A DNA stretch of 64,000 nucleotides from Deltaproteobacteria bacterium (GCA_040218735.1 JAVJQW010000041.1:64001-128000); one strand, 5' to 3'; positions 1 to 64,000 are shown, counted from the first letter of the stretch. The notes: a model not told the origin generated them from the sequence alone. Numbers and translations are program-made.

Positions 1-87
1 CTGGTGCTGCTGGTGAAGGGCGCGTCGATGCCGGAGCACGTCCCGGCTCCGCTGCGTCACGTGCCGTGTTGGGAGTTCCTGCCGTGA
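1..87 (+). CDS. 3' end of a partial hypothetical CDS (LVLLVKGASMPEHVPAPLRHVPCWEFLP*)
   Basis: Frame 1 is open from the window edge with G/C-ending codons; its TGA (85-87) overlaps the GTG (84-86) of the next gene (GTGA coupling). Confidence 0.65.
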   Translation: MVLLVKGASMPEHVPAPLRHVPCWEFLP

Positions 88-2993
88 GCGACTACGGGCG
101 ACTCGGGCCTCGCATCCGAGAGAAGATCCTCGAACGCTCCCCCGAGCAGGGTGACGTGCACGAGGCGATCGAAGCGTTCGCCAACGATGTCGGCGCGCGG
201 CTGCTGCTCTCCGAGGGGGCCGGCGAGGTCGCGGTGCTCATCCCCGAGAGCGACGCGTACGAGGCGCCGAAGCGCCTGGAGATCTCCAACCGCGACAGCG
301 GCGCGCTGATCGACGCCGTGCCGCGCTCCGGCTCCGTGCAGATCGAAGGCGTCGGGCGCTTCAGCCGCTACGTCGTCGAGCCGCACCGACTCGAGAAGGC
401 GGCGGGCAAGGACGTCGCGCTCGGGATCCGCGGTGAGGACTGGTCACCGCTCGGCTTCGACGGGTGGTTCTTCGAGGACCTGCGCATGTGGGTCGACCTC
501 GCGCGTCGCGACGAAGGCCTGGAGGTTCGCTCCGAGCTGGACCCCGAGCCCGACGGCGAGACCTGGATGCGCCTCGAGGCGGACCAGCGGTCGGCGCTGG
601 AGAACGTGCTGCGTCGCGTGCTGCCGGACGTCGTGCATCGCTCGGTCCTCGACGAGGCGCAGGCGCTCGCGAAGGAGGCCAACGGTGCCTTCGACGCCGC
701 GCTCGACAGCATCGCACTTACGCTCGGGAGCAGCGCGCCCGTCGAGCCGGAGCTCGGTGCACCCGCGACGCTCGACGCTGCGGCGCCGGTGCTCGAGTCG
801 CTCTTCGGCGCAGGGGTGCTCGATCCGGACGCGACGCCGCCGAAGGGGTTGCTCGAGCTCGCCGCGGATCTGCTGAAGGAGCGCGGGCTGGAGGCGGCGC
901 CGGTGCGGTTGGCGCTCCGCGGTGACGCCGTGGACCGCGCCGATCTCGACGCGGCGCTCGAGCGCGCGATGGGGCGTCGCTTCGTGACCGACCGCGAGAT
1001 GACGACTTCGCTCGTCGACGCGATCATCGATCGCCACGGCGAGGCGATGTCGTTCGCCGACGTCGAGGTGCTGCGTGACCTTCGCGTGGAGCTCGAGGAG
1101 CGCGCGCAAGTCGAGTTGCTCGGGCCGCAGGTCGCCGACCGTACGCTTCCCACGGCCTCGGCCGACAAGGCCCTCGACGATCTCATGAAACACCTGAAGG
1201 GCGGCACCGGCGTGGACGACGCCGCGCTCTTCACGCTCGCTTCGAAGGTGCAAGGCGCGGTCAACGCACCGCGCGGGCGCCCGCACGTGGTCGTCGTCGC
1301 AGGCGATCTCGGGCCCGGCGCGAACGAGGTGCTCGACCGCGCGATGGAGCTCGTCGGCCCCGACGCCGTGAAGCTCGCGGGTGACGAGATGCGCCTGTTC
1401 GACCCGGTCGGTTACCTCACCGGGTCGCCGATGGGGGAGCACGGCGCGGCGCCGTCGCGGTTGGTCGCAGATGGCGGTCGCCTCGTGGCGCGCATCGACG
1501 GGCTCGAGAAGATCGGCGCGCAGCTCCCGGACGAGGCGCAGCGCGAGCGGACGGCCGAGAGCTTCTTCGGGTTCGTCTCGCACCTCGAGCGTGAGGGCTG
1601 GTACCGGCCCGCGGACGGCAAGGGCGCCAACACGCCGGACGGACGGATGCAGCTCGAAGGCGGGATGTTGGTGCTGACGACGAGCGACTCGCCGAAGGCG
1701 CTGTCCGCGAAGATGTCCGACGACGTCTGGGCGCAGCTCGCGCCGCACGTCGTGGAGCTGAAGACCTCCGATGCGACCCGCCTCGCGGACGAGATTGCGA
1801 CGCAGGTGCGGCGCGCCGTGATGGACGCCGGGGAGTATCCGGACGCCCAAGTGGAGATCGGCGACCGGGCACGCGCGATGATCCGCGACCTCGCGGACGC
1901 GGGCATGAAGCCGTCGGTGCTGTCGCAGACGTTGATCGACTTCCTGGTGGAGCGCGTCGCGTACGCGGCGCTCGACGGTGCGCTGTCGCCGAAGCTGCGG
2001 ATCGATCTGCACCGCGGGCTCACGTCGAAGGAGCGCAAGACGGTGGTGGACGCGTGGGGCGAGGGGACGTTCCCGTCGCTCGCGGGCATCGGCGGTTGCC
2101 CGTTGGTGCTGCTCGACGAGGGGCACTTCGAGGGGCAGGCGAAGGCGTTCGATCCGAAGATTCGGGTGCGTGGCGATCACGTCGACCCGCGGCTGCAGGT
2201 GGCGGAGTACCAGGTCGCCCTCGCGGCTTCGAACCGTGACAACAAGGAGCTGCTGTCGGCGAACCAGCGCCTGGCCGAGTGGCTCGACGCGGCCGAGACG
2301 CGCATCAGCGATCTCGGGTACGTGAACACGCGGCAGAAGGCGGAGATCAAGGACCTCGTGCGGCTCAACAAGATCGCGGAGGAGACGATCGCGAGCCTGC
2401 AGTCCGATCTCACCGAGGCCAACGTGCGCATCGAAGGGCTCAACGCCGACCTGAAGAAGGCGAAGGACGCCGCGGAGGAGATCCGCGCCGCGCTGAAGAC
2501 CGCCGAGTCCGAGCGCGACGAGATCTACAAGACGCTGCGTCAGACCGAGGACGAGTTCTCGGATGCGGTTCGTGAGGTCGCCGGCTCGGCCGACACCCGC
2601 GACCCGAACGCGGTGCTCAGCCAGGTCATCGCGACGGGGCTGACGCGGAATCGGTTCCGCGACGGGCTCACGGAGCAGCTCTTCATGATCGCGACGTCGC
2701 AGGCGCTGGAGCGCTCCGGCGTGTTTGCGCGGTCGTTCAACAAGTGGGGCGAGATCACCAAGCTCGCCAAGAACTACGTGCTGGCGTGCGCGGCGCTGGA
2801 TCGTCCGGTCGACGGGCGGATCCTGAACGGCTTCGAGCGCGCCGCGCGCCTGTCGGGGAATGGGCGCGAGCGCAACTTGGCGCAGGCGTGGGAGCGCGAC
2901 GTCGGGCTCCCGTCCGGGTACGCGGGGCGCGACCCGAACATGCTCACGCATTCGATTCGCCAGCTGGCGAGGCTGGGGCTCATCCGCCTCTAG
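84..2993 (+). CDS. Large hypothetical protein: unknown N-terminal domain + degenerate ClpA/B D2-like AAA+ module + coiled coil
   Basis: ORF 66..2993, start moved to the coupled GTG at 84. RPHVVVVAGDLGPGANE...YLTGSPMGEHG...RIDGLEKIG...LEREG...GMLVLTTS parallels the Clp D2 order (GPTGVGKT...LIGAPPGYVG...LDEIEKAH...LDDG...IIMTSN). Heptad-rich segment at ~2200-2570. Confidence 0.8.
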   Translation: MSDYGRLGPRIREKILERSPEQGDVHEAIEAFANDVGARLLLSEGAGEVAVLIPESDAYEAPKRLEISNRDSGALIDAVPRSGSVQIEGVGRFSRYVVEPHRLEKAAGKDVALGIRGEDWSPLGFDGWFFEDLRMWVDLARRDEGLEVRSELDPEPDGETWMRLEADQRSALENVLRRVLPDVVHRSVLDEAQALAKEANGAFDAALDSIALTLGSSAPVEPELGAPATLDAAAPVLESLFGAGVLDPDATPPKGLLELAADLLKERGLEAAPVRLALRGDAVDRADLDAALERAMGRRFVTDREMTTSLVDAIIDRHGEAMSFADVEVLRDLRVELEERAQVELLGPQVADRTLPTASADKALDDLMKHLKGGTGVDDAALFTLASKVQGAVNAPRGRPHVVVVAGDLGPGANEVLDRAMELVGPDAVKLAGDEMRLFDPVGYLTGSPMGEHGAAPSRLVADGGRLVARIDGLEKIGAQLPDEAQRERTAESFFGFVSHLEREGWYRPADGKGANTPDGRMQLEGGMLVLTTSDSPKALSAKMSDDVWAQLAPHVVELKTSDATRLADEIATQVRRAVMDAGEYPDAQVEIGDRARAMIRDLADAGMKPSVLSQTLIDFLVERVAYAALDGALSPKLRIDLHRGLTSKERKTVVDAWGEGTFPSLAGIGGCPLVLLDEGHFEGQAKAFDPKIRVRGDHVDPRLQVAEYQVALAASNRDNKELLSANQRLAEWLDAAETRISDLGYVNTRQKAEIKDLVRLNKIAEETIASLQSDLTEANVRIEGLNADLKKAKDAAEEIRAALKTAESERDEIYKTLRQTEDEFSDAVREVAGSADTRDPNAVLSQVIATGLTRNRFRDGLTEQLFMIATSQALERSGVFARSFNKWGEITKLAKNYVLACAALDRPVDGRILNGFERAARLSGNGRERNLAQAWERDVGLPSGYAGRDPNMLTHSIRQLARLGLIRL

Positions 2994-3004
2994 GAGCAAT
3001 CACC

Positions 3005-3745
3005 ATGTCGAGAACAGTCTACATCGATGGTCGAACCGTTCAGCTCATGGACTGCCACCGCATCATCAACGCGGCGATCGACGAGCTCAACGCGCGCCGC
3101 TCCGATTCGAACTGCGGTCACGCCGACGTCGTCAAGAGCGACCTCGACGTATCCAGCGCGGTCGAGGCGTTCCGCGAGTCGCGGTACCGCGACCAGATGG
3201 ACGAGCGGGACACGAACGAGCTGCAAGCCAAGTTGCAGAAGGACACGCCGGACTACTCGGCGGAGACGCTCGGCGACTGGCGGCCGGACGTATCGGTGCC
3301 GCCGGTGAAGGTCCACGAGAACGTGCGCGAGCAGGAGGGTGGGCGTCGGCTGGTCGAGATGCTCGACGTCCCCATGCTCGACGATCGCACGGCCGGGGTC
3401 GAAGGCGTGACGATCAGCGTCCTGGAGGTCGACGACGGCAGCGGCGGGACGTCCTACGAAATCGGGCTGGATTCGATCCTGTTCGACGACGAGGGCGAGT
3501 GGAAGTCGAGCAAGTCGAAGGCGGCCTGGGAGAGCTTCCTCGCGCGGCGCGCCGCCGAAGAGGGCGCGCAGGGCGACGCCGCACCGGCCCAGCGGAGCGG
3601 CGCAAAGGCCGAGCAGGCGATGCGCGTCGCGGGGCTCGCGAAGCAGGGGAGCCGGCGCGTCCCGGGCGGTCGAACGCAGACGGTGTTCGGCACGAACGAG
3701 ACGGTGACGAAGCCGGCCGCGAAGTCGTTCAAGGTCGGGGAGTGA
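3005..3745 (+). CDS. Hypothetical protein (246 aa, acidic core, basic/Ala-rich tail)
   Basis: ATG 3005 preceded by AGGAG (2992-2996); typical codon bias; the ORF-track extension to 2744 overlaps the upstream gene. Confidence 0.8.
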   Translation: MSRTVYIDGRTVQLMDCHRIINAAIDELNARRSDSNCGHADVVKSDLDVSSAVEAFRESRYRDQMDERDTNELQAKLQKDTPDYSAETLGDWRPDVSVPPVKVHENVREQEGGRRLVEMLDVPMLDDRTAGVEGVTISVLEVDDGSGGTSYEIGLDSILFDDEGEWKSSKSKAAWESFLARRAAEEGAQGDAAPAQRSGAKAEQAMRVAGLAKQGSRRVPGGRTQTVFGTNETVTKPAAKSFKVGE

Positions 3746-3749
3746 GTCG

Positions 3750-5645
3750 GTGACGGGAATCAAGAAAGACGTCCAGGCGAAGCTCGCGAGCGCGGGCCTC
3801 ACCGAGAAACACCTCGAAGAACCGGGGGCGCACGTCCTCGTCACCGACGGCGACGACCTGCACGTCCTCGTGCCGAAGTCCGAGGCGCACGCGGGGATCG
3901 ACAAGCTCGAGGCGGAGGTCGTCGGGCACCGTGGCGTCATCGACGTCACCGAGGCCGCCGAGTACGACATGGGCGAGCTCGGCGTGTGGCGCGACTTCGT
4001 CGTGTCGGATCTGCGCGGGGCTCAGCTCAACAAACTCGCCGCGAAGGGGACCGAGCTGCGGCTGTTTGCGCCCGACGTGGACGGGGACCCCTCGTTCTAC
4101 GCGTCGGTGGATCTCGCGTTTGCGATGATGGAGGTCGTTGGGCGCGAGCTGCTCGCGGTGCGTCCGATCCCCGCGGGGGTGCGCGACGGGAAGAACTTCG
4201 TCGAGGTGACGCCGAAGCAGCGGCAGGTGCTGCACGCGCTCCTCGGCCGGTGGGTGGACGACACGATCCCCGACCACAAACTCCTGGACGCCGCGCAGGC
4301 CTGGAGTTCGCTGCAGGCGGAGGTGTTCGATACCGGTGTCGTTGGCGCGCGGGCCCTCGGGTTGGTCCCGGGGCGGACCGCGGCGCCGCGCCCCGACGCG
4401 CTGTCGTCGGCGGACGGCGAGGGCGCGCACGGGATGGCCGCGGCGACGGTGAAGTACCTCGCCGAGTCCGGCGTGGACGTTCCGGACGCGGTCGACATCA
4501 CGTGGGCGGAGGCGACGATCGACGCGCTGCCGAACGACGTGCCGGAGCCGGTCGCGATGGACGTGCGCAACCTCCTCGGGCGGCTGCACGACGCGAAGGA
4601 TGCGGAGGCCGCGGCGCTGTTCGGGATGGACGAGGCGGTCGAGCCCGCGCCCGCGGAGCACTCCGGCCAGACGCGGTTCGCGCAGAGCGTAGAGCGGAGG
4701 TTGTCGCAGCTCTCGAAGGGGCTCGAAGGGTACGGCGTGCCAGCCGCGACGCAGAAGCGCCTCGCCGAGCAGCTCGCTTCGGCGATCGAGCCCAACCGCA
4801 ACCCGAGCCTGATCATCGTCGCGGGTGAGCGCGGGTCGGCGGGGAAGCCGGTATTCGATCTCGCGGTGTCGATCGTCGGCAAGCAGGCGCTCGAGGTGCA
4901 CGGTTCGGATCTCGCCGAGCCCGGGTGGTCGCTCCTGTTCGGACACAACAACGGCTTCCCCACCGAGGGCGACGCGTGGTTGTCGCAATCGAACCTCGAG
5001 AAACACCGCGAGACACCCGCCGACCACGTGCCGGTGGTGATCTCGAACCTTGCGGCGGCGGGCTCTGCGGAGCCGGACGACAAGGCGTTCCACCAGCGTG
5101 ACCTGATGGCGCGCATCGCGGAGTGGACGGGCACCGGAACGGTGAACGTCTTCGCGAAGGACGACGCCGGCGCGGCGAAGCAGTCCACGACGAAGCTCAC
5201 GAACACCGTCTTCATGGTGCGGTGGGAAGGCTCGCAGCAGGAGCTCGCCGAGGTGCTGAAGGGCGCTCCGGAGACGGCGGGGCTCGCGTCGCGGGTGATC
5301 GGCTTGGAGCCGTACGCGCCGGGCGATGCGGTGCACGCGCTCGTGCAGGAGGTGACGAACGACCTCGCGCAGCACTTTGGTCCACAGGGCTGCACGATCA
5401 CGCTCGACGCGGGTGTGGAGCGGGCGATCACCTCGGCGATGAAGTCGCTCGGGCCCGCGGCGGGGCGTGACCTGTTCTTCGAGCAGATGCGTCGCGAGGT
5501 GCGGGACGCCGTGGCGTCGCAGCCGTCGACGGCCTACACGCTGTCGATCAGCAAACGTCTGACGACGAAGGAGCAGGAGGGCCTCGCGCGCGGTCAGGCG
5601 CCGCAGGGTGTCGTGCCGCGTTGGTTCGGCGTACAGTCCGCCTGA
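3750..5645 (+). CDS. Paralog of 84..2993: unknown N-terminal domain + degenerate Clp D2-like AAA+ module
   Basis: IIVAGERGSAGKP...LLFGHNNGFPTEG...TKLTNTVFMV...LASRVIGLEPY...QGCTITLDAGVERAI follows the Clp D2 order; N-terminus aligns by eye with the 84..2993 protein. Confidence 0.8.
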   Translation: MTGIKKDVQAKLASAGLTEKHLEEPGAHVLVTDGDDLHVLVPKSEAHAGIDKLEAEVVGHRGVIDVTEAAEYDMGELGVWRDFVVSDLRGAQLNKLAAKGTELRLFAPDVDGDPSFYASVDLAFAMMEVVGRELLAVRPIPAGVRDGKNFVEVTPKQRQVLHALLGRWVDDTIPDHKLLDAAQAWSSLQAEVFDTGVVGARALGLVPGRTAAPRPDALSSADGEGAHGMAAATVKYLAESGVDVPDAVDITWAEATIDALPNDVPEPVAMDVRNLLGRLHDAKDAEAAALFGMDEAVEPAPAEHSGQTRFAQSVERRLSQLSKGLEGYGVPAATQKRLAEQLASAIEPNRNPSLIIVAGERGSAGKPVFDLAVSIVGKQALEVHGSDLAEPGWSLLFGHNNGFPTEGDAWLSQSNLEKHRETPADHVPVVISNLAAAGSAEPDDKAFHQRDLMARIAEWTGTGTVNVFAKDDAGAAKQSTTKLTNTVFMVRWEGSQQELAEVLKGAPETAGLASRVIGLEPYAPGDAVHALVQEVTNDLAQHFGPQGCTITLDAGVERAITSAMKSLGPAAGRDLFFEQMRREVRDAVASQPSTAYTLSISKRLTTKEQEGLARGQAPQGVVPRWFGVQSA

Positions 5646-5646
5646 A

Positions 5647-6654
5647 GTGGACCTCGACCGCGAGCCGCTCGCCATCTCCGTCGTCGAGCACGACGACACC
5701 GGCCGGGTGTCCTTCTCGGACGTCCCGGACCGGCTGATCCCCGCGTTGGTCGAGGCGTTCGGCGAGGAGCGCGTCGCGCGCGCGATTCACCCTTCGGACC
5801 CGGAGCGAGCGTTCTGGATGTCGCTGCCGGTGATGCCGAAGCGCACGCCGTGGCCGCGCTTCAAGAAGCTCTTCAAGAACGGCGAGCTCGAAAAACGCGT
5901 GCGTTCGATCGGCGAGGTGCGGCCCGCGCCTTACTTCATGACGGCCATCAACCTCTCGGACGAGCCGGTGCTCGGGAAGACCGGCGTCGTCTACTTCGTG
6001 TGCAAGAAGGGTTGCCACTTCTGCCAGTACCGCGACTTCGAGGAGCACACCGTCGACCCGGAGGGCCTCGCGCGTCGGATGCTCGCGCTCCAGGCGGGTG
6101 GCGCGGACAACGTGCAGTTCCTTTCACCGACGGCGTACACGAAGGCGATCGTCGTCGCGATCTACCTCGCGGCGCAGCGCGGCTTCTCGCTGCCGATCGT
6201 GCACAAGAGCGAGGGCGAGGACTCGCCGGAGGACCTCGCGCTGCTGGACGGGCTCGTCGACGTCTACGTGCCGGACGCGAAGTTCATGAGCCCGGACTGG
6301 TCGGCGCGCATCGGGTTGCCGGCCACGTACCCGGCGCGCATGCAGGCTTGCATCCAGGAGATGTACCGGCAGGTTGGCCCGCTCACGCGGCGCGCAGAGG
6401 ATTCGATCCTCCACGGCTCGGGGGTGTTGGTGCGCCACTTGTTGATGCCCCACGGGGTGCCCGAGATGCGCGAGGTGCTCACGTTCGTGAAGTCGATCGA
6501 CGAGCGCCTCCCCGCCCACATCATGACCGGTTACGAACCGCTGCACGACGCGGCGAACGTGGAGGGCATCGACCGGCCCGTCACGCCGGGGGAGATCCAC
6601 GCCGCCACGCAGGCGGCGCGGAAGGTGAACCTCGAGTTCTCGATCGTGCGGTGA
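5647..6654 (+). CDS. Radical SAM protein, PflX-like (PFL-activating-enzyme related)
   Basis: CxxxCxxC (CKKGCHFC) plus PflX-type motifs LLDGLVDVYVPDAKF, EMYRQVG, VLVRHLLMP; GTG 1 nt after the upstream stop. Confidence 0.85.
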   Translation: MDLDREPLAISVVEHDDTGRVSFSDVPDRLIPALVEAFGEERVARAIHPSDPERAFWMSLPVMPKRTPWPRFKKLFKNGELEKRVRSIGEVRPAPYFMTAINLSDEPVLGKTGVVYFVCKKGCHFCQYRDFEEHTVDPEGLARRMLALQAGGADNVQFLSPTAYTKAIVVAIYLAAQRGFSLPIVHKSEGEDSPEDLALLDGLVDVYVPDAKFMSPDWSARIGLPATYPARMQACIQEMYRQVGPLTRRAEDSILHGSGVLVRHLLMPHGVPEMREVLTFVKSIDERLPAHIMTGYEPLHDAANVEGIDRPVTPGEIHAATQAARKVNLEFSIVR

Positions 6655-6657
6655 GCC

Positions 6658-7317
6658 TCACCAGGGGAGCGCTTCACCGTTGGCGTGGAAGAACGTGCCG
6701 CTCGACTCCATCGACAACGCGTCGAAGCGTTCGATCAACCCGCGCGCCGACTCTTCCGGCGTGACGTTGCCGCTGCCGCCCGTCATCTCGGTCTGAACGA
6801 ACCCGGGGTGGAGGAGGCCGACGGCGATGCCGCGCGGGCGGAGGTCGTGCGCCAGCGAGCGGCCGACCATGTTCACGGCCGCCTTGGACATGCGGTAGCC
6901 GTACATTCCGCCGGAGGTGTTGTCGGCGAGCGAACCCATGCGGCTGGTGACGATCGCGACCTTCGCGCCTTCTTTGAGTCGGGGGAGGAGCGCGACGGTC
7001 ATGCGCAGCGGGCCGATCGCGTTGACCTCGAACTGTTCGCGGATGCCGACGAGGTCGATCGCGCCCAGGCCGTCGGGCCGGAGGATGCCGGCGTTGTTGA
7101 ACAGCCCGTCGAGCTGGACGTCGGCGATGCGATCGGCGAGGACGTCGGCGCCGTCGTCAGCGACGTCGATTCCGCCCTCGACGCGGCAGCCGACCGCCTT
7201 CAGGCCGTCGGAGGGGGTGCGGCAGGCGGCGATGACTTCGTCGCCGCGCGCGGTGAGTTGCCGGGTGATTTCGAGGCCGATGCCGCGGTTGGCGCCGGTG
7301 ACCAGGATTGTCGCCAT
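6658..7317 (-). CDS. SDR family oxidoreductase (CsgA/C-factor-like subgroup)
   Basis: TGANRGIG, NNAG, YRMSK catalytic motif, HPGFVQTEM. Confidence 0.92.
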   Translation of the reverse strand: MATILVTGANRGIGLEITRQLTARGDEVIAACRTPSDGLKAVGCRVEGGIDVADDGADVLADRIADVQLDGLFNNAGILRPDGLGAIDLVGIREQFEVNAIGPLRMTVALLPRLKEGAKVAIVTSRMGSLADNTSGGMYGYRMSKAAVNMVGRSLAHDLRPRGIAVGLLHPGFVQTEMTGGSGNVTPEESARGLIERFDALSMESSGTFFHANGEALPW

Positions 7318-7349
7318 GCGCGAATCGTGACGGGCGTCGGCGTGGGTGT

Positions 7350-8684
7350 CTACTCCTCGGGGCTGAGGCCGTAGCGTTTGAGTTTGTCGAGGAGCGTGAC
7401 GCGTCCGACGCCGAGCGCGCGTGCGGCCTCCGATCGGTTCCAGCCCGTGCGTTCCAGCTCTGCGAGGATCAAGCCGCGTTCGTACGCGTCGACGCGGGCC
7501 TTGAGCGTGAGCGGGGTTTCGGCGCCGGTGTCGACGCCGAGGTCTTCGATCAGGTCGTCGCTCGCCAGCGCGACGAGGCGTTCGACTTCGTTCTCCAGCT
7601 CGCGGACGTTGCCCTTGTAGCTGCCGGCCATCAGGCGCGCGCGCGCGTGGGGGCCGAGGCGGGCATTCTTGAGGCCGAAGCGGTTCGCGTAGCGTTTCAC
7701 GAAGTGTTCGATGAGCGGCTCCAGGTCCTCCGGGCGTTCCCGGAGCGGGGGGAGCGCGATCTGGACGACGTCGAGCCGGTAGAAGAGGTCTTCGCGGAAG
7801 TCACCGGCCTTCACGCGGGCTGCGAGGTCGGCGTGGGTGGCGGCGATGATACGGACGTCGACCTTTCGGGGTTGGTCGTCGCCGACCGCGCGGACCTCGC
7901 CGGCCTGGAGCGTGCGGAGCAACTTGCCTTGCACGGACAGATCGAGCTCCGCGATCTCGTCGAGGACCAACGTGCCGCCGTCGGCGCGACCGAACAGACC
8001 TTCGCGCCGACGTACCGCGCCGGTGAACGCACCCTCCGAGTGACCGAACATCTCGTCCTCCGCGACCTCGCGGGGGAGGGCGGCGCAGTTGAACTTCACG
8101 AACGGGGCGTCCCGACGCCCGCTCGTGGCGACGAGCGCGTCGGCGACGAGCTCCTTGCCGGTGCCGCTCTCGCCGTGGATGAGCACCGTAACGTCCTTGG
8201 GGCCGACGCGCTCCACGACCTCCGCGATGCGGCGCATCTTCTCGGAGCGGAAGATCATGTGCTGGCTCAGGTGGAGCGCCGCGCGGAGCCGGCGGTTCTC
8301 GTGCACGAGCCGCGCGGTCTCGGTGGCGCGGGTGACGACGCGCGCGACGTCGTCCACGTCGAACGGCTTGGGGAAGTAGTCGAAGGCGCCGTTCTTCATC
8401 GCCTCGACGGCGGCGGACTCGGAGCCGTGCGCAGTGATCATCACGACCTTGATCCCCGGGTGCAGATCGACGGCGTGTCTCAGCACCGCCATGCCGTCGG
8501 CGCGCGGCATCCTGAGGTCCGTGATCACGAGGTCGACCGGGCCTTCGTCGAGGCGTTCGATCGCGGCCTGACCGTCGGCCGCTTCCTCGACCGCGACGTC
8601 GAGCTCTTCGAGCACTTCACGCAGCGTGAAGCGGACCCCGTCGTCGTCGTCGACGAGCAGCACCGTGGGGTGGTCCTTCGACAT
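7350..8684 (-). CDS. Sigma54-dependent response regulator (NtrC family: REC-AAA+-Fis HTH)
   Basis: LLVDDD, DLRMP receiver; GESGTGKE, GAFTGA, LDEI, FREDLFYRL; C-terminal HTH. Start at MSKDHP. Confidence 0.95.
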   Translation of the reverse strand: MSKDHPTVLLVDDDDGVRFTLREVLEELDVAVEEAADGQAAIERLDEGPVDLVITDLRMPRADGMAVLRHAVDLHPGIKVVMITAHGSESAAVEAMKNGAFDYFPKPFDVDDVARVVTRATETARLVHENRRLRAALHLSQHMIFRSEKMRRIAEVVERVGPKDVTVLIHGESGTGKELVADALVATSGRRDAPFVKFNCAALPREVAEDEMFGHSEGAFTGAVRRREGLFGRADGGTLVLDEIAELDLSVQGKLLRTLQAGEVRAVGDDQPRKVDVRIIAATHADLAARVKAGDFREDLFYRLDVVQIALPPLRERPEDLEPLIEHFVKRYANRFGLKNARLGPHARARLMAGSYKGNVRELENEVERLVALASDDLIEDLGVDTGAETPLTLKARVDAYERGLILAELERTGWNRSEAARALGVGRVTLLDKLKRYGLSPEE

Positions 8685-8689
8685 CGTGC

Positions 8690-10063
8690 CTACTCTACCC
8701 GCGCTCGCTTCACGGGGAGAACCAGCGCGGCCTCCAGGCCGCCGGCCTCGAGGTTCGCGAGGCGGAGGGTCCCGCCGTGTTGCTCGGCGATCGTCCTCGC
8801 GACGGCGAGGCCGATCCCGCTGCCCTGGGGTTTGGTGGTGGCGCCGATCTGGGTCGCGCGGCCGATGAGGTCGTCGGACATCCCGGGCCCTTCGTCGCGC
8901 ACGCCGACCGTGAGGACGTCGCCCTGGCTTTCGACGAACCACCGGACCGAAGCGTCGGCCGGGGTGGCGTCGATCGCGTTCATGAGGAGGTTGGTCAGCG
9001 CCTGTCCGAGCTTGCGGGGGTCGGCCTCGACTTCACCGATCACTTCGGGCGCGTCGATCGTAACGGACTGCTCGGCGGCGAACCCTTCGTGCAGCGACGT
9101 GAGCTCGGTGAGGAGTTCGCCCAGGTCGACGAGCTCCACGGTCAGCTCGCCGAGGGGGCGCGAGAAGTTGAGGAACTCGTCGAGGATGCTGCGGGTCCGG
9201 TCGAGCTCGCGCTCCAGGACCTCGAAGCGGCGCTCGCTGTTCTTCCCGCCGCGGCGGAGGAGCTGCACGAGGCCCTGCACCGACGCCAGCGGGTTCTTGA
9301 GCTCGTGGGCGATCGCTCCGGAGAGGTGCACGAGCTCGCGGTTGCGATCGGCGAGCGCGTTGACGGTCGCCTGGCGGGCGTCGATGGCGTCGTCGAGCAT
9401 TTGGTCCACCGTGCGCGACACGATCGTCCCGACCCGGATGAGGACGCCGCAGAGCGTCGACACCACGAAGCCGTAGGTGACCAGGAACCGCGGCCCCAGC
9501 GGGTCGAGCTCCAGGAACAACGGCGACAGCCGAGGCCACCAGCCGAAGATGGCGCCGAGGACCATCGTCCAGACGAGCCCCCACAGCGTGAGGATGAGGC
9601 CGACGCGGCCGCGTGTCTCGAGCACCACGCCGCCCACCAGGGAGATGACGCTGTAGATCGCGAGGAACGGGCTCTCGGCGCCGCCCGTGATCAGGATGAC
9701 CGACGACTGGATGACGACGCCGAACGCGAGGTCGACGCTGATGCTGGAGAGGACGAAGTCGCGGCCCCGGGCGATCCGGAGGAGATCGAAGACCGCGATC
9801 GGTGTGAAGACCAGCACCGCCCCGGCGACGAGCCAGCCCGGCCAGTCGAGCCGTTGAGTCAGCGCGAGCGTGACGATCAGCAGCACCGCGAGGGTGAGCC
9901 CGGCGGCGCGCGCGCGGGTGAGGCTGCGGATGATCCGGCCGACCTCGCGACGCCGAAGCGCGTTCTTCGTGAGCTCCGCCGGCGACACCGTGGGAGGCAG
10001 GTGCGAAATTCGTTCCGGATCGTCGAGCGACGCGAGGCTCGTGGCGTCCGCACGCTCCGACAT
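8690..10063 (-). CDS. Membrane sensor histidine kinase
   Basis: Several N-terminal TM helices; AHELKNPL H-box; N-box NAIDA; DEGPG and GSGIGL G-boxes. Confidence 0.93.
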   Translation of the reverse strand: MSERADATSLASLDDPERISHLPPTVSPAELTKNALRRREVGRIIRSLTRARAAGLTLAVLLIVTLALTQRLDWPGWLVAGAVLVFTPIAVFDLLRIARGRDFVLSSISVDLAFGVVIQSSVILITGGAESPFLAIYSVISLVGGVVLETRGRVGLILTLWGLVWTMVLGAIFGWWPRLSPLFLELDPLGPRFLVTYGFVVSTLCGVLIRVGTIVSRTVDQMLDDAIDARQATVNALADRNRELVHLSGAIAHELKNPLASVQGLVQLLRRGGKNSERRFEVLERELDRTRSILDEFLNFSRPLGELTVELVDLGELLTELTSLHEGFAAEQSVTIDAPEVIGEVEADPRKLGQALTNLLMNAIDATPADASVRWFVESQGDVLTVGVRDEGPGMSDDLIGRATQIGATTKPQGSGIGLAVARTIAEQHGGTLRLANLEAGGLEAALVLPVKRARVE

Positions 10064-10080
10064 GCCTCGGGTCTAGCGCG

Positions 10081-10132
10081 CCTGTCGGATTTTCTACAGG
10101 CGCCGCGCGCCAGCGGTCGGGACCTCTACAGG
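10081..10132. promoter_or_regulatory. Two putative enhancer (UAS) sites for the adjacent sigma54 activator
   Basis: CCTGT-CGGATTTTCT-ACAGG (10081-10100, TGT-N10-ACA) and GGT-CGGGACCTCT-ACAGG (10115-10132), 32 bp apart. Confidence 0.6.
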
Positions 10133-10160
10133 TTCGCGGCACGCCGCGCCGCGCCGTGGC

Positions 10161-10175
10161 TGGCCCCGAAGTTGC
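10161..10175 (+). promoter_or_regulatory. Sigma54 (-24/-12) promoter of the efflux operon
   Basis: TGGCCCCGAAGTTGC has exact GG-N10-GC spacing, 20 nt upstream of the TolC-family ATG. Confidence 0.7.
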
Positions 10176-10194
10176 GAAGGAGGGGGGCGTGACG

Positions 10195-11469
10195 ATGACT
10201 TCCTCCCTCCTGGCCGCGCTGGTCGCGGCCGCGCCGCTCACGATGCAGAGCGCCGTCGAAGAGGCGCTCTCGAGCTCCCCCGAGCTGAAGGCCGCGACCC
10301 ACCGGAGCGCCTCGGCTGAGGCCGCTGTGGACCAAGCGTCCTCCGCGTACCTGCCGCGGGTGTCGGTCCAGGCGCAGTACGTAGCGCGCGCTCCGAAGAA
10401 CCAGCTGCCCATCGAGCTCCCCCCGATCCCCGGCCTCGAGCCGGTCGGGGACATCGACGACATCCACCACGTGAACGCGGACCTCGTGCTCGGCTACCGC
10501 GTCCTCGATCTGTCGCGCGGTGCGCGCGCCGACGCCGCCGAAGCGAAGGTCCAGGCGGCCCGCGCCGACACCGACACGGCGAAGGCGCAGCTCGCGTTCG
10601 GCGTGCGAGCGAATTTCCTTGCGGCACTCTACGCCCGGGACGTCGAGAAGATCGCGACCGCGTCGCTCGTCGTCGCCGAGAGCGACGCGAAGCGTATCGC
10701 GTTGCGCACCGAGGCGGGCGTCGAGAGTGACGTCGCCCTCGCGCAGTCGCGCGTCCGCGTCGCGGAGCTGTCGGCGCAGCTCGCTCGCGCGAAGAACGAA
10801 CGCAGGCGCTACGCCGAGCAGCTGATGGTGCTGCTCGGTCGCGAAGCGCCTCCCGAGGTGACCGGGGACCTCGCCGCCCTCGCGGCGGGCTCCGCGCTCC
10901 CCGAGCTCGACAGCAACCCGCGGCTCACGAAGGCGCGCCACGAACGGAGCGCCGCGCTGTCGATGGCGAAGAGCGCGTCGCGCGGCATCGTCCCGACCGT
11001 CGACGTGTTCGGGACCATCGGCGTCGCCTACCCACGCGCGCTGCAGCTCGAGCTCGGCCCCGTCTACACGTTCGGCGTAAAGCTGGAGTGGCTCGCGTTC
11101 GACGGCGGGCTGCGCTCGGCGCAGGCGGACGGCTTCGAGAAGAACGCCGCCGCGGTCGAAGCGATGTCCGACGCCACGCGCCGGGAGCTGCTCCGTCGCC
11201 TCGCGCAGGTCGAGGCCAAGGAGGCTACGGCGCGCGCCGATCTCGAGTCCGCGTCACGCACGTTGGAGGAGACGAAGGTCTACCTGCGGGTCGCAAAGAC
11301 CGCGGTGTCCGCCGGCACCGGAACGGAGCTCGACGTGCACACCGCCGAGCTCGGCTTGGACCGCGCCAAGATGGCGATGAAGAAGGCCGAGCTCGACATC
11401 GCCCTCGCGCAGGCCGAGCGCCTCTTCGTCCACGGCGTCGCCGTCCAGACCTCAGGGAGCCACCCATGA
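10195..11469 (+). CDS. TolC family outer membrane efflux protein
   Basis: Signal peptide; LTMQSAVEEAL...YLPRVS; two OEP repeats ending AGTGTELDV. Confidence 0.9.
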   Translation: MTSSLLAALVAAAPLTMQSAVEEALSSSPELKAATHRSASAEAAVDQASSAYLPRVSVQAQYVARAPKNQLPIELPPIPGLEPVGDIDDIHHVNADLVLGYRVLDLSRGARADAAEAKVQAARADTDTAKAQLAFGVRANFLAALYARDVEKIATASLVVAESDAKRIALRTEAGVESDVALAQSRVRVAELSAQLARAKNERRRYAEQLMVLLGREAPPEVTGDLAALAAGSALPELDSNPRLTKARHERSAALSMAKSASRGIVPTVDVFGTIGVAYPRALQLELGPVYTFGVKLEWLAFDGGLRSAQADGFEKNAAAVEAMSDATRRELLRRLAQVEAKEATARADLESASRTLEETKVYLRVAKTAVSAGTGTELDVHTAELGLDRAKMAMKKAELDIALAQAERLFVHGVAVQTSGSHP

Positions 11470-12509
11470 AACGCATCATCGTCCCGTTCGTCCTCATCAG
11501 CTGCGCGATCGCCCTCGCGCTCTTCTTCAAGGTCCGCGACGACCGCGCGGCCACCGAGGGGCCCGCTGGGTCGTCGGGGATCGTCGAAGGCACCACGGTG
11601 GACGTCGCCGCTCGCCTCGCGGCTCGACTGGAATCCGTCGACGTCGTCGAAGGGCAGGCGGTGAAACGCGGCGACACGATCGCGACGCTCGCCTGCGACG
11701 AGCCCCGCGCGATGCTCGCCGCCGCGCAGGCCAAACACGACGCCGCGAAGCGTCAGGCCGACGCCGCCGCGGCGCAGGCCACCTCCGCGCTCGCCGCGAT
11801 CGACGCCGCGTCCGCGCAGGTCGGGGCGGCCGGCGCGCAGAAGGCCGCGGTGGAGGCGAACCAGGGGACGAGCGAGCGGCAGGTCCAGCGGCTCTCCAAG
11901 CTCGAAGGCTCCGGGGGCGCGACCGCGATGGATCTCGACCGTGCGAGCGCCGCCGCGACACAACTCTCGGAGCAGGTCCGCGCGCTCGACGCGCAGCTCC
12001 GCGCGGCGAAGGGGCAGGCGCGAGCGGCGAAGGGGCAGGCGGAGGCGGCGCGTGCGCAGGCCGAGGCGGCGAAGGTCGCGATCCTCGCGGCGCAGGCCGA
12101 TGTCGCTCGCGCCACGAGCGTCGTCGCGGAGTGCACGTTGGTGGCGCCGATGTCCGGCGTCGTTTCGATCCGAGCGTACGAGCCGGGCGAGGTCGTGCTC
12201 CCGGGTGCGCGGGTCGTCACGCTCGTGCAGCTCGATCAGGTCGAAGTCACCTTCTACGTCCCCAACCGCGACCTCGGAGCGGTGGAGGCGGGGCGCAGTG
12301 TGTCCATCGTGGCCGACGCGTACCCGGACGAGCAGTTCTCCGGGACGATCGCCCACGTCGCGGCCGAGGCCGAGTTCACGCCGCGCAACGTGCAGACCAA
12401 GGAAGACCGCGACCGCCTCGTCTACGCGGTGCGCGCGAAGCTCGAGAACTCGGACCATCGCCTGAGGCCCGGGATGCCGGTCGAAGTTCGGGTGGGAGGT
12501 GGCTCGTGA
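11466..12509 (+). CDS. HlyD family membrane fusion protein (YbhG-like)
   Basis: ATGA overlap; N-terminal TM; VVEGQAVKRGD lipoyl half-motif; AEFTPRNVQT; LRPGMPVEV. Confidence 0.92.
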   Translation: MKRIIVPFVLISCAIALALFFKVRDDRAATEGPAGSSGIVEGTTVDVAARLAARLESVDVVEGQAVKRGDTIATLACDEPRAMLAAAQAKHDAAKRQADAAAAQATSALAAIDAASAQVGAAGAQKAAVEANQGTSERQVQRLSKLEGSGGATAMDLDRASAAATQLSEQVRALDAQLRAAKGQARAAKGQAEAARAQAEAAKVAILAAQADVARATSVVAECTLVAPMSGVVSIRAYEPGEVVLPGARVVTLVQLDQVEVTFYVPNRDLGAVEAGRSVSIVADAYPDEQFSGTIAHVAAEAEFTPRNVQTKEDRDRLVYAVRAKLENSDHRLRPGMPVEVRVGGGS

Positions 12510-13243
12510 GCGCGCTGATCGCCCAGGAGCTCGTGCGCACGTTCGGAAAGACCCGCGCGCTCGACGGCCTCTCCTTCGAGGTCGCCCCCGGCGAGCTCTA
12601 CGGCCTCGTCGGCCCGGACGGTGCGGGCAAGACCACGACGCTGAGGATCCTCGCCGGCGTCATGAAGCCGACCGACGGTGCCGCGTACGTGTTCGGCAAG
12701 GACCCGATGTCGACGGACGAACACGTGCGTTCGTCGATCGGCTACATGCCGCAGCAGTACAGCCTCTACGGTGATCTCTCGGTCGACGAGAACCTGCACT
12801 TCTTCTCGAAGATGTTCTGCCTGGATCGCGCGACCTACCAAGAGCGGCGGGAGCGTCTCCTCGGCATCACGCGCCTCGGTCGCTTCACCGACCGACGCGC
12901 CGACGCGCTCTCCGGCGGCATGTACAAGAAACTCGCGCTCGCCTGCTCGCTCCTGTCGCGCCCCGACGTCCTGATCCTCGACGAACCCACCAACGGCGTC
13001 GACCCGGTCAGCCGCCGCGAGCTGTGGGCGCTGCTCTTCGAGCTGGTGGAGGAGGGCATGGCGGTCATCGTCTCCACCGCGTACATGGACGAAGCCGAAC
13101 GCTGCCACCGCGTCGGGCTCCTCTTCGAAGGGCGCCTCCTCGTCGAAGGTGACCCCACCGCGCTCCTCGCCGACTACCGGCGCTCGCAACCCAGCGCCAC
13201 GTTCGAGGACGTCTTCCTCGCGACGGTCCGAGGTGCAGCGTGA
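12506..13243 (+). CDS. ABC transporter ATP-binding protein (YbhF N-half-like)
   Basis: GPDGAGKTT, LSGGM, ILDEPT; GTGA overlap. Confidence 0.93.
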   Translation: MSALIAQELVRTFGKTRALDGLSFEVAPGELYGLVGPDGAGKTTTLRILAGVMKPTDGAAYVFGKDPMSTDEHVRSSIGYMPQQYSLYGDLSVDENLHFFSKMFCLDRATYQERRERLLGITRLGRFTDRRADALSGGMYKKLALACSLLSRPDVLILDEPTNGVDPVSRRELWALLFELVEEGMAVIVSTAYMDEAERCHRVGLLFEGRLLVEGDPTALLADYRRSQPSATFEDVFLATVRGAA

Positions 13244-14142
13244 ACGCGATCGAGGTCCAGGGCCTGACCCGCCGCTTCGGTGACTTCACCGCGGTCGACG
13301 CGGTGTCGTTCGAAGTGAAGCAGCGCGAGATCTTCGGCTACCTCGGCGCGAACGGCGCCGGGAAATCGACGACGATCCGCATGCTCTGTGGCCTCCTCAT
13401 GCCCACGGACGGCGTTGCGCGCGTCGCGGGGATCGACGTGCTCGCGGACCCGGAAGGCGTGAAGCGCAGCATCGGCTACATGTCCCAGCGCTTCTCGCTC
13501 TACATGGACCTGCACGTGCGCGAGAACCTCGAGTTCTTCGGGGGCGCCTACGGCGTTCCATTCAAACGACTCAACGAACGCATCGAGCTGTGCCTGGAGC
13601 GCGTTGGCCTCGCGGACGAAGCCGACACCATGACCGGCGCGCTCCCCGGCGGCACCCGGCAGCGTGTCGCGCTCGCCTCCGCGCTCCTCCACGAACCGAA
13701 GATCCTCTTCCTCGACGAACCCACCGCGGGCGTCGATCCGGAGTCCCGCCGCCGCTTCTGGCGGCTCATCCGTGACCTTGCCGCGACCGGCACCACGATC
13801 TTCGTGACGACGCACTACATGGACGAAGCCGAGTACTGCGATCGCATCGGCCTCATGGTCGACGGCAAGCTCGTCGCGCTCGACACCCCCGCCGGCCTCA
13901 AAGCCGAGTACGTCCCGGGTGCGCTCGTGCGCTTCGACGGTCCCGACGTCCGCCGCTCCATTCGCACCTGGGCCGCACAGGACGGCGTCATCGAAGCGCA
14001 CCCCTTCGGCGCCGGGGTCCACATTCGCTACGACCCGAACCTCACGAACCCGGACCGCCTCCAGGCCGTCGTCGGCGGAGCCCTCACGAGGAAGGCCGTC
14101 GACGCCACGCTGGAGGACGTCTTCCTGGCGGTGGCGGGATGA
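13240..14142 (+). CDS. ABC transporter ATP-binding protein (YbhF C-half-like)
   Basis: GANGAGKST, LPGG signature, FLDEPT, TTHYMDEAE. Confidence 0.93.
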   Translation: MNAIEVQGLTRRFGDFTAVDAVSFEVKQREIFGYLGANGAGKSTTIRMLCGLLMPTDGVARVAGIDVLADPEGVKRSIGYMSQRFSLYMDLHVRENLEFFGGAYGVPFKRLNERIELCLERVGLADEADTMTGALPGGTRQRVALASALLHEPKILFLDEPTAGVDPESRRRFWRLIRDLAATGTTIFVTTHYMDEAEYCDRIGLMVDGKLVALDTPAGLKAEYVPGALVRFDGPDVRRSIRTWAAQDGVIEAHPFGAGVHIRYDPNLTNPDRLQAVVGGALTRKAVDATLEDVFLAVAG

Positions 14143-15251
14143 AGCGATTCCTCATCCGGCTCGGAGCGCTCGCGCAGAAGGAGACGCTCCACATGTTGCG
14201 CGACCCGCAGGTCGTGTACCTCGCGCTCGGCCTCCCGCTGGTGCTCGTGCTGTTGTTCGGGTACGCGGTGAGCTTCGACGTCGAGGACGTGCATATCGCC
14301 GTCGTCGATCGCGATCGCACCGCCGCCTCGCGCGCGTTCATCCAGCGCCTCGACGTGTCGGACGCGTTCGACGTCGTCATGCAGCTCGAGACCGAGGCGG
14401 AGATCGAGCCGCTGCTGCGGCGCGACGCGATGAAGGCGGCCTTGATCGTCCCGCGCGGGTTCGCGGCGTCGTCGATGCGTGGTGACGCCACGAAGCTCCA
14501 GCTCGTCATGGACGGCGCCGACGGGACGACGGCCCGCATCGCGCTCGCGTACGCGGCGGCCGCCGGGCAGGCGGAGATGCAGCGGCTCGTCGGGGAGATC
14601 GACCCGCCGATCGAAGCGCGCGTCCGCACCTGGTTCAACCCGCGTATGGAGTCGGCGTGGTTCGTGGTCCCCGGCCTCGTGGCGGTGATCCTCGCGGTGC
14701 TCGCGGTCCTCCTCTCCGCGCTCACCGTCGCGCGCGAGTGGGAGCGCGGCTCGATGGAGCAGCTCTTCGCGACGCCGGTGGATCGCATGAGCGTCGTCCT
14801 CGGGAAGATGCTCCCGTACGTCGCGCTCGGCATCGTGCAGTTCGTCCTGGTGCTCGCGTTGGGGACGTTGCTGTTCGGCGTCCCTCTGCAAGGCAACTTC
14901 CTCATCCTGCTGATCGCGGTCGTCTTGTTCCTGGTGTGTGTGCTCGGGCAGGGGCTCTTCATCAGCATGGTGACCAAGAGCCAGCAGGTCGCGACGCAGA
15001 TCGGCGCGGTGAGCGCGATCCTCCCGTCGCTGCTGCTGAGCGGGTTCCTCTTCCCCATCGAGAACATGCCGGCGCCGCTCCAGGTCGTCGCGAGGATCGT
15101 CCCCGCGCGTTACCTCATCGCGATCATGCGCGGCGTGCTGCTGCAGGACCGCGGCTTCGCGCAGCTGTGGCCGGCGCTCCTCAGCCTGGTCGCGATCGGT
15201 GTCGTGATCATCGGCGTGACGACGATGAAATTCGAAAGGCGGTTGGACTGA
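14139..15251 (+). CDS. ABC-2 type permease (YbhS-like)
   Basis: KETLHMLRD, AREWERGSMEQL, LSGFLFPIENMP. Confidence 0.93.
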   Translation: MKRFLIRLGALAQKETLHMLRDPQVVYLALGLPLVLVLLFGYAVSFDVEDVHIAVVDRDRTAASRAFIQRLDVSDAFDVVMQLETEAEIEPLLRRDAMKAALIVPRGFAASSMRGDATKLQLVMDGADGTTARIALAYAAAAGQAEMQRLVGEIDPPIEARVRTWFNPRMESAWFVVPGLVAVILAVLAVLLSALTVAREWERGSMEQLFATPVDRMSVVLGKMLPYVALGIVQFVLVLALGTLLFGVPLQGNFLILLIAVVLFLVCVLGQGLFISMVTKSQQVATQIGAVSAILPSLLLSGFLFPIENMPAPLQVVARIVPARYLIAIMRGVLLQDRGFAQLWPALLSLVAIGVVIIGVTTMKFERRLD

Positions 15252-16381
15252 TGTGGAACGCGTTGCGAAGTGTGATGCGCAAAGAGCTTAGGCAGACGTT
15301 CCGCGACAAGCGGATGTTCGCCGTGCTGTTCATCGCGCCCGTCCTCCAACTGACGTTGCTCGGCTTCGCGGTCGACCTCGACGTGGATCGCGTCCCCGCC
15401 GCAATCGTCGACGACGATCGGTCCGACGCGAGCCGTGACTTCGTCAGCGCGTTGTTCGCCGACGGGACGCTCGTGCCCGCGCCTGAGACCGACGGTCCGG
15501 GGCACCCCTTGGAAGAGGGGACGGCGAGCGTCGTCGTCGTGCTCCCGCGCGGCTTCGCGGACGACCTCGCGCACGGCCGCACCGTCGACGTTCAAGCGCT
15601 CGTCGACGGCACGGATCCCATCCGGGCGCAGGCTGCAATCGCGCACGTCACGCAGCTCGCGCAGCAGCGTGGCATCACCGCGATCCGCACACGGATGGAG
15701 GCGGCGGCGGGGCTGCGCGGTGCGGCGCCGACGCTGCCGACGATCACGATCGAGCCCCGCGTGCTCTACAACCCGTCGCTCGAGAGCCCGGTGTACATGG
15801 TGCCGGGCGTCGCGGCGATGGTGCTGCTGATCGTCACGACGGTGATCACCGCGATGAGCATCGCGCGCGAAAAGGAGCTCGGCACGATCGAGCAGCTGCT
15901 CGTGACGCCGATGCGTCCGCTCGTCCTGCTCCTCGGCAAGGTGCTCCCCTTCGGCGCGATCGGTCTCGTGGCGGCGGGGGTGGTGATCTCGGTCGGAACC
16001 CACGTCTTCGACGTCCCCGTGCGCGGCTCGCTCCTCGCGCTCGGCCTCGGAACGGTGCTCTACCTGATGAGCACGCTGGGGACGGGGGTGTTCATCAGTA
16101 CGATGGCGAAGAATCAGCAGCAGGCGATCCTCGGCGGGTTCTTCTTCATCATGCCGGCCATCCTGCTGTCCGGATTCATGAGCCCCGTGGAGAACATGCC
16201 GGATTGGATCCAAGCGATCTCCTCCGTGAACCCGGTGCGCTACTACGTTCAGATCCTGCGGGCGGTGTTGCTCAAGGGCGCGACGATCGCGGACCTGTGG
16301 TTCCCGATGATCGCGTTGGGACTTTTTGGCGCAAGTATCCTCGGGCTGAGCGCGAACCGGTTCCGTAAGCGCCTCGCTTGA
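15251..16381 (+). CDS. ABC-2 type permease (YbhR-like)
   Basis: TGATG overlap; KELRQTFRD, AREKELGTIEQL, LSGFMSPVENMP. Confidence 0.93.
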   Translation: MWNALRSVMRKELRQTFRDKRMFAVLFIAPVLQLTLLGFAVDLDVDRVPAAIVDDDRSDASRDFVSALFADGTLVPAPETDGPGHPLEEGTASVVVVLPRGFADDLAHGRTVDVQALVDGTDPIRAQAAIAHVTQLAQQRGITAIRTRMEAAAGLRGAAPTLPTITIEPRVLYNPSLESPVYMVPGVAAMVLLIVTTVITAMSIAREKELGTIEQLLVTPMRPLVLLLGKVLPFGAIGLVAAGVVISVGTHVFDVPVRGSLLALGLGTVLYLMSTLGTGVFISTMAKNQQQAILGGFFFIMPAILLSGFMSPVENMPDWIQAISSVNPVRYYVQILRAVLLKGATIADLWFPMIALGLFGASILGLSANRFRKRLA

Positions 16382-16460
16382 TGTCACGTCGACTGCGGGA
16401 ATTCGGTTTGCGTCGTCGTCAGCTTCGGTGCGCGCGTCGCCGCGGACTACGCTCGTCGCG

Positions 16461-17945
16461 ATGCGACGACTCCCTTCGATCGTCTTGTTCGGTCTCGCCC
16501 TCGCGCTCGGCGCCTGCTCCGACGAGCCCGGCGGCGGCGGTGACGACGACATCGACGGCCGCGACGGCGGCATGTCCGTCAACGGTGGCGACGACGGCGG
16601 TAGCGACGGCGACGGCGGCACCGGCGGCGACGGCGACGGCGGTGGCGGTGTTGGCGACGGCGGTCGGGACGGCGGCGACCCGCTGACGCAGACGCGCTCC
16701 GAGTTCTGCAGCGGCTCCGGGAGCGTCGTGATCGTCGGCGGCGGCGGCGAGTGTGCGGGCGAGATCGCGGAGGACACGTTCCGCTTCGCGCTCTGCACCT
16801 GTGAGGGCACGTCCGTCGGATCGCAGCTGTCGCTCGACGCGTTCGACTCCACCGTCGGCCCCTACGGCGGCGCGAACATCCTCGACGACGGGAGCCTGGG
16901 CTCGAACGGCGCGCTCGACATCGACGGCAAACTCACGGCGCGCGGCTCTGCGTTCATCCACGGCGGCGGGTTCAGCGTGGGCCCCGAGGGCGAGGTCCTC
17001 GGCACCGTCTACGCGAACGGCGACGCGGTTCAGTCCAACTCCTCGACCGACATCGGTCGCAACGCGTTCTTCAACGGCAACGTCTCGGGGCGCTTCAACA
17101 TCGAGGGCACACTGAAGGTGCCTGCGAATGCCACGGTCGGTCCGCAGGTCCGCGCGACCGGCGGCATCATCCGCGGCCCCGTGCAGACCGCAGCGCCGTG
17201 CCCGTGTGGGGCCGACGAAATCCTCGACATCGGCGCGCTCACCTCGTGGGCTTCGGATCCCGCGAACAACGACAACGACGAGGCGCCGCGAGTGCTCACC
17301 TCCACGACGTGGGAGGGCGGCCAAGGTCCGACGTCGATGACGCTGCCGTGCGGCCGCTACTACGTCACGTCGATCGATGCACCGAACCTCACGCTCCGCG
17401 TCGAAGGGCGCGTCGTGTTGTTCGTGGACGGCGACATGTTGATCGACGGTCCGCTCACGATCGACATCGCGTCCGAGGATGCGGAGATCGATCTGTTCAT
17501 CCGCGGCAACCTCGCGGTGCGCGCCGCGGCGCGCTTCGGCTCGGCCGACGCTCCGGCGCGAACGCGTACGTACGTGGGCGGGAGCGACACGATCGATCTC
17601 TCCGCCTCCGCCCGGTTCGGCGGTAACCTCTACGCACCGCGGGCGCTCGTTCGCTTCGGCGCCTCCGCCGAGCTCTACGGCGCGCTGTTCGCGCGCTCCG
17701 TGGAGTTCGGCGCCTCGGCGACCGTCCACTTCGACACCGCGATCCGCTCCGAAGGTGACGACTGCGACGAAGAGGAGATGGACGGCGGCGTCCGCGACGC
17801 AGGCCCGCGCCCCGACGCCGGGCCGATGCCCGACGCCGGCGTTCGCGACGGCGGCCCGCGTGACGCGGGGCCGGAGTGCACCGAGGACATCGACTGCCCG
17901 GCGCCGGAGCTGTGCATCGAAGGGAACTGCGAGATCCCGTTCTGA
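16461..17945 (+). CDS. Lipoprotein with Gly/Asp linker, beta-rich (beta-helix-like) domain and C-terminal Cys motif
   Basis: Lipobox LGAC; GD-rich linker; GNLYAPRA/GALFARSV strand repeats; terminal CTEDIDCPAPELCIEGNC. Confidence 0.8.
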   Translation: MRRLPSIVLFGLALALGACSDEPGGGGDDDIDGRDGGMSVNGGDDGGSDGDGGTGGDGDGGGGVGDGGRDGGDPLTQTRSEFCSGSGSVVIVGGGGECAGEIAEDTFRFALCTCEGTSVGSQLSLDAFDSTVGPYGGANILDDGSLGSNGALDIDGKLTARGSAFIHGGGFSVGPEGEVLGTVYANGDAVQSNSSTDIGRNAFFNGNVSGRFNIEGTLKVPANATVGPQVRATGGIIRGPVQTAAPCPCGADEILDIGALTSWASDPANNDNDEAPRVLTSTTWEGGQGPTSMTLPCGRYYVTSIDAPNLTLRVEGRVVLFVDGDMLIDGPLTIDIASEDAEIDLFIRGNLAVRAAARFGSADAPARTRTYVGGSDTIDLSASARFGGNLYAPRALVRFGASAELYGALFARSVEFGASATVHFDTAIRSEGDDCDEEEMDGGVRDAGPRPDAGPMPDAGVRDGGPRDAGPECTEDIDCPAPELCIEGNCEIPF

Positions 17946-17979
17946 CGCGCCGGAGTCGAGTGCGCTATCTTCGAACGAC

Positions 17980-18384
17980 GTGAGCGACCGACAGGCCGAA
18001 GTCCTCGCCGCGAACTCGGCGTTCTACGCCGCGTTCTCGGCGGGGGATGTGAATCGCATGGACACAATCTGGGCGGAGGACGCGCTCGTCACCTGCACAC
18101 ACCCGGGCTGGGACGTGTTGGTCGGGCGCGTCCACGTGATGGCCAGCTGGATGGGGATCCTGAGCGGGCAGGTCACGCCGGCGAAGGTGGAGTGCCACGA
18201 CGCGCAGGTTCAGATCGCCGGGGACCTCGCGGTCGTGACTTGTGTCGAGCACATCGCCGACGCGCGGATCGCGGCGACGAACGTGTTCGTCCGCGAGGAC
18301 GACCGCTGGCGAATGACCCATCACCACGGCGGACAGATCGTCCAGACCGTGACGTTCACCCCCTCGCCCGATCAACTCAACTGA
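17980..18384 (+). CDS. NTF2/SnoaL-like protein
   Basis: ANSAFYAAF...CTHPGW...ATNVF...WRMTHHH pattern. Confidence 0.85.
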   Translation: MSDRQAEVLAANSAFYAAFSAGDVNRMDTIWAEDALVTCTHPGWDVLVGRVHVMASWMGILSGQVTPAKVECHDAQVQIAGDLAVVTCVEHIADARIAATNVFVREDDRWRMTHHHGGQIVQTVTFTPSPDQLN

Positions 18385-19795
18385 AGGCGAGCGCGACGTC
18401 GCCGGTCCCGCGCGTGAAGCGGCTGACGACGATCGCGGTGATCGTGCCCGCGACGAGCGCCCAGAACACCGGCAGGAACCCGAACGTCGGCAGCACCTTC
18501 GCGACGCCGAGCAGCAGCACCACGTTGCCCACGACGATCGACGCGATCGCGCCTTCGCGGGTGCACGCCTTCCAGCGCACGCCGAGGAAGAGCACGGGCG
18601 CGAGGGTCACGTAACCGGAGAACGCGAAGCTCGCGATCTCGAAGACCGACGATCCCCACGTCACCGACAGGACGAACACCACCACGGAGACCGCGAGCCC
18701 GAACCAACGCCCCGCGCGCACGGCGTCCTTCGGCGCCTTCAGCACGTCGCGCACGAGCATCGAGGAGAGCACGAGGATCTGCGCGTCGAGCGTCGACATC
18801 ACGGCGGCGAGCACCGCGACGAACCCGAGCGATCCGAACGCGGCGGGCAGGTGGTTCGCGGACATCAGCGAGAAGATTCGATCGGAGGCGCGCCCCTCGA
18901 GCCCGGGGAACGCGGCGGCGCCCCACACGCCGAGCATCACGGCCGGGACCCACAGCAGCAGCAGCGCGATCGGATAGAAGCGCGAGACGGTGCGGAGCGC
19001 GTCCTCGCTCTTGCCGGCCATCAACCGCACGAGCATGTGCGGGAAGCCGATCACCGTGAGCGTGATGGCGAAGCTCCATGACGTCCACCCGCCCGGTGTG
19101 TAGAGCGGTCCGTCCTTGATCTGCAGGAGGCTCGGGTCGTGGTTCTGCACCGCGACCGTCGCGGCTTCGAAGCCACCGAGCGAGCGTGCGATCAACACGA
19201 AGCCCACGACCATGAAGACGAGGAACAGCGTCCCCTGGAAGACGTTGGTCCACGCGGTCGCGCGCATCCCGCCGACCGTCGTGTAGAGCAGCGCGACCGA
19301 CATGACCGCGAGGCCGCCGACCCACTGGGGCACGGCGCCGTCGGTGACGCCCGTCAGCGTGACGGCGGCGCCCTTCACGGCGGTGACCATGTACGGGATC
19401 GTGTAGAGCGCGTAGACCGCGAACAGGAGCAAGCCGAGCGCGCGGCTGTCGAAGCGTTTGCGGTAGAGCTCGGCAGGAGTGAGCGCGCCGAGCCGGATCC
19501 CCATGCGTCGCGCGGGGGAGCCGATAAGCCAGAAACACAGTGGGATGCCGAGCGCGATGATCGGTGCGTTCACGCCGAAGACCGCGACGCCGTCGTGGTA
19601 GGCGCGCCCGGGGATGCCGACGAGGACGAACGCGGTGCAGTTGGTCCCGAACAACGCCATGAACAAGACGACGCTGCCGAGCCCGCGGCCCGCGAGGAAG
19701 TAGTCCTCGGGGGAGGCGTCGCTCTTTCGGTTCGACGCGATCCCGATGCCGATCACCAGCAGCACGTAGAGCGCGAGCGCGACGCCGATGATCAC
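18377..19795 (-). CDS. Sodium:solute symporter family protein
   Basis: DYFLAGR, GGMRATAWTNVFQG, AAVMSTLD; about 13 TM helices. Confidence 0.92.
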   Translation of the reverse strand: MIIGVALALYVLLVIGIGIASNRKSDASPEDYFLAGRGLGSVVLFMALFGTNCTAFVLVGIPGRAYHDGVAVFGVNAPIIALGIPLCFWLIGSPARRMGIRLGALTPAELYRKRFDSRALGLLLFAVYALYTIPYMVTAVKGAAVTLTGVTDGAVPQWVGGLAVMSVALLYTTVGGMRATAWTNVFQGTLFLVFMVVGFVLIARSLGGFEAATVAVQNHDPSLLQIKDGPLYTPGGWTSWSFAITLTVIGFPHMLVRLMAGKSEDALRTVSRFYPIALLLLWVPAVMLGVWGAAAFPGLEGRASDRIFSLMSANHLPAAFGSLGFVAVLAAVMSTLDAQILVLSSMLVRDVLKAPKDAVRAGRWFGLAVSVVVFVLSVTWGSSVFEIASFAFSGYVTLAPVLFLGVRWKACTREGAIASIVVGNVVLLLGVAKVLPTFGFLPVFWALVAGTITAIVVSRFTRGTGDVALAFS

Positions 19796-19995
19796 GGGTC
19801 ACCTCGCCAGATGCGCGCCGTGAAGAACCACAGGTAGACGACCGCGCCGACCATCCAGACGACGCGGTACATCAGCTCCTCCGGCACGAAGCCGAACACC
19901 AGCGCGGGGCGTGCGCTGCGCCAGAAGTCGAGGTGCAGGAGGAGGAGGACGATCGCGCCGGCCCACGCGAGTGTGAGCTCGACGCGCCGATTCAC
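19792..19995 (-). CDS. Small 2-TM membrane protein, SSS-associated (DUF3311-like)
   Basis: VNRRVELTLAWAGAIVLLLLHLDFW...LVFGFVP; overlaps both neighbours by 4 nt. Confidence 0.75.
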   Translation of the reverse strand: MNRRVELTLAWAGAIVLLLLHLDFWRSARPALVFGFVPEELMYRVVWMVGAVVYLWFFTARIWRGDP

Positions 19996-20831
19996 AGCGC
20001 GCCTTCGAGGAACGCGGCGACGTCCGTCATCGACTGCGCGACCTCGTCGAACATCCGCGTGCCGTGCGCGCCGTTTGTGTACTCGTCGAACCGCCAGCCT
20101 GCGGCTTTGTTCGGCTCGTAGCCGACGCTCCAGCCGCGCTCGGCGGTGGAGTAGACGAACTGGATCGGGAGCGGGTCGAAGGCGGCGCGTGTGTTCGCGA
20201 TGCGGTTCTGCGCTTCGGTGTACGCGCCGCCGGTGAGGAACACGAGCGCCTTGGGGCTCGTCCACCCGTCGGTGCTGTCGGCGTGGACGGTGTAGTCGAC
20301 GGCGGACGTCGTGCCGTTGGACGCGCCGACGATCGCGAGCCGCGCGAGGTCGAAGCCGCAGTCGTGCGCGGCGAGGAAGTCCACGGCGCCCTTCGGGTCG
20401 AGCTTGCCGTCGGGGCCTTGGAAGGCGTCGCGTGCGGTGCCGGTGCTGCCGCCCGCGCCGCGTCGGTCGACGTTGAGCACGTTGATGCCGCGCTGGGTGA
20501 GCTCGGTGATGAAGGCGGCCGGGTAGTTCGAACGGTCGTTGCCCGGCGGGATCATGTGCAGGAGCACGGCGACGGGGGCGTTGGTCTGGCCCGTGGTGTA
20601 GAGGTCGGCTTCGAGGGTCTCGCCGTCTTCGGTGTCGAAGGTGACGACGACGGGGCCGGCGGCGTCACATGGGATGGCGGGGCCTCCGTCGCGCGCTTCG
20701 CCCGCGTCGCGTTCGGCGGCGCCGGCGTCGCGTTCCATCGCGCCGCCGTCGGCGGGGTTCGGGTCGGGATCGGCCGTGTGGGACGAGCAGGCCGCGACAA
20801 TCGTGAAGGTGAGGATGATCGGTCTCTTCAT
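19992..20831 (-). CDS. Alpha/beta hydrolase lipoprotein
   Basis: Lipobox VAAC; nucleophile GASNG; catalytic His in AHGT. Confidence 0.85.
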   Translation of the reverse strand: MKRPIILTFTIVAACSSHTADPDPNPADGGAMERDAGAAERDAGEARDGGPAIPCDAAGPVVVTFDTEDGETLEADLYTTGQTNAPVAVLLHMIPPGNDRSNYPAAFITELTQRGINVLNVDRRGAGGSTGTARDAFQGPDGKLDPKGAVDFLAAHDCGFDLARLAIVGASNGTTSAVDYTVHADSTDGWTSPKALVFLTGGAYTEAQNRIANTRAAFDPLPIQFVYSTAERGWSVGYEPNKAAGWRFDEYTNGAHGTRMFDEVAQSMTDVAAFLEGAL

Positions 20832-20940
20832 GGTTCCTCCGCCGCCGCCCGACCCCGAGATCGCGGTTCGACGGGGGTCGCGTCAAGCGGGGAGGTGACA
20901 CCGGTGTGTGTAGTCTTTCGCTGGGTCCGGTATTCTGCGG

Positions 20941-21771
20941 ATGATGCGGACGTGGGTGTTGGTGTTGGGGCTCGTCCAGGTCGGGTGTACGGCGGAGACC
21001 GGGCTGCTCTTCGGCGCCGGGGGCGACGCCGGGACCTCGCCGGACGCCGGTTTCTCGACCGACGCGGGGGTCCGCGACGGTGGACGCGACGGGGGCGTCG
21101 ACCCGCTCGCCGTGCTCGCTGGGTTCGAGTGTGTGGCGACGCGCCGGGGCGGCGAGACGGTATTGGCGCGCATCGATCCGCTCACCGCTCAAATGGTGCC
21201 GACGGGGATCTCCATACCGCCCACGAGCTTCACGAGTTTGGCTTGGGAGGGTGACCTCGTCGTCGGGTGCACCGAGTCTTCGTCGGACGGCCACGACGCG
21301 ACGTTGTTCGACCTCGCGTCGGGCGAGGTGTCGGAGGTGGCGTTGGGCGTTCCGTGCACCGCGGTCGCGGGGTCGTCGCGGGGCTGGGTCGTGGTCGGTG
21401 AGCGTCCGACCCAGATCGCCGTGTTCGATGACTTCAACGACGCCGTCCTGGGACGCGCCTCGAGCGAGCGTTCGATGTTCGTCTCGCGGGTGGGCACTTA
21501 CGAGGACGTGGTCGTCGGGTCCTGGCACGCCGCGGACGAGGTCTACGTCACGACCTTCGACGACCTCGACACGACGCTTCTGAAGCTCGACGGTCACGAC
21601 GGTTGGATCATGGGGGTGGCGCCGTTCCCCGGCGGCATCCTCCTCATCGGAGGCCTGAACGAGCAGGAGCTGATCGCCTTCGATGCGCGGACGGGCCGCC
21701 AGATCCATCGAGCGCCGATCGACCGCGGTCCCCTGACCGCCGGGCTCACCTGCCGTCCGCGTTCACGTTGA
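20941..21771 (+). CDS. Hypothetical lipoprotein (beta-propeller-like)
   Basis: Lipobox-like QVGC; DAG/RDGG linker; beta-rich repeats. Confidence 0.75.
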   Translation: MMRTWVLVLGLVQVGCTAETGLLFGAGGDAGTSPDAGFSTDAGVRDGGRDGGVDPLAVLAGFECVATRRGGETVLARIDPLTAQMVPTGISIPPTSFTSLAWEGDLVVGCTESSSDGHDATLFDLASGEVSEVALGVPCTAVAGSSRGWVVVGERPTQIAVFDDFNDAVLGRASSERSMFVSRVGTYEDVVVGSWHAADEVYVTTFDDLDTTLLKLDGHDGWIMGVAPFPGGILLIGGLNEQELIAFDARTGRQIHRAPIDRGPLTAGLTCRPRSR

Positions 21772-21820
21772 GACGTTCGAGGGGGCGGGGCTGCCCCGCG
21801 CTTGACCCGCCCGAGAGTTA

Positions 21821-21840
21821 GTGAGTAAGTGCTCACTCAT
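21821..21840. promoter_or_regulatory. Putative TetR operator (imperfect palindrome)
   Basis: GTGAGTAAGTGCTCACTCAT (TGAGT-N8-ACTCA) overlaps the tetR start; TTGACC at 21802-21807. Confidence 0.65.
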
Positions 21841-22447
21841 GGCACGGCCGACCCGCATCGATCAGGCGGCGCTCCTGGCCGTCGCTCGGGAGCTGTTCCT
21901 CACCCACGGCTACGACGTGTCGACGGCCGAGATCGCCAAGGCCGCCGGCTGTAGCGAGGGCACGCTCTTCAAGCGCTTCAAGACCAAGGAGGCGCTCTTT
22001 CACGAGGCGATGGGCATCCCGGAGCTCGACTTCGAGGGGTTGCTCGGGGGCGTCGTGGGGCAGGGCGATTTTCAAGATTCGTTAACGAGCGTTTGCCTCG
22101 AAATCGTCGACTACCTCCGGCTGTTGGTTCCGCGCGTGATGCGACTGTGGGCCCACGAGACCACCCAACCTTCGCGGTTCATGCACCGCAAGCGGGGTCC
22201 GAGGGCGGCGCTCGCGGCGTTCACGAGCTACTTCGAAGCGGAGATGGAGCTCGGCCGCATCGCGCCCGTCGAGCCCGAGATCCTCGCGCGCGTCTTCATG
22301 GGGAGCCTGCACAACTATGTCTTTCTCGAGCTCATCGGCGTGTCGACGCGGATGTCCGCCAGTACCTACGTCAAGGAGCTCGTCGCGATGATTCACGACG
22401 GCATCGCGCCTGTTTCGAAAGCGACGAAGTCGAGGTCCGCACGATGA
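21839..22447 (+). CDS. TetR/AcrR family transcriptional regulator
   Basis: MARP...STAEIAKAAGCSEGTLFKRFKTKEALF HTH. Confidence 0.93.
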   Translation: MARPTRIDQAALLAVARELFLTHGYDVSTAEIAKAAGCSEGTLFKRFKTKEALFHEAMGIPELDFEGLLGGVVGQGDFQDSLTSVCLEIVDYLRLLVPRVMRLWAHETTQPSRFMHRKRGPRAALAAFTSYFEAEMELGRIAPVEPEILARVFMGSLHNYVFLELIGVSTRMSASTYVKELVAMIHDGIAPVSKATKSRSAR

Positions 22448-23901
22448 GGCGCGCGGTCCTCGCGATGACGGCGACGCTGAGCGGCTGCGCTTGGTTGCAC
22501 CCGGTGGATCACGAGCGCCCCGCGCCGGTGATCGTGCCGGAGCAGTTCTCGGGCGGGACAGCGACGAGCAGCGTCGCCGAGGGCCGGTGGTGGTCGGCGT
22601 TCGGGGACGACGCGTTGGACGACCTGGAGAAGCGGGCGTTTTCGCACAACCTGGATCTGAGGCGGGCGTTCCTGCGGCTGGAGCGGGCGATGGCGGTGTC
22701 CGACGGAGCGAACGCCGCTTGGTGGCCGACGCTCGATGCCTCCGGAAACATCTCGCACTCGCAGCGCGCGTTCCCGACGGGCCGCAACCCGGACGGCTCG
22801 CCGATCTTCGGCATCGTCGAGCAGAACAGCGGTCAGCTTCAGCTCGCCGCGGGCTACGAGCTCGACGTCTTCGGCCGCATCAAGTCTCAGACGAGCGCGG
22901 CCGACTTCGACGTGCTCGCGTCGCGCTACGACGTGGACGCGATGGCGATGTCCATCTCTGCGCAGGTCGCGGAGGCCTGGTACCAGCTCGTCGAGCAGCG
23001 CGCGGTCCTTCAGTTGATCGACGCGCAGGTCGAAGCCAACGACACCTACCTCGAGCTGACGGAAGCGCGCTTCGGCGAGGGCCTCGCGACGGCGCTCGAC
23101 GTCCTGCAGCAGCGCCAGCAGGTCGCGGGCGCCAAGGCGCAGCGTCCGCTCGTACAGGCGCGGATCCAGACGTTGGAAAACCAGCTCGCGGTGCTCCTCG
23201 GCGCGCCTCCGAAACAGGTGGAGCTGGCGGGCCAAGACGCCTTCCCCGAGCTGCCGCCGCTGCCGGGGATCGGGGTCCCCGCGGAGTTGGTGCGTCGGCG
23301 CCCCGACGTGCGCGCCGCGGAAGCGCGCGTGGTCGCGGCCGACTACCGGGTGGGCGCCGCGATCGCCGCGCGGTTCCCTGCGTTGCGCCTGGATGGCTCC
23401 TTGGGTCTGCAGATCTTCAGCATTGCGACCTTCTTCGACGGCATCATCCGTAGCCTCACCGCCTCCCTCCTCGCCCCCATCTTCGACGGCGGTCGCCGCG
23501 CCGCCGACGTCGACGCCGCGGAGGCCACGCTCGAGGACGCCGTCACCGCCTACGGGCAGACCGTGCTCGTCGCGTTCCAGGAGGTTGAGGACGCGCTCGC
23601 GCGCGAGAAGCGGCAGCGCGAGTACCTCGTCGAGATCGACCGTCAGGCCGACGCCGCGAAGAAGACGCTCGACGAGGCGCTCAACCGCTACCTCGCCGGG
23701 CTCACCGAGTACCTCCAGGTGCTGACCGCGCTGCGGCAGTTCCAGCAAGTGGAGCAGCAGCAGCTCTCCGCGCAGCGTCAACTCATCTCGTACCGCATCC
23801 AGCTCTGCCGTTCGCTCGGCGGGAGCTGGATGCGAGAGCTCGAGCGGCCGGAGCTCCTCTCCGCCGCCGATGAATCCACTGAAACGAAGGCCAAGCCATG
23901 A
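22444..23901 (+). CDS. RND efflux outer membrane lipoprotein (NodT/OprM family)
   Basis: Lipobox LSGC; WWSAFGD; RRPDVRAAE; SLGGSW. Confidence 0.93.
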   Translation: MRRAVLAMTATLSGCAWLHPVDHERPAPVIVPEQFSGGTATSSVAEGRWWSAFGDDALDDLEKRAFSHNLDLRRAFLRLERAMAVSDGANAAWWPTLDASGNISHSQRAFPTGRNPDGSPIFGIVEQNSGQLQLAAGYELDVFGRIKSQTSAADFDVLASRYDVDAMAMSISAQVAEAWYQLVEQRAVLQLIDAQVEANDTYLELTEARFGEGLATALDVLQQRQQVAGAKAQRPLVQARIQTLENQLAVLLGAPPKQVELAGQDAFPELPPLPGIGVPAELVRRRPDVRAAEARVVAADYRVGAAIAARFPALRLDGSLGLQIFSIATFFDGIIRSLTASLLAPIFDGGRRAADVDAAEATLEDAVTAYGQTVLVAFQEVEDALAREKRQREYLVEIDRQADAAKKTLDEALNRYLAGLTEYLQVLTALRQFQQVEQQQLSAQRQLISYRIQLCRSLGGSWMRELERPELLSAADESTETKAKP

Positions 23902-25137
23902 GCAGCTCCTCGTCGACCCCCGTCTACGCCCCCCATCGCGGTGATCCTCTTCGCCCTCGGAGCGGCCTTCGTGCTCGTGAAGACGTCGTCGCGTCCGCAG
24001 CGCACGAAGCGCCCACCCAAGCCCGCGCTGGTCGAGGTCATCGACGTCGTGGTGAAGGATCGCGCCACCACCGTCTCGGCGATGGGGACGATCGTGCCCG
24101 CCCAGATGATCCAGCTGCGCCCCGAAGTGCAGGGCCGCGTCGTTCGCCACGCCGACGCGCTCGTGCCCGGCGGCGTCGTGAAGAAGGGCGACACGCTGGT
24201 GCGCATCGACGCGCGCGAGTACCAGCTCGCACTCGACCAGGCGCGCTCCGCGGTGCTGCAGAATGAGACGCAGCTGAAGCTCGAGGAGGGGCGCCGCGAG
24301 GTCGCGTCGCGCGAGTGGAAGCTCGTGGGTGACCCGTCGAAGTCGACCGAGACGGGCCGCTCGCTCGCGCTCCGCGAGCCGCAGCTCGCGTCGGCGAAGG
24401 CGGCGGTGGCCTCCGCGAAGTCCTCGGTCGAACGCGCGCAGCTCAACGTGGACCGCACGACGGTGCGGGCGCCCTTCAACGCGATGGTGAAGGAGGAGGC
24501 CGTGGAGGTCGGGCAGCTCGTCGGGCCGACGACCAACCTCGCGACGCTCGTCGGGACCGATACGTTCTGGGTGCAGGTGTCCGTGCCGGTCGCGGAGCTT
24601 CGGTGGATCGAAGTCCCGGGCGTCGGTGGCGGTGAGGGCGCACGTGCGTCGATCGTGCAGGAGGTCGGCAAGACGCCGGTCGAACGGGAAGGGCGTGTCA
24701 TTCGCCTGCTCGGCGAGCTGGATCCCAAGGGCCGCATGGCGCGCCTCCTCGTGGAGGTGAAGGATCCGCTCGGCCTCGAGACCAAGGACGAAGAGAGCCT
24801 CCCGCTCCTCCTCGGCGCCTACGTTCGCGTCGACATCGAGGGGCGCACGCTGCCGCGCGTCGCCGAGCTCCCGCGCCGCGCGCTGCGCGACGGAAACGCG
24901 GTGTGGATCGCCGCGCCCGACGACACGCTGCGGATCCAGGACGTCCACGTGTCCTGGCGCGGCCGTGACGTCGTGTTCATCGACCGAGGTTTGAACGCAA
25001 ACGATCGTGTCATCGCCTCGCGCCTCGCGACGCCGATCGTCGGCATGGCGATTCGCACCTCGGACTCGGAAGACAAGGCGGCGCCACCGACCGCGGCGCG
25101 GCCCGCGAAGAAACCAGCCCACGAGGCGACGCCATGA
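23898..25137 (+). CDS. RND efflux periplasmic adaptor; apparent frameshift in a C6 run near the 5' end
   Basis: Body (23941..25137) has VKKGDTLVRID and VRAPFNA MFP motifs; the coupled ATG at 23898 is out of frame by one base at C6 23929-23934. Confidence 0.85.
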
Positions 25138-28100
25138 AGCCGCGCCTCCCCATGAAGGGCGCCGTCGCCTGGATGGCCGAGAACCCCGTCGCCTCCAACC
25201 TGCTGATGGCGGTGCTGCTCATTGGCGGCGTGATCGTCGGGCTCCAGGTGAAGCAGGAGATCTTCCCCGAGTTCGAGATGGACATCGTCCAGATCGGCGT
25301 CCCGTACCCCGGCGCGAGCCCGTCGGAGGTCGAGCAGGGCATCGTCCTCGCGATCGAGGAGGAGATCCGCGCGCTCGACGGCGTGAAGCGGGTGACGTCG
25401 TCCGCCAACGAAAACGCCGCGGGGGTCACCGTCGAGCTCGAGCTCGGTACCGATCCCAACAAGGCGCTGCAGGACGTGAAGAGCGCGGTGGATCGCATCA
25501 CGTCGTTCCCCGACGAGATCGAACGCCCCGTGGTGAGCCTCCTGACGAACCGGCGCGGGGTGATCTCCCTCGTCATCTACGGCGATCAATCCGAGGAGGT
25601 CCTCCGCCAGCTCGCCGACCGCGCGCGCGACGAGCTGCTCCTCGACCCGAGCATCACGTACGTCGAGCTCGACGGCGTTCGTCCGCGCGAGATCAGCGTC
25701 GACGTCCCGCAAGGTAACTTGCGGCGCTACGACGTCACGTTGGAGCAGGTCGCGCAGGCCATCTCGCGGAGCGCGCGGGAGCTCCCTGGCGGTGGCGTCA
25801 AGACGGCGGGCGGCGAGATCCTCGTCCGGACCGCGGAGCGTCGCGATCGCGGGCAGGAGTTCGAGGACATCCCGGTGCTCACCGCTTCGGACGGCTCGGT
25901 CGTCACGGTCGGGGACCTCGGTATCGTGACCGACGGCTTCGAAGACACCGACCAGAGCGCCACGTTCAACGGCAAACCCGCCGTGATGATCAACGTCTAC
26001 CGCAGCGGCGACCAGACGCCGATCGAAGTCGCCGACGCCGTGTTCGGCTACCGTGCGCGCGCCGAGCCGCTCCTCCCGCCGGGGCTCGCGATGGACACCC
26101 TCAACGATCGCTCCGAGATGTATCGCGAGCGCATGGATCTACTCCTGCGCAACGCGCAGCTCGGGCTGGTCCTGGTGCTGATCGTCCTCGGGCTGTTCCT
26201 CAACCTGCGCCTCGCGTTCTGGGTGACGATGGGCATCCCGATCTCGTTCCTCGGATCGCTCATCCTCCTCCCGGCGATGGACGTGTCCATCAACATGATC
26301 TCGCTGTTTGCGTTCATCATCACGCTCGGCGTCGTCGTCGATGACGCGATCGTCGTCGGCGAGAACATCTTCGAGATGCGCGAGCAAGGCATCGCGCGGG
26401 GCAAGGCCGCGGTGATCGGCGCCAAGCAGATCTCCGTCCCAGTCGTCTTCTCCGTCCTCACCACGATCGTCGCGTTCACGCCGCTGTTCATGGTCCCCGG
26501 CGTCTCCGGGAAGTTCTTCCGCGTCATCCCGTCGATCGTCGTGTGTGTCCTCGCGATCTCCCTCGTCGAGTCGCTGTTCATCCTCCCGGCGCACCTCGGG
26601 CACCGCGGACGCCTCGGCAAGATCCTGCGTCGGTTCTTCATCGACCCGTTCCTCCCCGCGCACAAACGCAGCCAAGACGAGCTGTGGGCGGAGCGCGAGC
26701 TGACGCCCGAGGAGGAAGAGGCCGCGAAGCCCGGCTGGGTGAAGTTCCTCGAGCGCCCTCAGCACAAGTTCTCAGCGCTCCTCAAACGGTTCATCGAGCA
26801 CCGCTACGCGCCGGCCGCGCGGGCGGCGGTCGAGCACCGAGGGCTCACGATCGCCACCGCCGTCGGCGTCCTGATCATCACGTTCGGCTTCCTCGCGAGC
26901 GGCCGCCTGAACTTCACGTTCATGCCGAAGGTCGACTCCGACGTCATCACCGCGAAGGCCGCGCTCCCGTTCGGGGTGAACGTCGAGGAGACGGAGGTCG
27001 TGAACCGAAGGCTGCTCGACGCCGCGCGCGACATCATCGAACGCAACGGCGGCGACGCGATCGTCCGCGGCGTCTACGCGCAGGTCGGGTCGGTCCTCAG
27101 CGGCGGCGGCGGGCCCGGACCGGCGCGCGGAGGCGGCGCCGGGAGCCACTACGCCAACGTGCAGGTCTTCCTGGTCCCGAGCGACCAACGCGACATCTCC
27201 GCCGCGGACTTCGCGCGCCTGTGGCGCGACGACGTCTCGGACCTCGTCGGGCTCGACTCCCTCAGCTTCGATTACAGCACCGGACCCGGCGCCGGAGCGT
27301 CGCTGGAGGTCGAGCTGAGCCACACGCAGATCGAGGTCTTGGAGGACGCAGCGGCGCAGCTCGCCGGCTACCTCGGCAGCTATGACGGCGTGCGCGACAT
27401 CGACGACGGCTTCTCCGCCGGTAAACCGCAGCTCGACTTCAAGCTCACGCCGGAGGGCGAGAGCCTCGGCCTCACCGCGACGGAGGTCGGCCGCCAAGTG
27501 CGCAGCGCCTTCTTCGGCGCGGAGGCGCTCCGCCAACAGCGCGGGCGCGACGAGATTCGCGTCATGGTTCGTCGCCCGGAGTCCGAGCGCGAGAGTGAGT
27601 ACGACATCGAGAACCTGATGATCCGCACGCCCGCCGGTGGAGAGATTCCGCTGTACGTCGCGGCCGACGTCGTGCGCGGCAGCTCGTACACCACGATCAA
27701 ACGCGCCGACGGTCGACGGGTCGTCACGGTGTCGGCCGACACCGTGCGCGGCGTGGCCAACGCCGACAAGATCCTCGCCGCGCTGCGTTCCGACGTGTTG
27801 CCGGATCTCGTCGCATCGTTCCCCGGGCTCGAGTATTCGTTCGAGGGGCAGCGTCGTCGCAGCGACGAGTCACTCGCGAGTCTGAAGTCGGGTTTCAAGC
27901 TCGTGCTGTTCGTGATCTTCGCGCTGCTCGCGATCCCGTTCCGGAGTTACATCCAGCCGGTGGTCGTGATGTCGGCGATTCCGTTCGGGCTCGTGGGGGC
28001 CGTCGCCGGCCACGTGATCATGGGCTACGACCTCAGCCTGATCAGCATCATGGGGTTGGTCGCGGTCTCCGGGATCGTGGTCAACGACTCCCTGGTGCTG

Positions 28101-28427
28101 GTGCACGCGGCGAACGCGTTCCGCGACGCGGGCGAGACGCCGTTCGAGGCCATCCTGCTCGCCGGGCAGCGTCGCTTCCGTCCCATTTTGCTCACTTCGC
28201 TGACTACGTTCTTCGGGCTTGCGCCGATGATCTTCGAGCCTTCGGTTCAGGCGCGTTTCCTCATCCCGATGGCCATCAGCCTCGGGTTCGGCGTGCTGTT
28301 CGCTACGCTCGTGATCCTGCTGCTCGTGCCGAGCCTGTACATGGTCATCGAGGACCTGAAAGGTCTCGTCGGGGGCGTGGAGGAGGGTGGTCGAACGACC
28401 GAGCCGAAACCGGCGCCTATGCAGTAG
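25134..28427 (+). CDS. RND efflux transporter permease (AcrB/CzcA superfamily)
   Basis: YPGASPSEVE, GVVVDDAIVVGENI, GIVVNDSLV, RFRPILLTSLTT. Confidence 0.95.
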   Translation: MKPRLPMKGAVAWMAENPVASNLLMAVLLIGGVIVGLQVKQEIFPEFEMDIVQIGVPYPGASPSEVEQGIVLAIEEEIRALDGVKRVTSSANENAAGVTVELELGTDPNKALQDVKSAVDRITSFPDEIERPVVSLLTNRRGVISLVIYGDQSEEVLRQLADRARDELLLDPSITYVELDGVRPREISVDVPQGNLRRYDVTLEQVAQAISRSARELPGGGVKTAGGEILVRTAERRDRGQEFEDIPVLTASDGSVVTVGDLGIVTDGFEDTDQSATFNGKPAVMINVYRSGDQTPIEVADAVFGYRARAEPLLPPGLAMDTLNDRSEMYRERMDLLLRNAQLGLVLVLIVLGLFLNLRLAFWVTMGIPISFLGSLILLPAMDVSINMISLFAFIITLGVVVDDAIVVGENIFEMREQGIARGKAAVIGAKQISVPVVFSVLTTIVAFTPLFMVPGVSGKFFRVIPSIVVCVLAISLVESLFILPAHLGHRGRLGKILRRFFIDPFLPAHKRSQDELWAERELTPEEEEAAKPGWVKFLERPQHKFSALLKRFIEHRYAPAARAAVEHRGLTIATAVGVLIITFGFLASGRLNFTFMPKVDSDVITAKAALPFGVNVEETEVVNRRLLDAARDIIERNGGDAIVRGVYAQVGSVLSGGGGPGPARGGGAGSHYANVQVFLVPSDQRDISAADFARLWRDDVSDLVGLDSLSFDYSTGPGAGASLEVELSHTQIEVLEDAAAQLAGYLGSYDGVRDIDDGFSAGKPQLDFKLTPEGESLGLTATEVGRQVRSAFFGAEALRQQRGRDEIRVMVRRPESERESEYDIENLMIRTPAGGEIPLYVAADVVRGSSYTTIKRADGRRVVTVSADTVRGVANADKILAALRSDVLPDLVASFPGLEYSFEGQRRRSDESLASLKSGFKLVLFVIFALLAIPFRSYIQPVVVMSAIPFGLVGAVAGHVIMGYDLSLISIMGLVAVSGIVVNDSLVLVHAANAFRDAGETPFEAILLAGQRRFRPILLTSLTTFFGLAPMIFEPSVQARFLIPMAISLGFGVLFATLVILLLVPSLYMVIEDLKGLVGGVEEGGRTTEPKPAPMQ

Positions 28428-28437
28428 AGTCAGCCGT

Positions 28438-29607
28438 ATGCGCGCCCTCCGTCTCGCCGCCCCGTTCCTCCTGCTCGTCGGCTGCGGACGCGCGCAGGTC
28501 GACATGCTCGAGCAGCTCGGCAGCTCGGCCGACACCGGCGTCAACCAGGGCCCGCGGGACGGCGGCTCGATCATCACGCCGCGCGACGGTGGTCCGATCA
28601 CGCCGCCGCGGGACAGCGGTGTCGTGACGCCGCCCCCTCCGCGGGACGGTGGGATCGTGATGCCCCCGCCACGTGATGCGGGGACGGCGATGTGCAACGT
28701 CGACAGCGATTGTTTCCGCGACCTCGGTCGGCCGATCTGCCCGCAGGGGCAGCGCGGTGATTGGGACTGTGTGTTCGGTTCGTGTCAGCTGGTCTGCCCT
28801 CCGCCTCCGGAGTGTTTCAACGACTGCGATTGTCCCTTCGAGCTCGCGTGCGCGGCGGGGCAGTGCATGCCGCTCAGCCGCAACAACCAGTGCTGCTTCG
28901 CGCCGTTCTGCCCACCGGGTGACACCTGCCAGCTCCCGGGCGGCGGCACGAGTGTGTGCCCGTCGCCGCCGGACGGTGGCGTGCGCGACGGTGGGATCTG
29001 GGACGGCGGTGGTCCGCCGCCGCCGCCGGACGCGGGTGTCGTGACGCCGGTCGGCGACGCTTGCATGAGCGCCGGGTCGTGCGGTCCGCTGGGGTTCTGC
29101 ATCGAGGACAGCAGCGGCTTCCCCGATGGTTACTGCACGCAGAACTGCGGACCGCAGGGCGCGATGTGCCCGGCCGGTTCGGACTGCCGTGACTTCGGAC
29201 CGCGACAGGACCTGTGCCTGGACACCTGCACGACGACGGCCGAGTGCCGCATGGGTTACGGCTGCATTCAGCTCGGCATCGATCCGCAGAAGGTCTGCTG
29301 GCCGGTGAGCTCGGGTTCGACGAACCCGAACGGAGACCCCGTCGGCTCCGCGTGCACGAACGACCAAGCCTGCGCGGCGGGGCTCACGTGCCTGCAGTTC
29401 CAGGGGTGGCCAGGTGGCTACTGCACGAAGCAGTACTGCGATGCGATGAACAACCCGTGCCCGTCGAGCTCGCAGTGTTACGCGTTCCCGGGGATGTTCT
29501 CGCTGTGTCTCGCGGAGTGCCCGAACGGCGGCTCGCAGTCGACGTGTCGCAACGACTACTACTGCTTCGGCGCGATGGGCTCGCCGGGCGCCTGCATCCC
29601 GGACTGA
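28438..29607 (+). CDS. Cys-rich lipoprotein with Pro/RDGG linkers
   Basis: Lipobox LVGC; PPRDGG repeats; repeated VG-x-AC...(D/G)GYCT-x-x-C modules. Confidence 0.85.
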
Positions 29608-31022
29608 CTCGCCTCGACGGCCGCCGCGGTCGCGAGGAGGCCGGCTTCGTCGAACCACTTGCCGATGAGCTGCAAGCCGATCGGGAGGCCGTCGCGGTCA
29701 CCCACCGGGACGCTCACGCCAGGGAGCCCGGCGAGGTTCACCGAGAGCGTATAGACGTCGGACAGGTACATCTCGAGTGGGTTGCGGGTCTTGGCGCCGA
29801 TCTCGAACGCGACCTGCGGCGTGGTGGGCGTGGCGATGACGTCGACGTCATCGAAGGCGCGTTCGAAGTCTCGCCGGATGAGCGTTCGGACCTTCTGCGC
29901 GCGCAGGTAGTACGCGTCGTAGTATCCGGCGCTGAGGACGTAGGTGCCGAGGATGATGCGGCGCTGGACTTCGCGTCCGAAGCCCTCGCCGCGCGACCTC
30001 TCGTAGTGTTCGATGAGGTCCTTCGCGTCGGCGTGGTGTCCGTAGCGTAGCCCGTCGTAGCGCGCGAGGTTCGAAGAGGCCTCCGCGGTACACAGAATAT
30101 AATACGTCGACAGCGCGTACTTCGTGTGGGGGAGGTCGACGGGCTGCACGGTGGCGCCGCGGGCTTCGAGGTTTCGAATGCCTTCGCGCACCGCGGCGTC
30201 GATCTCGGGGGCGAGGCCTTCGGTGAAGAACGCCTCCGGGACACCAACGCGCAGGCCTTCGACGCCGCGGTCGAGCGCGGCGGAGGTGTTGGGCGCCGGG
30301 TCGCGGCGGGAGGTCATGTCTTCGGGGTCGTGTCCGGCGATGACGTCGAAGAGCGCCGCGACGTCGCGCACGGAGCGGCCCATCGGGCCGACCTGATCCA
30401 GTGACGACGCAAACGCCACGACGCCACGTCGAGACACCCGGCCGTACGTTGGTTTGAGCCCGACGATGCCGCACATCGCGGCGGGCTGCCGGATGGATCC
30501 ACCGGTGTCGGTGCCGAGCGCGCCGTACACTTGGTGGGCGGCGACGGCGGCGGCGCTGCCGCCAGAGGATCCGCCGGGGACACGCGTCGGATCGCGCGGG
30601 TTCTTCACGGCGCCGTACGCGGAGTGTTCGTTGGACGAACCCATCGCGAACTCGTCGAGGTTGGTCTTGCCGACGATGACGGCGCCCGCGGCGCGGAGTC
30701 GTTTCGTCACGGTCGCGTCGTACGGCGGCACCCAGTCGGCGAGCATCTTGGAGCCGGCGGTGGTGCGGAGGCCTTCGGTGGCGATGAGATCCTTGAGCGC
30801 GATCGGGACGCCGTCGATCGCCGAGAGGGGGCGTCCCTCTGCGAAGCGTTGGTCGGCGGCCTCGGCGGCGGCGCGTGGATCGTCGACGGTGATGAAGGCG
30901 TTGAGATCCTCGGTCGCGCGGATACGTGCGAGGCAAAGATCGAGGAGGGCCGACGGGGTCGTGTGACCTTCGCGGAGGCGCTCGGCGACGGACGTCCCGT
31001 CTAGTTCGAGGACCGGATCCAT
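29559..31022 (-). CDS. gatA: Asp-tRNA(Asn)/Glu-tRNA(Gln) amidotransferase subunit A
   Basis: [49 protein letters not shown]. Confidence 0.96.
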
Positions 31023-31023
31023 C

Positions 31024-31311
31024 TCAGTCCAGGACACGCGGCACGACGACCGCGTCGGCGGCGCGACGCGGGACGCCGTCGAGGAGTCGGGCGCCGTCGC
31101 GCGCTTCGGTCGCGCGGTCCTCGCGGCCTTGGGGCGCGAGATCGACGCCGTGTGCGGTGGGCTCGATACCCTCGACGTCGACGGACTGCAGCTGCTCGAC
31201 GTGTTCGAGGATACGCCCGATGTCGTCCGTGAGGGGCAGGAGTGATTCGTCGGACAGCTCGAGGCGCGCGAGTTTGGCGATGCGTCGGACCTCTTCGACT
31301 TCGATGGCCAT
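31024..31311 (-). CDS. gatC: Asp-tRNA(Asn)/Glu-tRNA(Gln) amidotransferase subunit C
   Basis: [10 protein letters not shown]...VEGIEPT...VPRV, directly upstream of gatA. Confidence 0.93.
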
Positions 31312-31391
31312 GACTCGTGGCGGTACCACAGGATGGTGCTGGGTGGCAGTTGCCTTGACGCGACGGCGTATTCCTAAGAGATGGTGGACGC

Positions 31392-32024
31392 GTGGAAGTC
31401 ATCATCGACCGCCTGGCCCACGACCTGAGGGCGCCGCTACGGTCCGTCGCCGCGGCCGCCGCCTGGATCGTCGAGGACCTCGGTCGAGACCCGCCCCCGG
31501 ACCTGAAGAACAGCGTCGACATCCTCGACAACAGCGTCCGTCGAATGGAGCGAATGCTCGACGCGTTGCTGACGATCGCGCGCGCCGGCCAGCCCGAGCC
31601 CGGTGATGCCTTCGGCGCGGCGGAGGCCATCGGCGAGGTCGAGATCCACGGCCTCACGATCGACGTCGAAGGCGACGCGCGCCTGACCGGCGACCGCGTC
31701 GCGTTCGTCGCCACCGCCCGCGAGCTCCTCGACAACGCCCACCGCCACAGCAAGCGCGACGCAACGCGCGCCACCGTCACCATCGCGGGCACCGAGGGCA
31801 CCGCGACGATCACGATCGCCGACGACGGCGAAGCGATGACCGACTACGTCCGCAGCAACGCGATGCACCTCTTCTACAGCCGCTACGGCGCCTCCAACGC
31901 CAAACACGTCGGCTGCGGCCTCCCGATCGCCACCGCCCACGCCGAAGCCCACGGCGGCACCGTGGAGCTCGGCCCCGAGCGAAGCGAAGGCAACGAGGTC
32001 CGCCTGCGCTGGCAGTTGGCGTAA
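31392..32024 (+). CDS. Histidine kinase lacking a sensor domain (HisKA + HATPase only)
   Basis: AHDLRAPL at residues 9-16; ELLDNAHRH; DDG; GCGL; HGG. Confidence 0.8.
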   Translation: MEVIIDRLAHDLRAPLRSVAAAAAWIVEDLGRDPPPDLKNSVDILDNSVRRMERMLDALLTIARAGQPEPGDAFGAAEAIGEVEIHGLTIDVEGDARLTGDRVAFVATARELLDNAHRHSKRDATRATVTIAGTEGTATITIADDGEAMTDYVRSNAMHLFYSRYGASNAKHVGCGLPIATAHAEAHGGTVELGPERSEGNEVRLRWQLA

Positions 32025-32032
32025 GCCGGGGA

Positions 32033-33919
32033 TCAGAAGACGGGGACCTCGGCTCCAGGAGACGGGCCCACGCCATCACCCACGTTCTCCATGTTGCCGT
32101 AGCCGAGGTTTCCGTTCTGCCCCCATCCCCAGCACGCGACGGCAGGGTTCGCGAGCGATGCACCGACTCGCATGAGTGCGCACGAGTGTCGGGCACCCGC
32201 TGCGACCTGGTCGACGAAGTAGTTGGCGCCGAGCACGACATCCTCGTCGGGGTCGTCGCCGGTGCCGTCTCCGACGTTCGTGGTCGCGTCGTAGCCGAGT
32301 TGGCCGAACTCTCCTACTCCCCAGCAACGCACCCGACCTAGGGGCGAGCGGGCACAGGTGTGATCGATGAAGCTGGAGATCTCCGCGGCGTTCATTCCTC
32401 CGAGCTGAACAACGCTGGCTTCAGCGATCGGACGACCGGACGCGCCGCCGATCTGTTGGTCGCTACCATTGCCGAGCTGACCGAGCCTCGCGTCCCCCCA
32501 GCATCGTACCGAGCCTTGCGCCGTTCGAACGCACGTGTGTCCGAAGCCGCCGACGACCGCCACGAAGTCCTCTTCTTCCAGGCCGATGGGACCGGCGGAC
32601 TGCGGCGTCGGTGCTGTTGCGTTCCCGTCGCCGACGTTGACGGCGAGCGGGTACCCGAGCTGACCCGTCGAGTTGTCTCCCCAGCAGTAGACCTCGTGGC
32701 TCTCGAGGACGGCGCACGTATGGGACGCACCCGCCCCGAGCGCGATGGCGCGACCGCCCAGTGGAACGTCCCCTGCGACGGCCGGGGACACGAGTCCGTT
32801 GGTACCGTCTGCAACCGGCATCGTGTGTCCGTAGCCGAGCTGACCCGAGTCGTTGCGTCCCCAGCACCGGACCGCACCGGTGTCGAGGCGAGCACAGGTG
32901 TGCCAACCCCCGAGGACGATTTCGAGCGCTTGCCCGCCGAGCGAAACGTTCGGTGCGCTCGATGGGAGACTCCCCGGGCGGTCACCGACGGTTCCGCGGT
33001 GCCCTTGGCCCAGCTGGCCGAACGCGTTTTCGCCCCAGCAGCGAACGGCGCCGTTCGAGTCCAGCACGCAAGTGTGAATGCCGCCCGCGGCGACTTGCAC
33101 AACGTCGACGCCCAAAGGAACGTCGCCTTTCGACGCTGGCGTTTCGTCGTCTCCGATCGCGTCCCGATCGCCATAACCCAGCTGCCCGGCCGTGGACTGG
33201 CCCCAACATCGGAGCGCGCCCGACTCCCGGAGCAAGCAACTGTGGCCGGAACCCACCGCGAGTTGTGGGCGGTTCACCGTGAACTCGGCAACGACGGTCG
33301 TGTCCCGGTCGATCGTCAGCGTGCAGGTCGCTGCGCCCGTGCAGCCGGCCGTCCAGACGTGACTGGCACCCACCGCCGGCTCCCCCTTGACCTCGATGAC
33401 GGAGCCTACGCGCACGCGGCCCGAGCAGGTCGTGCCGCAGGTCAGCCCGTTGTCTGTCGTCACCACCCCGAAGCCGTTGCCTCGTCGCTCGAGCGTTAGC
33501 AGATACGTCCGCGCGAAGTTCACGGTGACCGTGCGATCACGATCCATCACCACGCTGCACGGCGCGGCTGCGGCACATCCCTCACCGTCGAAGGCCGTCA
33601 GTTCTGATTCTGCATCGGCCGTCGGTGTCAGTGTCACCGCCGTGCCTGCCAGGATGTCTCGGTCACAATCCGATACGCAGGTTTCGTCGAGAGGGGCGAT
33701 GTCGATGCCTCCGGAGCCGCTCCCTTCGAAATGGACCCGAAGGGAGAAGGTCCGTGGACCCGCGTCGTGAAGGCCTGCGTCGCTAGCGCCCCCATCGCGG
33801 ATCGAAGATCCCGCGTCCCGCGGTTCTTCCGATCCGCCATCACGTTCGACAGGAACGACGACCGACCCGCACGCGGTGCTCAGGATGAACACCCAAGCTG
33901 CCCTTCGGTGCGTTGCCAT
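32033..33919 (-). CDS. Lipoprotein with two InlB-B/Flg_new-like repeats and an RCC1-like beta-propeller
   Basis: Lipobox STAC; GTAVTLTPTA/FTV repeats; about 7 H(S/T)C...VRCWG...GQLG repeats. Confidence 0.88.
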   Translation of the reverse strand: MATHRRAAWVFILSTACGSVVVPVERDGGSEEPRDAGSSIRDGGASDAGLHDAGPRTFSLRVHFEGSGSGGIDIAPLDETCVSDCDRDILAGTAVTLTPTADAESELTAFDGEGCAAAAPCSVVMDRDRTVTVNFARTYLLTLERRGNGFGVVTTDNGLTCGTTCSGRVRVGSVIEVKGEPAVGASHVWTAGCTGAATCTLTIDRDTTVVAEFTVNRPQLAVGSGHSCLLRESGALRCWGQSTAGQLGYGDRDAIGDDETPASKGDVPLGVDVVQVAAGGIHTCVLDSNGAVRCWGENAFGQLGQGHRGTVGDRPGSLPSSAPNVSLGGQALEIVLGGWHTCARLDTGAVRCWGRNDSGQLGYGHTMPVADGTNGLVSPAVAGDVPLGGRAIALGAGASHTCAVLESHEVYCWGDNSTGQLGYPLAVNVGDGNATAPTPQSAGPIGLEEEDFVAVVGGFGHTCVRTAQGSVRCWGDARLGQLGNGSDQQIGGASGRPIAEASVVQLGGMNAAEISSFIDHTCARSPLGRVRCWGVGEFGQLGYDATTNVGDGTGDDPDEDVVLGANYFVDQVAAGARHSCALMRVGASLANPAVACWGWGQNGNLGYGNMENVGDGVGPSPGAEVPVF

Positions 33920-33930
33920 CGTCTTGGAGT

Positions 33931-36246
33931 CTACTGCGCGGACTTCTGCAGGCGCTCGAGCGTCAGCTTCGCCGCGCGGCGCTCCGGTGAGTTCGGGCGG
34001 GCGCGGGCCAGGTACGTCGTGTACGCCTTGATCGCTTCGCTCGTGTTTTTGAGGGCGCGGTGGGACTCGGCGAGGCCGTAGTAGGCCTCGGCGTAGCGGT
34101 CGTTCACGCGGACGGCGCGCTCGAAGGAGGTGAGGGCGAGGCGCGGGCGCTCCATGTCGAGGAAGCACCAGCCCTTGCCGGTGTGCGTCTCGGCGGAGTT
34201 GGGGCGCAGCTCGGCGGCGCGGCCGTAGGCGTTCAGCGCGGCCTTCGTGCGGTCGCGCTCGCGAAGGCGGTCCGCGCGCGCCATCCAGTAGTCGAAGTCC
34301 TTCTCCGGCTCCTCCGCCTTGGCGGGCGGCGGTGGTGGCGGCGGCGGCGGCGCGGCCTCCGGCTTGGGTTCGATCGCCGCCGCGGGCGTCGGCGCCGCCT
34401 TCTTCGGCGCCGGGAGCAACGCGCGCACGCGCTTCGCCGCCTGGTGATCCGGCGCCGACGTGAGCACCTTCTCGAGCTGCTTGCGCGCCTCGGCCGGGCG
34501 CTGGGCGAGCAAGTGCAAGCGCGCCGCCCACACCCGCGCGCGATTCATCGTCGGGCGGCTCGTCAACGCCTGCTCCGCGAGCCGCACCGCGCTCTCCAGC
34601 TTCGTCGCTTCGACCTGCTTCAGGTCTCCGGCCGTGAGTACCGACTCGAGGTAGAGCGTCTGCGCGTCCGTCCGACCGTCGGCCTGCGCGAGCTGCTTCG
34701 CGCGATCCAACGGCGCCTGCGCCAGCCCCGAAGCGCTCACGATCAGGTGACGCGCTGCGAGCGCACGCGAGACCTCGAAGCCCTCCGGGTCCGCCTTCAC
34801 CGCCGTCTGCACGAGCTCCTCCGCGGCGCCCTGCAGACGCTCGGCCTCCGCACGCTCCCGTTTGGCGTCTGCTTCGAGCGCCGCCGGATCGGGGACCTGC
34901 GGCTCGGGCGGGAGGTCCGCGCGCCCGCGCCGTGACTTCGCCTTGATCGCTTCGACTTCGCGCTGGTGCGTCTCGATCGCCTCCCGCGCGCGCGCCGCGC
35001 TCTGCTCCAGATCAAATGCGCGCATCGCGTGGGTCTGCGCGAGGAACGCCACGGCGAGGCCTCGGTCCGCGACCAGCGCCGGGTCCTGCGTGCGAATCCG
35101 CTGCGCTTCTTCGAGCAGCGCGATGCGTTTCTTCTGCGCGGAGACCGTGTCCTTGTCGGCCTCCATCTCCGCCTCGGCGATCAGCTTCTGCGCGCCGTCG
35201 TCGCCGCCGATCATCTCCAGGACGCCGTACTGCTCCGCGAGTTTGCGCGCCGGGTTGTTCGGCGGGCCGTAGAGCGCGTACGCGACGCTCGCGCCCGTGC
35301 CCGCGAAGACCGCGATCAGCAGCACCCAGAAGAACTTCCGCCGCCGACGCCCCTGCTCGAACTCCGCGACCGGGTCGGGACCGTCGTGATCGTCGATGTC
35401 GATGTCGAGCGCGGTGCTCCCGAATGTCGCCGGCGCTGGCCCGGCTCGGTCCAACGCCCCGGGGCCCGCGAGCCCCGTCGAGGCGACGGGCGCCGTGCGG
35501 TCGATGGCGGCCGACGTCGGCGCGAGATCGCGGCTCGGCGCGCGCGGCGTCGGCGTCAGATCCCGACTCGGCATCGGCGGCGGCGGGAGCGTCGCGGTCG
35601 GCACGTGGCCGTTGTCGGGCGCGGGCGTCGGGGGCTCGTGCATCGCCGCGCTCGGCGGGGGGATGGTCTGGCGCGCGATCGCCGCACTGGGCGCGGCCGG
35701 CACCGGTACCGGCACCGTGGGTTGGGGAGCGTCGGCCTGCACGATCGCGGACCGCGGCGGTATCGTGTACTGCGCGCCGGGCGCGAGCGACGACGGATCG
35801 AGCGGATTCATCGCCGCCAGCAGCTCGCTCCCGCGGAGCTGCATCGGCGCCGAGCCGCCCTGCTCGATCATGCTGTTGAGCGTCTGCGCCTTCTCGTACA
35901 CCGAGAAGAACGGCTCCAGCTCCATGATGTTGCCGAGGCGCTTCCACGTCTCGCCGTTCTTGGAGATCTCGTCGTCCCGCCCGATCCGGCCTTCGACGAT
36001 CCACTTCTGGAGGGTGGTCAGCTCCCGGAACGCGATCATCTGGCCGTCCGGTTTGCGGACCAGCCACTCACGCCCCTGCGGACCGGCGCCGATGGCCGTG
36101 GAGGCGCGGGGCGGGAGTTTCCGGCCCGGGCGGCGGACCTTGAACACGAACCCGCACGCCGTGCACTTCACGGTGACGCCGTTGGCGCCGATGCGGTTCT
36201 CGTCGAACTCGTACTCGGTGCCGCACTTGTCGCAGCGAACGTCCAT
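33931..36246 (-). CDS. Zinc-ribbon (MJ0042-type) + GYF-like + TM + TPR protein
   Basis: MDVRCDKC...VKCTACG; LQKWIVEGRI...EISKNGETWKRL; Pro-rich linker; TM; C-terminal TPRs. Confidence 0.88.
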   Translation of the reverse strand: MDVRCDKCGTEYEFDENRIGANGVTVKCTACGFVFKVRRPGRKLPPRASTAIGAGPQGREWLVRKPDGQMIAFRELTTLQKWIVEGRIGRDDEISKNGETWKRLGNIMELEPFFSVYEKAQTLNSMIEQGGSAPMQLRGSELLAAMNPLDPSSLAPGAQYTIPPRSAIVQADAPQPTVPVPVPAAPSAAIARQTIPPPSAAMHEPPTPAPDNGHVPTATLPPPPMPSRDLTPTPRAPSRDLAPTSAAIDRTAPVASTGLAGPGALDRAGPAPATFGSTALDIDIDDHDGPDPVAEFEQGRRRRKFFWVLLIAVFAGTGASVAYALYGPPNNPARKLAEQYGVLEMIGGDDGAQKLIAEAEMEADKDTVSAQKKRIALLEEAQRIRTQDPALVADRGLAVAFLAQTHAMRAFDLEQSAARAREAIETHQREVEAIKAKSRRGRADLPPEPQVPDPAALEADAKRERAEAERLQGAAEELVQTAVKADPEGFEVSRALAARHLIVSASGLAQAPLDRAKQLAQADGRTDAQTLYLESVLTAGDLKQVEATKLESAVRLAEQALTSRPTMNRARVWAARLHLLAQRPAEARKQLEKVLTSAPDHQAAKRVRALLPAPKKAAPTPAAAIEPKPEAAPPPPPPPPPAKAEEPEKDFDYWMARADRLRERDRTKAALNAYGRAAELRPNSAETHTGKGWCFLDMERPRLALTSFERAVRVNDRYAEAYYGLAESHRALKNTSEAIKAYTTYLARARPNSPERRAAKLTLERLQKSAQ

Positions 36247-36272
36247 GGAGCCCTGAAAGGGCCCCGACGTTA

Positions 36273-38588
36273 TCACGAGTCCCCGACCAATCTCACGAAA
36301 CGGGCCACCACCGTCTTTTGCACTTCACCGAAGCGTATCCTCAGCTTTGCGCGCGGACCTTCGCCGTCCCGTGCTTCGATGACGCCTACCCCGAACGTGT
36401 TGTGATGTACGCGTGCGCCCGGGCCGAAGTCGCCCCCGGATGAGGGCATGTCCGACATGACGTCCCGGACCGGCAGCACCTCCGCGGGCGCCGGCGGAGG
36501 CGCTTCGACGGGCCGTCGCGCCTCGATCGGCATCGACGGCTGCCCGTCCAGACCGCCGGCCGGGAAGCTCCCGAACACCCGGTTCGGCAGCTCACCGAGG
36601 AACCGCGACGGGCGCCGAACCTCCTGCCGCCCGTAGATGTAACGGCTGCGCGCGCAGGTGAGGTTGAGCTCGCGTTTCGCGCGCGTCATCCCGACGTAGC
36701 AGAGCCGACGCTCCTCCTCGAGCGACTCGGTGTCCTCGGCGTCGACCGCTCGCTTCGTCGGGAAGGTGTGCTCCTCCATCCCGACCATGAACACGATCGG
36801 GAACTCGAGGCCCTTCGCCGCGTGCAGCGTGAGGAGTCGGACCTGTCCGCCTTCGCCGACGTCGTCGTCCGGCGAGACGAGCGCCGCTTCGTCGAGGAAC
36901 GCCTCGAGCGGCGTGCGCGCACCGGCGAGCCCGAAGACCGCTTCTTCGTCGCCCTCGTCCGGGTTGGCGTTGCCGCGCTCCTCTTCCATGAGCGCTTCGT
37001 GCTCCGCGATCGACGACACGAGCTCCTTGATGTTCTCGATCCGATCCTCCGCCGTGAGCGGCTCGCTCTTGGTGAGGTGCGCCTGGTACTTCGTTCGTTC
37101 GATCACCGCGCGCGCGACGGCTTCGGCCGGCTCGGTCGTCGACATCTCGCGGAGCCCGAGCAGGAGCTTGTGCAGATCGCGGAGCTTCTTGATCGTCCCC
37201 TTGCGCAACCCGCCGGCGAGGAGATCTTCGTCCGGCAGGCCCAACACGTGCGCGCCGGAGAGTGTGTGTTCCTCGGCGATCGCGTTGAGCTTGTCGACGG
37301 TGGTCTTGCCGATCCCACGCGGCGGCGTGTTGATGATCCGGTTGAAGTCTTGGTCGGACGTCGGGTTCGCGGTGACGCGGAGGTAACCGAGGATGTCCTT
37401 CACCTCGCGCCGCTCGAAGAACGCGGTGCCGCCGATCAACTTGTACGGTACCCGGTATCGCCGCATCGCCTCTTCGAACTGACGCGACTGCGCGTTCTGC
37501 CGGTAGAGCACCGCGAAGTCCTCGGCGTTTGCGCCTTCGCGGAGTCGCTTCGCGACCACGGCCGCGATCATGTCGGCCTCTTCGTCGCCGCGTTCGCGCA
37601 TCGCGAGCCCGAGGAGCGAACCCTCGGCGGCGTCGGTGAAGAGTGTCTTGTCGTGGCGCTTCCGGTTGTGCCGGATGATGTGGTTCGCGGCCTCGAGGAT
37701 CGTCGCGGTGCTGCGGTAATTCTGCTCGAGCTTGACGACGGTCGTGCTCTCGAACTCCCGCTCGAAGCCCAGGATGTTGGTCACGTCCGCGCCTCGCCAG
37801 CGATAGATCGCCTGGTCGTCGTCGCCGACCACCGCGAGGTTTCGGTGTCGCGAGACGAGGTGCCGCAGCATGTCGTACTGAACGTTGTTCGTGTCCTGGA
37901 ACTCGTCGACCTGCACGTACTTGAAGCGGCGCGCGAACCGGTTGAGCGCTTCGGGGTGGCGCTTCAACAGCTCGACGGTCAGCAACAGGAGGTCGCCGAA
38001 GTCCATCGCGTTCGAGCGTTGGAGCGCGCGTTGGTACTTCTTGTAGGCCCACCGCGCGATCTTCTTCGCGGGGATGTCGAACGGCGCGACCTGCTGCTCG
38101 AACTGCTGCGGCAGGACGCCGTTGTTCTTCGCTTTGTCGATCTCGTGCGCGATCGCGTTGACGCTCGTGCCGCGCGACGAGGTGTCGACGCTGCTGTTGT
38201 TGAGGATTCGCTTCAGTAGACCGCGCGCGTCGTCGCTGTCGTAGATGGTGAAGCTCTTGCCGTACCCGAGGCGGTGCCCCTCCATGCGCAACATGCGCGC
38301 GCACAGCGCGTGGAAGGTGCCGATCCACGCCTCCTTCACCTGCGGCCCGATCAGCTGTTCGAGGCGCTCGCGCATCTCCGCGGCGGCCTTGTTCGTGAAC
38401 GTGACCATGAAGATCTGCCACGGCTCGGCGAGCCCCTCCGCGAGGATGAACGCGGTGCGGTGCACCAGGACCCGCGTCTTGCCGCTCCCCGCGCCCGCGA
38501 GGATCAGCAGCGGACCCTCGGTGGTGGTCGCCGCGCGGAACTGCTCGGGGTTGAGCAGCTGCTCGAGGTCCTGTCGCGTCAACGTCAC
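36273..38588 (-). CDS. uvrD: ATP-dependent DNA helicase UvrD/PcrA
   Basis: AGAGSGKT, TFTNKAA, VDEFQD, VGDDDQAIYRWRGA, LEQNYRS, TLHAAKGLEF, EERRLCYVGMTRA; start approximate. Confidence 0.95.
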   Translation of the reverse strand: MTLTRQDLEQLLNPEQFRAATTTEGPLLILAGAGSGKTRVLVHRTAFILAEGLAEPWQIFMVTFTNKAAAEMRERLEQLIGPQVKEAWIGTFHALCARMLRMEGHRLGYGKSFTIYDSDDARGLLKRILNNSSVDTSSRGTSVNAIAHEIDKAKNNGVLPQQFEQQVAPFDIPAKKIARWAYKKYQRALQRSNAMDFGDLLLLTVELLKRHPEALNRFARRFKYVQVDEFQDTNNVQYDMLRHLVSRHRNLAVVGDDDQAIYRWRGADVTNILGFEREFESTTVVKLEQNYRSTATILEAANHIIRHNRKRHDKTLFTDAAEGSLLGLAMRERGDEEADMIAAVVAKRLREGANAEDFAVLYRQNAQSRQFEEAMRRYRVPYKLIGGTAFFERREVKDILGYLRVTANPTSDQDFNRIINTPPRGIGKTTVDKLNAIAEEHTLSGAHVLGLPDEDLLAGGLRKGTIKKLRDLHKLLLGLREMSTTEPAEAVARAVIERTKYQAHLTKSEPLTAEDRIENIKELVSSIAEHEALMEEERGNANPDEGDEEAVFGLAGARTPLEAFLDEAALVSPDDDVGEGGQVRLLTLHAAKGLEFPIVFMVGMEEHTFPTKRAVDAEDTESLEEERRLCYVGMTRAKRELNLTCARSRYIYGRQEVRRPSRFLGELPNRVFGSFPAGGLDGQPSMPIEARRPVEAPPPAPAEVLPVRDVMSDMPSSGGDFGPGARVHHNTFGVGVIEARDGEGPRAKLRIRFGEVQKTVVARFVRLVGDS

Positions 38589-38697
38589 GGCGGTCGACGC
38601 TTCCCATGGGGGGCGTCGGATCTCAACGACGACGGTGCCTGCCGTCACGTTCCGGCGACCGATGGATCGAGCAGCGCGTCCTTGGCACCTTCTCAGG

Positions 38698-40023
38698 GTG
38701 CGTCGCTGGCTGTTCCTCCTGTTGCTCGCGTCGGCCTGTACAACGACGAGCGCCGTCGACTCGCGCGGTGTCTCGCGGCTCGAAGTCCCGACGTCCGGCG
38801 AGGCGATCTACATCTCGGACGAACACGGTGGGAAGCTCCGCGTCGAGCCGAACTCACTGATTCGCTTCAAACGAACGGACGGATCGAAGACCCCGTGGGT
38901 GCGCGCGCGTCAGCTCCACGTGAACGGTCGCGGTGTCTTTCGTATCCATCGCCTCCAGGTCGACGACTCGAGGCGCGCGGAGGTCCACGGGCTCCCACCG
39001 GATGGCGTCGCGCTCCTGAAACGATCCAAACCGCACGACGCCGAGCTCGTCTCCGTCGGCGAGGTGCATAGGCTCACAGGCCCACGCGGATCCCTAGCGG
39101 CGTGGGCGACCGCGTACCTCGCTCACCGCGGCGACCTCGGCGCGGTCACCGACTCGTGGTGGGCCAACGACGACGGAAAGTGGCGCTTCTTCTTCCCGTT
39201 CGGCGCGTGGTCGACGCCGATCGACGGACGCGCCCTCGACGACGCAGTCCACAACGGCGTCACGGTCCCGGTGGGGCTCGCGTTCGCCGACATGGAGGGC
39301 GCCGAGATCAAGAACGTCAGCCCGAGTAAATCGCTCGCGCTGGTGGTCGGCGTCGCGGGGGTCGCTGCGGTGGTCGCCGCGCTCGCGGTCGCCGGCGCCG
39401 ACGGCAAACTCGGGAGCGGCGGCGGCAACTTCGCGGTTGCGTCGGCGGACGTCGCGGTCCACATGATCGGGCACGTCGCCTCGGCGTGCGCGGGCCGGTG
39501 CGAGGAGAGGAGGCGGACCCTCCCGAAGGGCGCGTTGATCTCCCCGATGCAGCACTCCCCCGACGCGGTCGCCGCGCGGCCGCTGTTCTCGGGCGTCGCG
39601 CGGCGTCGCTCCGACATCCAGGTCGTCGTCGCGAGCGCGGTCGGCTACGGCGTCGCGGGGGAGGGCGAGGTGCCGTCCACGATCTCCGGCGCGATGCGCA
39701 TTCGTGATCTCGTCGAGCTCGGCGGCGGCCTGCGCTACGTCGTCGGTCGCCCCGACGGACGTTTCATCGGCTTCGCCCGCGTGGGCGGCGTCTTCCACGT
39801 CGACGACGAGCACCGCCTCGCCGTCGCGCTCCTCTTCGACATCGGCGGCGGGTCCTCGACGCTCGAGACCAAGCTCAACACCGGCCTGCGCTATCGCATC
39901 GGCAGCGGCGTGAGCGTCGGCGTCTACCCGTTCAACCCGACGTACCTTCGCGTCGGCGCCGGGGAACAAGCGACCACGACGTGGTCGTTCCCCTCCACGC
40001 TCGAGCTGTCCTGGGCGTTCTGA
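38698..40023 (+). CDS. Hypothetical lipoprotein with C-terminal beta-barrel-like region
   Basis: Lipobox ASAC; amphipathic beta-strands and terminal ELSWAF (OMP-type Phe). Confidence 0.75.
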   Translation: MRRWLFLLLLASACTTTSAVDSRGVSRLEVPTSGEAIYISDEHGGKLRVEPNSLIRFKRTDGSKTPWVRARQLHVNGRGVFRIHRLQVDDSRRAEVHGLPPDGVALLKRSKPHDAELVSVGEVHRLTGPRGSLAAWATAYLAHRGDLGAVTDSWWANDDGKWRFFFPFGAWSTPIDGRALDDAVHNGVTVPVGLAFADMEGAEIKNVSPSKSLALVVGVAGVAAVVAALAVAGADGKLGSGGGNFAVASADVAVHMIGHVASACAGRCEERRRTLPKGALISPMQHSPDAVAARPLFSGVARRRSDIQVVVASAVGYGVAGEGEVPSTISGAMRIRDLVELGGGLRYVVGRPDGRFIGFARVGGVFHVDDEHRLAVALLFDIGGGSSTLETKLNTGLRYRIGSGVSVGVYPFNPTYLRVGAGEQATTTWSFPSTLELSWAF

Positions 40024-40024
40024 C

Positions 40025-42184
40025 TCAGAAGGACACCGCGCCGTTCGGCGGCGCGTTCTTCGACAGCTTCGAGATCAGGGTCGGCATCGGCTTCCCGTCG
40101 AGGCGTCGGTACACCATGTACGTCTCGAGCACGCGGCGGATGTAGCGGCGCGTCTCACGGTACGGGACGCGCTCCACGAATTCGTCGAGCGGCATCCCGG
40201 AGAAGCTCTCCAGCCACGAGTCCATCGCGCCGGGGCCGGCGTTGTACGCGCCGATCGCGGCCGGGAGCTGGCCGTTGTAGCGCTCGAGGAGCTGGCGCAG
40301 GTACCAGGTGCCCAGCCACACGTTCGACTTCGGGTTCTTGTAACGCGTCGAGTGGACGCGGGCGCGTTTGTCGCGCTTGCCGATTCGCTTCGCGGTCGTC
40401 GGGAGGAGCTGCATCAAGCCGCGCGCGCCGGCGTGGCTCCGCACGTACGGGCGGAAGTGGCTCTCGGTGCGCATGATCGAGAGGATCAGATCCTCCTCGA
40501 CCTCGTGCTGCTTGGACGCGACGTCGACGTACGACTCGAACGCGCGCGGGTACGCGTGCCGCCAGGCGCGCCACGCGTAGGGCTCGCCGGTCTCGAGGTC
40601 GCCGCCGCCGTTGGCGATGCGCATCCCGATCCGGAACGCGAGGTGGTGTGCCCCGAGGGTGTGGAGCAGGTCCGCGATCATCGTGCGGCCGCGTGTGTTC
40701 TTCACGTCGTCGAGCGCATCGTCGACGGCGGTCAGCTCCTGGAGCACCTCGCGGTTGAGCTTCTCGCGGTGGAGCGCCACGGCGCGGTCCACGCCGATCG
40801 GGCGCGATGGTCCCAGCATCTGGACGACGTGCGCGAGCGTCGCGCGCTTCGGCTTGGCGGGCGGCGGGTCGAGGACGGTGACCTCACCGAGCTCCTCGAG
40901 CCGCGCCATCGACCAGAACCCGTAGTACGAGAGCGGCTTGCTCCGGAGGACCTCGCGGTATTCGGCCTTCGCCTCCTCGATCTGCTTGTTCTTGTGGTGG
41001 ATGCGCCCGAGCCAGTAGCGCGCGTGCGGGACGAGCGTGCTCGTGGGGTGCTCCTCCATCAGCTGCGTGAACGCGCGCCGCGACTTGCCTTCGTCCTGTC
41101 CGAGGTACGCCGACCAGCCCGCGTACCAGAGCGCTTCGGTGCGGCGGCGATTCTTCGGGTACTTCTCGGCGAACCGCAGCATCCGCCGCGTCGACTCCGC
41201 GTAGTTTCCCGCGTTGTACGGTATCCACCCCGCGAGGTACTCGCCGGCCGCGGCGTCGCGGCTCTTGGGGAACTTCTCGCCGAGCTCGTCGAACCACTTG
41301 ATCGCGACGGCGTCCTCGTCCTTCGCCATGCCGATGCGACCGAGGCGGAAGAGGATCTCCGGGCCGTCGCTCGCGTCGAGCCCGGCTTTGACGAGCCGCT
41401 CGAGGACTTCGCGCTCGTCGTCCCGGCGGCGCTGTCGTTCGAACATCTCGGCGCGCAGCCGATCGATCCGCGGCAAGAGCGACGGCGCCGCGCGCTCGAG
41501 CTTCTTCATCGCGGTTTCGGCCTGGGTGAACGCCCGTGAGCGGATCAACGTGCGGATGCGCGACAGCTCGAGCCGGTTGCTCGTCGTCGGCACCTTCACG
41601 CCGTCCTTCGACAGATCCGCGAGGAGCCGATCCGCGCCCCGCGCGGCGGACGCCGTCGGGAAGTCGAGCAAGAGCTGCCAAGCCTGCTCCGCGGCCTCCT
41701 GCTTCTTGCCGGTCTTCGCGAGGACCTGCGCGCGCGTCCACATCAGGTCCGGCTTGCGGGCGATGCGGCGGATGTCCAACAGCGCGTCCACGTACTCGAG
41801 CTGCAGCGTGTGCTCGCCGAGCTCACCGAGCACGTTCACCAAACCGCGCGCCGCGAGGAGCGCGATCCGTTCGAGCTGCGCGTGTTCGATCGCTTCGAGG
41901 TACGCCTTCTTCGCGGCCTTCTTCTGGCCGAGCGCCATCAGCGCATCACCGCGGAGGAGGGCCTCGCGGTCCTTCAGCAGATCGAACTTCGACTGGGACA
42001 GCGCCTTCAGGGCGTCGGCCGGACGGCCGCGGTCGAGCGCCTTCTTCGCGAGGGCGTACGGCCTCGCCGATCCGGGGAGCGGCTTTTCGATCCCCGCCTG
42101 GCGGACCTCGAAGTCGAGCGGTCCCGCGAGGGCCGTCGTCGAGAGCAATCCGGCGGCGAAGCCGATGAGCGCGAAGCGACCCAA
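40025..42184 (-). CDS. Soluble lytic transglycosylase (Slt family) with TPR repeats
   Basis: IMRTES, GARGLMQL, AYNAGPG, ETRRY; signal peptide. Confidence 0.93.
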   Translation of the reverse strand: MGRFALIGFAAGLLSTTALAGPLDFEVRQAGIEKPLPGSARPYALAKKALDRGRPADALKALSQSKFDLLKDREALLRGDALMALGQKKAAKKAYLEAIEHAQLERIALLAARGLVNVLGELGEHTLQLEYVDALLDIRRIARKPDLMWTRAQVLAKTGKKQEAAEQAWQLLLDFPTASAARGADRLLADLSKDGVKVPTTSNRLELSRIRTLIRSRAFTQAETAMKKLERAAPSLLPRIDRLRAEMFERQRRRDDEREVLERLVKAGLDASDGPEILFRLGRIGMAKDEDAVAIKWFDELGEKFPKSRDAAAGEYLAGWIPYNAGNYAESTRRMLRFAEKYPKNRRRTEALWYAGWSAYLGQDEGKSRRAFTQLMEEHPTSTLVPHARYWLGRIHHKNKQIEEAKAEYREVLRSKPLSYYGFWSMARLEELGEVTVLDPPPAKPKRATLAHVVQMLGPSRPIGVDRAVALHREKLNREVLQELTAVDDALDDVKNTRGRTMIADLLHTLGAHHLAFRIGMRIANGGGDLETGEPYAWRAWRHAYPRAFESYVDVASKQHEVEEDLILSIMRTESHFRPYVRSHAGARGLMQLLPTTAKRIGKRDKRARVHSTRYKNPKSNVWLGTWYLRQLLERYNGQLPAAIGAYNAGPGAMDSWLESFSGMPLDEFVERVPYRETRRYIRRVLETYMVYRRLDGKPMPTLISKLSKNAPPNGAVSF

Positions 42185-42193
42185 ACCCGAAGA

Positions 42194-42862
42194 CTAAAGG
42201 TTGATGATGCCCTGACGAATTCCCTCGGTGACGGCTTCCACGCGGTTCGTCACGTCGAGCTTCTCGTAGATGTGCTCGAGGTGCGTGCGGATCGTGGCCT
42301 TGGACAGCCCGAGGACCTTCGCGGCTTCGTTGTTGGAGAGCCCCTTGGCGATGATCTGGAGGATCTCCAGCTCGCGGTCGGTCAGGACGCTCTGCACCTC
42401 ACCCGGCGGGCGCTCGAAACCGTTCGGCCGGTCGTTCACCGACGCGCCGATCAGCCGGAGCAGGGCGCGCGCGAGGTTCGGCTGAATGACCGCGCCTCCC
42501 GCCTTCACGTCCTTGATGCCCTCGACGATCTTCTCCACGGGCGTCCCTTTGAGCAGGTAGCCGGCCGCACCGGCCGCGATGGCCTCGGTGACCTTCTCCT
42601 CCTCGTCGAAGATCGTGAAGATCAGGATCTCGATTTCGGGGTGGCTCGCCTTCACCTTCTTGGTGACGTCGATACCGCTCATCTGCGGGAGCCCCAGGTC
42701 CAGCAAGAGGACCTCGGGTTTGCACTCTTCGATCTTCTCGAGCGCGGATTCGCCCGAGAGCGCCTCACCGACGATCTCGATCTCGTCGAAGGTCTCTAGG
42801 AGCTTGATTTGGGCCTTGAGGATCTTCGGCTGATCCTCCACGACAAGTACTCGGATTCCCAT
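42194..42862 (-). CDS. NarL/LuxR family response regulator
   Basis: VVED, LLDLGLP, GYLLK; LTDRELEIL...GLSN...TIRTH HTH. Confidence 0.95.
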   Translation of the reverse strand: MGIRVLVVEDQPKILKAQIKLLETFDEIEIVGEALSGESALEKIEECKPEVLLLDLGLPQMSGIDVTKKVKASHPEIEILIFTIFDEEEKVTEAIAAGAAGYLLKGTPVEKIVEGIKDVKAGGAVIQPNLARALLRLIGASVNDRPNGFERPPGEVQSVLTDRELEILQIIAKGLSNNEAAKVLGLSKATIRTHLEHIYEKLDVTNRVEAVTEGIRQGIINL

Positions 42863-42891
42863 TCGATCCCCGATCCGGCGGTCACCGCGCC

Positions 42892-43845
42892 ATGCAGCGT
42901 CCTACTTCACGAGCATATCCCGCGAAGGGCACCGGTCACAACCTTTCGTCCGATGGACTGGTTCTCGGCGCCCCGAAGCGCGACGCGCAGCTACGTCTGC
43001 ACCTCGATCGCTTCCTGGCCGACGTCGACCCGGCGGTCGTCGCCGCCAACGATCCGGTGAGCCTCGTTCGCCCTTACTCCGATCCGCACGACCGCGAAGT
43101 CGCGGGGTTCTTGGTGGCGATGCTCGCGTACGGACGGGTCGCGAGCATCATCGCGACCGCGCGGCGGGCACTCGACGCGCTCGGTCCGCACCCCGCGAAG
43201 GCGGTCGATGGCGGACGCCGCGCGAAGAAGCTCGACGGCTTCGTCTATCGCTTTCAGAAGAACGACGATCTCGTGCGCTTCCTGACCGCGGTGAAGCGCG
43301 TTCGAAAGAAGTACGGGAGCCTCGGCGCGGCGTTCCTCGCGAACGACGCCTTGGGCACGGACTACGCCGACACGATGGCGCGGTTCGTCGACGAGCTGCT
43401 CGCCGCCGTCGACGGTCCGCCTTCGAACGGCCTGAAGTTCCTGCTGCCGAACCCGGCGCGCGGGGGGGCGGCGAAGCGGTTGTGCCTCTACCTGCGGTGG
43501 ATGGTGCGGCCGGACGACGGCGCGGATCTCGGGACTTGGCGAACGCTTGCGCCAGGCGTCGATACCTCGCGGCTCGTGATTCCGCTGGACACGCATATCG
43601 CGCGGATCGGGCGTTATCTCGGACTCACAGATCGCGCTACGGACAACCTGATCACCGCCCGGGAGATCACATCTGTGCTCCGGCGGCTTCGCCCTGGCGA
43701 TCCGCTCGCGTACGATCTGGCGCTGTGTCACCTGGGGATCGGCGGTCAGTGTCCGCGGCAGCGCGACGTCGTGCTGTGTCGCGCGTGTCCGATTCGGGCG
43801 GTGTGTCGGCTCGGTCCGGAGCCGAAGGGCTGGCGAAGGCGGTAG
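42892..43845 (+). CDS. TIGR02757 family protein (HhH/endonuclease III-like) with C-terminal Cys cluster
   Basis: LAYGRV, KRLCLYLRWMVR, LVIPLDTH, DPLAYD; C-terminal CPRQRDVVLCRACPIRAVC; start uncertain. Confidence 0.88.
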   Translation: MQRPTSRAYPAKGTGHNLSSDGLVLGAPKRDAQLRLHLDRFLADVDPAVVAANDPVSLVRPYSDPHDREVAGFLVAMLAYGRVASIIATARRALDALGPHPAKAVDGGRRAKKLDGFVYRFQKNDDLVRFLTAVKRVRKKYGSLGAAFLANDALGTDYADTMARFVDELLAAVDGPPSNGLKFLLPNPARGGAAKRLCLYLRWMVRPDDGADLGTWRTLAPGVDTSRLVIPLDTHIARIGRYLGLTDRATDNLITAREITSVLRRLRPGDPLAYDLALCHLGIGGQCPRQRDVVLCRACPIRAVCRLGPEPKGWRRR

Positions 43846-43853
43846 AACGTTCG

Positions 43854-44747
43854 ATGCGTTGGGGATGCCTCCTGCTCTGCGTGGCCGCGTGTTCGCCCGG
43901 CGTTGGCCGCGAGCCGGAGTTCCCGGACGGCGGCCCGGTGCGCGACGTCGGTCCGCGTGACTCGGGCCCCGGTCGCGACGCCGGCTTCCGCGACGGCGGT
44001 CGCCGCGACGCCAACGTCACCGTGCGCGACGGTGGTCCGCCCGCGATGTTCCCGTTCACGGGCATCTTCGAGATCTACGACAGCGCGCAGACGCTCTACG
44101 CGCGCGAGCTCGACGGTGAGCTGATGCTGATCGTCGACGCGCCGCCGTACATCTTCGTCGGAACGATCGACGCGGAGGGGCGCTTCGACCTGACGTCTCC
44201 GGTGTTGGATGCGAGCGGCTGCAACCGGCCGAGCATCACGGGTGAGTACGAACGGACGAGCACGCTCTACCGAATGGATTATCGCGCGTGCAACGGGCAG
44301 CTCCAGGTCATCGAGGCGGAGCTGCGCGGGTTGTTCTTGAACGACTACGACCACCAACGCAGCGGCGTCTACGAGGTCGACGCCACCATCTTCCGAGACA
44401 CGACGGGCTGCTGGACGGGCAACGCGACGACCACGGGCTGGCGGTGGGCGACGTTCTTCCTCGACGCCGGCAACACGGCGATCGTCTTCACCGCGACGGA
44501 CTTCGTGGACCCGCCGAACGTCTACGTCGGCACGTACACCGGCGGCTCGTTCGCCTACACCGCGACGCACTACGTGACGGCGAACGTGAACGGCGAGCGC
44601 TACGCGATGTCGGGCGGCTTCACGCAGCCGACGCTCAACGATCCGCTCGTGATGTCCGGGATGCGTGACGTCTACAACCCGAGCGGCCCGAACGGCCCCT
44701 GCTTCTTCACGATCAACTACGCCGGCGAGCGCGTCGCGTCGCCCTGA
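43854..44747 (+). CDS. Hypothetical lipoprotein
   Basis: Lipobox VAAC; RDGG/RDAG linker; beta-rich domain. Confidence 0.8.
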   Translation: MRWGCLLLCVAACSPGVGREPEFPDGGPVRDVGPRDSGPGRDAGFRDGGRRDANVTVRDGGPPAMFPFTGIFEIYDSAQTLYARELDGELMLIVDAPPYIFVGTIDAEGRFDLTSPVLDASGCNRPSITGEYERTSTLYRMDYRACNGQLQVIEAELRGLFLNDYDHQRSGVYEVDATIFRDTTGCWTGNATTTGWRWATFFLDAGNTAIVFTATDFVDPPNVYVGTYTGGSFAYTATHYVTANVNGERYAMSGGFTQPTLNDPLVMSGMRDVYNPSGPNGPCFFTINYAGERVASP

Positions 44748-44754
44748 CGGACGC

Positions 44755-44785
44755 CCGAACGAATTTCGGACGAACGCCGAACGCC
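44755..44785 (+). repeat. Three 11-bp-phased CG(G/A)ACG(A/C)(A/C) direct repeats
   Basis: CGAACGAA 44756, CGGACGAA 44767, CGAACGCC 44778, upstream of the RCC1 gene. Confidence 0.5.
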
Positions 44786-44840
44786 GGGGCAGACGGCGGG
44801 GAGCGTTGACTGGGCCCGGGTCTTGCGACAGGACCGAGCC

Positions 44841-46550
44841 GTGTTGCGATCGTATTCGGTAGCGGTGGCCGCCGCGTGGTCCGTGGCCTGCGGGGCCGTC
44901 GTCGTCCCGCCCCAGGAGGGACGTGACGGAGGCGCTCTCGACGGCGCCATCGAGGACGCGGGTCATCGAGACGCGGGCGCTCCAACAGACGGTGGATCTC
45001 CCGACGCGGGGATCGGCCGTGACGGCGGAGCGCGGGATGGCGGCGTCGAACGCGACGCGGGCGAACGCGACGCCGGACCTCCTCGGGACGGCGGGCCGCG
45101 CTCATTTCAGCTCACGGTGGTGAAGCCTGGACCGGGTCCTGCCGTCGTCCTGTCGGATCCGCCCGGAATCGACTGCGGAGCCGTCTGTAGCTTCAGCTTC
45201 ACGGAGGGGACTTTGATCCGTTTGGCTGCGTCGCCCGATCGGAAGGCGAGGATCGTCGAATGGAGCGGCCCCTGTTCGGGGCGAGACGGCTGCGACTTCT
45301 CACTCGACGGCGACACCACCGTCACACTGTCCGTAGAGATTGAGCCTTCGCTTGCGCTCGGCGCTGGCCACTCTTGCACGGTGAACCATGAAGGCCGTTT
45401 GAGGTGCTGGGGCGCCGGCCTCGCTGGACGTCTTGGGCACGATAGCGAAGCCTCGGTGGGCGCAGTGAATTCCGTATCCATCCAGGCCGCGGGCGACATC
45501 ATCGTGGGTGCGCCGGTCCTAGACGTGGGTGCGGGCACGTACAACACGTGCGCCATTACGGACACGCGCGCGCTTCGGTGCTGGGGAGGGAACAGCTATG
45601 GCCAGCTCGGCTACGGAACGGTCGTCGACGTTTCGGATGGTCTCGGACCGACGATCGTTCAAGCGGGCGATGTCCCCGTTGGGGGCTCGGTACGGAAGGT
45701 GGTCGGTGGCTTTCAGCATACCTGCGCCCTGCTGGAGTCGGGTGCAGTTCGCTGTTGGGGGCGTGCGTCGGAGGGGCAACTGGGCTACGGCGACACGACG
45801 CAGGTCGGCGACGGTGTCGGGCCATCGATTGGCGTCGCTGGTGACGTGCCGCTCGGATTCCTGGCGATAGACCTCTGCGCCGGTCGATTTCACAACTGCG
45901 CCGTCTCGACAACCGGTTCCGTTCGTTGCTGGGGCCACGGCCTGGAGGGCCAACTTGGCCAAGGGAGCGTGACGACTATTGGTGACGGCATCGGACCGTC
46001 GATCGTTGAAGCCGGAGATGTGCCTATCGGTGGCCCTGCTGTGCGCGCCATCGAATGTGGAGCGACGCATACGTGCGCGACGACGACGGCCGATATGACT
46101 CGCTGTTGGGGCGCCGGCGCTTCCGGTCAATTGGGCTACAACGACACGCTCAACGTTGCGGATGGCGGACGGACCATCGGGCAAATGGGTGCCGTGCCGG
46201 TCGGCGGCGCAGTCGCGCGAGCGTACGCAGGTGGCGCGCACTCCTGCGCGCTGATGGTGTCCGGTGCAGTTCGATGCTGGGGCAACGGCCTCTACGGCCG
46301 TCTCGGGTACGGCGCGACCGAGAACGTCGGCGATGACGTCACGCGCTCGATTCAGCTGGCCGGTGATGTACCGATCGGAGTCGCTGCCGTGAGTCTCTCC
46401 GTTGGAACGGGAGCCCACAGCTGCGTCATCACGGAGTTCGAAACGGTACGCTGCTGGGGTTCGGGCGCGACCGGTTACGGAATCGACATGAACGTGGGCG
46501 ATGGGACGGGGCCATCGATCGTTCAAGCTGGCGACGTCGCCGTCTGGTGA
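44841..46550 (+). CDS. Lipoprotein with InlB-B-like repeat and RCC1-like beta-propeller (paralog of 32033..33919)
   Basis: Lipobox SVAC; DPPGIDCG...C; about 7 H(S/T/N)C...RCWG...G(Q/R)LG...GDVP repeats. Confidence 0.88.
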   Translation: MLRSYSVAVAAAWSVACGAVVVPPQEGRDGGALDGAIEDAGHRDAGAPTDGGSPDAGIGRDGGARDGGVERDAGERDAGPPRDGGPRSFQLTVVKPGPGPAVVLSDPPGIDCGAVCSFSFTEGTLIRLAASPDRKARIVEWSGPCSGRDGCDFSLDGDTTVTLSVEIEPSLALGAGHSCTVNHEGRLRCWGAGLAGRLGHDSEASVGAVNSVSIQAAGDIIVGAPVLDVGAGTYNTCAITDTRALRCWGGNSYGQLGYGTVVDVSDGLGPTIVQAGDVPVGGSVRKVVGGFQHTCALLESGAVRCWGRASEGQLGYGDTTQVGDGVGPSIGVAGDVPLGFLAIDLCAGRFHNCAVSTTGSVRCWGHGLEGQLGQGSVTTIGDGIGPSIVEAGDVPIGGPAVRAIECGATHTCATTTADMTRCWGAGASGQLGYNDTLNVADGGRTIGQMGAVPVGGAVARAYAGGAHSCALMVSGAVRCWGNGLYGRLGYGATENVGDDVTRSIQLAGDVPIGVAAVSLSVGTGAHSCVITEFETVRCWGSGATGYGIDMNVGDGTGPSIVQAGDVAVW

Positions 46551-46556
46551 TGCGGT

Positions 46557-46874
46557 TCAGTCGGGCACGGTGCAGAGGTTGACCCAGTCCTGCGCAATGT
46601 TCTGGCAGTGCGCCTCGCCGTTCTCGTCTCTGAACCAGTTGGGCCACGTCGTGCTGTCCGGGACCTGCGCCGACCAGTAACACGGGTGGCACAGCGGCAG
46701 GTCGGCCTGCCAGCCTCCGCTGCACGGGTCGATCGTGGCGCCCTGCGAGGGCGAGCCAACTTCCCAGCCGGGCAGGAAGCCCGGGCAGCAGTCGCCGAAG
46801 GCGTACGGTCGGACGTCCTCGGGGGGACGGCCGATGAGCTGCTCACCCTTCTGGTTCAGCGGTTTGATCGCCAC
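46557..46874 (-). CDS. qhpC: Divergent quinohemoprotein amine dehydrogenase gamma-subunit-like peptide (105 aa)
   Basis: IKPLNQK leader, C-x8-E in CCPGFLPGWEV, QADL, PCYWSAQVPD, WPNW, DWVNL all match the QhpC pattern as recalled. It is the C-terminal part of the 46557..47309 ORF; GTG start at 46874. Confidence 0.8.
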   Translation of the reverse strand: MAIKPLNQKGEQLIGRPPEDVRPYAFGDCCPGFLPGWEVGSPSQGATIDPCSGGWQADLPLCHPCYWSAQVPDSTTWPNWFRDENGEAHCQNIAQDWVNLCTVPD

Positions 46875-46925
46875 GGTCCGGGAGTATCCGCGGTTGGGGC
46901 GAGGGATGCAATTGGATCGGCGGGG

Positions 46926-46964
46926 CCCGGACGATTCGTCCGGGTTCGTCCGGATGCGTCCGGC
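46926..46964. repeat. Palindrome plus three 10-bp-phased direct repeats upstream of the qhpC-like gene
   Basis: CCCGGACGA-T-TCGTCCGGG (46926-46944); TTCGTCCGG 46935, TTCGTCCGG 46945, TGCGTCCGG 46955. Confidence 0.6.
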
Positions 46965-47023
46965 GCGAGGCGCGTCGGCGCGGCGCGGGCGGAACGGTCG
47001 GGTTCGGCCCGAGTCTTGAAGAT

Positions 47024-49672
47024 GTGTGCGGGGTGTCCTCGCCGATCCTCCCGTCGATCGCCGCCCTCGGCCCCACCCGCACCGGCGCGCGCACGCTCGG
47101 TCGCGCCGAAGTCGTGGCGGTGCCGGCGACCGTCGAGCTCGATGTAGTTGTTCCCAGCGACCGTCGCCTCGACGCACCGATCGTGCGGACCCGCGCCTTG
47201 GACGTCCTCGGCCTGGGCCCGCTCCCCGACGACGACGCCGCGCTCGCCGCGCGCGTGACCCGGCTCGTGCGTGCGCAGGGGATCGCGGCCGTCCGCCTGC
47301 GGCTCGCATCGGCGCGGGCGAGCGCCCAACACCTGAAGTCGCTCGGTGCGCCGCGCGACATCGCGCGCGCCGATGCGCTCCTGAGCCGACTCGATCGTAT
47401 GGGCCCGGCCCTCGAGCGCCTCACCGCCGAGCGCGAGCATGTCCGCCGCGGCCTCACCCCCCGAGCGCTCGTGCAGGCCAAGCGCTTGCTCGACGCCGCC
47501 GAGCGACGCGTCGACGCGATGGTCGCGCAGTACCGAGATCCGGCGGAGCTCGCCGCGCTCCGGAGCGCGGCGCAGGACCTCTTGGTCGCGCGGCGTCGTG
47601 GCCCCGCGGCCTACGCGAAGGCCCACCGCGAGCTCGCCGCTCGGCACGCCATCCTTCGACGCTTCGACTACGACGGACCGCTCGAACCGCTCTTGGATCT
47701 CGCGCGTGACACCCAAGTCGTGAGGGCAGGCGGACAAGCCATCGAAGTCGACCGACCCGCCGCGTGGCCGGTCGGCACCATGCTCGCGGACGCGAAGTCG
47801 GCGATCGCCGACATGCGCGAGCGACTCGAGCGCGACCCCGCGGCGGTGTGGAAGCTCCCGTCCGTCATCGAGGCGACGTTGATCGCCGAGGGCGTTGCGA
47901 CGTCGGGGATGGTGGCGGCGCACGCGCGGGACGTCGTCTCTGAAGTTCACGCCGACGAAGCGCTGTGGCGCACGTTCGTCTCGATCGCCGCGATCGGTTT
48001 GGGCGTCGCGGCGGCGTTGCCGTCCGGGGGGACGAGCGTCGCGGTCGGCGCCGCGGTCACCGCTTCGCTCGACGCGTACCAGCTCTACCTCAGCGCCGAG
48101 GCCTACGCATTCGCGTCGGACGCCTGGAACGCGGAGCTGTCCTCGGAGGCCCCCAGCGGGTGGGGCGTCGCGATGGACGCGGTCGGTGCGACGATCGGCG
48201 TCGCCGGCGCGGCGGTCGGTCTCACGAAGGCCGCGTTCGCTGCGTTGCTCGCGCGGAGCGACGCGGTCGGCGACGCAGCGCGCGGGCTGTCGTTGCGCAT
48301 CGGCGAAGCGCGGGCCAACGCGCTCTTCGCGCGGTTCGGGGAGGAGGGCGCGACGGATGCCTTCCACGCGATGCCGAGTGAGGTCTGGACGCGGCTGGCG
48401 GACGTCGACGACGTCGCGGTGCATCGCGCTTTCGACGTGCTCGGGGCGCAACGCTTCGGAGACCTCGCGCACGTGATGGGCAGCGAGCGGTTCGCCGCGG
48501 CGGTGGCGACGACGGACGCGAAGACCTGGGCGAATCTACTGAGTACACCGCTCGAAACGAAGCGTCTCGCGAAGGTCCTCGCGATCGAGCCGGCCACGCT
48601 CGCGGCGATCGCGCCGCATGTGAAGGGGGAGGGTCTCGCGCGGATCGTCACCCGTATCGACCCCACGGCGATCGGGCACGCAAAAGGCGCGTTCCTGACC
48701 GTGCACGGACAGCTTCGCTTCAATGGATTCGAGCTGCTGCGCGCGGTCGACGACGGCACGTTCGACGCGGTCGAGGGGACGTGGTCGATGCTGCGCGCCG
48801 CGGCGCCGGAGGAGATGGCGCGGTTCGCGATGCTCTCGCGGCGCGACGTCGCGGACCTCGAGGCGCTCGTCGTCGCTTCGTTCCACGGGCGCCCGTTGGA
48901 TGCCGATCGTCTGGGGCGTGTCGTCGCGAGGACGAACGCGCGGCGGCGTGACGTGGTGAAGCTCGCGTGGCGCATCGCGGAGCCGTCGGTGCAGCTGTCG
49001 CGGCGCGCGGAGGCGCTCGCGCGCCGGGTGCCCGAGCTGCGCATGGGGCTGGAGATCCTCGCGACGACACCCGGGTTGGGCGACGCGATGATCGACGGTG
49101 TCGTGCGCCGCCTGGAGCGCGCGGTCGGCGCGCGGGGCGCGACGTTTTCGCGCGCGCACCTCGCGCGGTGGCTGGAGGACGCCGCGGCGGCCGGGCGCGG
49201 GCTGCCGTCGGCGCTCGCGGACCGCGTCGAGGAGATCGACTACGCGCTGGAGGTCGTCGCCGCGGGGCGCGTCGCGCCGGGGAGCACGGTGTACCTGGGC
49301 GTGGAGGCCGGCGAGCGCGTCGCGCTGGCGCGTGGGGGCCCGTGGCTGGAGCTGCCGACCGTCGATCCCAACGCGAAGGACACGCTGCAGGACTTGGACG
49401 TGGTATTTCTCGGGCGGGACGGCGCGGTGAACGTGGTGGAGGTGAAGAAGTCGGATCAGGCTCTGTGGGAGGCGCTCGAGAAGACCGAGGGACGGTACCT
49501 CGAGAAGTTCGACGCACTCCGTTCACGGAGCTCGAGTGCTGTGGACCTGCGAGTAGCCCTTCGCGGGTCGAGCGAGGTGTGGCTCGATTCCGTGTTGCGC
49601 TCGGTCCCCGAGTCGCCACGCGTCAAGGCCGACGAGTATGGCGTTCGTCTCGAGACGAGGGGCGCTCCGTGA
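47024..49672 (+). CDS. Putative polymorphic toxin with C-terminal PD-(D/E)XK nuclease-like domain
   Basis: Helical N-terminus; Gly/Ala hydrophobic hairpins (IAAIGLGVAAALPSGGTSVAVGAAV); C-terminal E...QDLDVVF...VNVVEVKK; start uncertain (47024/47033). Confidence 0.65.
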   Translation: MCGVSSPILPSIAALGPTRTGARTLGRAEVVAVPATVELDVVVPSDRRLDAPIVRTRALDVLGLGPLPDDDAALAARVTRLVRAQGIAAVRLRLASARASAQHLKSLGAPRDIARADALLSRLDRMGPALERLTAEREHVRRGLTPRALVQAKRLLDAAERRVDAMVAQYRDPAELAALRSAAQDLLVARRRGPAAYAKAHRELAARHAILRRFDYDGPLEPLLDLARDTQVVRAGGQAIEVDRPAAWPVGTMLADAKSAIADMRERLERDPAAVWKLPSVIEATLIAEGVATSGMVAAHARDVVSEVHADEALWRTFVSIAAIGLGVAAALPSGGTSVAVGAAVTASLDAYQLYLSAEAYAFASDAWNAELSSEAPSGWGVAMDAVGATIGVAGAAVGLTKAAFAALLARSDAVGDAARGLSLRIGEARANALFARFGEEGATDAFHAMPSEVWTRLADVDDVAVHRAFDVLGAQRFGDLAHVMGSERFAAAVATTDAKTWANLLSTPLETKRLAKVLAIEPATLAAIAPHVKGEGLARIVTRIDPTAIGHAKGAFLTVHGQLRFNGFELLRAVDDGTFDAVEGTWSMLRAAAPEEMARFAMLSRRDVADLEALVVASFHGRPLDADRLGRVVARTNARRRDVVKLAWRIAEPSVQLSRRAEALARRVPELRMGLEILATTPGLGDAMIDGVVRRLERAVGARGATFSRAHLARWLEDAAAAGRGLPSALADRVEEIDYALEVVAAGRVAPGSTVYLGVEAGERVALARGGPWLELPTVDPNAKDTLQDLDVVFLGRDGAVNVVEVKKSDQALWEALEKTEGRYLEKFDALRSRSSSAVDLRVALRGSSEVWLDSVLRSVPESPRVKADEYGVRLETRGAP

Positions 49673-50364
49673 GGGGCAGGGCAGGGTTGGAAGCCGCCGC
49701 GGACGTCGTCGCGCGGACGCCGGAGCGTTGGCGCGTGCGAAACAGCAACGCGACCGACAACCTCCGAACGGCGGTCACGCGAGAGGCGATCGAGGCTGGA
49801 TTCGGCGTCGTCGGTCAGGGGCTTGCGCTGCTTGGGCCGGAGGATCCGGACGAGCGCTTCCCGAAGGACTTCACCGGCTGGCTCTACCCCTGCTGGAAGG
49901 CGCTGGACGAAGCCTTCACGGACCGACGGGGCTTCGGAGCGTCGGCGTTCCGTGGTTACCTCGACGCGCAGTCCTCGCCCGTCGAAGCACCCGAGGGCAC
50001 GCAGATCAGTTGGCTCGGGCTGATGCGCTCTTGGCTTCGATGGGATCTCGGAGCGCTGGCGGGAGAGATCATCCGGTCGACGCCGTCTCAGCGAGCCGAC
50101 GATCCAGACGGCCTTCGGGAGGCCGCGGTGATCGGTGTCGACCGCGTCGCTCTCCTCCTCCGAGACGCGGACCAAGTCGCGACGCTCGACCGCATGATGC
50201 GCGTCGCTGACGTCTCCGACCTCGCGCGGCGCCTCTGGCACCACCCGAACGCCGGTCCCAAGATGAAGGGTGCCCTCGACGAGCTCTTCTCCGGCAACTA
50301 CGCCGAGATCCTGAAGTCCGATCCACCGGAGCACCACGACGACCCGCCGTGGATTCTCGATTGA
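49669..50364 (+). CDS. Hypothetical protein, candidate immunity protein (231 aa)
   Basis: GTGA overlap with the putative toxin stop; Trp-rich globular sequence. Confidence 0.65.
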   Translation: MRGRAGLEAAADVVARTPERWRVRNSNATDNLRTAVTREAIEAGFGVVGQGLALLGPEDPDERFPKDFTGWLYPCWKALDEAFTDRRGFGASAFRGYLDAQSSPVEAPEGTQISWLGLMRSWLRWDLGALAGEIIRSTPSQRADDPDGLREAAVIGVDRVALLLRDADQVATLDRMMRVADVSDLARRLWHHPNAGPKMKGALDELFSGNYAEILKSDPPEHHDDPPWILD

Positions 50365-50368
50365 CGTG

Positions 50369-50965
50369 TTACTTCGTGAGCGCCGCGCGGTAGCGGCGCT
50401 TCGCGGTGGTCAGCGAGGGCGCGTCGACGTTTGCGAGGAGCAGGCCGAGGTCCAGGTCCGGCAGCAGCTCGCTGCGCGCCACCTTCACGTAGTGCTCGCC
50501 GCGCAAGACGAACACCTCGATGCGTTCGTTCTTCCACCACCACAGCTCGCCCACGCCGAGTCCGCGGTAGATCTCCAGCTTGTCGAGGCCGCCCGACGTC
50601 CACACCACCTCGATCGCGAGGTCGGGGACGTCCTTCTTCAGCGGCTCGAGGCCCAGCACGTAACACTCGTCGGGCTCCGCCCCGCGCTCGCGCGGTTGGT
50701 TCTTCAGCAGCCAAGACCCGTAGGGACTGATCTCGATGTCGAACACCTCCGCGTACGTCTCGACGAGACCGCCGATCCACGATTTCAGGTGTTCGTGGTG
50801 GCGCGAGGGGCTCATGAGCTCGAGCTCCCCTTCGAGGTACTTGATGCGTGGGCTCGGGGCGTCACCGCGCATCGCGAGGAACGCCTCGAAGTCCTCCCAC
50901 GACACGTTGTGGAGGATGACCCGCTGATCGAAGTCCTCGATTCCGCCGCTTCTTTCGAGCATCAC
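50369..50965 (-). CDS. Uma2 family (DUF820) endonuclease-fold protein
   Basis: VSWEDF, MSPSRHHE, EPDECY, PDLAIEV, KLEIYRGLGVGELW. Confidence 0.92.
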   Translation of the reverse strand: MMLERSGGIEDFDQRVILHNVSWEDFEAFLAMRGDAPSPRIKYLEGELELMSPSRHHEHLKSWIGGLVETYAEVFDIEISPYGSWLLKNQPRERGAEPDECYVLGLEPLKKDVPDLAIEVVWTSGGLDKLEIYRGLGVGELWWWKNERIEVFVLRGEHYVKVARSELLPDLDLGLLLANVDAPSLTTAKRRYRAALTK

Positions 50966-51012
50966 GAATCACCCTAGCACCGCTGAGTCCCGCGTTTCGC
51001 TAACCTCCCCCC

Positions 51013-51546
51013 GTGCGCCTCGCCGTCGACCTCGTCATCCTCCCCGACCCCGCGCTCACCGCGTGGGCGATCGCCGCCAACCGCACCCTCACCGATCGCC
51101 GACTCCCGCTCGGCGACGGCGGCGGGCTCCCGCACGTCTCGCTCTCGATGGGTACGATCGAAGACCACGAGATCGACCGCGTCGCCGATGCCCTCGACGC
51201 GCTCGATGCGCCCGAGCTCGTCCCCACCGCGATCGACACCGCCAGCGGCGTCGCCGTCCTCCGCATCGAGCGCACGCCCCTGCTCGTCGCGCTGCACGAA
51301 GCCGTCATGGGGATCGAGCTGTCGCGCGAGGTCGACGCGACCATGCTCGTCGGCCCGCCCGACGAACGCGCCGTGTCCTGGATCCGCACCTACCCCGAGA
51401 AGGCCGCGTTCGAACGCTTCGACCCGCACGTGACCCTCGGTGTCGGCGTGCCCGACGCCGCGCCCTTCGCTCCGCGTTATCCGCCCGGACGCCTCGCGCT
51501 GTGTCACCTCGGGCCGTTCTGCACTTGTCGGCGCGTGTTACGGTGA
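51013..51546 (+). CDS. 2H phosphoesterase (2'-5' RNA ligase superfamily)
   Basis: Two HxS/T motifs: PHVSL and PHVTL. Confidence 0.82.
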   Translation: MRLAVDLVILPDPALTAWAIAANRTLTDRRLPLGDGGGLPHVSLSMGTIEDHEIDRVADALDALDAPELVPTAIDTASGVAVLRIERTPLLVALHEAVMGIELSREVDATMLVGPPDERAVSWIRTYPEKAAFERFDPHVTLGVGVPDAAPFAPRYPPGRLALCHLGPFCTCRRVLR

Positions 51547-51556
51547 CTCGAAGATC

Positions 51557-51919
51557 ATGAAGACCGTGACCATCACCAAGGACAACTTCGAATCCACCAT
51601 CGCCGAGAACGACGTCGTCTTCTTCGACTTCTGGGCGAGCTGGTGCGGGCCCTGCCGCTTCTTCGCTCCGATCTTCGAAGCCGCCGCCGAGAAACACCCC
51701 GACATCGTCTTCGGCAAGATCGACACCGAGGCGCAGCCCGAGCTCGCTCAGGCGCTCCGCATCTCGTCCATCCCCACCGTGATGGCCTTCAAGGAGCAGA
51801 TCGGGATCATGGCGCAGCCGGGCGCGCTCCCCGCCGAGGCGTTCGAGGACGTCATCGAGCAGGTGAAGAAGCTCGACATGGACGAGGTCCGCAAGGAGCT
51901 CGAAGCCCAACAGGCCTGA
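51557..51919 (+). CDS. trxA: Thioredoxin
   Basis: DFWASWCGPC; ISSIPT; QPGALP. Confidence 0.9.
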   Translation: MKTVTITKDNFESTIAENDVVFFDFWASWCGPCRFFAPIFEAAAEKHPDIVFGKIDTEAQPELAQALRISSIPTVMAFKEQIGIMAQPGALPAEAFEDVIEQVKKLDMDEVRKELEAQQA

Positions 51920-51926
51920 GCCCCGA

Positions 51927-52631
51927 TCACTCCTCGCCGGACGCCAACGCCCCGGGGCGGTTCGCCTCCAACCACTCGAGCTGCTGCTCCGTGTGCCACT
52001 CGACGAGCTGCGCGTAGAGGTCCTTCGTCGCGCGCTTCTGCGCCGCGACCGAGCTCGCCTCGCGCGACATCAACAGGAACGTGTCGCGCCCGTTCGGTCC
52101 GTCGTAGGTCACGCGGATCCACGGGAGGTACGGGAGCGCCGCGACCGGCACCAGGTCGAAGCCGTAGATGTCGTCCTGCGCGAGCACCAAGACGTTGCCC
52201 TCGGTGAGCACCGTCAGGTGCGTCGGCGTCCACCGTAAGAAGCCCACGTTGTCGTCGGTCTCCAGACGCAGCGCCATCGCGCGGTTGTTCTTCGTCTCGC
52301 AGATGCCGACGAAGTGACCGCCCTGCGCGATCGCGCCGAGCCGCTCCTCGAGCTGCCGGCGCAGCCGCTGGTTCCCGAACAACACCACGCGTGACAACCC
52401 GAGCGCCGCGCTCGACAGCCCCAGCGCGAGCCCCGCGATGCCGCCGAGGGCGCCGCCGAGCAGCACGCCGCCGATCGTCGCGACCGCGGGCCCCAGCCCC
52501 ACGACCAAGCTCACGCCCGCCATCACGGGCACGCCGACCACGAGTTTGTGGCGGGCGAAGACTTCCGCCTCGCGCGCCTCGAGCGCTCCCGCGGTGGTGG
52601 TCGTCAGCTTCGTCGACACGCCGAATTTCAT
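51927..52631 (-). CDS. Hypothetical membrane protein
   Basis: Two N-terminal Gly-rich TM segments and a soluble C-terminal domain; good codon bias. Confidence 0.75.
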   Translation of the reverse strand: MKFGVSTKLTTTTAGALEAREAEVFARHKLVVGVPVMAGVSLVVGLGPAVATIGGVLLGGALGGIAGLALGLSSAALGLSRVVLFGNQRLRRQLEERLGAIAQGGHFVGICETKNNRAMALRLETDDNVGFLRWTPTHLTVLTEGNVLVLAQDDIYGFDLVPVAALPYLPWIRVTYDGPNGRDTFLLMSREASSVAAQKRATKDLYAQLVEWHTEQQLEWLEANRPGALASGEE

Positions 52632-52704
52632 CCTAACGATCGCGACCGCACCACGCCACCTTGCCCCGCCTCACGGCGCGCGGTACTTCAGTCGCCCAGG
52701 TCAG

Positions 52705-53541
52705 ATGGCGAAGAAGGGACAGAAGAACCGCGGCGCGAAGAAGCCGAAGAACCGCAACAAGCCGAAGATCCAGGTCGCGGCGGACGCGGACCTTCGCTTC
52801 GTCGAACAGCACGTGGAGAACTGGATGAAAGGGGTGACCGAGGCCGGGCAGGCCCTGATCACCCTCGGTCGCGACGCCGCTTACACCGTCCGCGCGCTCG
52901 CCGAAGAGACCGACAACAAGGAGCTGCGCGAATTCGCTGCGAAGCTCGCCGCGATTCCGCCGCAGGTCGACACCAACCTCGACGCGCTGCGGGAGCAGTC
53001 CGTCCGCGACCACCTCGAAGCCCAGCGAAAGGCCGCCGCCGCGCCTTCCGAGGTGGACGACTTCACCATCGCCGGCGGCGCGATAGCGCTGTTCGATCCG
53101 AAGCGGGTCATGAACGACCTCGTGCACCACGGCCGCCCCCGCAAGGACCCGTCGCGTCTCCTCGCCGGCGACGTCGCTTGCCTCGGCCTCCCGAAGCCCG
53201 AGGCGACGCCGGTGCGCTTCGTCGAGGATGCCCCGCCCGAGGATGCACCTACGGTTCGCATACGCCTCAAGGTCGAATCGGGCGTCGTGCTCGTCGGGCC
53301 GCAGGAGGCGTCGGACGGGCCGCGCATGGGCGTCGTCCGGAAGAACCCGTTCGGCACGGCCATCGACGAGCACCTCGAGCGCGCCCGGTTCCTGAAGCTC
53401 AAGCCCGGGACCTACGCGGTGTTTGCCTACCTCGACGCGGAAGGCGCGCTCGTCGTCCACCTGGTGAAGGACCGCGACGCCGCGTCCAACGAGGTCGTCG
53501 ACATCGTGGGCGCTGCCCAGCCCCCGACCTACAACGGGTGA
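52705..53541 (+). CDS. Hypothetical protein with Lys-rich N-terminus
   Basis: ATG 52705 (MAKKGQKNRG); typical codon bias. Confidence 0.75.
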   Translation: MAKKGQKNRGAKKPKNRNKPKIQVAADADLRFVEQHVENWMKGVTEAGQALITLGRDAAYTVRALAEETDNKELREFAAKLAAIPPQVDTNLDALREQSVRDHLEAQRKAAAAPSEVDDFTIAGGAIALFDPKRVMNDLVHHGRPRKDPSRLLAGDVACLGLPKPEATPVRFVEDAPPEDAPTVRIRLKVESGVVLVGPQEASDGPRMGVVRKNPFGTAIDEHLERARFLKLKPGTYAVFAYLDAEGALVVHLVKDRDAASNEVVDIVGAAQPPTYNG

Positions 53542-53545
53542 AGCC

Positions 53546-55924
53546 TCAGGGGCGCGCTCGTCCACGCCCCAGCACGACGAGGCCCAGCGCGATGACCAGC
53601 CCGAGCGCCGATGCCGCCGCCCAGTCGTACGTGAACGCGATGTACTCGAACCGAAGGCGGTGGCGCCCCGCGGGCACGTGCAGGGCCATGAAGCCGAGGT
53701 CGGCGTCGTGGATCGGGGTGGGCTCGTCGTCGACGGACGCGCGCCACGCCGGCATCCGGACCTCGAGGATCGAGACGAGCGCCGGACAGCTCAGGTCGAC
53801 GTCGATCCGAATGTCGTCGAGGTCGCCGGTCTCGACGATCGTCGCGGTCGACGTCCGCGCGCAGGTGAGCGCCGCGCTGCTCGTCGCGACCGCGGGCGCG
53901 GGAACACCGGGCGTCGTCACGAACGCTTCGCTTCGCCTCGTGTCGTCTCGCATGACTTCGAAGACCGCGCGCGACGTCAGCTGCGCCTCCGGGACGTACC
54001 GGTAGAGTGGATGAAGCGCGACGTACGGGCGCGCGTCGATGGTCTGTACGTACTGCGGTACCCCGTTCGGGATCTCGAACGATCGCACACGGTCGCCCGG
54101 CATCCGCGCGTGGCTGGCCAGCACTCGAACGCCCGCGCGTTCGAAGAGCGCCACTGCGTCGCCGCCGCGGGCGCGCTGGGCCAACGAGAAGAGCGCCGCC
54201 GAGCTCGGGTGGCTCAGCCCCTCGTTGTCGAGATCATCGAAGCCCCGCACGTAACCGTAGAGCCCGGCGCCGCGCGTGTACTCGTCTCGGTAGATGGCCT
54301 CTCCGTGTGATTCGCCGTCGAGGCGTTCGACCTTCGGCCGGCGGTTGCCCGGCGTAAACACGTAGTGACGCAACCGGGCGTCCGAGAGCGCTTCGACGAG
54401 CGCCGGCGGCGGCGGCGGATCCGTCCGCACCGCGAGGAGGTGGCGGTGCGATCCCACCGCGAGGTCCGCGAACAGCACCACGACGAGGACGATCGTAAGC
54501 GCTCGCCACCGGCGCATCGCGACGGCGACCACGGCGGCCAGGACCCCGAACCCCAGCGCGTGCCGCGCACTCGCGGACAGCGAGGCGACGGCGAGGTCGG
54601 CGTACTGCGACGGCGCGACGTCGAACGCCGACCCGAGCGCCGCGCTCTTGGAGAGTGCGGCGTCCACGACCGCGTGCACCTCTGGAAGCCCCAGCGATTG
54701 GACCGTGCTCGCCGCGAGGACGATGCTCGGCACGAACACCAGCGCGATCAACCGGGGCCCGCGGGCGAGGGCACGAAGGCCGAACGGGGCGAGCGCGGCG
54801 AGCGCGGCCGCGACCACGACGGTCAGCTTCACGGGGTAGCGACCGTTCGAGAGGATCGGCAGCGCGTGAAGCCAGCGGTAGATCGGTAGCGTGGTGCCGA
54901 GCGTCGCCGCGAGGAAGAAGAGCGCGACGAGCAGCAACACGAACGCGAGTCGCCGGTCACGAGCGTCGCGGGTGAACACCGCGGCCAGCGCGATCGGCAG
55001 CCCGACGCCGAGGTACAGCGAATAGAGGTACGGATGCGTGAGGCCCTCGACCGTCAGGAGATCGTGGAACGCGACCTCCGGGACGTGCGGTGAGTGGAAG
55101 AACGTGGGGAACACCAGCTCGAGCAGGCCCCAGGGGGGTGTCGACCACGCGAGCGCGGACGCGAGCCCGAACCCCTCGCCGCGCTGGGTCGACGACAGCC
55201 CGACGAGCGTCGGCACGAGCTCGATCGCCGCGACCGTGAACCCGAGCGCGCCGGCGATCAACAGGAGGCCGACGACTCGGAGGTCGAACGCGGCGCCGCG
55301 CCGCCGGAGCGCGTAGACGAGGAACGTGGCCGCGACGACGTCGACCACGACGGCGACGGGGGTGATCGCCTGGAGGTGGAATCCGAGGAGCAGCGCGACG
55401 AGCCCCACCCCGCGCCAGCTACGCGCGGTGAAGAGGTGGACGACGGCCCACAGCACCCAGGGGATCCACGCGAGCCCCTGAAGGATCACGAGGAGGTTCT
55501 CGAACGACAGGAGGGGCCCCGACAGGCCGAACGCCGCGGACGCGAGCGCCTCGGTCGACGTCGCACCGAGGGTGCGCGCGAGGCAGAAGGCGCCGCCGCA
55601 GAGGAGCAGGACGTGGCCGGCGACGAAGAGATCGTAGGCGACCTCGAACGGGAGCAGCGCGAAGATCGCCGTCATCGGCGTGTAGGTCCCGTTGAGGATG
55701 TGCTCGAGCGGGACGTTGGTGTCGCTGGCGAGGGTCCGGACGGGCAGCCGACCGTGGCCGAGGCTCTCGACGACCCACCACCACCGGTCTTGGAAGGCGA
55801 AGCGGTGGTCCCGGAGCATGGACAGGTGTCCAGGTCCCAGGACGCGACCGAAGGCCGCAACGACGCCCCCGACGAGCAGGATCAGCGGGGCGATTCGCTG
55901 GGCGAGGCGTTTCTCGGGGGACAT
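53546..55924 (-). CDS. YfhO-family / GT-C-like polytopic membrane protein
   Basis: More than 10 TM helices; RYPVK motif; C-terminal PAWRASVD...VPAGRHRLRFEY + TM. Confidence 0.8.
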   Translation of the reverse strand: MSPEKRLAQRIAPLILLVGGVVAAFGRVLGPGHLSMLRDHRFAFQDRWWWVVESLGHGRLPVRTLASDTNVPLEHILNGTYTPMTAIFALLPFEVAYDLFVAGHVLLLCGGAFCLARTLGATSTEALASAAFGLSGPLLSFENLLVILQGLAWIPWVLWAVVHLFTARSWRGVGLVALLLGFHLQAITPVAVVVDVVAATFLVYALRRRGAAFDLRVVGLLLIAGALGFTVAAIELVPTLVGLSSTQRGEGFGLASALAWSTPPWGLLELVFPTFFHSPHVPEVAFHDLLTVEGLTHPYLYSLYLGVGLPIALAAVFTRDARDRRLAFVLLLVALFFLAATLGTTLPIYRWLHALPILSNGRYPVKLTVVVAAALAALAPFGLRALARGPRLIALVFVPSIVLAASTVQSLGLPEVHAVVDAALSKSAALGSAFDVAPSQYADLAVASLSASARHALGFGVLAAVVAVAMRRWRALTIVLVVVLFADLAVGSHRHLLAVRTDPPPPPALVEALSDARLRHYVFTPGNRRPKVERLDGESHGEAIYRDEYTRGAGLYGYVRGFDDLDNEGLSHPSSAALFSLAQRARGGDAVALFERAGVRVLASHARMPGDRVRSFEIPNGVPQYVQTIDARPYVALHPLYRYVPEAQLTSRAVFEVMRDDTRRSEAFVTTPGVPAPAVATSSAALTCARTSTATIVETGDLDDIRIDVDLSCPALVSILEVRMPAWRASVDDEPTPIHDADLGFMALHVPAGRHRLRFEYIAFTYDWAAASALGLVIALGLVVLGRGRARP

Positions 55925-55998
55925 TCGGGGCCGCGACGAAGTATCCACGAGGCCCCTGGCAGCGTAAAGGCGGGCGCGCGGGCGAGACGTCCTGAAAA

Positions 55999-56020
55999 AA
56001 GGGCTAGGCCAGCGGCCCTT
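55999..56020. promoter_or_regulatory. Hairpin in the rpmI leader (reads as hairpin + U6 on the minus strand)
   Basis: AAGGGC-N10-GCCCTT overlapping an A6 run (55995-56000). Confidence 0.45.
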
Positions 56021-56043
56021 CAAGTGATAGCTACCCCGTTCTC

Positions 56044-56247
56044 ATGCCGAAGATGAAGACGAAGCGGGCCGCTGCGAAGCGCTTCCGCGTGACCGGCAAA
56101 GGCAAGTTCAAGCACGCCAAGAAGGGGCGTCGCCACATCCTTTCGAACAAGAATCGGAAGCGGAAGCGTCGCTTGAACGAGACGGCTTACATCCACCCCT
56201 CGGATGAGGTGCACCTCAAGGTCACCATGCCGTACTACAACCAGTAG
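56044..56247 (+). CDS. rpmI: 50S ribosomal protein L35
   Basis: MPKMKTKRAAAKRFRVTGKGK...HIL. Confidence 0.97.
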   Translation: MPKMKTKRAAAKRFRVTGKGKFKHAKKGRRHILSNKNRKRKRRLNETAYIHPSDEVHLKVTMPYYNQ

Positions 56248-56268
56248 TCGAGCGAAGGACAACGAACC

Positions 56269-56616
56269 ATGGCTAGGGCAACCCGAGGCGTCAAAGGACG
56301 TCGTCGCCACAAGAAGTGGCTCAAGCTTGCGAAGGGCGCGTTCGGGCGTCGTTCCACGATCATCAAGTCCGCGAAGGCGACGGCCGAGAAGGGCCTGCAG
56401 CACGCCTACGTGGCGCGCCGTCTGAACAAGCGCAACTACCGGCGCCTGTGGATCGTCCGCATCAACGCGGCGGTTCGTCAGCACGGCAGCACGTACAGCC
56501 GCTTCATGGCCGGACTGAAGAAGCACAACATCGAGATCGATCGTAAGATCCTCGCGGACCTCGCCGTCTCCGATCCCAAGGCGATCGCCGCGCTCGTGAC
56601 TCAGGCCTCCGCCTGA
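56269..56616 (+). CDS. rplT: 50S ribosomal protein L20
   Basis: [11 protein letters not shown]...YSRFM...[10 protein letters not shown]. Confidence 0.97.
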
Positions 56617-56689
56617 TCGCTTCCCACATCGCGTGATCCTCGCCACGACGCTTGCGTCGCTCGGGATACGTGCCACCATGGGCTCCCTC

Positions 56690-57475
56690 ATGCGCCGTGG
56701 TCTGATCCTCATCTTCGCGCTCACCGCGTGCGGCACGCTGTCGCCGCAGGCGCAGCGCATCAAGATGGTCAGCAAGCCGGAGACCCGCGACTGCCACTTC
56801 CTCTCCGTCGTCTACGGCGGCAAACAGGCGGGCGACCTCTTCCCGAAGAACACCGCGCTCGAGGCCGCCGCCGGCATGGGCGCGACCCACGCCGTCGAGC
56901 TGTACGACGGCGCAGGCAAGTACACCGCCGACGCCTACGACTGTAACCAGCGCCCCATCGCCGTCGCCGCGAAGGCGCCTCCGCCGCCGCCCGCGCCGAA
57001 GCCGGATCCTCAACCCGAGGTCATCGAAGCGTCGGCGGGGATGGCCGCGCCGCCGCCCGCGTCTCGCGGTCAGGACTGGGTCGTCGCCGTGATGAACGTC
57101 GAAGGTAAAGCCAGCGCGCTCGACGACCAGCTCCTCGTCAACGTCGGCAGCCAGCTCCGCATCACCATCGCGACGAAGGGCGTGCGCACGATCGATCGCG
57201 GCGCGCTCGAATCGCAGATCAAGGAGATGAAGGGGCAGAGCTACGACGCTTGTTACGACGACAAGTGCCAGATCGAGCTCGGCAAGGCCCTCGCCGCGAG
57301 CCACATCCTGCGCACGCAGGTCACGCGCTTCGGGCGCGTCTGTGTGCTGAATGGCGAGCTGATCGACCTGCGCGCCGAGGTCACCGTCGGCGCCGCGTCC
57401 GCCAAGGGCAACTGCACCGACGAAGGTTTCCTTGGCATGATCGATCGCGTCGCCGCGGACCTTGTGGGTTCCTGA
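56690..57475 (+). CDS. Lipoprotein, two domains joined by a Pro-rich linker (C-terminal CsgG/TolB_N-like)
   Basis: Lipobox LTAC; CYDDKCQIELGKALAA motif. Confidence 0.78.
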   Translation: MRRGLILIFALTACGTLSPQAQRIKMVSKPETRDCHFLSVVYGGKQAGDLFPKNTALEAAAGMGATHAVELYDGAGKYTADAYDCNQRPIAVAAKAPPPPPAPKPDPQPEVIEASAGMAAPPPASRGQDWVVAVMNVEGKASALDDQLLVNVGSQLRITIATKGVRTIDRGALESQIKEMKGQSYDACYDDKCQIELGKALAASHILRTQVTRFGRVCVLNGELIDLRAEVTVGAASAKGNCTDEGFLGMIDRVAADLVGS

Positions 57476-57504
57476 GTCGTCGGTTCCTGAGCCGTCGGCT
57501 CCCG
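57467..57504. repeat. 15-bp tandem repeat (2.5 copies)
   Basis: GGTTCCTGAGTCGTC GGTTCCTGAGCCGTC GGCTCCCG between convergent genes. Confidence 0.7.
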
Positions 57505-58083
57505 TTACATCGCGAGGAAGTTCTCGAGGATCTGCGGGCCCTCGGGGGTCCCGATCGACTCGGGGTGGAATTGCAGCCCGAACAGCGGGTGCGTTCGGTG
57601 CGCGAGCCCCATGATGATCCCCTCCGCCGTCCGCGCCGTCACGCGCAGGTCGTCGGGCACCGTCTCCGGATCCACGACGAGGCTGTGGTAGCGCATCCCG
57701 ACGATCGGAGACGGCAGCCCGGCGAGCACCCCGGTGCCGTCGTGTTCGATGGCGCTCGTCTTTCCGTGCCGGGGTTGCTCGCGGACGATCGACGCCCCGT
57801 AGACCGCGCCGATCACCTGGTGCCCTAGGCACACGCCAAGCGTCGGCACCCGGGGTGAAAGCGTGCGCACGAGCTCGGGACACACGCCCACGTACGCGGG
57901 GCGCGCCGGGTCGCCGGGGCCCGGCGACAGCACGAGGTGCGTCGGGTCGAGCGCGGCGATTGCGTCGACGGTGGTCTGGTCGTTCCTCAGCACCGTCGCG
58001 GCGGTCCCGGTGAGCTCACCGATCCGCTGGTAGAGGTTGAAGACGTAGGAGTCGTAGTTGTCGACGAGCACGACCCGCATCAC
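57505..58083 (-). CDS. pabA: Aminodeoxychorismate/anthranilate synthase component II (glutamine amidotransferase)
   Basis: DNYDSY, LSPGPG, LGVCLGHQ, RYHSL, QFHPES. Confidence 0.88.
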   Translation of the reverse strand: MMRVVLVDNYDSYVFNLYQRIGELTGTAATVLRNDQTTVDAIAALDPTHLVLSPGPGDPARPAYVGVCPELVRTLSPRVPTLGVCLGHQVIGAVYGASIVREQPRHGKTSAIEHDGTGVLAGLPSPIVGMRYHSLVVDPETVPDDLRVTARTAEGIIMGLAHRTHPLFGLQFHPESIGTPEGPQILENFLAM

Positions 58084-59543
58084 GTCGCCTCGATCGCCGC
58101 GAGGAGCGCGGCCGCTTTGTCGAGCGTCTCTTGGTACTCCTCCTCGGCGTCGGAGTCCGCGACGATCGCGCCGCCGGTGTGGAAGTGGATGCGCTCCTCC
58201 TCGACGATCATCGTGCGGATGACGATGCTGAGATCCGCGGCGCCGTCGAACCCGATGTAGCCGATCGTCCCGGAGAAGATGCCGCGCTTCGTCGGTTCGA
58301 GGCGGTCGATGATCTTCATCGCTTCGATCTTCGGCGCGCCGGTCATCGAGCCGGCGGGGAACGCGGCGCGGAGCACGTCGACGACGCCGAGGCCTTCGCG
58401 GAGTCGTCCGTGGACGGTCGACACCATCTGGTGCGTGAACGCAAACGACTCGATCGCCTGGAGGTCGTCGACGCCGATCGTTCCGAAGGCGCAGACACGG
58501 CCGAGATCGTTCCGCACCAGATCCACGATCATGATGTTCTCGGCGCGGTCCTTCTCGCTGTTTGCGAGCGCGGTTCTCAGCGCTTCGTCCTCCGCCGCCG
58601 TCGCACCCCGGGGACGCGTGCCCTTGATGGGGCGGCTCTCGACGCGGCCGTCGGTGTCGAGCGCCAAGAAACGCTCCGGCGAGGAAGAGACGACGGCGCG
58701 CTCCGGCGACTTCAGCAGCGCGGAGAAGGGCGCCGGGCTGATCGTCGCGAGGGCGTCGTACAGCTCGAGGGGGTCACGCCGCTGCGCCACCTCGAAGCGG
58801 TTGCTCGTGCAGACCTCGAAGGCGTCCCCCGCGCGGATGTGGTCCTTCACGGTCTCGACGACGCGCACGTACTCGGCGCGCGAGAGCACCGGCGCGACGC
58901 CGGCGTCGAGGAGGCGACGTTCGTCGAGGCGCCGCCGGTCGACGTTGATCGGCGGGCGCGTGGACACCGAGGCCGGCAGATCGGCGACCAGCGCGGCGCG
59001 GCGGGAGAGGGCGTCGTCCTCGGCGGCCTCGGGCGTGGTGCCGAACCCGTTCGCGACCACGTAGGCTTCGCGGGCGTCGAAGACCACGGCGTCGAGGAAG
59101 AGGCCGAGGTCGAGGTCGGGCGCGGGGCGATCGTCCCGGCCGAGATCGGGCACGTCCTCGATCGCGTACAGCACCTCGTACCCGATGTAGCCGACGAGGC
59201 CGCCGGTGAAGGGGAGCCCGCGCGTGTCGCCGCGTCGTTCAATGCGCGCGAAGCGCTCCGTCAGCGCGGCGAGTCGATCGAGGGGCGAGCCGTGCACGAC
59301 CGTCGAGCGCCCCGGGGGCCCCTCTTCGTAGCGGTTGCGTCGGCCGACGATGCGCCACGCGGGGGCCTTCGCGACGACGTGATGGCGGGCGAGGGGGTGG
59401 CTCGCGTCGGTGCTCTCCAGCACCACGAGGTGGTCCGCGTCGCGCCACGAGAACGCGAGGTCCCGCGCGGCCGCACACACGACGGGCTCGACGAGCCGGT
59501 GCAGGTACGGCGCGTCGAGGACCTCAGGAAGAGAAGACGTCAT
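58080..59543 (-). CDS. pabB: Aminodeoxychorismate synthase component I
   Basis: SSPERF, PIKGTRPR, KDRAENIMIVDLVRNDL, GSMTGAPK; start MTSSLP. Confidence 0.88.
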   Translation of the reverse strand: MTSSLPEVLDAPYLHRLVEPVVCAAARDLAFSWRDADHLVVLESTDASHPLARHHVVAKAPAWRIVGRRNRYEEGPPGRSTVVHGSPLDRLAALTERFARIERRGDTRGLPFTGGLVGYIGYEVLYAIEDVPDLGRDDRPAPDLDLGLFLDAVVFDAREAYVVANGFGTTPEAAEDDALSRRAALVADLPASVSTRPPINVDRRRLDERRLLDAGVAPVLSRAEYVRVVETVKDHIRAGDAFEVCTSNRFEVAQRRDPLELYDALATISPAPFSALLKSPERAVVSSSPERFLALDTDGRVESRPIKGTRPRGATAAEDEALRTALANSEKDRAENIMIVDLVRNDLGRVCAFGTIGVDDLQAIESFAFTHQMVSTVHGRLREGLGVVDVLRAAFPAGSMTGAPKIEAMKIIDRLEPTKRGIFSGTIGYIGFDGAADLSIVIRTMIVEEERIHFHTGGAIVADSDAEEEYQETLDKAAALLAAIEAT

Positions 59544-60207
59544 AGCCCGCCGCGGTCTTCGGGCGCGCCAGGCAGCGCTGCACCCACGGCTCGACGTTGG
59601 CGTACGACGCGTAGTCGAGGTGTTCCTCCGCCTTGTAGAACTCGATGCCGCGGACCCACGGGAACGTCGCGACGTCGGCGATCGTGTACGTGTCGCCCAC
59701 GAGGAACGGGCGGTCGGCGAGGCGTGCATCGAGGACGCCGAGCAGACGCTTGGTCTCCTTCGTGTAGCGCTCCTCGCCGTAGCTGTCGGTCTTGCCCTTC
59801 GCGAACATGTAGAAGTGACCGAACTGGCCGAACATCGGACCGACGCTCGCGATCTGGAACGCGAGCCACTGCAGCGTCTCCCATCGGCCGGCGGCGTCGC
59901 TGGGGATGAGCTTGCCGGTCTTCTCGGCGAGGTACTGAAGGATGACGGCGGACTCCATCAGCGCGATGGGTTCGTCGTTCGGTCCGTGCGGGTCGAGCAT
60001 CGCGGGGATCTTGGAGTTCGGGTTGATGCGCACGAACTCCGGATCGAACTGCTCGTCCTTCAGGATGTTGATCGTGTGGAGGTCGTAGGGCAGCTCCATC
60101 TCTTCGAGCGCGATGGTCAGCTTGCGCCCGTTGGGCGTGCCGAAAGTGTACGCCTGGATGTTGTCGGGGTTCTTGGCGGGCCAGCGGGAGGGGAAGGTTG
60201 CGCTCAT
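59524..60207 (-). CDS. Glutathione S-transferase (YfcG/YghU Nu-class)
   Basis: TPNG, INPNSKIP, ESAVIL, GPMFGQ. Confidence 0.92.
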   Translation of the reverse strand: MSATFPSRWPAKNPDNIQAYTFGTPNGRKLTIALEEMELPYDLHTINILKDEQFDPEFVRINPNSKIPAMLDPHGPNDEPIALMESAVILQYLAEKTGKLIPSDAAGRWETLQWLAFQIASVGPMFGQFGHFYMFAKGKTDSYGEERYTKETKRLLGVLDARLADRPFLVGDTYTIADVATFPWVRGIEFYKAEEHLDYASYANVEPWVQRCLARPKTAAGYDVFSS

Positions 60208-60252
60208 CGCCGCGGAGTCTTTCGCCGCGACGAATCCCCGGTCAAGGCGCGA

Positions 60253-61824
60253 TCAGAACCGCCCGGAGACGCCGAACAGCGCCGTCGGTCCGCCGTCGAG
60301 CGCCGCGTCGTCGAGCCCGTCGTCGTCGTCGAGCCAGAACCACACGCCGAGCCCGGTGCCGGCGGCGGCCACGCCGGCGCTGACGATCGTGCCGATGACG
60401 AGGCGGTCGTAACGCGCGGAGAGATCGATCGCGCGTTGTTGGATGTCGGTGGCTTCGAAGTCGCGTTTGGTCTTCGCCGCGTAGACGCCGAGCCCGACCG
60501 CCGCCGCCGTCGCCGCGGCGCCTACGCCGAACGCGATCCACGAGCGTAGCGGGGGGCCGTTGTCGGTGCGCTCGTAGACGACCGCGAGGTCGTCGGTCGG
60601 TACGGAGACCATGCCTTGGGAGTCGACGAAGCCGCGGTAGTACGTGCGTCCGTACGGCGCTGCGAAGAGCGCCTTGCGGTACGTGTGGTCGACGCCGCGC
60701 GACGCGACGGTGATGCGCTTGCGCTCGCGGAGGTCGAGGACGATCGGTTCGGCGCGGGAGAACAGCGGCAGCTCGAACGACGGTGTGCGGAGGAACGCCT
60801 TCGTCTTCGCGGGGAGCACGAAGCTCAAGCGCTCGCGCGGCGCGATGTGTGCGTCGAGGTAGCGCTGCCCGTTCTCGAGCTCGACGTGGAAGCGCCCGAG
60901 GTGCGTCGGGTCGCCGCGGACCTCGACGACGTCGCGCACCTGGTCGAGCGCGATCCACGCCGCGCGCCGGTGGATCGAAGGCGGGAGCGCGATGACGTTG
61001 GGTTTCGCGCGCGGATCGTCGACGCGGCTGTTGGCGCTGGAGACGAACGCGACGAGCTCGGAGTACTCGACCTGACGGTCACCGTTGACGTCGGCCGCGC
61101 CGAGCGCGCCGGAGAGGAGCTCGTGGGTGAACACACCGGATTCGATGCGTGACCATTCGTGAGCTTCGCGCCCCTCGGAGGTCGCGACGATCGCGCCGAC
61201 GTTCGGGAAGCGCGCGAGGGACCCGGACTCGATGACCGCGCGTGCCTCCGGCGCGGCGACGGCTTCGCGCTGGGCGTCGACCGTACGACCGAACGGGCCG
61301 CGCGCGCCGACCATCGCACCCGCGTTGCAGGCGTCGATCACCACGTGGACGACGGTGGCGGGCCAGCGCGCGAGGACACGATCGTAGAGGTGCTCGCGCG
61401 TGAGCAAGCCGTCTTGCAGGGCGAGGTACGGTGAGCCCTCGGGTGTCGACGCGCCGTGGCCGGAGAAGACGAGGTAGACGGTGGTGCGCTCGCCCTTGGC
61501 GTCCGTGATCGCGGCTTCGATCTGGCTGACGGCGCGTTCGAACGCTTCGACCGTCGGCGCCTGCGCGACGGAGGCGGCCTTCTCGTGGCGCTGCTGGGTG
61601 TCCTTGTCGAGCACCGACAGGAGCCACGCGTCGTCCGCGATACGGGAGAGGAGTTGGTAGAAACGCACCGCGTCGTCGTCCGCGAAGCGGAGCTGCTCGA
61701 GCGTCGTGTCGATCGTGGGCGGCGCGTTGTTGCCGACGACGAGCGCAAACGTCTTCGCGCTTGCGACGCGGGGGAGCAGCGCAATGAGGAGCACGAACAC
61801 AAACGGTGGGAGGAGGCGTCTCAT
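60253..61824 (-). CDS. Exported caspase-family (peptidase C14) protein with C-terminal hydrophobic helices
   Basis: Signal peptide; ALVVGNN, LRFADDDA, FSGHG, IDACN dyad; EF-hand-like DVNGDRQVEYSE. Confidence 0.88.
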   Translation of the reverse strand: MRRLLPPFVFVLLIALLPRVASAKTFALVVGNNAPPTIDTTLEQLRFADDDAVRFYQLLSRIADDAWLLSVLDKDTQQRHEKAASVAQAPTVEAFERAVSQIEAAITDAKGERTTVYLVFSGHGASTPEGSPYLALQDGLLTREHLYDRVLARWPATVVHVVIDACNAGAMVGARGPFGRTVDAQREAVAAPEARAVIESGSLARFPNVGAIVATSEGREAHEWSRIESGVFTHELLSGALGAADVNGDRQVEYSELVAFVSSANSRVDDPRAKPNVIALPPSIHRRAAWIALDQVRDVVEVRGDPTHLGRFHVELENGQRYLDAHIAPRERLSFVLPAKTKAFLRTPSFELPLFSRAEPIVLDLRERKRITVASRGVDHTYRKALFAAPYGRTYYRGFVDSQGMVSVPTDDLAVVYERTDNGPPLRSWIAFGVGAAATAAAVGLGVYAAKTKRDFEATDIQQRAIDLSARYDRLVIGTIVSAGVAAAGTGLGVWFWLDDDDGLDDAALDGGPTALFGVSGRF

Positions 61825-62426
61825 CGCACCTCAAGCTCGCGTCGCACGACGGTCACGCCCGGGCCGCCCGCGAGGTCGTCGCCGACGGCCGCTTCGATCT
61901 CGTCGCGGGTCATGGCGTCCTTGGTGAACACACCGAACACCGTGTACGCGCCGGCCGGGTGTTCGTCGCCGAGGCGGATGGCCGTGGCCACCACCGCGGT
62001 CTCGGCGCCCAGCGCGGCGGAGCGGGCGTCGGGGGCGGGGAGGTACCAGATGAACGTGCCGTCGGGGCGCTTCGCGAGCGCGGCGAAGTGCGGCGCACCC
62101 TCCGGCGGGCGCGCGTCGAACAGGAGCTTCGCGCCGGTGGTGCAGGGGCCGGTCTCGGCGCCGGTTACGCAGTGGGGACGCAAGACGGCTTCTTCGCCGC
62201 CGCGGCTGCCGAACTCACCGGAGTCGGGCAGCGCGACGAAGAGGAAGGCGGCGGCCGCCGCGGTCGCGATGCCCGACAGTGCCCCCCACGCGACGGGCCG
62301 CCGCCACCACGGACGCGGGGCGACGTCGCTCGCGATGCGATCGAACAGGGCCTCCGTCTCGAGGACGGAGGGTTCGTCGCGTCCCGAGAGCAATCGGGCC
62401 AGTCGGGCTGAATCCTCGCGCGTCAT
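61821..62426 (-). CDS. Putative single-TM anti-sigma factor
   Basis: Short N-terminal domain, PWWRR + TM, extracytoplasmic beta domain with two Cys; downstream of an ECF sigma. Confidence 0.7.
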   Translation of the reverse strand: MTREDSARLARLLSGRDEPSVLETEALFDRIASDVAPRPWWRRPVAWGALSGIATAAAAAFLFVALPDSGEFGSRGGEEAVLRPHCVTGAETGPCTTGAKLLFDARPPEGAPHFAALAKRPDGTFIWYLPAPDARSAALGAETAVVATAIRLGDEHPAGAYTVFGVFTKDAMTRDEIEAAVGDDLAGGPGVTVVRRELEVR

Positions 62427-62492
62427 GGTGCCTCGGTGGTCCCTACGTGAGGGACCTTCGGTTGGGCCGGTCGGACGGAGAAAAACATCGCC

Positions 62493-63101
62493 TCACCAGG
62501 AAAGTTGCCGCTCTTCCAGCCACTTGGCCAGCCCGGAGAGGGCGCGGCCCTCCAGCGTGCGGACGCGGCGGCGGGTGACGTTCATCCGGGCGGCGATGTC
62601 GGCCTGGGACAGCTCCTCCTCGAAGCGAAGCCGTACGAATTCGGCGAGCTCGGGGTCCTGGGCGGCGACGAACGCGCGGGCGGCCTCCGCGAGGCGTTTG
62701 AAGTCGAGCGCGGCTTCGGTGTCGTCGGGCTCGGCGGGGCGGAGGAAGGCGTCCTCGACGTCCTGACCGTCGTCGGGGTCGAGGGGGACCTCGCGACCGC
62801 TCTTGCGGGCGCGGTCGATGAGGACGTTGCGGGCGATGCGGCGGATGAAGGGGCCGTAGGGGCGAACGCCGTCATATCCCTTTCTGCCAGACTCGGAGAA
62901 CGCCTTGACGAAGACGTCCTGGGCGACGTCGAGCTGGGTCTCGGGGTTGGACTCACCCGGGATGCGTTTGCCGTCGACGGTGAAGCCGAAGCGCACGATC
63001 GCCACGACATCCTTCACGTAGGCGCGGTAGACGCGCTCCAGCGCATCTCGCTTCCCCGCACGGAACGCGTCGAGGAGCTCGCGATCCCGTTCCAGCTCCA
63101 C
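62493..63101 (-). CDS. ECF RNA polymerase sigma factor
   Basis: Region 2 DVAQDVFVKAF...IARNVLID; region 4 LRFEEELSQADIAARM. Confidence 0.92.
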   Translation of the reverse strand: MELERDRELLDAFRAGKRDALERVYRAYVKDVVAIVRFGFTVDGKRIPGESNPETQLDVAQDVFVKAFSESGRKGYDGVRPYGPFIRRIARNVLIDRARKSGREVPLDPDDGQDVEDAFLRPAEPDDTEAALDFKRLAEAARAFVAAQDPELAEFVRLRFEEELSQADIAARMNVTRRRVRTLEGRALSGLAKWLEERQLSW

Positions 63102-63151
63102 GGGCGGTCTTTAGCACGGCTCGTCTTCGGGGGCGCTATACTGGCCGGCGC

Positions 63152-64000
63152 ATGAAGCGGTGGTTGGCCGGAGCGTTCGTCCTCGCGTTTGCCTGTTCGG
63201 GCGGCGACACCCCGGCCGGCGGGTGCCGCTTCGACACCGACTGCGAAGGCGGCCAGCTCTGCTACGCGACCGAGTGTGTGCCAGCGACGCGGTTTCGTTG
63301 TGGCTCCGGTCGGGCGCCGGTCGCGACGGCCGAGCCGGCGTCGCTGGACTTCGGCGTGCTCGACGAGGCGCCGAAGACGCTCGACATCGTGGTCCGCAAC
63401 GAAGGGGACTGCATCCTTCAGATTCAGCAGTCCGAGGTCCGCGGGGACCCGCGTTTTTCGTGTGAGGGATGCTCGAGCTCGGAGCTCGTCGACGTGCCGC
63501 CGGACCGCACGGCGTCCTACAAAGTGACGATAGAACCCGGGCTGTCGGGGACGGTGACGGGTGAGCTGGTGTTCACGACCGACGACCCCGAAGCGACCGA
63601 GCTCGTGGTGTCGCTGACGGCGATGTCCGAGGGGCAGTCGCTCATGCGCGTCAGCCCGCTGGCGTTGGACTTTGGTTACGTGCCGGTCGGGGACTCGAAG
63701 ACGTTGGTGGTGCAGGCGATCAACGACACCGAGGGGACGGCGCAGCTGGAGATCGTGAACGCGTACCTCGATCCGTCGGACGGTGCGTTCTCGCTCACGA
63801 CGACGCCTTCGCTGCCGACGACGTTGGTCGCGGCGCGCGTGGATCCGGCGGCGCGCGCGGCGCTGGCGGTGACGTTCGCTCCAGGGATGGACGCCGCGCA
63901 CACGGCGAACCTCCGCGTGGTGCCGCGCAACGGGACGCCGATCGACGTGCCGCTGGTGGGCGCGGAGCTGCCGCCGGTGGTGATGTCGAACCCGGGTTCG
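63152..64000 (+). CDS. Partial lipoprotein with Cys motif and ASH/choice-of-anchor-D Ig-like repeats (not in ORF track; runs off the window)
   Basis: MKRWLAGAFVLAFAC lipobox; CRFDTDCEGGQLC; PASLDFG...VRNEG and PLALDFG repeats; no stop seen to the window end. Confidence 0.85.
   Translation, partial: MKRWLAGAFVLAFACSGGDTPAGGCRFDTDCEGGQLCYATECVPATRFRCGSGRAPVATAEPASLDFGVLDEAPKTLDIVVRNEGDCILQIQQSEVRGDPRFSCEGCSSSELVDVPPDRTASYKVTIEPGLSGTVTGELVFTTDDPEATELVVSLTAMSEGQSLMRVSPLALDFGYVPVGDSKTLVVQAINDTEGTAQLEIVNAYLDPSDGAFSLTTTPSLPTTLVAARVDPAARAALAVTFAPGMDAAHTANLRVVPRNGTPIDVPLVGAELPPVVMSNPGS

What the first reader, a model, noticed from the sequence alone, without database searches (positions are those of the whole stretch)
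1..6654. Candidate undescribed operon: two paralogous pseudo-Clp AAA+ proteins, an acidic protein and a remodelled radical SAM enzyme
Seen: five co-directional genes with GTGA overlap and gaps of 11, 4 and 1 nt. The 969-aa and 631-aa proteins both carry a ClpA/B D2-like module with broken Walker motifs. The operon ends in a PflX-like radical SAM gene. Knowledge: Clp D2 modules form hexameric rings, and PflX belongs to the activase-like radical SAM group with no settled substrate. I know no described pathway with this gene set. Inference: the two inactive AAA+ paralogs may form a heteromeric scaffold or sensor, perhaps with an active NTPase encoded upstream of the window, and the radical SAM enzyme may modify it or act as its effector (defence or proteostasis).
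Basis: partly seen in the sequence, partly recalled or inferred. Interest (0 to 1): 0.85.

Follow-up and report, generated by a model that had tools for sequence, protein, structure and literature searches.

The report
Midasin–Clp operon with pseudo-Clp paralogs
The five genes are the tail of a rare, conserved eight-gene bacterial operon that joins a giant midasin-like ATPase and a working ClpB-like unfoldase to two dead copies of the Clp motor module and a radical SAM enzyme, a combination that no library or paper I could search describes.

Summary
Window 1-6654 carries the end of a 145-aa gene, then genes of 969, 246, 631 and 335 aa on the + strand. They are joined by a GTGA overlap and gaps of 11, 4 and 1 nt.

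The 969- and 631-aa proteins are paralogs along the whole 631-aa length (hhalign Prob 99.9, E 1.7e-34). AlphaFold2 models of both match only Clp/Hsp100 D2 modules at the top of the lists. For the 631-aa protein, VIA gives Z 15.2 over 284 residues; for the 969-aa protein, Z 9.0. The Walker A lysine, the Walker B Asp-Glu pair, sensor 1, the Arg finger and sensor 2 are lost across both families. The last gene is a radical SAM enzyme with an intact CX3CX2C motif, of the kind sources name "putative PFL activating enzyme".

A 4107-aa midasin-like AAA+/vWA protein and an intact 908-aa ClpB-like protein precede a Kelch protein and the small gene. The eight genes keep their order in two other genomes, and seven are visible in a metagenome contig. 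The set is rare: 6 of 401 genomes sampled from the phylum. Function is inferred only.

The parts
1..87 (+). 3' end of a 145-aa gene of no known family. It starts at G000:C58:63650, where its GTG overlaps the TGA of the Kelch gene. Its own TGA at 85-87 overlaps the GTG of the next gene.
   Evidence: Orthologs sit in the same position in G006, G004, G010, L026, G011 and G132. No Pfam or PADLOC hit.
84..2993 (+). 969-aa pseudo-Clp paralog (long form). It has an N-terminal alpha/beta plus helical region shared with the 631-aa protein, a dead D2 module, a coiled coil of about 110 residues and a C-terminal helical domain.
   Evidence: Pfam finds only coiled-coil noise at residues 700-830.
1155..2126 (+). 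Clp/Hsp100 D2-like module of the 969-aa protein (residues 358-681).
   Evidence: VIA Z 9.0, rmsd 8.2, 240 residues aligned to ClpC1 518-824. The Foldseek rows printed up to rank 50 are all Clp/Hsp100, best E 7e-5. The 969-family profile hits the 631-aa paralogs over this part at E 1.9e-16 and 3.9e-11.
1302..1325 (+). Walker A equivalent GDLGPGAN (residues 407-414). Ala stands at the Lys position and Asn at the Thr position.
   Evidence: No Lys at this position in any of the 6 family members.
1482..1502 (+). Walker B equivalent LVARIDG (residues 467-473). Asp-Gly stands in place of Asp-Glu. The pair varies in the family (DG, DG, SG, HG, KD, TG).
2250..2582 (+). Long coiled coil (residues 723-833) after the D2 module.
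   Evidence: One helix spans 723-833 in the model. Weak SMC, LmuB and Lpp-type coiled-coil hits only.
3005..3745 (+). 246-aa conserved protein of no family. Cys17 and Cys37 are invariant. The N-terminus gives a weak HMA/ferredoxin-like hit. Ala209-Gly210 are invariant near the C-terminus.
   Evidence: (3fry, E 0.036; a lead only).
3750..5645 (+). 631-aa pseudo-Clp paralog (short form). It has the same N-terminal region and a dead D2 module.
   Evidence: 0 of 15 family members hit any AAA family in Pfam.
4662..5642 (+). Clp/Hsp100 D2 plus D2-small-like module of the 631-aa protein (residues 305-631).
   Evidence: VIA Z 15.2, rmsd 4.7, 284 residues aligned to ClpC1 498-823. All 50 rows shown are Clp/Hsp100. 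Foldseek best E 2.2e-8.
4824..4847 (+). Walker A equivalent GERGSAGK (residues 359-366). Gly stands at the Lys position, and the Lys is shifted by one into the Thr position.
   Evidence: All 15 family members have Gly or Ala at the Lys position, and 12 of 15 have no Lys in the loop at all.
5028..5048 (+). Walker B equivalent VPVVISN (residues 427-433). Ser-Asn stands in place of Asp-Glu, and the pair is not conserved in the family.
5647..6654 (+). 335-aa radical SAM enzyme of the PflX / 'putative PFL activating enzyme' kind, with a clade-specific N-terminal extension of about 95 residues.
   Evidence: Pfam PF04055 E 0.0075, below its cut-off. Atlas features 0.96 and structure TM 0.78 to radical SAM clusters. 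33 close full-length homologs besides its own record, then a drop to 31-42% identity over 56-81% of the query.
6001..6024 (+). CX3CX2C cluster-binding motif (C119, C123, C126).
   Evidence: Invariant in the 4 orthologs aligned.

Best explanation
SHOWN. Window 1-6654 is the 3' half of one eight-gene module at G000:C58:46646-70654. In order, the genes encode:
1. a 4107-aa midasin-like protein with at least five tandem MoxR-clade AAA+ modules and two vWA domains carrying DxSxS MIDAS motifs;
2. a 908-aa ClpB/ClpC-like two-ring unfoldase with intact Walker motifs;
3. a Kelch propeller protein;
4. a 145-aa protein;
5. a 969-aa pseudo-Clp protein;
6. a 246-aa protein;
7. a 631-aa pseudo-Clp protein;
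8. a radical SAM enzyme.
Genes 2 to 8 are coupled by overlaps or gaps of at most 11 nt.

INFERRED MECHANISM. The products work as one protein-remodelling machine. The midasin-like protein binds a target through its MIDAS sites. The ClpB-like ATPase supplies unfolding force and is tied to the Kelch protein; a relative fuses the two. The two pseudo-Clp paralogs cannot bind or hydrolyse ATP in the usual way. They act as non-catalytic partners, that is adaptors, gates or decoys, that dock on or mimic the D2 ring of the active Clp. The radical SAM enzyme is the chemical output and modifies a protein or peptide, either a client or an operon product such as the 246-aa protein.

INFERRED ROLE. By its layout, its rarity and a swappable last module, the operon is most likely a conflict (anti-invader or abortive) system. 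That places it with the MoxR-vWA-centred systems that Kaur et al. 2020 found enriched in social bacteria.
For: - Composition: (Pfam AAA_5 in 4 stretches, AAA_lid_7, two vWA domains; AAA_2, AAA_lid_9, ClpB_D2-small; Kelch); the giant's best solved relatives are eukaryotic midasins at E 9e-24, against CbbQ at 4e-6. ClpB 1qvr at E 1.5e-91; motifs and module count.
- Dead D2 modules.
- Paralogy.
- Purifying selection on the pseudo-enzymes: 34 of the 40 listed differences are synonymous.
- Conserved order: G006 and G004 hold all eight genes in order, and L026 holds seven up to the contig end. G010 holds all eight on three contigs.
- The flanks of the block are not shared: the two upstream ORFs and the SDR gave no hit in the other loci.
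- Rarity: 5 of 20 genomes of the order and 6 of 401 sampled from the phylum, G000 included.
- Modularity: G011 keeps giant, Kelch, the small protein and an N-domain protein. It replaces the rest with an intact Clp-D2::Kelch fusion and a protein carrying HExxH, and has no radical SAM gene.
- Precedent, from passages and sections 22 and 24 of PMC7159879: MoxR-vWA conflict systems use inactive copies of cellular enzymes as effectors or decoys, and some carry a Memo/PFL-AE-type radical SAM enzyme.
Against: - No experiment and no expression data exist.
- PADLOC names no system. Only the active Clp D2 gives partial hits, to PDC-M37B and DolB.
- The flanking genes are ordinary: M20 peptidase, FolB, a glycosyltransferase, an NtrC-type regulator, efflux proteins. 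There is no defence island and no mobile-element gene.
- None of the four ternary subsystems of Kaur et al. fits. The AAA+ and vWA parts are fused here, and the propeller is a separate gene.
- The D2 assignment rests on predicted structures. Sequence profiles do not reach Clp: hhalign Prob 3%, and HMMER against PDB and Pfam finds nothing. The 969-aa model is of low confidence over part of the module.
- No substrate of the radical SAM enzyme is identified.
Confidence: 0.4

Rival explanations
1. Maturation or repair pathway. As with CoxD/E, NorQ/D, CbbQ/O and the chelatases, the MoxR-clade AAA+ with vWA inserts a metal or cofactor into, or reactivates, a specific enzyme. That enzyme could be the radical SAM protein or its client. 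The 246-aa two-cysteine protein would act as a metallochaperone and the Clp proteins as unfoldases for the apo-protein.
For: The MoxR-vWA pairing is classically tied to metal insertion and enzyme remodelling. I saw this in PMC7159879 section 8 and in the listing of PMC13036017 (abstract start only). The N-terminus of the 246-aa protein gives a weak HMA-like hit with two invariant Cys. The flanks are ordinary genes.
Against: No target enzyme is encoded in or next to the conserved block. The HMA hit is E 0.036 and lacks the CxxC motif. A patchy presence of 6 in 401 genomes and a swappable last module (G011) are unusual for a maturation pathway whose client is not carried along.
Confidence: 0.2
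2. Peptide or protein natural-product pathway. The radical SAM enzyme modifies a ribosomal peptide or the tail of an operon protein, and the AAA+ proteins unfold, present or export it.
For: Radical SAM enzymes of this size class are predicted to modify peptides in FtsH-type ternary systems (PMC7159879, section 24). The enzyme carries a clade-specific N-terminal extension that could bind a partner.
Against: No short precursor gene, peptidase or exporter lies in the conserved block. The enzyme has four Cys in all, so no SPASM-type auxiliary cluster.
Confidence: 0.1
3. Glycyl-radical pair. The PFL-AE-like enzyme installs a glycyl radical on Gly210 of the 246-aa protein, a GrcA-like small radical carrier.
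For: The window's protein and its G006 ortholog read MRVAGL 36 residues from the C-terminus. Ala209-Gly210 are invariant in 5 orthologs. The resemblance to the RVxG[FWY] fingerprint and to GrcA is recalled from memory, not from a call.
Against: The Arg, the Val and the aromatic residue after Gly are not conserved (LKAAGL, FRAAGL, AKAGM). Neither Pfam nor the PDB profile search finds a glycyl-radical domain.
Confidence: 0.05
4. The pseudo-Clp genes are decaying duplicates without function, and their adjacency to the radical SAM gene is chance.
For: All catalytic motifs are lost.
Against: The frames are intact in five sources. Order and tight spacing are conserved. 34 of the 40 listed strain differences are synonymous. 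The families are 24-73% and 30-55% identical to the window's proteins across their members.
Confidence: 0.02

Closest known systems
D2 (NBD2) module of class-1 Clp/Hsp100 ATPases (ClpB, ClpA, ClpC, Hsp104, Skd3)
   Same: Predicted fold of the large alpha-beta-alpha subdomain plus the D2-small helical subdomain. In the alignment, the helices before the P-loop, the strand order and an LxGxP stretch before the pore loop are in register.
   Different: No Walker A Lys, no conserved Walker B Asp-Glu, no sensor-1 Asn, no Arg finger, no sensor-2 Arg and no conserved pore-loop Tyr. There is no D1 ring. A new N-terminal region of about 300 residues is present, and the 969-aa form adds a coiled coil and a further domain. 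The modules are invisible to Pfam AAA models.
MoxR-vWA-centred ternary conflict systems (Kaur, Burroughs, Iyer, Aravind 2020, PMC7159879; passages and sections 22 and 24 read)
   Same: A MoxR-clade AAA+ works with MIDAS-type vWA domains. A beta-propeller component is present, and modules derived from cellular enzymes appear in inactive form. Some of those systems carry a PFL-AE/Memo-type radical SAM enzyme. They are enriched in social bacteria such as myxobacteria.
   Different: Here the AAA+ and vWA parts are fused in one midasin-like giant. No VMAP, iSTAND or FtsH component is present, and the propeller is not fused to vWA. A ClpB-like ATPase and pseudo-Clp proteins are not mentioned in the parts I read.
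Eukaryotic midasin (Rea1/Mdn1)
   Same: The giant upstream protein has tandem AAA_5 modules, a midasin-type lid domain, a long linker and C-terminal MIDAS domains. Its best solved relatives are midasins at E 9e-24.
   Different: It is bacterial, has two vWA domains, sits in an operon with Clp-type proteins, and has no link to ribosome assembly.
PFL-activase-like radical SAM enzymes (PflX / 'putative pyruvate formate lyase activating enzyme')
   Same: CX3CX2C motif, small size, no auxiliary cluster, names given by sources, and a structural match at TM 0.78.
   Different: It lies below Pfam's cut-off and has no NCBIfam model. It carries a clade-specific N-terminal extension. No glycyl-radical enzyme is nearby.
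Dodola and PDC-M37 candidate defence systems (ClpB-like component)
   Same: The D2 of the upstream active Clp matches DolB (E 2e-18) and PDC-M37B (E 1e-24).
   Different: The matches cover only the shared AAA+ core. No partner protein of those systems is found among the operon's proteins.
Plant SMXL/D53 proteins (recalled from memory, no call)
   Same: Clp/Hsp100-derived proteins that act as non-chaperone regulatory scaffolds.
   Different: They are eukaryotic, keep both rings, and work in hormone signalling. This is an analogy only.

Membership tests
Clp/Hsp100 AAA+ D2 module | AAA+ large subdomain plus D2-small helical subdomain fold | tested here: met
   631-aa: Z 15.2, 284 residues aligned, rmsd 4.7. 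969-aa: Z 9.0, 240 aligned, rmsd 8.2, from a model of pLDDT 67. Both are predicted models only.
Clp/Hsp100 AAA+ D2 module | Walker A GxxxxGK[ST] | tested here: not met
   No regex match in either protein. At the Lys position, all 15 members of the 631 family have Gly or Ala, and all 6 members of the 969 family have Ala, Val or Ile.
Clp/Hsp100 AAA+ D2 module | Walker B hhhhDE, sensor-1 Asn, Arg finger, sensor-2 Arg | tested here: not met
   The aligned positions are variable or replaced in both families, while the operon's own Clp keeps all of them.
Clp/Hsp100 AAA+ D2 module | Match to Pfam AAA_2 / ClpB_D2-small or to Clp sequences | tested here: not met
   No hit. hhalign against the operon's own Clp D2 alignment gives Prob 3%, E 0.013-0.014.
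Radical SAM superfamily | CX3CX2C motif for the [4Fe-4S] cluster | tested here: met
   C119, C123 and C126 are invariant in 4 orthologs.
Radical SAM superfamily | Pfam PF04055 above the gathering score | tested here: not met
   16.9 bits against a cut-off of 29.5. Several close homologs do carry a precomputed PF04055 hit, and the Atlas structure match is TM 0.78.
PFL-activase / glycyl-radical pair | Partner protein with an RVxG[FWY] glycyl-radical motif and domain | tested here: not met
   Only Ala-Gly is invariant in the 246-aa protein, and no Gly_radical hit was found. The motif definition is recalled from memory.
MoxR-vWA ternary conflict systems (Kaur et al. 2020) | Separate MoxR AAA+ and vWA proteins plus a VMAP, iSTAND, FtsH or vWA-fused propeller component | tested here: not met
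   AAA+ and vWA are fused in one 4107-aa protein, and the Kelch propeller is a separate gene. Definitions come from sections 8, 21 and 22.
Known defence systems in PADLOC-DB 2.0 | Hits to the full component set of a system | tested here: not met
   Of the eight proteins, only the active Clp gives non-coiled-coil hits, and these are partial.
Midasin-like AAA+ (upstream giant) | Tandem AAA_5 modules, midasin lid, C-terminal MIDAS domain | tested here: met
   Five modules are seen; a sixth is not resolved.

The most novel reading that the evidence does not exclude
This is a previously unrecognised class of bacterial conflict system built around a midasin-like motor. Two pseudo-Hsp100 proteins serve as decoys or gates of a dedicated ClpB-like unfoldase. 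For example, they could sense invader proteins that target host Clp machines. On triggering, the unfoldase feeds a client to a radical SAM enzyme that modifies it covalently and irreversibly. The two paralogs would be the first bacterial pseudo-Hsp100 family. The giant would be a bacterial counterpart of eukaryotic midasin with a defined set of partners.
Probability: 0.2. Interest if true: 0.85.

Novelty: new variant of a known kind. Interest (0 to 1): 0.62.

Why it matters
Dead copies of Hsp100 motor modules kept under purifying selection, next to a live ClpB-like motor, would give a simple bacterial model for how pseudo-ATPases regulate AAA+ unfoldases.

A bacterial protein whose closest solved relatives are eukaryotic midasins, and which comes with a fixed set of partner genes, offers a way to study midasin-type mechanics outside ribosome assembly. 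It also bears on the origin of the dynein/midasin lineage.

The PflX-type radical SAM enzymes have no settled substrate. A conserved operon narrows the search to a handful of co-encoded proteins.

If the conflict reading is right, the system adds a new architecture to the MoxR-vWA immune systems of social bacteria.

Tried and rejected
Family and sequence searches:
- Pfam, NCBIfam and PADLOC gave nothing beyond coiled-coil noise for the 969-, 246- and 631-aa proteins.
- HMMER against PDB sequences gave no Clp hit for either paralog or its profile. The best row for the 631 family was a designed P-loop protein at E 0.051, aligned at the degenerate P-loop. I treat it as a lead only.
- hhalign of the 631 family against the single Clp908 sequence gave Prob 0.3%. 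Against the Clp D2 alignment, both families gave Prob 3%.
- The radical SAM sequence and its profile gave no radical SAM hit in PDB.
- The Atlas search with residues 1-200 of the 631-aa protein gave a best score of 0.78, below any useful level.

Complex and expression:
- Complex prediction on 969(350-690) with 631(300-631) returned no verdict (score 0.12, mark 0.32). This is neither for nor against binding.
- No RNA holder is listed among the 22 runs, so nothing can be said on expression.
- Short joints and loose ends in the laid contigs (tables 5 and 7) have sides of 20-24 letters. I ignored them as other organisms or repeats.

Regulatory signals:
- No sigma-70-like promoter was found in the 423-nt gap between the giant and the Clp gene, and only one weak terminator-like site, on the opposite strand.

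Ideas rejected or set aside:
- The glycyl-radical idea for the 246-aa protein was weakened by the fifth ortholog.
- I first read GYL(V)GSP in the 969 family as a kept pore loop. The alignments put LxGSP opposite LxGAP, with an acidic residue at the Tyr position, so I dropped that reading.
- LVLLDE at residue 674 of the 969-aa protein lies after D2-small. It is not the Walker B.

Literature:
- The searches found no paper describing this gene set.

Full report
**1. The observation**

The window is G000:C58:64001-128000 of an 11.6-Mb genome with about 70% G+C. On the + strand, the first 87 bases are the end of a gene whose TGA (85-87) overlaps the GTG (84) of a 969-aa gene.
- TAG at 2991-2993, 11 nt, then ATG at 3005.
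- TGA at 3743-3745, 4 nt, then GTG at 3750.
- TGA at 5643-5645, 1 nt, then GTG at 5647.
- Stop at 6652-6654.

A convergent short-chain dehydrogenase gene follows at 6658-7317.

In such G+C-rich DNA long open frames arise by chance on both strands, so I checked that these frames are real:
- GC at codon position 3 is 0.91-0.94 in all four.
- All four have orthologs without stops in three other genomes and one metagenome contig.
- A 10,460-nt contig of an independent run covers 84-6654 with 86 differences and no gap.
- Of the 40 differences printed (125 were not shown), 34 are synonymous: 25 of 31 in the 969-aa gene, 4 of 4 in the 246-aa gene and 5 of 5 in the 631-aa gene.

**2. The two large proteins**

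BLASTP aligns them at 25% identity over about 420 residues (E 3e-7). Profile-profile comparison of the two families gives Prob 99.9, E 1.7e-34 over 637 columns, covering the whole 631-aa protein and residues 10-707 of the 969-aa protein. They are paralogs. The longer one adds a coiled coil of about 110 residues and a helical C-terminal domain.

Neither is seen by Pfam, NCBIfam or PADLOC. None of the 15 members of the 631 family hits an AAA model. HMMER against PDB sequences finds no Clp.

The AlphaFold2 models give the fold assignment:
- **631-aa protein.** The model was built with 15 sequences (pLDDT 79). Its Foldseek rows printed up to rank 48 are all Clp/Hsp100 apart from one ClpX chain (E from 2e-8). 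VIA-align places residues 305-631 on D2 plus D2-small of ClpC1, ClpA, ClpB, Hsp104 and Skd3 at Z 13.2-15.2, with 260-284 residues aligned at rmsd 4.1-5.6.
- **969-aa protein.** The model was built with 6 sequences (pLDDT 67, weaker over residues 400-470). It again has only Clp/Hsp100 among the Foldseek rows printed up to rank 50 (E from 7e-5). Residues 358-681 lie on D2 at Z 7.5-9.0 with a high rmsd.

Taken alone the second result would be middling. It gains weight from the firm paralogy to the first.

A MAFFT alignment of both families with the D2 of the operon's own Clp and three of its orthologs puts the motifs in register:
- The live Clp proteins keep GP[ST]GVGKT, hhhhDE, TSN or SSN, the Arg-finger region and GGRAL.
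- The 631 family has Gly or Ala at the Walker A Lys position in 15 of 15 members. In 3 members a Lys is shifted into the Thr position.
- The 969 family has Ala, Val or Ile at that position in 6 of 6 members.
- The Walker B pair, sensor 1, the Arg finger and sensor 2 are replaced or variable in both families.

hhalign against the Clp D2 alignment finds the same register but is not significant (Prob 3%). It rests on predicted structure plus motif register, not on sequence statistics.

**3. The other two genes**

The last protein has an invariant CX3CX2C motif and only four Cys in all. Its PF04055 match is weak (E 0.0075, below the cut-off) and it has no NCBIfam model. The ESM Atlas places it among radical SAM clusters, with a feature score of 0.96 and a structure TM of 0.78 to clusters named radical SAM or putative PFL activating enzyme.

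In the 5.8-billion-protein collection it has 33 close full-length homologs besides its own record (48-85% identity, E 9e-194 to 9e-85), several labelled Myxococcota. Identity then drops sharply to ordinary radical SAM proteins at 31-42% that cover only 56-81% of it, so they lack its first 95 or so residues. It is the best-conserved protein of the block, at 55-69% identity among orthologs.

The 246-aa protein has no family. Five orthologs share Cys17, Cys37 and Ala209-Gly210. A profile of four orthologs gives a weak HMA-type hit at the N-terminus (E 0.036).

**4. What lies upstream**

The tail at 1-87 belongs to a 145-aa gene whose GTG overlaps the TGA of a 510-aa Kelch-repeat gene.

One base before the Kelch gene ends a 908-aa gene. 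Its product carries AAA_2, AAA_lid_9 and ClpB_D2-small, matches T. thermophilus ClpB at E 1.5e-91 over residues 184-900, and has intact Walker A and B motifs in both rings.

A further 423 nt upstream ends a 4107-aa gene. Its product has AAA_5 in four stretches, the midasin lid domain and two vWA domains. At least five AAA modules show up by self-comparison. It has two canonical Walker A motifs and two DxSxS MIDAS motifs. Its best solved relatives are eukaryotic midasins (E 9e-24), far ahead of CbbQ (4e-6).

**5. Conservation and distribution**

| Source | What it holds |
|---|---|
| G006, G004 | All eight genes in the same order |
| Metagenome contig L026 | Clp (cut by the contig end), Kelch, small, 997-, 251- and 640-aa proteins, an inserted VOC-type gene, then the radical SAM gene |
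| G010 | small-969-246-631-radical SAM on one contig, Clp plus Kelch on a second, the giant on a third |
| G132 (very fragmented) | Pieces of the giant, Kelch, the small protein and the 969-type N-terminus |

Spacing stays tight in all of them. The genes flanking the block in G000 have no counterpart beside the other copies and are ordinary.

The set is rare:
- With the 969-family profile, 5 of 20 genomes of the order and 6 of 401 sampled from the phylum match, G000 included. One of these matches (G011) covers only the N-terminal domain.
- A pattern scan of 185,579 species genomes with the radical SAM enzyme found only the same three MAGs.
- The 631 family has 4 clusters in the 5.8-billion collection.
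- It has 30 hits among 1.84 billion representatives. About a dozen are full length, and none is a Clp.

Near-identical DNA occurs in sponge, aquaculture and biofloc metagenomes from several studies.

**6. A variant that helps**

G011 keeps the giant, Kelch, the small protein and a 373-aa protein with the paralogs' N-terminal domain. It then carries three different elements: a 291-aa protein; an 813-aa fusion of a Clp D2 with intact Walker motifs to Kelch repeats; and a 902-aa protein with an HExxH motif and a weak, sub-threshold match to a lethal-factor-type zincin domain. It has no radical SAM gene.

The fusion ties the Clp motor to the Kelch protein functionally. The exchange of the last module shows that the radical SAM enzyme sits in a variable "output" position.

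**7. Mechanism**

Shown:
- the gene set and the coupling of the genes;
- the dead and the live motors;
- purifying selection on the dead ones;
- rarity and modularity.

Inferred:
- The products act together.
- The pseudo-Clp paralogs are non-catalytic partners, decoys or gates of the dedicated ClpB-like unfoldase.
- The midasin-like protein recognises targets by its MIDAS sites.
- The radical SAM enzyme is the chemical output, acting on a protein or peptide.

The layout recalls the MoxR-vWA-centred conflict systems of Kaur et al. 2020. I read that paper's abstract, passages, and sections 22 and 24. Those systems combine MoxR and vWA with propellers, with inactive copies of cellular enzymes proposed to act as decoys or dominant-negative regulators, and in some cases with a Memo/PFL-AE-type radical SAM enzyme. 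They are concentrated in social bacteria.

None of that paper's four subsystems fits this operon, however, and no defence library names it. I give the conflict-system reading 0.4. A maturation or repair pathway in the classical MoxR-vWA sense gets 0.2. Peptide modification, a glycyl-radical pair and decay get less.

**8. Novelty and verdict**

Six literature searches found no description of this gene set, of bacterial pseudo-Hsp100 proteins or of a bacterial midasin-like operon. Passages of PMC3495828 place the origin of six-module midasin/dynein within eukaryotes.

The parts belong to known superfamilies and the grammar has a precedent, so I class it as a new variant of a known kind. The pseudo-Clp families and the eight-gene architecture are new as far as I could search. 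The finding is real and larger than reported, but its function remains inference. Interest 0.62.

Noticed in passing
G000:C58:46646-58969 (L004:2646-14969), upstream of the window: A 4107-aa bacterial protein whose best solved relatives are eukaryotic midasins (E 9e-24). It has at least five tandem AAA modules, a midasin lid domain and two vWA domains with DxSxS motifs. Orthologs occur in G006, G004, G010, G011 and G132.
   Followed up: partly
L034:5835-8276 and L034:8280-10988 (G011:C1): A variant system with no radical SAM gene. It has an 813-aa fusion of a Clp D2 (intact Walker A and B) to Kelch repeats, followed by a 902-aa protein with an HExxH motif and a weak, sub-threshold Pfam ATLF peptidase hit.
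   Followed up: partly
L026:9546-10001: In the metagenome copy, a 151-aa VOC/glyoxalase-like gene is inserted between the 631-type gene and the radical SAM gene. The family name is my reading of the translation; no family search was run.
   Followed up: no
window 3005-3745, residues 205-211: The 246-aa protein reads MRVAGL, which recalls the glycyl-radical fingerprint. Only Ala209-Gly210 are invariant in five orthologs.
   Followed up: yes
window 5771: Contigs of two runs (X3, X5) lack 3 bases here. This is an in-frame one-codon length variant in the N-terminal extension of the radical SAM enzyme.
   Followed up: no
window 7350-10063, - strand: An NtrC-type sigma-54 activator (receiver, Sigma54_activat, HTH_8) and a histidine kinase lie just downstream on the opposite strand. 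I did not test whether they are conserved beside the other copies of the operon.
   Followed up: no
G010: C162, C91 and C2 (L035, L032, L013): All eight components are present but sit on three contigs. On C2 other genes precede the small gene, so the split may be real rather than an assembly break.
   Followed up: partly
L003:10055-11179, - strand (G000:C58:44055-45179): A glycosyltransferase with a strong QTMAN_N (tRNA-queuosine mannosyltransferase N-terminal) domain and a weak 'GT4-conflict' hit lies about 1.5 kb upstream of the giant gene.
   Followed up: no
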